Positions 1 through 10,076 of a stretch of 10,076 bases of DNA are shown piece after piece. Source of the stretch: a bacterium (GTDB lineage Bacteria > BMS3Abin14); the NCBI GenBank assembly GCA_020349685.1, contig CP070698.1, positions 1,227,522-1,237,597 of the forward strand. Direction: 5' to 3'. Positions within the stretch are counted from its first letter, which is position 1, and every line of letters starts with the position of its first letter. The notes under the pieces were generated by a model that worked only from the letters and a program-made list of their open reading frames with translations, was not told where the DNA came from and ran no database searches. Position numbers and translations under genes: made by a program.

Positions 1-1
1 C

Positions 2-100
2 GCCGACCCGAAGCGGCTCCTGCAGACCTACAAGGCCGGTTCCTGGGGACCCGAGGCCGCCGGGCAGCTCAAGGAGTTGATGGTGAAGCAGTGTCGTTAA
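2..100 (+). CDS. 3' end of an upstream gene (C-terminal 32 codons, ...DPKRLLQTYKAGSWGPEAAGQLKELMVKQCR*); product not recognisable
   Basis: The open frame runs from the window edge to TAA at 98-100. Third codon positions are mostly G/C, as in the confirmed genes. A perfect terminator hairpin follows immediately. The fragment is too short for a family assignment. Confidence 0.4.
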   Translation, partial: ADPKRLLQTYKAGSWGPEAAGQLKELMVKQCR

Positions 101-128
101 AATAACCGGGTACTCCCCGGTTATTTTA
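99..128. terminator. Symmetric, bidirectional rho-independent terminator hairpin between convergent genes
   Basis: AAATAACCGGG (99-110) pairs with CCCGGTTATTT (116-127) around a 5-nt loop TACTC, giving a perfect ~12-bp stem. An A-tract precedes it and a T-tract follows, so it reads as stem plus U-tract on either strand. It lies 1 nt after the + strand stop and ~85 nt after the - strand stop (214). Confidence 0.6.
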
Positions 129-130
129 AC

Positions 131-210
131 GGCAATCTCATATCTCATATCTCAAAGCTCATTAATATTCGGATCTAATTCTGAAATTTGAGATTTGAGA
201 TTTTTGTCTC
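131..210. repeat. AT-rich element: tandem heptamers TCTCATA/TCTCATA/TCTCAAA(/GCTCATT) at 136-163 and inverted copies TTTGAGA/TTTGAGA/TTTTTGT at 188-208, flanking a ~30-nt AT-rich spacer
   Basis: Read directly from the sequence. ATCTCATATCTCAAA (142-156) is the reverse complement of TTTGAGATTTGAGAT (187-201) with one mismatch, so a ~15-bp AU-rich stem with a ~30-nt loop is possible. The element is ~25% GC in a ~62% GC background. It sits in the 3' UTR of the - strand gene 214-990, upstream of the GC-rich terminator. Confidence 0.6.
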
Positions 211-213
211 GCT

Positions 214-990
214 CTAAATGTACGGCATCAGCAGCGCCGATCTCGAAAGATCCTCCCTCCCCTGCCGTACCGCTGCCTTGGCGAGGAACCGGCGCATGTC
301 CAGGCTGGCCATGCCAGGCTGGAGCTCTCCGGTCAGCCGCTCATAATCGGCCACTTCTTCCGGCGTGGCTTCCTCCTGGAGATATTCCCATATGGTTTCG
401 TAGGCGATGGCTGGTGCGCGGTCGTCCGGGTCCTCGGAAAAGGTTTCCTCAAGGATCAGATCGAACAGCATGAAGACCGATGCCTTCCCTCTCCCCTGGA
501 GGGTCTCGGTCAGGGAGCGGTACCTGCTGTACGATCGCTCCATGATAGTGAACCGGTAGATCCTCCAGAGGGCCTGGAGGATGTCCAGCTCGGTGTGTAC
601 GATGAGGACAGTGGATATCTCATGGAGGCATGTAAATTCACCTGGATCCCCGCTTTCGGGCAAGGGGACCCGGCCTGCGGGTCTGTCCTTTAACCACTCG
701 ACCTCCTTCAGTACATCCTCGGCAGTCACATCGGGCTCGTTCCAGTGTTCAGGATCGATATCCCGGCGGTCGATGAGAGTGGCGTGGGGGATGGCACGGA
801 GGATCATTTCCTCCACCAGCCTGCGATGCCTGGCGTAAAGCTGTCCCCTCCGCCCGTTGTAGCGGAAAGCGTCCGGGTGCTCCATGGGCTCATCGGTACC
901 CAGTGAATTGAAGAGCTTGTGCAGAAAATCGTGCTCCTGCACGATGATATCGTCGCTGAGGAATTTGGGATGGACAAGGTGGATTTTCAT
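214..990 (-). CDS. Pyrimidine-dimer DNA glycosylase / endonuclease V-like protein (T4 DenV, Pyr_excise family) with a ~120-aa acidic C-terminal extension
   Basis: 258-aa ORF starting at ATG 990 and ending at TAG. GGAG lies 8 nt upstream (rc of 992-1008 = AAAAAACGGAGTTTTTTT-ATG). The N-terminus MKIHLVHPKFLSDDIIVQEHDFLHKLF...FRYNGRRGQLYARHRRLVEEMILRAIPH aligns by eye with T4 endoV ([26 protein letters not shown]...[25 protein letters not shown]) and with bacterial Pyr_excise proteins (MRLWSLHPKYLD...). The C-terminal half is Glu/Asp-rich and unassigned. Confidence 0.55.
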   Translation of the reverse strand: MKIHLVHPKFLSDDIIVQEHDFLHKLFNSLGTDEPMEHPDAFRYNGRRGQLYARHRRLVEEMILRAIPHATLIDRRDIDPEHWNEPDVTAEDVLKEVEWLKDRPAGRVPLPESGDPGEFTCLHEISTVLIVHTELDILQALWRIYRFTIMERSYSRYRSLTETLQGRGKASVFMLFDLILEETFSEDPDDRAPAIAYETIWEYLQEEATPEEVADYERLTGELQPGMASLDMRRFLAKAAVRQGREDLSRSALLMPYI

Positions 991-991
991 A

Positions 992-1008
992 AAAAAACTC
1001 CGTTTTTT
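992..1008 (-). promoter_or_regulatory. Ribosome-binding site of gene 214-990 embedded in an A6C-GGA-GT6 mini-palindrome
   Basis: + strand AAAAAAC-TCC-GTTTTTT. On the - strand, GGAG sits in the 3-nt loop region of a 7-bp A/U stem directly 5' of the ATG. Confidence 0.4.
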
Positions 1009-1095
1009 CAGTTTCGGGTTTGGAATTACACTTGCTTTAATTCGGGCCTTGAGAACGGACAGTAACGCATGGTGTCACCTGTTCTTCCTAATTGG

Positions 1096-1127
1096 ATTCC
1101 GGCTCACGGCCCAGCCGTGTCCGGAAT
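1096..1127. other. GC-rich near-perfect palindrome ATTCCGG-CTCACGGC-CCA-GCCGTGT-CCGGAAT
   Basis: Outer 7-bp arms ATTCCGG/CCGGAAT are perfect. Inner CACGGC/GCCGTG arms (6 bp) surround a 3-nt loop, with one mismatch and one bulge. No U-tract lies on either side. It is ~105 nt downstream of the membrane-protein gene stop (1230) and ~106-137 nt upstream of the start of gene 214-990. Confidence 0.5.
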
Positions 1128-1140
1128 GACGCGTGATGCC

Positions 1141-1172
1141 CCCATGCTCCCATGCGCCCAAGCGCCCATGCA
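1141..1172. repeat. Four tandem 8-bp direct repeats CCCATGCT / CCCATGCG / CCCAAGCG / CCCATGCA
   Basis: Read directly. The four units are contiguous and sit in the intergenic region between two - strand genes, i.e. the promoter-distal region of the denV-like gene. Confidence 0.6.
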
Positions 1173-1229
1173 TAAAGCTTCTTCCCCGCGTCGCCGCGTC
1201 TCCGTGTCAGGTTGTCCGCCCGCGCGCGG

Positions 1230-2033
1230 CTACCGCCGCCGCCCCCGCGGTCTCCTTGGACCCGGACGGACGGTGACGTTCCCGCTCTGGCGTGCCTCCC
1301 TTTCCTGCGAGATCTCCTTCTCCACGGCCTTCTCCAGCGTGTCCTTCTGGAATTTCAGCTCCTCTTTCTGTTTTCTCAGCCACTCCTCCTGGTCGTCGGC
1401 CTGATTTCCTTTGGTTTGTCCCTTTTGCGGCCTTCGCCCCTTGTCCGCCATAGCCTTGGCGTCGGCGGATGCGCCCTGTGCCCTGTCCACATGGCGCCTC
1501 CCGGCCGGCCGGTCCTTGACCCGGTCAGGGAAGGACCTGACTTCAAGGACCTTGTTCCCCTCCCGAGCCATCCCCTCATCCCCCGAAGGAGACCCAAACC
1601 GGGTCAGGAAAAAGATGCCCATGAGAACCAGAAAAACACCCGCGCCCGCGTACAGAACCTGAAGGCCCGCCAGGTCCCGGGACATCACCAGTCCCAGGAA
1701 GGCCAGGGGCAGGATGATGGAAACGAAGGTCAGCACCTTTGTCCTCAGCTGGAAAAGGTTCTTTACCGTCATCCACTGGGGCGCCGGAATGTCCACCACG
1801 AAAAGGGATCCTATGGCCACAGCCAGAAAGTACAGGAAGGCCGCTCTGATGAAATAGGGCACGACGGTGATCCCGCTGCCCGGATCCATGACGAAACCGC
1901 CCGTTACAGCAAGATCCGCCAGCCGCACGAGGCCTCGTCCCAGGGATCCCAGCGCCAGAAGGGCGAGAGCCAGGGCTGCCAGGGCGAAGAGGTACCGCAG
2001 ACCTGCCATAAAGGAACCGAATGCGCGCATCAT
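1230..2033 (-). CDS. Integral membrane protein (4 predicted TM helices) with a Lys/Glu/Arg-rich coiled-coil-like C-terminal tail; third gene of the nfeD-stomatin operon
   Basis: 267-aa ORF with ATGATG at 2033/2030. It begins 25 nt after the stomatin stop (2058) on the same strand. Hydrophobic segments are LRYLFALAALALALLALGSLG, PYFIRAAFLYFLAVAIGSLFVV, VLTFVSIILPLAFLGLVM and VLYAGAGVFLVLMGIFFL. The C-terminus QEEWLRKQKEELKFQKDTLEKAVEKEISQEREARQ...RPRGRRR is highly charged. The SD is weak, so translational coupling is possible. Confidence 0.7.
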   Translation of the reverse strand: MMRAFGSFMAGLRYLFALAALALALLALGSLGRGLVRLADLAVTGGFVMDPGSGITVVPYFIRAAFLYFLAVAIGSLFVVDIPAPQWMTVKNLFQLRTKVLTFVSIILPLAFLGLVMSRDLAGLQVLYAGAGVFLVLMGIFFLTRFGSPSGDEGMAREGNKVLEVRSFPDRVKDRPAGRRHVDRAQGASADAKAMADKGRRPQKGQTKGNQADDQEEWLRKQKEELKFQKDTLEKAVEKEISQEREARQSGNVTVRPGPRRPRGRRR

Positions 2034-2057
2034 GTTGTGTGGGACCTGCCTTTCTGC

Positions 2058-2840
2058 CTACTTGTCGTCTTCTCCGCCTGCCTTGTTCAGCACCTTCATG
2101 AAGCCGGTTACAAGGTCCATGGGGATCGGGAAGAGAGTCGTTGAATTATTCTCCGTGGCAATCTCCCTGAGCGTCTGCAGGTATCTGAGCTGGATGGCCT
2201 GGGAGTTGGTGGAGAGGACGTCGGCCGCCATTGCCAGTTTTTCGGATGCCTGGTGCTCACCCTCAGCGGCGATGACCTTGGCACGCCGTTCCCTCTCGGC
2301 TTCTGCCTGTTTGGCCATGGCCCGCTGCATCTCCGTGGGAAGGTCCACGTGCTTGATCTCCACCGTGGTCACCTTGACGCCCCAGGGATCGGTAGCCTGA
2401 TCCAGGATCTCCTGAAGCTGGTGGTTGATCTTCTCCCGCTCGGAGAGGAGATCGTCCAGTTCCACCTGGCCCAGGACGCTTCTGAGGGTCGTCTGGGCCA
2501 GCTGGCTTGTCGCGTAGTAGAAATCCTCCACCTCGACAATAGCCCTGGACGGGTCCATGACCCGGAAGTAGACCACCGCGTTGACCTTCACCGAGACGTT
2601 GTCCCTGGTGATGATGTCCTGGGGGGGGACATCCATGGTAACGAGCCGCAGGCTCACCCTCACAGCTCGCTCGATGAAGATGATCACCAGGGTGATCCCG
2701 GGACCCCTTGAACCTACCAGGCGGCCGAGGCGAAACACGACCAGCCTCTCATATTCGGTTACGATCTTGATACTGGCCAAAACGGCAAGGAAGACGAGGA
2801 CAAGAGCAATGACCAAAGGATTTGCAAACACGAAAGGCAT
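2058..2840 (-). CDS. Stomatin-like SPFH/band-7 family protein (prokaryotic stomatin, YbbK/QmcA/PH1511-like)
   Basis: 260-aa ORF starting at ATG 2840 with GGGGG SD (rc: GAAAAGGGGGTATAAA-ATG). It has an N-terminal TM helix and then [16 protein letters not shown]...[82 protein letters not shown]...[40 protein letters not shown], a textbook stomatin/SPFH core plus Ala/Glu-rich coiled coil. Confidence 0.92.
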
Positions 2841-2907
2841 TTTATACCCCCTTTTCGCTACCAGACGCCGTACGGCTCCATCTCAAGGGAGCAGAACCTC
2901 CCGGACG

Positions 2908-4350
2908 TCATGATTTCTCCTCTTTTTCGACGCCGACCTGAAGCACCATCCCATCCAGACCCAGAACGACGACTTGGTCCCCTATGCTGATGGGCTCCTT
3001 GCTCGAAGCGGACCAGATCTCACCTCGAACCCTGACTTTCCCGGCGTTCTTGATGTCCGTGGTTGCGACACCGCGCTCCCCGATCATCCCCTCCGCGCCT
3101 GTTGTCGGTTTTCTGCTCTGGCTCCTGATAACCAGTGTCAATCCCACAACGATGAAAAGAGCGGTCGTGAGGGTAAACGCCAGGATGAGAGACAAGGAAA
3201 CTTTCAGATACGGTTCCCCCGTCTCAAAGAGCATCATGCTCCCGAGAAACAGGGAAATGGCTCCACCCACGGAAAGCATACCATAGGAAACGACTTTCAC
3301 CTCCAGGATAAAGAGGACGATGGCCAGGATAATAAGGAGAAATCCGGCGTAATTGATGGGAAGGACCTGGAACGAGAAAAAAGCCAGGACGAGGAAGATC
3401 CCCCCGAGAACCCCCGGCAGGATGACTCCCGGGTTCGCCAGTTCGAAGAAAAGACCGTAGATCCCCAGCATCATGAGGATATAGGCGATGTTGGGGTCGG
3501 ACAGGGAGGACAGGATGCGGTGCCTGAAGCCCATGAGCCGATCCATCACCTCGGCACCCTTGACGGCCAGCACGACCTCCTCACCTGAGATCTTTACTTT
3601 CCTTCCATCGACAGCCGCGAGAAGGTCGTCCACGTCTTCCGCTATAAGATCGATCACGTTGAGTTCGAGAGCCTCGGTCTCTGTCACCGACACGCTTTCC
3701 CTGACGGCTTTTTCAGCCCATTCGGCGTTGCGGCCCTGTTTTTCGGCAATGGACTTTGCGAAAGCCACCGTGTCGTTGATGACCTTCTGCGCCATCACAC
3801 TCTCATCGGTTTCTGCAGGTTTTTTCTCCCCCTCTCCCTCTCGCCCCGTCTCCCCCTCGGGTTTCCCCTCCTCTCCCTCTCCTTTATCCTTTTCCTCCTC
3901 CTTTTTCGGGCTGAAAGGGTTCCCCCCCCCAATATTGACCGGGTGGGCCGCTCCTATATTGGTCCCGGGAGCCATGGCTGCCACGTGGGCCGACATGGTG
4001 ATGAACACCCCGGCCGAAGCCGCCCTGGCGCCGGGAGGGGCGACGTGAACAGCGACAGGGACCTGGGAACCGAGGATGCTTTTTACGATCTCCCGGGTGG
4101 ATGTCATCAGCCCGCCAGGGGTGTCGAGCTGGATGATGATCAGATCCAGCTTTTGTTCGGCAGCCTTTTCGATGTTCTTCTGGATGTAGTCGGCGCTCAC
4201 CGGGCTGATGGGGCCGTCAACGACGATCCTTGCCACCACGGGACGGCCGGCCCCGGCCGTGTCTTCCTCGGCCGCCGTAAGGGACGAGGCCAGCGGGACA
4301 GCCAGCGTAAGGATTAGAAAAAGGGTCAAACGCCAGGATCTTATTGTCAT
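2908..4350 (-). CDS. Long-form NfeD / STOPP: membrane-bound ClpP-class serine protease with multi-TM region and C-terminal NfeD OB-fold domain
   Basis: 480-aa ORF starting at ATG 4350 with GGGAGG SD (rc: TTTTTGGGAGGTAATCAGAA-ATG). It has a signal/TM N-terminus and a ClpP-like domain (VVARIVVDGPISPVSADYIQKNIEKAAEQ...IIIQLDTPGGLMTSTREIV...VAPPGARAASAGVFITMSAHVAAMAPGTNIGAAHPV). Five or so TM helices follow, then the C-terminal beta-barrel motif GAEGMIGERGVATTDI...GKVRVRGEIWSASS...ISIGDQVVVLGLDGMVLQV. It sits directly upstream of the stomatin gene, which is the conserved nfeD-stomatin operon. It contains an unusual acidic low-complexity insert (see below). Confidence 0.9.
   Translation of the reverse strand: MTIRSWRLTLFLILTLAVPLASSLTAAEEDTAGAGRPVVARIVVDGPISPVSADYIQKNIEKAAEQKLDLIIIQLDTPGGLMTSTREIVKSILGSQVPVAVHVAPPGARAASAGVFITMSAHVAAMAPGTNIGAAHPVNIGGGNPFSPKKEEEKDKGEGEEGKPEGETGREGEGEKKPAETDESVMAQKVINDTVAFAKSIAEKQGRNAEWAEKAVRESVSVTETEALELNVIDLIAEDVDDLLAAVDGRKVKISGEEVVLAVKGAEVMDRLMGFRHRILSSLSDPNIAYILMMLGIYGLFFELANPGVILPGVLGGIFLVLAFFSFQVLPINYAGFLLIILAIVLFILEVKVVSYGMLSVGGAISLFLGSMMLFETGEPYLKVSLSLILAFTLTTALFIVVGLTLVIRSQSRKPTTGAEGMIGERGVATTDIKNAGKVRVRGEIWSASSKEPISIGDQVVVLGLDGMVLQVGVEKEEKS
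3820..3931. repeat. ~90-nt homopyrimidine (C/T) tract on the + strand followed by a C9 homopolymer (3922-3930), inside the nfeD coding sequence
   Basis: Read directly: ttttttctccccctctccctctcgccccgtctccccctcgggtttcccctcctctccctctcctttatccttttcctcctcctttttcggg...tccccccccc. On the coding strand this is a GA-rich tract encoding KKEEEKDKGEGEEGKPEGETGREGEGEKKPAETDE, and G9 encoding GGG in ...NIGGGNPF.... Confidence 0.7.
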
Positions 4351-4560
4351 TTCTGATTACCTCCCAAAAAGTCTCCTCGAATCATTTTGAGAGCCGGTCA
4401 CGCCGAGGCGTGATCCTCCCAGCGGCATGACCGTTCGGCAAGCTCACGGCCCTGAGCTTCGTCGAAAGGTCGAGCGAGCGGAGCAGACCCGCCCGGCTGG
4501 ACCCACAGCCCTGGTAAAACGTTACCCACAACTCCAGCACGTTGAAGTTTCTCAAGTCCG

Positions 4561-5871
4561 TCAGATCTTTACTCCCAGGCTCGAGATCGGGACGGCAAGC
4601 CCCCGCGGCCCCACGAGATCGGGACCTCTTTTCCTGAAAGGAACCAGAAGCAGGGACTGCTTTGTCCCTTTTCTGGGAAATCTGCTTCTCGAGCTTGTAT
4701 TTGCGACGACATCGGCCATTTCGTCCGCCCCGTCTGCCGGCAGGCCCACCGGGAAAGGCTTCAACCGGAGTCTGTCCTGGTAGGGAATATTGCCTGCCTT
4801 GAAATCAGCATGGTAGTACCGCGCTGAGAGATTGTAAAGAAGGCGCGGCGAACGGACTTTGAAAGCGGGCACATAAAGGTTCCTGCTGTCCGAGCGGCGA
4901 AGCCAGAAGGGCATAAACAGTGTGGAAGGGTCCTTGAAGGAATCCGGACTGCCCGCCCAGAGGCATTCCTTTTCCCTCAACTCACCCCTGGAGGTCTCCC
5001 ATCCCCTGGCGCAGGAGTGGCAGAACCTGAGGTGGGCGGTGGGATCCGGGTCCAGGTCCCCAGCGCATTCCGGACAGATAAGGGAGGCCAGTTTAAGGCG
5101 CGTTTCACCCGGTGACCTGCTCTCCTTAAGACCGAGGTTGTCCAAGAGCGTCTCCATCTCCTCGTGCCTGAGCTGCCTGATGAGGCCGCCTCCGACGGCA
5201 TCGATGAGCAAAAGCCTGATGTTGTTCCCCTCCCGGATCTCTACAAGCGACAAGGGAAAATAGAGGACCGAATTCTTTTCCCACAGCCGGAACATCTTTT
5301 CCTCCACGACCCTCAAGCCTGGATCGGGCATGCCGTCGAAAAAATCGTCCTCCATCTTCCGGCTGTGTACCTCCCTCTCCTTTTGAACGGGAGCGAAGGG
5401 CAGCTTTCCGGCATTTTCCCGGGTCGCCAGCGAGAGGTTGAGCGACTGGGTCCTGAACCCCGGGGAAAAGAGACCAGGCGACAGGTCCATGTGGGCCGGA
5501 CGCATGAGGTCTACCGGGCGAGTCAAAAGCCTCGTCTGGCTGGTCCTGTCCGGACCGGTCCCTGTCTGGTGACCGACCACCCACCGGATGGCGTGTCCCG
5601 TGGTCCTGTAAAAAGGGAAATAGAACGGGATGACCGATCGGAGGAGAGGCGGTTTCCAACCGTTCTTCATGGCGATGCTCGTGACTTCGTGAGCCATTTC
5701 CCGAACATCTATCTTGGGCTTTATGAGGAAGTTAAGCCAGGCTGCCCCGGTTCCCAGGACCATGAGCCCCGCACCGCAGTATCTGCACCTGGTGCCGGTG
5801 GCTTCCTGGTCGAAAACCACCTCACCGCCGCATTGAGGGCAGTGATGACTGACGTAACAGGGGCGGTTCAC
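4561..5871 (-). CDS. Hypothetical protein with two Cys4 zinc ribbons and no recognisable conserved domain; distal gene of the 4-gene cluster
   Basis: 436-aa ORF starting at GTG 5871 (rc of cac 5869-5871), 15 nt after the Band_7_1 stop (TAG 5887-5889). The N-terminal ribbon is CPQCGGEVVFDQEATGTRCRYCG and the second is CPECAGDLDPDPTAHLRFCHSCARGW. Third positions are G/C-biased, consistent with coding. The SD is only a weak AGGAA ~13 nt upstream. The overlapping + strand 624-aa ORF is judged an antisense artefact. Confidence 0.65.
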   Translation of the reverse strand: MNRPCYVSHHCPQCGGEVVFDQEATGTRCRYCGAGLMVLGTGAAWLNFLIKPKIDVREMAHEVTSIAMKNGWKPPLLRSVIPFYFPFYRTTGHAIRWVVGHQTGTGPDRTSQTRLLTRPVDLMRPAHMDLSPGLFSPGFRTQSLNLSLATRENAGKLPFAPVQKEREVHSRKMEDDFFDGMPDPGLRVVEEKMFRLWEKNSVLYFPLSLVEIREGNNIRLLLIDAVGGGLIRQLRHEEMETLLDNLGLKESRSPGETRLKLASLICPECAGDLDPDPTAHLRFCHSCARGWETSRGELREKECLWAGSPDSFKDPSTLFMPFWLRRSDSRNLYVPAFKVRSPRLLYNLSARYYHADFKAGNIPYQDRLRLKPFPVGLPADGADEMADVVANTSSRSRFPRKGTKQSLLLVPFRKRGPDLVGPRGLAVPISSLGVKI

Positions 5872-5886
5872 TGTCAGGACACATTC

Positions 5887-7014
5887 CTATTCGATCTTTT
5901 CTCCGCAATGGAGACAGAAACGGGCTCCTTCGGGGACCTTGCGGCCGCATTTCGTACAGACAGGCTTGCTCTTCTTCACCTCGTGGCCGCACTCGTGGCA
6001 GAAGCGCGCATCGGAGGGAAGATCCTTTCCACAGGAGCCGCAAACCTGTCCCCGGACGACAGGAGTTCCGCATCGGAAACAGAAGCGGGCGTCGGCCGGC
6101 AGTTCGGCCTGGCACTGCGGGCACGAGTCCCCCCCGGTCGGCCCCGAAGGGGGTTTGCCCTCCAGGGTCGAGCGGAGAAAAGAAGGCACCATCATCCCCA
6201 GCCCGGCGCCCAACCCCAGCCCCATTCCGGATTCGGCGGTGGAGGGAGCTCCTCCCTCCCCCGCCCCCGCGGCGTCGCCCATGAACTGGGCGGCCTTGAA
6301 GCGGAGGTAATCCTTCTCGCCGACGGCGGTCATACTTCCTCTTTCATCGATGATCTTCTGGACATTATCTGGCGGCGTGATGGACTGTATAATGAGATCC
6401 TTCAGTTCCACACCGTATTTGAGGAACTCCTCCCTGATGCGCGCCTTGGCCGCCGCGCCCAGCTCTTCGTAAACCTGCGCCAGGTCGAGGATGGTGTCCA
6501 GATTCTCTCCGAGAAGGTCGTTGATGCGGGAGATGATGACCGCCCGCAGATAGTCGGAGATCTCATCGGTGGTGTAGACCCCCTGGGTGCCGACCAGGAC
6601 GTTGATGAACAGCATGGGCTGGACCACCCTGATGGTGTAGTTGCCGTGGGCCCGGAGCCTGACCATCCCGAGCTCCTTGTCCCTGAAGGCCACGGGGTCC
6701 CTCGTCCCCCAGGTCAGGTTCGTAAAGGTCTTCATGGAAGCGTAGTATACCGCCACCCTGAAGGGGCTCTTGAAACCAAAGGGCAGGCTGAGGGCTTTTG
6801 TGAGAAGGGGCAGGTTCTGGGTCGTCAGGGTGTGACGGCCGGGGCCCAGAACGTCCAGGGCGCGCCCGTCGCGGAAAAAGACAGCCGCCTGGTTCTCGTT
6901 AACGACGAGCTGGGCGCCGAATTTGATCTCGCCGGTTCCCTCGGGGGGGACCCGGTGGACCATTTCGGTGCCGGTGTGATCCACCCATTCCAGAACCTCT
7001 ATGAATTCACTCAA
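5887..7014 (-). CDS. SPFH-domain protein of the Band_7_1 type (PF13421-like, YdjI-like) with Gly-rich linker and three C-terminal zinc ribbons
   Basis: 375-aa ORF. The N-terminus MSEFIEVLEWVDHTGTEMVHRVPPEGTGEIKFGAQLVVNENQAAVFFRDGRALDVLGPGRHTLTTQNLPLL matches the characteristic Band_7_1 start (compare B. subtilis YdjI, MGLFDFIKKQFIDVIEW...WRFP...GAQLTVRESQAAIF...GPGRYTL). After the linker GDAAGAGEGGAPSTAESGMGLGLGAGLG come three ribbons: CPQCQAELPADARFCFRCG, CGSCGKDLPSDARFCHECG and CTKCGRKVPEGARFCLHCG. The start codon is TTG (rc of caa 7012-7014), preceded by a strong SD CCAGGAGGCGGACA-TTG that lies inside the end of the upstream gene (8-nt overlap). Confidence 0.85.
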   Translation of the reverse strand: MSEFIEVLEWVDHTGTEMVHRVPPEGTGEIKFGAQLVVNENQAAVFFRDGRALDVLGPGRHTLTTQNLPLLTKALSLPFGFKSPFRVAVYYASMKTFTNLTWGTRDPVAFRDKELGMVRLRAHGNYTIRVVQPMLFINVLVGTQGVYTTDEISDYLRAVIISRINDLLGENLDTILDLAQVYEELGAAAKARIREEFLKYGVELKDLIIQSITPPDNVQKIIDERGSMTAVGEKDYLRFKAAQFMGDAAGAGEGGAPSTAESGMGLGLGAGLGMMVPSFLRSTLEGKPPSGPTGGDSCPQCQAELPADARFCFRCGTPVVRGQVCGSCGKDLPSDARFCHECGHEVKKSKPVCTKCGRKVPEGARFCLHCGEKIE

Positions 7015-7522
7015 TGTCCGCCTCCTGGCTTTCCATGATCCTCTTCCGGCCCTCCAACGCGTTCCTCAGATCCTTGACAGCCTCCTCGAGCCCTGATGTC
7101 CAGTCGATGTCGGAACCGATGTGGTCCACGTCACCGACGTATTCGGGCAACGCCTGCGCGGCGCTCAGCAGACCCAGATCGTACTCATAGAGCTTTTCCA
7201 GATCCTCCAGAGAGATCCCCTCCCGGTCGAACCAACCCGCGTAACCGTAGGCGGCAAAGCGCAGTTCATCTTCCATGCGCTCCAGCTTTGTAACCAGGCG
7301 TTCGAGGTTTCCTATTAAACGGAGGTTCTTCATCCCCCCCGACCTCGACAGATCATTCATGACCTCGGAGATCAGTTCCCGGCACCTGGCAACCTCCTCG
7401 GCAGCCCTGATCCTGACCGCCTTGTCCGCGTCACGCCTCTTCTCCCGGTCCTGGTAACCCCCTATACCCGGTATGATCCGCGCGATCTTTTCCAGTAGCC
7501 CTGCCACCTTGGGCTGCGTCAT
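7007..7522 (-). CDS. Hypothetical cytoplasmic protein, 171 aa, predicted helical/coiled-coil; second gene of the 4-gene cluster
   Basis: ATG at 7522-7520 overlaps the upstream stop in an ATGA arrangement (tcat at 7519-7522), which implies translational coupling. Stop TGA at 7007-7009. The sequence MTQPKVAGLLEKIARIIPGIGGYQDREKRRDADKAVRIRAAEEVARCRELISEVMNDL...EGRKRIMESQEADIE has no recognisable family. It contains a G7 run at 7334-7340. Confidence 0.6.
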   Translation of the reverse strand: MTQPKVAGLLEKIARIIPGIGGYQDREKRRDADKAVRIRAAEEVARCRELISEVMNDLSRSGGMKNLRLIGNLERLVTKLERMEDELRFAAYGYAGWFDREGISLEDLEKLYEYDLGLLSAAQALPEYVGDVDHIGSDIDWTSGLEEAVKDLRNALEGRKRIMESQEADIE

Positions 7523-8082
7523 GTTTTCCGCCTGTCTGCCGGTCCGGCCTTGATCCTCACTTTCCCCTCCTCGCTCACGACCTTGAAGGCGACCTTCTCG
7601 CTGCCATATTTTTCCCTTATTGTTTGGGCCTGCTGCTCCAGGGCGGTTCGGACCTTCTCCATGTCGGGGGTCTTACCGTTTCCGAGACGCTGGTATTCCC
7701 GGGTGAGAGCGGAAAAGAGCTTGTCCATCTCTCCCTTGTCGGTGTTGCTGGTGGAGACCTCGAAAACACCGGGAAGCTGCTCCTGGGGGGCGGCAGCCTG
7801 GGTGACCGGCGTGGCTCTCCTCACCTGTTTCCTGCCCTCTTCGAGCTCCCTTAAGTTCCTCTGCCAGTACTGGAGATAAGTGTTGTAGCGGGATATGGCC
7901 TGCTGGGTGCGAAAGCGCAGGGCCGTGTTCGTCATGACGGTGGAGGTGAGGGTACGGACCTCCCTTGCGACCTTGTCGGCGAGCTTGTCCGGAGGCCGGC
8001 GTTCGACCCCCGCGAAATACTGATCGTAGGCTGCCTTGAGCTTGTTTATGTCCTGTTCGAGTTTGCGCACTTTTTCTTCCAT
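7519..8082 (-). CDS. Hypothetical protein, 187 aa, charged/helical N-terminus; first gene of the 4-gene cluster
   Basis: ATG at 8082-8080 (rc of cat) with weak SD. Stop at 7519-7521. The protein MEEKVRKLEQDINKLKAAYDQYFAGVERRPPDKLADKVAREV...KYGSEKVAFKVVSEEGKVRIKAGPADRRKT has no family recognisable by eye. It lies directly downstream of an AT-rich divergent promoter region. Confidence 0.6.
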   Translation of the reverse strand: MEEKVRKLEQDINKLKAAYDQYFAGVERRPPDKLADKVAREVRTLTSTVMTNTALRFRTQQAISRYNTYLQYWQRNLRELEEGRKQVRRATPVTQAAAPQEQLPGVFEVSTSNTDKGEMDKLFSALTREYQRLGNGKTPDMEKVRTALEQQAQTIREKYGSEKVAFKVVSEEGKVRIKAGPADRRKT

Positions 8083-8127
8083 TTATTACCGGTCTGCCCT
8101 TTCTCTCCCCACCATACAGGGAAAAAT

Positions 8128-8238
8128 GATAACAGAGGGGATAAGGGAAATAAAGTAATAGTAACAACTAGTGCCAAGCGATAAGAGATAGGAGATGGGG
8201 ATTGGTCCTCCAGGCTTATCTCTTCAGCACTTATCTCC
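8128..8238. promoter_or_regulatory. Cluster of GATAAG-type motifs in direct and inverted orientation (putative operator) in the divergent intergenic region
   Basis: GATAAC (8128-8133), GGATAAGGGA (8139-8148), CGATAAGAGATAGGAGAT (8180-8197), GCTTATCTCTTC (8214-8225; rc GAAGAGATAAGC) and ACTTATCTCC (8229-8238; rc GGAGATAAGT). AAGAGATA (8183-8190) and TATCTCTT (8217-8224) form a perfect 8-bp inverted repeat ~26 bp apart. The region is AT-rich. Confidence 0.45.
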
Positions 8239-8257
8239 TGGTACTGCCTTCCGACCC

Positions 8258-8286
8258 TTGACACCAAACAGCGTTGCTGAGATATT
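8258..8286 (+). promoter_or_regulatory. Sigma70-like promoter for glmU-glmS: -35 TTGACA (8258-8263), 17-nt spacer, -10 GATATT (8281-8286)
   Basis: The -35 hexamer matches consensus perfectly and the spacer is the optimal 17 nt. The -10 matches TATAAT at 4/6, including the critical A2 and T6. A T-rich discriminator follows, the predicted TSS is ~8293, and the ATG is ~45 nt downstream. Confidence 0.45.
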
Positions 8287-8337
8287 GTTTTTTTAATAAT
8301 TTTAAGACCTTGCCAGCCGTTTCACAGGGAACGGTTA

Positions 8338-9801
8338 ATGCAGGGCCATCATTCGGAGAACTTTTCCAGAAGCATGCACCAGCAGACGACATCCCCCCTC
8401 CTGACCATCATTCTCGCAGCCGGGAAAGGAACCCGGATGAAGACTTCCCTTCCCAAGGTCCTGCACACACTGAGAGGCCGCCACCTTATCGACCACGTCC
8501 TGGACACCGCATCCCGTGCTGGTCCGGGCAGGGTCATCGTCATCTCGGGACATGGCGCCGATGCCGTAGCCGCCTCCATAAGGCGAAGAACCGGCCAGTA
8601 CGAGATGGTCATTCAGGAGCCTCAGCTGGGCACAGGCCACGCCGTAGCCCAGTGCCTGGGCGGCCTCGCCGGCTTTGACGGAACGGTCCTGGTTCTTTCC
8701 GGTGACGTGCCGAAGCTCAGGCCCGAAACGGTTGAAGGACTGATCCGATCGAGGTTGGAAACAGGTTCTGATATCAGCATCCTCACGGGATACCTGGCAG
8801 ACCCAACCGGTTACGGGAGGATCATCCGGGATCCTGGCGGAAAGGTCACCGGGATCCGGGAGCAAAGGGACCTTCATCCGGATCAGGAAAGCATCAACGA
8901 GGTGAACCTGGGTGTGTATGCATTCGATGCCGCCTTTCTCACCAGGGAACTTCCCAAACTGAGAAACGACAATGCCCAGGGGGAATACTACCTGACGGAT
9001 CTCGTCGGCGCGGCCGTCCGGTCAGGCGGCGGAGCCGTTACCTTTGCAGCCGAGGACCACGCCGAAGCGCTGGGCATCAACACCCTTTTGGAACTGTCGG
9101 AAATGGAGACCAATATGAACCGGGAATACCTCAAAAAGCTAATGGATTCGGGTGTCCGCATCCTCGACCCCGCCCGCACCTGGATCGACGACACGGTGAC
9201 CGTCGAGGCGGATGTAGTGATCCACCCCACGGCCTTTCTTTACGGAACCACCACCGTTGGAGCGGGCTCGGTCATCGGCCCGGGAGCAGTGATCACCGAC
9301 TCCCTCATCGGCAGGGATGTCGAGATCAGGCCCTACTGCGTCATCACCGGTTCCAAAGTCGGAGACCAGGCGGCCGTAGGGCCCTTTTCCCACATGCGCG
9401 CCGGCACCGAGATCGGCCCTTCGGCGCGGATCGGCAATTATGTGGAGACCAAGATGGCGGTCATCGGCGAGAACAGCAAAGTTTCCCACCTGACCTACGT
9501 TGGGGATGCCGAACTGGGAAACAACGTAAACATCGGGGCGGGATGCGTCACCTGCAATTACGACGGCTTTAACAAGTACAGGACCGTCATCGAAGACGGG
9601 GTTTTTGTCGGCAGCGGCACCATGATGGTGGCCCCCATAACCATCGGTAAAGGGTCCCTCGTCGCGGCGGGATCGACCCTGACAAAGGACGTGCCTCCCG
9701 ACTCCCTCGCCATCGCCCGGAGCCACCAGTCGGAAAAACAAGGCTGGGCAGCCAAAAGGCGTGAAAAGCTCGCCGCCGAGAAAAAGAAGGAGAAAAGCTG
9801 A
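8338..9801 (+). CDS. glmU: Bifunctional UDP-N-acetylglucosamine pyrophosphorylase / glucosamine-1-phosphate N-acetyltransferase
   Basis: 487-aa ORF with the N-terminal nucleotidyltransferase signature [23 protein letters not shown]...LVLSGDVP and a C-terminal left-handed beta-helix with hexapeptide repeats ([61 protein letters not shown]...). An AGGGAA SD lies 7 nt before ATG 8338. An alternative in-frame ATG at 8374 (M13) has no SD. Unusual Lys-rich C-terminal tail [17 protein letters not shown]. Stop TGA 9799-9801. Confidence 0.93.
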
Positions 9802-10076
9802 TGTGCGGAATCGTCGGATACATCGGTCCTCAGAATGCCACCGAGGTTCTTCTCGAGGGGCTCCGCCGCCTGGAGTACCGCGGTTATGACTCGGCCGGCA
9901 TCGCCGTGGTGAGGGAGGGCAGGCTGGATATCAGACGGAGCGTGGGCAAGATCGTCAACCTGGACGAGGCCATCCGTAAAGCTCCATTGGCGGGCACCAC
10001 CGGCGTGGGGCACACGCGCTGGGCCACTCACGGCAAGCCCAGCGAGGAAAACGCACACCCTCACCGGGACTGCACG
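9801..10076 (+). CDS. glmS: Glutamine--fructose-6-phosphate aminotransferase, N-terminal 92 codons (continues beyond the window)
   Basis: ATG 9801-9803 overlaps the glmU stop (TGATG). Translation [88 protein letters not shown] is the canonical GlmS class-II glutamine amidotransferase N-terminus (catalytic Cys2). It is open to the end of the window. Confidence 0.92.

Follow-up and report, generated by a model that had tools for sequence, protein, structure and literature searches.

A seven-gene island that joins a Band_7_1 SPFH module to an NfeD–stomatin pair in one bacterial lineage

Described SPFH systems and the layout of the island

SPFH proteins such as stomatin, flotillin and HflK/C build membrane cages. 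Of these, the Band_7_1 (YdjI) class is to our knowledge the most poorly understood, with all work on it coming from Bacillus subtilis. There it belongs to the pspA-ydjGHI (pspA-samGHI) system, and its published architecture comprises a Band_7_1 SPFH domain, a low-complexity linker and C-terminal zinc ribbons, the anchor being absent (PMC8581546; bioRxiv 10.64898/2026.02.06.704340); YdjI requires the membrane proteins YdjG and YdjH. YdjG has been described as two zinc ribbons plus a YpeB-related NTF2-like domain (PMC11237479), followed by a transmembrane (TM) segment. A second type of system pairs an NfeD protein with a stomatin-like protein, as in PH1510/PH1511 of P. horikoshii (STOPP/NfeD1b plus p-stomatin) and QmcA-YbbJ of E. 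coli. Furthermore, SPFH, NfeD and envelope-stress genes are clustered in yuaFGI of B. subtilis and in the PspA-band7-FloT-NfeD neighbourhoods of Acidobacteriota (PMC9239133, PMC11237479), where the SPFH protein is of the flotillin type, NfeD is short (YuaF/YqiJ) and PspA is present.

The island described here lies on the minus strand at positions 1230–8082 of a 10,076-nucleotide window (the whole stretch of DNA that was analysed), and it is a variant of these known membrane-maintenance systems, not a new type of system. An earlier note on this DNA had listed seven same-strand genes over about 6.9 kb; all seven co-directional open reading frames (ORFs) were recovered exactly where it had placed them, and profile and homology searches bore out the identities that it had assigned. 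The features are:

g1, 7519–8082, minus strand, 187 aa: MXAN_5187_C domain (NCBIfam)
g2, 7007–7522, minus strand, 171 aa: helical-bundle family without a Pfam model
g3, 5887–7014, minus strand, 375 aa: Band_7_1 SPFH domain and three CxxC-N10-CxxC ribbons
g4, 4561–5871, minus strand, 436 aa: two CxxC..CxxC ribbons
g4/nfeD intergenic spacer, 4351–4560, minus strand, 210 nt
g5 (nfeD), 2908–4350, minus strand, 480 aa: NfeD1b_N, NfeD_membrane and NfeD domains
g6, 2058–2840, minus strand, 260 aa: Band_7, stomatin
g7, 1230–2033, minus strand, 267 aa: about four hydrophobic segments and a K/R/E-rich tail
Promoter-like motif CCTCTGTTATCATTT, 8124–8138, minus strand: conserved upstream of g1

All seven are real genes, because homologs of all seven proteins are present in other assemblies at 50–99% identity. 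Their spacing is operon-like, with overlaps of 4 nt (ATGA) between g1 and g2 and 8 nt between g2 and g3, followed by spacers of 15 nt (g3/g4), 210 nt (g4/g5), 67 nt (g5/g6) and 24 nt (g6/g7), and the GC content is even throughout. The two SPFH proteins, g3 and g6, share 24% identity over 157 aa (E 0.004) and are, by this alignment, distant paralogs. The window genes carry locus tags of the form JSV70_059xx-060xx.

Approximately 45–55 nt upstream of the g1 start codon lies the motif CCTCTGTTATCATTT, the TGnTATCAT part of which resembles an extended -10 element. Nine related loci carry it as an exact single copy at the same position before g1, a search of 151 loci returned no further copy, and the sequence that flanks it is otherwise unalignable between relatives. 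The consensus promoter scan did not flag this site, where the -35 region is weak, and it is the conservation of the motif that suggests a promoter, from which the island may be transcribed. Co-regulation, one of two possibilities raised in the earlier note, gains support from this motif, from the overlapping reading frames and from the ATGA overlap of g4 with nfeD in relatives (see below); on these signs, a single co-regulated unit of seven genes is well supported.

The Band_7_1 block and its partners

The g3 protein matches Pfam PF13421 (Band_7_1; E 2e-63), with additional matches to Zn_Ribbon_1 and DZR. Its SPFH domain (residues 27–229) is followed by a low-complexity linker rich in Gly, Ala, Leu and Met (approximately 245–290) and by three C-terminal Cys4 zinc ribbons (residues 298–370), and no TM segment is predicted, an organization that agrees with the YdjI/SamI-type description. 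The g4 protein consists of two repeats of a Cys4 zinc ribbon plus a PepSY/YpeB-like alpha+beta domain, for which an internal duplication was detected; it has no predicted TM segment and is therefore expected to be soluble. Its fold class appears to agree with that of YdjG as described in PMC11237479, in that each protein would carry TFIIB/PF08271-type zinc ribbons and an alpha+beta domain related to YpeB/PepSY, and in both systems the YdjG-like gene adjoins the SPFH gene. The counterparts differ in that g4 duplicates the ribbon-plus-domain unit and lacks a TM segment, whereas YdjG has two ribbons, a single domain and then a TM segment; furthermore, g3 has three ribbons, the gene order is different, and the island includes an extra partner, g2, without a described Bacillus counterpart. 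A YdjH-like TPM protein is also absent, as no window protein matches TPM_phosphatase in Pfam or NCBIfam. Taken by architecture and published descriptions, not by direct alignment, g2-g3-g4 (the core of what we call module A) appears to be related to YdjI/SamI-YdjG of B. subtilis, with PspA missing. The earlier note had missed this correspondence of the Band_7_1 block with the YdjI/YdjG system, as well as the recurrence of g2 and g4 as partners of Band_7_1.

This recurrence was evident from distant genomes. Among 50 loci sampled from Desulfobacterales, Syntrophobacterales, Syntrophorhabdus, Desulfovibrionaceae and Nitrospirota, g3 and g4 are adjacent in 48; at 48 loci outside the lineage the pair stands alone among unrelated housekeeping genes (DnaE, AccA, ADH, HlyD and others) with no anchor gene beside it. 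By homology and position, g4 is a conserved downstream partner of Band_7_1 that resembles YdjG. The g2 protein has no Pfam match and a weak match to LIMLP_15305, and it belongs to a large family of 1285 cluster representatives that is marked by the motifs IPGxxGYxDRExRRDxD and YGYxGFFD; it is predicted to be mostly helical and soluble, with a generic bundle as the predicted fold. In a set of metagenome loci chosen without reference to Band_7_1, a g2-family gene precedes the Band_7_1 gene in all 62 that hold enough sequence (29 clusters at 70% identity), which makes the g2 family a recurring companion on the upstream side of Band_7_1. In 28 loci a single-repeat ZnR+PepSY-like protein, homologous to the N-terminal half of g4 (hhalign 98.7%, E 3e-16), adjoins the g2-Band_7_1 genes. 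Fusions to DUF4178 are found for some g2-family domains, and the family also neighbours Toastrack proteins; DUF4178 and Toastrack are both PSP-associated domains (PMC11237479).

The first gene of the cluster, g1, has a conserved N-terminal region, matches NCBIfam NF041621 (the MXAN_5187 C-terminal domain; E 9e-10) and has 91 homologs; no TM segment is predicted, pointing to a soluble protein, and the sequence looks rich in helix. Homologs in Desulfuromonadales (36–38% identity) likewise lie divergent from glmU-glmS, though there the gene that follows encodes a patatin. Since g1 and g2 are both soluble and seemingly helical and lie upstream of Band_7_1 as pspA does in B. subtilis, one or both could be cryptic PspA/ESCRT-III-like effectors, which would make the locus a full phage-shock-type system like pspA-ydjGHI; the DUF4178 fusions and Toastrack neighbours of the g2 family point the same way. 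Against this, Pfam and NCBIfam give no PspA match for the island, profile searches of the PDB return neither PspA, Vipp1 nor ESCRT-III (and, for g1, no PDB entry at all), hhalign of the g1 and g2 families to E. coli PspA yields a probability below 1%, and a PspA jackhmmer search retrieves nothing in the window or in 152 loci. Moreover, no relationship between g1 and g2 was found, and g1 also occurs with patatin, away from any SPFH gene. We consider this reading very unlikely.

A broader proposal is that g2, a Band_7_1-Zn-ribbon protein and a ZnR+PepSY-like protein (or a Zn-ribbon-TM-Toastrack protein) form a widespread, undescribed PspA-independent SPFH stress system, of which SamGHI would be one offshoot and which in the present lineage would have been wired to stomatin-NfeD, for example with the NfeD protease or the stomatin cage anchoring or processing the soluble Band_7_1 assembly. 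We regard it as a speculative and rather improbable proposal; if true, SPFH scaffolds from two separate subfamilies would for the first time be seen to act in one pathway. The comparison itself provides a set of Band_7_1 partners outside Firmicutes, namely the g2-family bundle, ZnR+PepSY-like proteins and Toastrack proteins, and it shows the system in places where a pspA gene is not nearby, indicating that PspA is not required in cis.

The NfeD–stomatin pair and the distribution of the fusion

The second module (module B) consists of g5 and g6, together with g7 in some genomes. The g5 protein matches PF25145 (protease; E 3e-18), PF24961 (1e-25) and PF01957 (6e-15) in Pfam, aligns with PH1510 (2deo/3bpp; phmmer E 4e-34) and also matches 3wwv, annotated as 'stomatin operon partner protein'. 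It comprises a signal/TM segment, a ClpP-class protease domain, a multi-TM domain (approximately 287–410) and an OB-fold NfeD domain (419–472). Ser112, within 'AASAG', is aligned to PH1510 Ser97, and Lys189, one residue before the start of the printed alignment, corresponds to PH1510 Lys138 by our own numbering; g5 is thus predicted to be an NfeD1b/STOPP-type membrane serine protease with a Ser112/Lys189 dyad. The g6 protein matches Band_7 (E 1e-38), human stomatin (E 1e-70), the PH stomatin (6e-65) and QmcA (3e-42), and its SPFH domain lies between a hydrophobic anchor at the N-terminus and a hydrophobic stretch at the C-terminus; by these similarities it is a true prokaryotic stomatin (slipin). 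Because g6 starts 67 nt past g5 on the same strand, the adjacency is that of the PH1510/PH1511 type, and the two genes are best read as a canonical NfeD-stomatin pair.

As in PH1510/PH1511 and QmcA-YbbJ, the NfeD gene is paired with a stomatin-type gene, here directly downstream, and g5 contains all three NfeD1b domains. The PH protease cleaves the C-terminal hydrophobic region of its partner; g6 has such a stretch, and its cleavage by g5 is putative, by analogy. The differences are a 49-aa E/K/G-rich (acidic/lysine-rich) insert in the protease domain of g5 and the joining of the pair to a second SPFH module. From the flotillin/NfeD operons the island is set apart by its combination of Band_7_1 with stomatin, by its long, protease-bearing NfeD and by the lack of PspA. 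The last gene, g7, encodes about four predicted TM segments, ends in a long tail rich in K, R, E and Q, and has no match in Pfam, NCBIfam or PADLOC. It follows stomatin in L014, L016 and L018 (phmmer), a same-length unannotated gene takes that position in L070, and it is absent in L002, L015 and L017; g7 is a variable accessory gene.

The joining of Band_7_1 with NfeD was found in 11 related loci (L001, L002, L011, L014–L019, L070 and L071; g4 identity 50–100%), with the order g1-g2-g3-g4-nfeD(-stomatin) wherever the contigs reach far enough. In at least six of them (L001, L002, L014, L015, L018 and L070), the g4 stop codon overlaps the nfeD start codon (ATGA) and GGAGG lies inside g4. The chromosomal flanks are stable across relatives, with glmU-glmS on one side and a DUF1722 gene plus zwf/gnd on the other, and an affinity with Desulfobacterota is suggested by the relatives and by the homologs of g1. 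L001 is an exception in that module A is kept, NfeD is truncated and the adjacent stomatin is absent. Outside this lineage neither NfeD nor stomatin lies within 7–10 kb of Band_7_1 in any of the 48 Desulfobacterota/Nitrospirota loci or of the 62 metagenome loci, in keeping with the remark in the earlier note that the two SPFH subfamilies are usually apart. The synteny check in other taxa that it had proposed came out divided: the adjacency is kept in the 11 related loci and missing from all of the approximately 110 outside. The fusion is real, conserved in one lineage and unseen elsewhere among the loci examined.

We therefore favour, as the probable reading, that the island forms a single co-regulated, operon-like unit, which arose in one lineage when two SPFH modules, each widespread on its own, were fused end to end. 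Module A, led by g1, would supply the soluble Band_7_1 scaffold g3 with its upstream partner g2 and downstream partner g4; in module B, by analogy with PH1510/PH1511, the stomatin would build an oligomeric membrane-anchored cage, and the NfeD protease would bind it through the OB domain and trim its C-terminus. The ancestral fusion would have been one of translational coupling, the g4 stop lying over the nfeD start, and one promoter before g1 would allow two scaffolds to be made together, an SPFH scaffold at the cytoplasmic face and an SPFH/protease scaffold integral to the membrane, the likely role being a membrane-stress or membrane-protein quality-control response. An alternative reading as a mobile accessory island, for anti-phage defence or otherwise, is extremely unlikely. 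In its favour are the SPFH and protease genes known from some defence contexts, the variability of g7 and the presence of an insertion, yet the sole PADLOC match among eight proteins is a marginal one of the DndD coiled-coil to g1 (E 0.008), GC content is even, synteny is stable across relatives, and no integrase or repeats were found.

The g4–nfeD spacer and the reach of the coupling

At the 210-nt gap the island might be divided into two transcription units, with a promoter, operator or attenuator in the spacer controlling nfeD-stomatin-g7 independently. The gap is long enough, and an inverted-repeat search recovered both of the GC palindromes noted earlier as imperfect GC-rich inverted repeats (4395–4405/4423–4433 and 4440–4459). 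The 3' end of the spacer carries nfeD's own Shine-Dalgarno sequence (GGGAGGT), and about 50 nt upstream of nfeD the hairpin TCACGC-N4-GCGTGA is retained in L071, a relative of 82% identity, as are the final ~45 nt. Scans of 4351–4560, however, found no sigma-70-like promoter, no intrinsic-terminator-like site, no Rfam match and no second copy of the g1 upstream motif; the RNA folds no better than its composition predicts (z = -0.94; 36 of 200 shuffles fold equally well), indicating no excess structure, and the frame of a 57-aa ORF within the spacer is not conserved. Furthermore, the spacer is present only in the source species and in L071 (202 nt there), where all but the ends and the small hairpin has diverged, and it is lacking in at least six relatives, those in which g4 and nfeD overlap. 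This distribution marks the spacer as a recent sub-clade-specific insertion, not an ancestral regulatory region. The suggestion of a promoter or attenuator in the gap is accordingly not borne out, and separate transcription of the two modules is an unlikely alternative that nonetheless retains some weight.

The reading as one operon-like unit leaves the question of how closely the products work together. In an obligate physical super-complex, NfeD, stomatin and g7 would replace the YdjG-TM/YdjH anchors and dock Band_7_1, g2 and g4, and NfeD might process g3 or g4. Such contact between the modules would suit the lack of TM segments in all of g1-g4, whereas YdjI depends on membrane proteins, and the translational coupling of g4 to nfeD, seen in at least six relatives, hints at a matched stoichiometry. 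Because the g3-g4 pair is found alone at 48 loci outside the lineage, however, it needs no NfeD or stomatin in cis; L001 lacks the stomatin adjacency, g7 is variable, and the 210-nt spacer broke the coupling in the source genome, so that selection for tight coupling is not strong. We consider an obligate complex improbable, somewhat more so than separate transcription, and the functional super-module of the earlier note is overstated for a join that is confined to one lineage. Under the favoured reading as a co-regulated fusion, the lineage-specific coupling is a natural experiment, suggesting that cytoplasmic-face and membrane-integral scaffolds are deployed together and giving a testable link between two systems so far studied separately. 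If co-regulation is all there is, the result would still be useful as annotation, with g2 and g4 named and the gap read correctly, and not surprising.

One locus outside the lineage speaks for the favoured fusion reading as well as for the super-complex. In L045, a Desulfobacteraceae MAG, a further SPFH gene comes after g3-g4 and overlaps the gene for an AAA+/Lon-type protease, an independent second juxtaposition of an SPFH gene and a protease gene with the g3-g4 pair. The general logic of an SPFH cage with a membrane protease is that of HflK/C-FtsH, whose theme L045 shares; the island differs in protease class, and control of a protease by a Band_7_1 protein finds no support here.

Gene content and relatives of the cluster

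ORF calling in the window placed seven minus-strand ORFs in an uninterrupted row (1230-8082), for which GenBank already carries generic names (SPFH domain-containing, NfeD, slipin and hypothetical). The gene-level description in the earlier note, which had read these genes as an island with two SPFH paralogs and an NfeD protease, was correct: the seven ORFs, domain matches, transmembrane (TM) pattern, stomatin/NfeD matches and spacing all agree.

Genes of the cluster (window coordinates, strand, product length, assignment)
g1: 8082-7519, minus, 187 aa, MXAN_5187 C-terminal domain (Pfam/NCBIfam)
g2: 7522-7007, minus, 171 aa, no Pfam match; LIMLP_15305 weakly matched
g3: 7014-5887, minus, 375 aa, Band_7_1 (E 2e-63) and Zn-ribbon models
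g4: 5871-4561, minus, 436 aa, TFIIB-type ribbon, weak match only
g5 (nfeD): 4350-2908, minus, 480 aa, NfeD1b_N, NfeD_membrane and NfeD
g6 (stomatin): 2840-2058, minus, 260 aa, Band_7
g7: 2033-1230, minus, 267 aa, no Pfam/NCBIfam assignment

The gene spacing is operon-like: g1 and g2 share an ATGA, the g2/g3 overlap is 8 nt long and has AGGAGG upstream of it, and the remaining spacers measure 15 nt (g3/g4), 210 nt (g4/g5), 67 nt (g5/g6) and 24 nt (g6/g7). Hydrophobicity scanning revealed no hydrophobic segments in g1, g2, g3 or g4; g5 has a signal/TM segment and a multi-TM block, g6 an N-terminal anchor, and g7 about four TM segments and a charged tail. By its matches to human stomatin (E 1e-70) and Pyrococcus horikoshii stomatin (E 6e-65), g6 is a genuine stomatin, and g3 and g6 are distant relatives only (24% identity, E 0.004). 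The g5 protein aligned with the PH1510 protease (E 4e-34), including the catalytic serine (Ser112); Lys189, one residue ahead of the printed alignment start, corresponds to PH1510 Lys138 by our numbering. Between these two residues, g5 carries a 49-aa Glu/Lys/Gly-rich insert (residues 139-187; window 3790-3936) that PH1510 lacks.

The layout of g3, an SPFH domain followed by a Gly-rich low-complexity linker and C-terminal Zn ribbons with no anchor, is that published for Bacillus subtilis YdjI/SamI; its twelve cysteines form three CxxC-N10-CxxC ribbons. Two Cys4 ribbons are present in g4 (residues 11-32 and 266-287), whose fold-level matches in profile searches include, further down, cystatin, NTF2 and VirB8-like alpha+beta folds. 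Because its N- and C-terminal halves align with one another (hhalign 95.9%, E 6e-9), g4 is a duplicated unit of a Zn ribbon and a PepSY/YpeB-like domain. In YdjG, as described by Ravi et al. (PMC11237479), a pair of Zn ribbons precedes a YpeB-related NTF2-like domain, after which comes a TM segment. By that description g4 may be YdjG-like, but, in contrast to YdjG, g4 and its relatives lack a clear TM segment, one of the eight relatives checked having a borderline hydrophobic window. Searches of the window and of 152 loci turned up no PspA, and neither g1 nor g2 resembled PspA in profile comparisons; a useful by-product is the existence of PspA-less forms of the YdjI/SamI system in several phyla. 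Paralogy of g1 and g2 was ruled out (hhalign probability 1%).

Distribution of the two modules and their junction

The partners of the Band_7_1 protein were traced by two scans. An exhaustive profile search returned 1285 cluster representatives of the g2 family (E <= 1e-3), which have the motifs IPGxxGYxDRExRRDxD and YGYxGFFD in common, and a metagenome scan with g2-family motifs alone yielded 80 loci, or 29 clusters at 70% identity. A same-strand Band_7_1-Zn-ribbon gene comes after g2 in 62 of the 80, being adjacent in about 41 and separated by one gene, encoding a Zn-ribbon, TM and Toastrack (DUF4097) protein, in 21; the contigs of the remaining 18 stop at most 1.4 kb downstream. Directly upstream of g2, 28 loci have a 253-aa Zn-ribbon and PepSY-like protein homologous to the N-terminal half of g4 (hhalign 98.7%, E 3e-16). 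A second scan, of genomes with the g4 alignment, produced 56 loci, 50 of them distant, whose ORFs were all searched with the window proteins. In 48 of these 50 the g4-like gene is immediately preceded by a Band_7_1 gene; the 48 span Desulfobacterales, Syntrophobacterales, Syntrophorhabdus, Desulfovibrionaceae, Thermodesulfovibrio/Nitrospirota and one Dehalococcoidia, and the other two contigs begin within the g4-like gene. All-against-all clustering of the distant loci detected no recurrent neighbours except the pair itself and shadow ORFs, the downstream genes being unrelated housekeeping genes. Among the more useful by-products, these comparisons define g2 and g4 as recurring partners of Band_7_1 SPFH proteins.

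Several variants of these loci were observed. The Toastrack gene between the g2-family and Band_7_1 genes is exemplified by locus L094 (1231-2430) and 27 similar loci on soil/sediment contigs. Among g2-family proteins (P0222, P0286, P0297), some domains are fused to DUF4178, a beta-rich domain tied in the literature to PspA/polyamine operons, and other members have long low-complexity tails. A Dehalococcoidia contig (L042, 840-3921) has two g4-like ORFs in tandem behind a Band_7_1 fragment, and a Gemmatirosa plasmid, a cultured example, carries a solitary Band_7_1 gene without g2 or g4.

The order g1-g2-g3-g4-nfeD(-stomatin) was seen, where contigs are long enough, only in loci with a g4 identity of 50-100% to the window (L001, L002, L011, L014-L019, L070 and L071). 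In six of them (L001, L002, L014, L015, L018 and L070) the stop codon of g4 and the start of nfeD share an ATGA, and GGAGG lies in the end of g4, the classic arrangement of translational coupling. The earlier note had raised the question of whether Band_7_1 clusters adjoin nfeD-stomatin in other taxa; outside this lineage, no NfeD or stomatin match fell in the 7-10-kb flanks of the 48 g3-g4 loci or of the 62 g2-g3 loci. An independent parallel is provided by a Desulfobacteraceae MAG (L045, 8858-16016), in which Band_7_1 and g4-like genes are followed by an SPFH and protease couple, comprising a second SPFH gene (Band_7, 321 aa) that overlaps the gene for a 1141-aa AAA+/Lon_C protease.

Taken together, the locus is an operon fusion of known kinds of system, joining two complete and separately widespread modules with their catalytic and metal-binding residues, synteny and coupling. 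SPFH proteins assemble into membrane-attached rings or cages, and PH1510 binds stomatin via its OB domain and cuts the C-terminal hydrophobic region of the PH1511 stomatin. In this lineage, one promoter would drive co-production of two scaffolds, one of Band_7_1 at the cytoplasmic face (with g2 and g4) and one of stomatin/NfeD integral to the membrane, possibly as a membrane-stress or quality-control response. Partner proteins bring YdjI/SamI to the membrane, and YdjI/SamI modulates the signalling of envelope stress (PMC8581546; bioRxiv 10.64898/2026.02.06.704340). That the membrane proteins of the NfeD-stomatin module might likewise anchor the anchor-less Band_7_1 module appears unlikely, as the g3-g4 pair does without them in most genomes. 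An obligate complex is also argued against by L001, whose 329-aa NfeD lacks the OB domain and has no stomatin adjacent to it, by the presence of g7 in some relatives only, and by the interruption of g4-nfeD coupling in the window genome. The observation made in the earlier note was confirmed, and its interpretation as a functional super-module or co-regulation was supported in part: conserved adjacency and coupling within the lineage favour co-regulation, and the evidence speaks against an obligate complex.

In L001 (CP070682, a complete 2.16-Mb MAG), the short NfeD gene (11314-12302) is followed by a convergent radical-SAM gene. A PADLOC search for a defence island at the window was essentially negative.

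The 210-nt spacer, the upstream region and the flanks

The spacer between g4 and nfeD (4351-4560) occurs only in the species of the window (L011, 99% identical) and in the 82%-identity relative L071, where it measures 202 nt; it is absent from the 78%-identity relative L070 and every more distant relative. The window's species is also represented in the Logan runs SRR31444216, SRR31444219 and SRR31444232. The inverted repeats of the spacer, where the earlier note placed a possible internal promoter or attenuator, are real, and a 44-nt imperfect palindrome is also present. A small TCACGC-N4-GCGTGA hairpin is conserved between the window and L071 together with the spacer ends and the nfeD ribosome-binding region. 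The regulatory reading fared less well: a consensus scan of the spacer found no sigma-70-like or terminator-like sites, and the small conserved hairpin is the sole sign of an internal promoter or operator, which is a less likely reading. A riboswitch, attenuator or sRNA was rejected for the lack of an Rfam match, folding no better than that of shuffled sequence (z = -0.94) and the lack of conservation. A 57-aa TTG-start ORF filling the spacer (4382-4555, minus) is unlikely to be coding, since L071 has a 7-nt and a 1-nt indel that disrupt its frame.

The strongest candidate for the operon promoter is instead predicted at a 15-nt motif, CCTCTG[T/A]TATCATTT, about 50 nt upstream of g1 (8124-8138, minus; window copy CCTCTGTTATCATTT). 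It contains TGnTATCAT, resembling an extended -10 element, and nine related loci each carry one exact copy of it, although the surrounding intergenic DNA is unalignable. A by-eye reading of TTGGCAC upstream of g1 as a sigma-54 promoter was dropped because the spacing to the -12 GC does not match the consensus TGGCAC-N5-TTGC.

In Desulfuromonadales, a g1 homolog occupies the same site, divergent from glmU-glmS, and is followed by a patatin-like phospholipase gene and no SPFH genes.

g1 homologs with patatin in Desulfuromonadales MAGs (36-38% identity)
L008: 6091-7792
L009: 1194-2905
L010: 3564-5275

From this arrangement, with patatin instead, g1 was probably the earlier occupant of the site and the g2-to-stomatin block arrived afterwards; the arrangement also hints that g1 may be a lipid- or membrane-related adaptor older than the SPFH block.

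In the window, glmU (8338-9801, plus; TIGR01173, E 7e-164) is divergent from g1, and even Desulfuromonadales share the conserved glmU-glmS/g1 arrangement; in several g2-Band_7_1 metagenome loci, too, a sugar-nucleotidyltransferase/hexapeptide gene is located some 3 kb upstream. Plus-strand ORFs antisense to g3/g4 (5164-7038, 624 aa) and g7 (1212-2144, 310 aa) are Arg/Gly/Pro-rich, which suggests that they are shadows of the GC-rich coding strand. On the minus strand at 214-990, a 258-aa protein with a C-terminal DUF1722 domain, whose N-terminal part gives a weak pyrimidine-dimer-glycosylase-like match, is probably the product of a separate DNA-repair gene, a conserved same-strand neighbour in the lineage lying 60-380 nt downstream of the last SPFH-cluster gene.

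Follow-up and report, generated by a model that had tools for sequence, protein, structure and literature searches.

Organization of the locus

The window, by which we mean the whole stretch of 10,076 nucleotides that was analyzed, carries four minus-strand open reading frames, here called g1 to g4, followed by an nfeD gene and a stomatin gene. The features are as follows.

8124 to 8137, minus strand: CTCTGTTATCATTT block with the extended -10-like TGTTATCAT, ~40 nt upstream of the g1 start
7519 to 8082, minus strand: g1, first gene of the operon, 187 aa; soluble, helical towards its N terminus and ending in MXAN_5187_C_dom
7007 to 7522, minus strand: g2, 171 aa; soluble helical bundle, clade-specific
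5887 to 7014, minus strand: g3, 375 aa, TTG start; cytosolic SPFH protein of the YdjI/SamI type, with Band_7_1, a Gly/Met-rich linker and three Zn ribbons
6328 to 6936, minus strand: SPFH (Band_7_1) domain of g3, aa 27-229, PF13421
5893 to 6141, minus strand: triple Zn-ribbon tail of g3, aa 292-374, six CxxC motifs
4561 to 5871, minus strand: g4, 436 aa, GTG start
5107 to 5871, minus strand: N-terminal module of g4, aa 1-255; Zn ribbon and alpha/beta domain, homologous to the YdjG/SamG ZnR2-plus-core
4561 to 5106, minus strand: C-terminal module of g4, aa 256-436 and stop codon; second copy of the Zn ribbon and alpha/beta domain, no TM anchor
4351 to 4560, minus strand: spacer of 210 nt between g4 and nfeD, species-specific
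2908 to 4350, minus strand: nfeD, NfeD1b type, with N-terminal protease-like, membrane and C-terminal partner-binding domains (PF25145, PF24961, PF01957)
2058 to 2840, minus strand: stomatin-type Band_7 protein, membrane-anchored at its N terminus (PF01145, 133.7 bits)

The four reading frames lie at exactly the coordinates given in the first-pass annotation, and all four are conserved at the protein level. Dozens of homologues with 50-99% identity were found for each, and gene order was kept in nine loci of the window's clade, indicating that g1 to g4 are real genes and not chance open reading frames. The four genes are complete in seven of these loci; the other two are truncated contigs, in which the order holds for the genes present. 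The junctions were also as read before: an ATGA overlap between g1 and g2 (7519-7522), an 8-nt overlap between g2 and g3 (7007-7014) with AGGAGG 6 nt upstream of the g3 TTG start, and a 15-nt gap between g3 and g4 (5872-5886). These overlaps and the short gap uphold the proposal that g1 to g4 form a single tightly coupled operon, and the coupling from g1 through g4 recurs in several relatives of the window. TM segments were found in NfeD and stomatin and in none of g1, g2, g3 and g4 (19-aa window, Kyte-Doolittle hydropathy of at least 1.6, the criterion given for g3).

In the window's clade the operon lies downstream of a conserved promoter-like element. TCTG-TATCATTT (12 of 14 columns) is invariant in the alignment of the glmU-g1 intergenic regions from six lineages, which are otherwise ~41% identical, and it occurs once in the window, with none expected by chance. 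We infer that the CTCTGTTATCATTT block is a candidate promoter of the operon.

g3 is an SPFH protein of the SamI type

The assignment of g3 to the Band_7_1 SPFH proteins with three Zn ribbons was borne out. g3 matches PF13421 with 214 bits (gathering cut-off, 24), and its six CxxC motifs, at aa 298-370, make up three Zn ribbons according to both Pfam and the CxxC count. The same six motifs are present in 32 of the 34 g3 homologues that are paired with a g4-type partner. BLASTP aligned Bacillus subtilis YdjI/SamI with g3 at E 4e-21 over aa 2-320, co-linear across the SPFH domain, the linker and the Zn ribbon. g3 has no intrinsic membrane anchor, with no 19-aa window reaching a hydropathy of 1.6. 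These data show that the predicted architecture of g3, in which a low-complexity linker connects the SPFH domain to three Zn ribbons at the C terminus, is that of SamI.

g4 is a duplicated SamG-like partner

As noted before, g4 carries two Zn ribbons of the form CxxC...CxxC (C11/14/29/32 and C266/269/284/287), and these cysteines are invariant in 57 diverse relatives. The view that g4 matches nothing proved wrong, however: it belongs to a family of at least 2272 clusters at 50% identity, for which there is no curated Pfam or NCBIfam model, and which is remotely homologous to YdjG. In hhalign, the g4 family was compared with a YdjG family of seven sequences (Bacillus, Enterococcus, Vibrio, Comamonas, Paracoccus, Tsukamurella and Pseudorhodobacter) and gave Prob 97.6% (E 3.6e-12) and Prob 97.9% (E 5e-13). 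The YdjG family matched the N-terminal half of g4 with Prob 98.1% and the C-terminal half with Prob 95.6% (E 1.1e-8), and the two halves matched each other with Prob 96.4-98.3%, consistent with an internal duplication. The detectable homology covers a Zn ribbon followed by a YpeB/NTF2-like core, as in YdjG/SamG. A C-terminal hydrophobic or TM segment was found neither in the window g4 nor in 149 family representatives; it is clear in five of the seven YdjG-family sequences, the exceptions being the B. subtilis tail, which lies below the threshold, and the truncated Pseudorhodobacter sequence. Taken together, the profile comparisons show that g4, a predicted soluble protein, contains the SamG core module (a Zn ribbon and a YpeB/PepSY-like alpha/beta domain) twice in tandem.

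The g3-g4 pair is the conserved unit

The first-pass annotation treated the four genes as the unit. Instead, the g3-g4 pair is what recurs: in 59 loci, from Desulfobacterota, Nitrospirota and other groups, g4 is preceded by a g3 homologue in the same orientation, with overlapping genes in 37 and a gap of 0-30 nt in 13 (together 50 of 59). The flanking genes vary among loci and are unrelated housekeeping genes. The four-gene order is kept within the window's clade, and beyond that clade the pair persists, g1 and g2 being confined to the clade. No SamH/TPM or pspA gene was found among the conserved neighbors of the 59 loci, and no window protein matched PspA_IM30 or TPM. On sequence grounds, g3-g4 is a PspA-less, anchorless variant of the SamI/SamG type, and the two proteins are remote relatives of YdjI and YdjG.

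g1 and g2 are restricted to the window's clade

The distribution of g1 and g2 is limited to the small clade of the window; among the 91 g1 homologues, one clade accounts for nearly all, and those at 36-38% identity show the arrangement glmS-glmU <> g1 -> patatin, with the SPFH gene absent. The C-terminal 40 aa of g1 match MXAN_5187_C_dom (NCBIfam NF041621; 38.8 bits, cut-off 30). In g2 the motifs PGxxGYQDRExRR and GYAGWFD are invariant, and the AF2 model is a compact helical bundle (pLDDT 83.7, pTM 0.81), so that the label "coiled-coil" given to the two proteins was only partly accurate. The earlier statement that the module bears no PspA signature was confirmed by profile searches: g1 and g2 had no similarity to PspA_IM30/Snf7 in Pfam (E up to 1) or, in profile searches of the PDB (E up to 10), to PspA/Vipp1/ESCRT-III chains of known structure, and hhalign against B. 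subtilis PspA gave Prob below 1%.

The pair is linked to NfeD-stomatin genes in one clade

The NfeD-stomatin genes had been described as a separate, adjoining operon. We found that nfeD follows g4 in all nine clade loci and that in four of them (L001, L002, L010 and L014) the two genes overlap by 4 nt at the g4 stop codon, which places the NfeD-stomatin pair in the same operon. The 210-nt spacer between g4 and nfeD is shared by the window and the near-identical L008 alone. Stomatin, whose TM segment spans aa 1-31, follows nfeD in eight of the nine loci; L001 has a truncated NfeD and no stomatin. Judged from gene order and junctions, g1, g2, the g3-g4 pair and NfeD-stomatin form one operon of at least six genes in the window's clade, and the linkage of a soluble SPFH protein to NfeD-stomatin was seen in this clade only. 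Some 50 lineages with the anchorless g3-g4 pair have no nfeD-stomatin linkage.

Proposed function and alternatives

We consider it reasonably likely that the core of the operon is a two-gene SPFH unit related to SamI/SamG, with a putative anchorless scaffold-adaptor role. By analogy with B. subtilis, g3 would form a sub-membrane scaffold by oligomerizing via its SPFH domain, g4 would serve it as a stoichiometric adaptor or regulator that probably makes contact through Zn ribbons, and the unit may act in membrane or envelope homeostasis. Because g4 is anchorless, membrane attachment must come from elsewhere; the co-transcribed NfeD and stomatin would be obvious candidates in the window's clade. 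g1 and g2 may be lineage-specific accessory or client proteins rather than ESCRT-III analogues.

A more far-reaching reading, which we regard as rather unlikely, is that all six proteins form one machine in which a soluble g3 assembly and its duplicated adaptor g4 dock onto a membrane-embedded stomatin/NfeD cage and g1 and g2 are a non-ESCRT-III effector of membrane repair or remodelling; if true, it would connect two different SPFH systems both physically and functionally, a link not described before. It is doubtful, and a little more so, that g1 to g4 are a novel self-contained module in which g1 and g2 replace PspA/ESCRT-III as the remodelling effector recruited by the SPFH protein. The translational coupling of g1-g2-g3-g4 in the window and several relatives, the soluble, helical nature of g1 and g2, and the recruitment of the helical effector PspA by the B. 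subtilis SamI homologue (PMC8581546) speak for such a replacement.

That the PepSY/YpeB-like modules of g4 regulate the NfeD1b protease domain, and hence stomatin processing, with g3 as a second substrate or scaffold, seems improbable to us. The PepSY/YpeB-like domain type is known from peptidase propeptides and YpeB.

SPFH and NfeD proteins are found in some defense contexts, and g1 and g2 are narrowly distributed, both of which would suit an anti-phage or other conflict system with the SPFH protein as membrane sensor or effector. The defense-associated complex envisaged earlier is nevertheless highly improbable: PADLOC-DB gave no signature for g1 to g4 (nothing better than E 0.0076, and no match for g2 and g3), PHROG matched only Zn-ribbon and SPFH fragments, g4 is absent from plasmids and g1 and g2 from viral contigs, the neighbors are housekeeping genes (glmU, murB, dnaE, cinA and an MltG-like gene) and not defense islands, and there is no nuclease, NTPase or other effector domain. 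Equally hard to credit is that the Zn-ribbon proteins are nucleic acid-binding regulators (TFIIB-, RpoP- or S27e-like ribbons) with an incidental SPFH link: the g4 ribbons do weakly match Zn_Ribbon_TF, RpoP, S27e and L37ae, and JGI annotations of g4 homologues follow these matches, but they span only the ~30-aa ribbons and fall under curated cut-offs, the other ~370 aa of g4 are homologous to the YdjG core, and the link to an SPFH gene, strictly kept in 59 loci, is no coincidence.

SPFH proteins are universal, and their mechanisms are poorly understood. To our knowledge, B. subtilis SamGHI/PspA is the only studied Band_7_1 system, and it has been treated as a Firmicute peculiarity. Our comparisons show the SPFH and YdjG-like pair to be a widespread two-gene unit independent of PspA. 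They also allow many proteins so far called "hypothetical" to be annotated, a large subfamily of at least 2272 clusters (50% identity) without a curated model, in which a soluble, internally duplicated partner has replaced the membrane-anchored one; this replacement goes along with a tail of three Zn ribbons on the SPFH protein. In one uncultured lineage, the soluble SPFH unit has been wired into one operon with a classical NfeD-stomatin pair. The scaffold-anchoring partner, the Zn-ribbon ligands and any cooperation between two SPFH systems are handles for experiments.

Comparison with known systems

In B. subtilis, the membrane-stress operon pspA-ydjGHI (pspA-samGHI) (PMC8581546; bioRxiv 10.64898/2026.02.06.704340; PMC11237479) encodes SamG and SamH, which recruit the cytosolic SPFH protein SamI; SamI in turn organizes PspA foci (PMC8581546; bioRxiv 10.64898/2026.02.06.704340), recruiting PspA to the membrane, and affects membrane fluidity (PMC8581546). 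The loose parallel drawn earlier with this operon stands as real homology for g3 (YdjI, E 4e-21) and g4 (YdjG, hhalign 97.6-98.1%) and fails for g1 and g2, two of the four genes, which lack a homologous counterpart. g3 is a full-length homologue of YdjI/SamI, with Band_7_1, linker and Zn ribbon and likewise anchorless; g4 has the Zn ribbon and YpeB-like core of YdjG/SamG; and in both operons the SPFH gene lies next to the YdjG-like gene and points in the same direction. On the other hand, the window operon has neither pspA nor the TPM-domain ydjH. g4 is built as (ZnR + core) x 2 without a C-terminal TM anchor, whereas YdjG has a single core and two N-terminal ribbons; YdjI has one Zn ribbon and g3 three; ydjG precedes ydjI, whereas in the window the SPFH gene precedes its partner; and the window pair is coupled to NfeD-stomatin and two unrelated helical proteins. 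Because g4 differs from SamG and there is no SamH/TPM or pspA gene, the B. subtilis mechanism is not directly transferable.

g1 and g2 resemble PspA/IM30/Vipp1/ESCRT-III proteins in being small, soluble, largely helical and encoded with an SPFH protein, as is B. subtilis pspA, but they share no detectable sequence or profile similarity with them.

Similar in layout are pairs of a Band_7_1 protein and a TM-anchored YdjG-like protein ("TFIIB-type zinc ribbon-containing protein") on plasmids and chromids of Proteobacteria, Actinomycetota and Enterococcus. A canonical YdjG homologue lies directly downstream of a Band_7_1 gene in all five annotated plasmid regions examined (Vibrio, Comamonas, Enterococcus, Paracoccus and Tsukamurella), and in the unannotated Pseudorhodobacter record the Band_7_1 and YdjG-like BLAST matches are adjacent. 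Like g3-g4, these are two-gene units with the SPFH gene first, often only a few nucleotides apart, that stand alone without pspA. Their YdjG-like partners, unlike g4, contain the core module once, together with two Zn ribbons at the N terminus and a TM helix at the C terminus, and their SPFH proteins have non-Zn-ribbon tails, or one or two ribbons in Firmicutes, rather than the three of g3.

NfeD-stomatin operons are known, for example Pyrococcus PH1510/PH1511. The window genes at 2908-4350 and 2058-2840 are a canonical NfeD1b and stomatin pair of this kind, and differ from such operons in being joined in one operon with a second, soluble SPFH system.

Gene layout and junctions

The minus strand of the window, which comes from an uncultured lineage, carries eight co-directional ORFs, with glmU divergent from them. 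The four genes under study are listed in operon order:

7519-8082, minus strand: g1, 187 aa
7007-7522, minus strand: g2, 171 aa
5887-7014, minus strand: g3, 375 aa, TTG start
4561-5871, minus strand: g4, 436 aa, GTG start

The g1/g2 junction is an ATGA overlap, g2 and g3 overlap by 8 nt with an AGGAGG 6 nt 5' of the g3 TTG start, and a 15-nt gap precedes the GTG start of g4. The first-pass annotation had claimed these coordinates, overlaps and gap, and all were borne out on the sequence. All four proteins have numerous homologues (50-99% identity), indicating that g1-g4 are genuine genes, and the order g1-g2-g3-g4-nfeD is retained among relatives. Terminator-like matches within the operon all fall in coding sequence and are fewer than expected by chance; one is a palindrome coding for the first Zn ribbon of g4. 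No typical transmembrane hydrophobic segment was found in g1, g2, g3 or g4; such segments are present in NfeD, stomatin and a downstream 267-aa protein. An Rfam search gave nothing relevant.

The g3-g4 pair is the conserved unit

g3 matched Band_7_1 (PF13421) at 214 bits and also carries three Zn ribbons. It aligned over its full length, linker and ribbon included, with B. subtilis-type YdjI, also named SamI (E 4e-21, 23% identity). A scan with the g4 alignment across GTDB, one genome for each species, yielded 58 loci, and all window proteins were compared by tblastn with every fetched locus. In distant lineages, g3 homologues showed 41-51% identity and g4 homologues 20-29%, mostly 20-26%. A g3 homologue lies upstream of a g4 homologue on the same strand in Desulfobacterales, Syntrophobacterales, Syntrophorhabdus, Desulfovibrionaceae, Desulfomicrobiaceae and Thermodesulfovibrio/Nitrospirota. 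Because simple greedy ORF calling gave spurious antisense ORFs in GC-rich loci, adjacency was scored from tblastn matches and stop-to-start distances. By this measure, 37 of the 59 loci having both genes show an overlap of the g3 stop with the g4 start, and in another 13 the two lie 0-30 nt apart.

The genes flanking the pair vary by lineage and are of housekeeping type (MltG-like, HD-GYP, DnaE, HlyD, MurB, CinA). Homologues of g1, g2, nfeD and stomatin were found by tblastn only in the window's clade (L001, L002, L008-L015), and profile HMMs of g1 and g2, searched over every stop-to-stop ORF in every locus, gave no matches outside it. The four-gene module proposed in the first-pass annotation is thus replaced, as a conserved unit, by the g3-g4 pair. 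The genes for a soluble SPFH protein of the SamI type and its soluble, duplicated partner of the SamG type are shown to be obligatorily linked, in most cases with translational coupling.

Remote homology of g4 to YdjG/SamG

In Pfam and NCBIfam, g4 gave sub-threshold Zn-ribbon matches only, and an exact-sequence look-up found no match, probably because of the GTG start. The g4 alignment contains eight invariant Cys, making two ribbons, and conserved PFW, PAF and PF motifs. Its N-terminal and C-terminal halves aligned with each other by hhalign (Prob 96.4%; 98.3%, E 1.9e-14 for the broader family), indicating that g4 is one module duplicated in tandem, a Zn ribbon with an alpha/beta domain. The AF2 model of g4 is of usable quality (pLDDT 80.6, pTM 0.79). 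One could also read the Zn-ribbon proteins as nucleic-acid-binding regulators, a reading that is less well supported. PDB profile searches with g1, g2 and g4 returned Zn-ribbon matches or noise only.

The SPFH partner of YdjG has been described as a band-7 protein with a C-terminal ZnR (Ravi et al.). The published ydjG primer sequence led us to a metagenome contig with a pspA-ydjGHI locus of B. subtilis type. Since similarity between g4 and the lone B. subtilis YdjG sequence was confined to the ribbons, we built a seven-member YdjG-family alignment from homologues gathered on plasmids and chromids, with six regions fetched. In profile-profile comparison, this family matched the broad g4 family at Prob 97.6% (E 3.6e-12, 215 columns) and the close g4 family at Prob 97.9% (E 5e-13); the aligned span covers g4 residues 8-235 and YdjG residues 53-309, and the two g4 halves matched separately (98.1% and 95.6%). 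A clear C-terminal TM helix is present in five of the seven YdjG-family sequences and was found neither in g4 nor in 149 g4-family representatives. These profiles, at odds with the earlier view that g4 matches nothing recognised, show g4 to be a remote YdjG/SamG homologue of other architecture: its module is duplicated, and the C-terminal TM helix is absent.

When 1.84 billion cluster representatives were searched exhaustively with HMMER, 2272 proteins of the g4 family passed E <= 1e-3; of these, 941 also passed E <= 1e-10 and 471 passed E <= 1e-30. The 150 strongest of the 2272 matches are mostly ~370-520 aa long (range 365-565), and nearly all cover most of the profile. Among 57 diverse members, Zn-ribbon matches in Pfam/NCBIfam were only sporadic; the family is large and has no curated model in either database, so that a sizeable set of hypothetical proteins gains a useful annotation. 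No g4 matches were found on plasmids.

Three loci deserve separate mention. L003 (10001-11521) encodes a 506-aa family member, P0050, with no adjoining Band_7_1 gene, an exception to the pair rule; rhodanese and DoxX/MauE genes come after it. L038, a Dehalococcoidia MAG contig, has two separate matches to the g4 C-terminal half (1497-2243 and 3019-3747, ~0.8 kb between them), which could represent single-module forms of the family, split or in tandem. A second, 414-aa ORF in L004 was considered as a g4 paralogue and ruled out, as it shows no similarity.

SPFH genes paired with anchored YdjG homologues

A Band_7_1 SPFH gene is directly followed by the gene for a canonical, TM-anchored YdjG homologue in all five annotated regions from plasmids or chromids (Vibrio, Comamonas, Enterococcus, Paracoccus, Tsukamurella), and in the unannotated Pseudorhodobacter record the SPFH and YdjG-like BLAST matches adjoin. 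No pspA was found next to the pairs in these six regions, and a TPM/YdjH gene occurs in Enterococcus only. The pairing of SPFH and YdjG-like proteins is general.

Six CxxC motifs, or three ribbons, are present in 32 of 34 g3 homologues having g4-type partners; YdjI has one tail ribbon, the Enterococcus protein two, and the SPFH proteins that accompany anchored YdjG-like proteins in Proteobacteria and Actinobacteria (Vibrio, Paracoccus, Tsukamurella, Comamonas) none. Judged from these sequences, the type of C-terminal tail on the SPFH protein seems to follow partner type. Within the plasmid and chromid loci (L070-L075), the SPFH proteins that have no ribbon terminate in small domains of other kinds: the C-terminal tail is W-rich in the Vibrio, Paracoccus and Tsukamurella proteins, and the Comamonas protein is annotated "SPFH and helix-turn-helix".

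Extent of the operon in the window's clade

The following features lie downstream of g4:

4351-4560: g4-nfeD spacer, 210 nt, non-coding, only in the window's species and the near-identical L008
2908-4350, minus strand: nfeD
2058-2840, minus strand: stomatin gene
1230-2033, minus strand: 267-aa protein, several predicted TM segments, long Lys/Glu/Arg-rich tail, no family match
214-990, minus strand: 258-aa protein, DUF1722, with a sub-threshold Pyr_excise match

nfeD follows g4 in nine of nine clade loci, with stomatin next in eight, and overlaps the g4 stop codon by 4 nt in four genomes (L001, L002, L010, L014). This overlap and conserved order indicate that nfeD-stomatin lies within the transcription unit of g4 in the window's lineage, and not in the separate, adjacent canonical operon described earlier. 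Within the spacer is a short hairpin, TCACGC-CTCG-GCGTGA, that lacks a T-tract. Several clade relatives (L002, L010-L014) likewise have the 267-aa and 258-aa genes after stomatin, and the operon may therefore reach further downstream.

In L001 (11314-12302; complete MAG CP070682.1), NfeD is only 329 aa long, without the C-terminal partner-binding domain, and its gene is not followed by one for stomatin; at least one clade member thus shows partial degradation of the NfeD-stomatin arm. The NfeD-stomatin linkage is missing in the other ~50 lineages having the g3-g4 pair. A rival reading, in which g4 would regulate the NfeD protease, is less well supported.

g1, g2 and a putative promoter

The last 40 residues of g1 pass NCBIfam MXAN_5187_C_dom (38.8 bits, cut-off 30), and g2 matches LIMLP_15305_fam (NCBIfam) weakly, far under the cut-off; a literature search on MXAN_5187 and LIMLP_15305 yielded no functional information. 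Both are helical proteins, and the first-pass annotation saw them as possible PspA stand-ins. This too is less well supported. Their profiles found no PspA/ESCRT-III chains in PDB at E up to 10, neither could be aligned with PspA of B. subtilis (Prob under 1%), and g1 and g2 did not align with each other. A defence system is likewise less well supported; PADLOC and PHROGs searches gave nothing relevant, and viral contigs contained no g1 or g2 relatives.

The only g1 homologues beyond the clade (36-38% identity, MXAN_5187_C_dom proteins) are Desulfuromonadales-like and likewise divergent from glmU-glmS, with a patatin-like phospholipase 5-32 nt downstream in place of g2 or an SPFH gene:

L007, 6091-7792: g1-patatin locus
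L076, 3564-5275: g1-patatin locus
L077, 1194-2905: g1-patatin locus

Since g1 occupies the same place there without g2 or SPFH genes, it looks like an ancestral glmU neighbour, the remaining genes of the operon having been assembled after it in the window's clade.

Upstream of g1 lies one conserved element:

8124-8137, minus strand: 14-nt block CTCTGTTATCATTT, with the extended -10-like TGTTATCAT

Twelve of its 14 columns are invariant across six lineages, in intergenic regions otherwise ~41% identical. The block is probably the operon promoter; a simple sigma-70 scan did not detect it.

Proposed mechanism and relation to known systems

In B. subtilis, SamG/SamH recruit the cytosolic SamI, and PspA foci and normal membrane fluidity need SamI (PMC8581546; bioRxiv 2026.02.06.704340). 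On this precedent, g3 would form an SPFH oligomer beneath the membrane, with g4 as its adaptor or regulator. Because g4 has lost the anchor, membrane attachment would have to come from another component, NfeD and stomatin being candidates in the window's clade; g1 and g2 may be clade-specific accessories or clients.

The first-pass observations on ORFs and junctions stand, and its interpretation survives in part. The operon is clade-specific; besides g3-g4 it includes a classical NfeD-stomatin pair and two helical proteins that are uncharacterised, and it allows a connection between two SPFH systems to be tested. The g3-g4 pair is not a new category; it is a new architectural form of the known, little-studied SamI/SamG-type SPFH module, differing from that of B. 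subtilis in having no PspA, no membrane anchor and an internal duplication.
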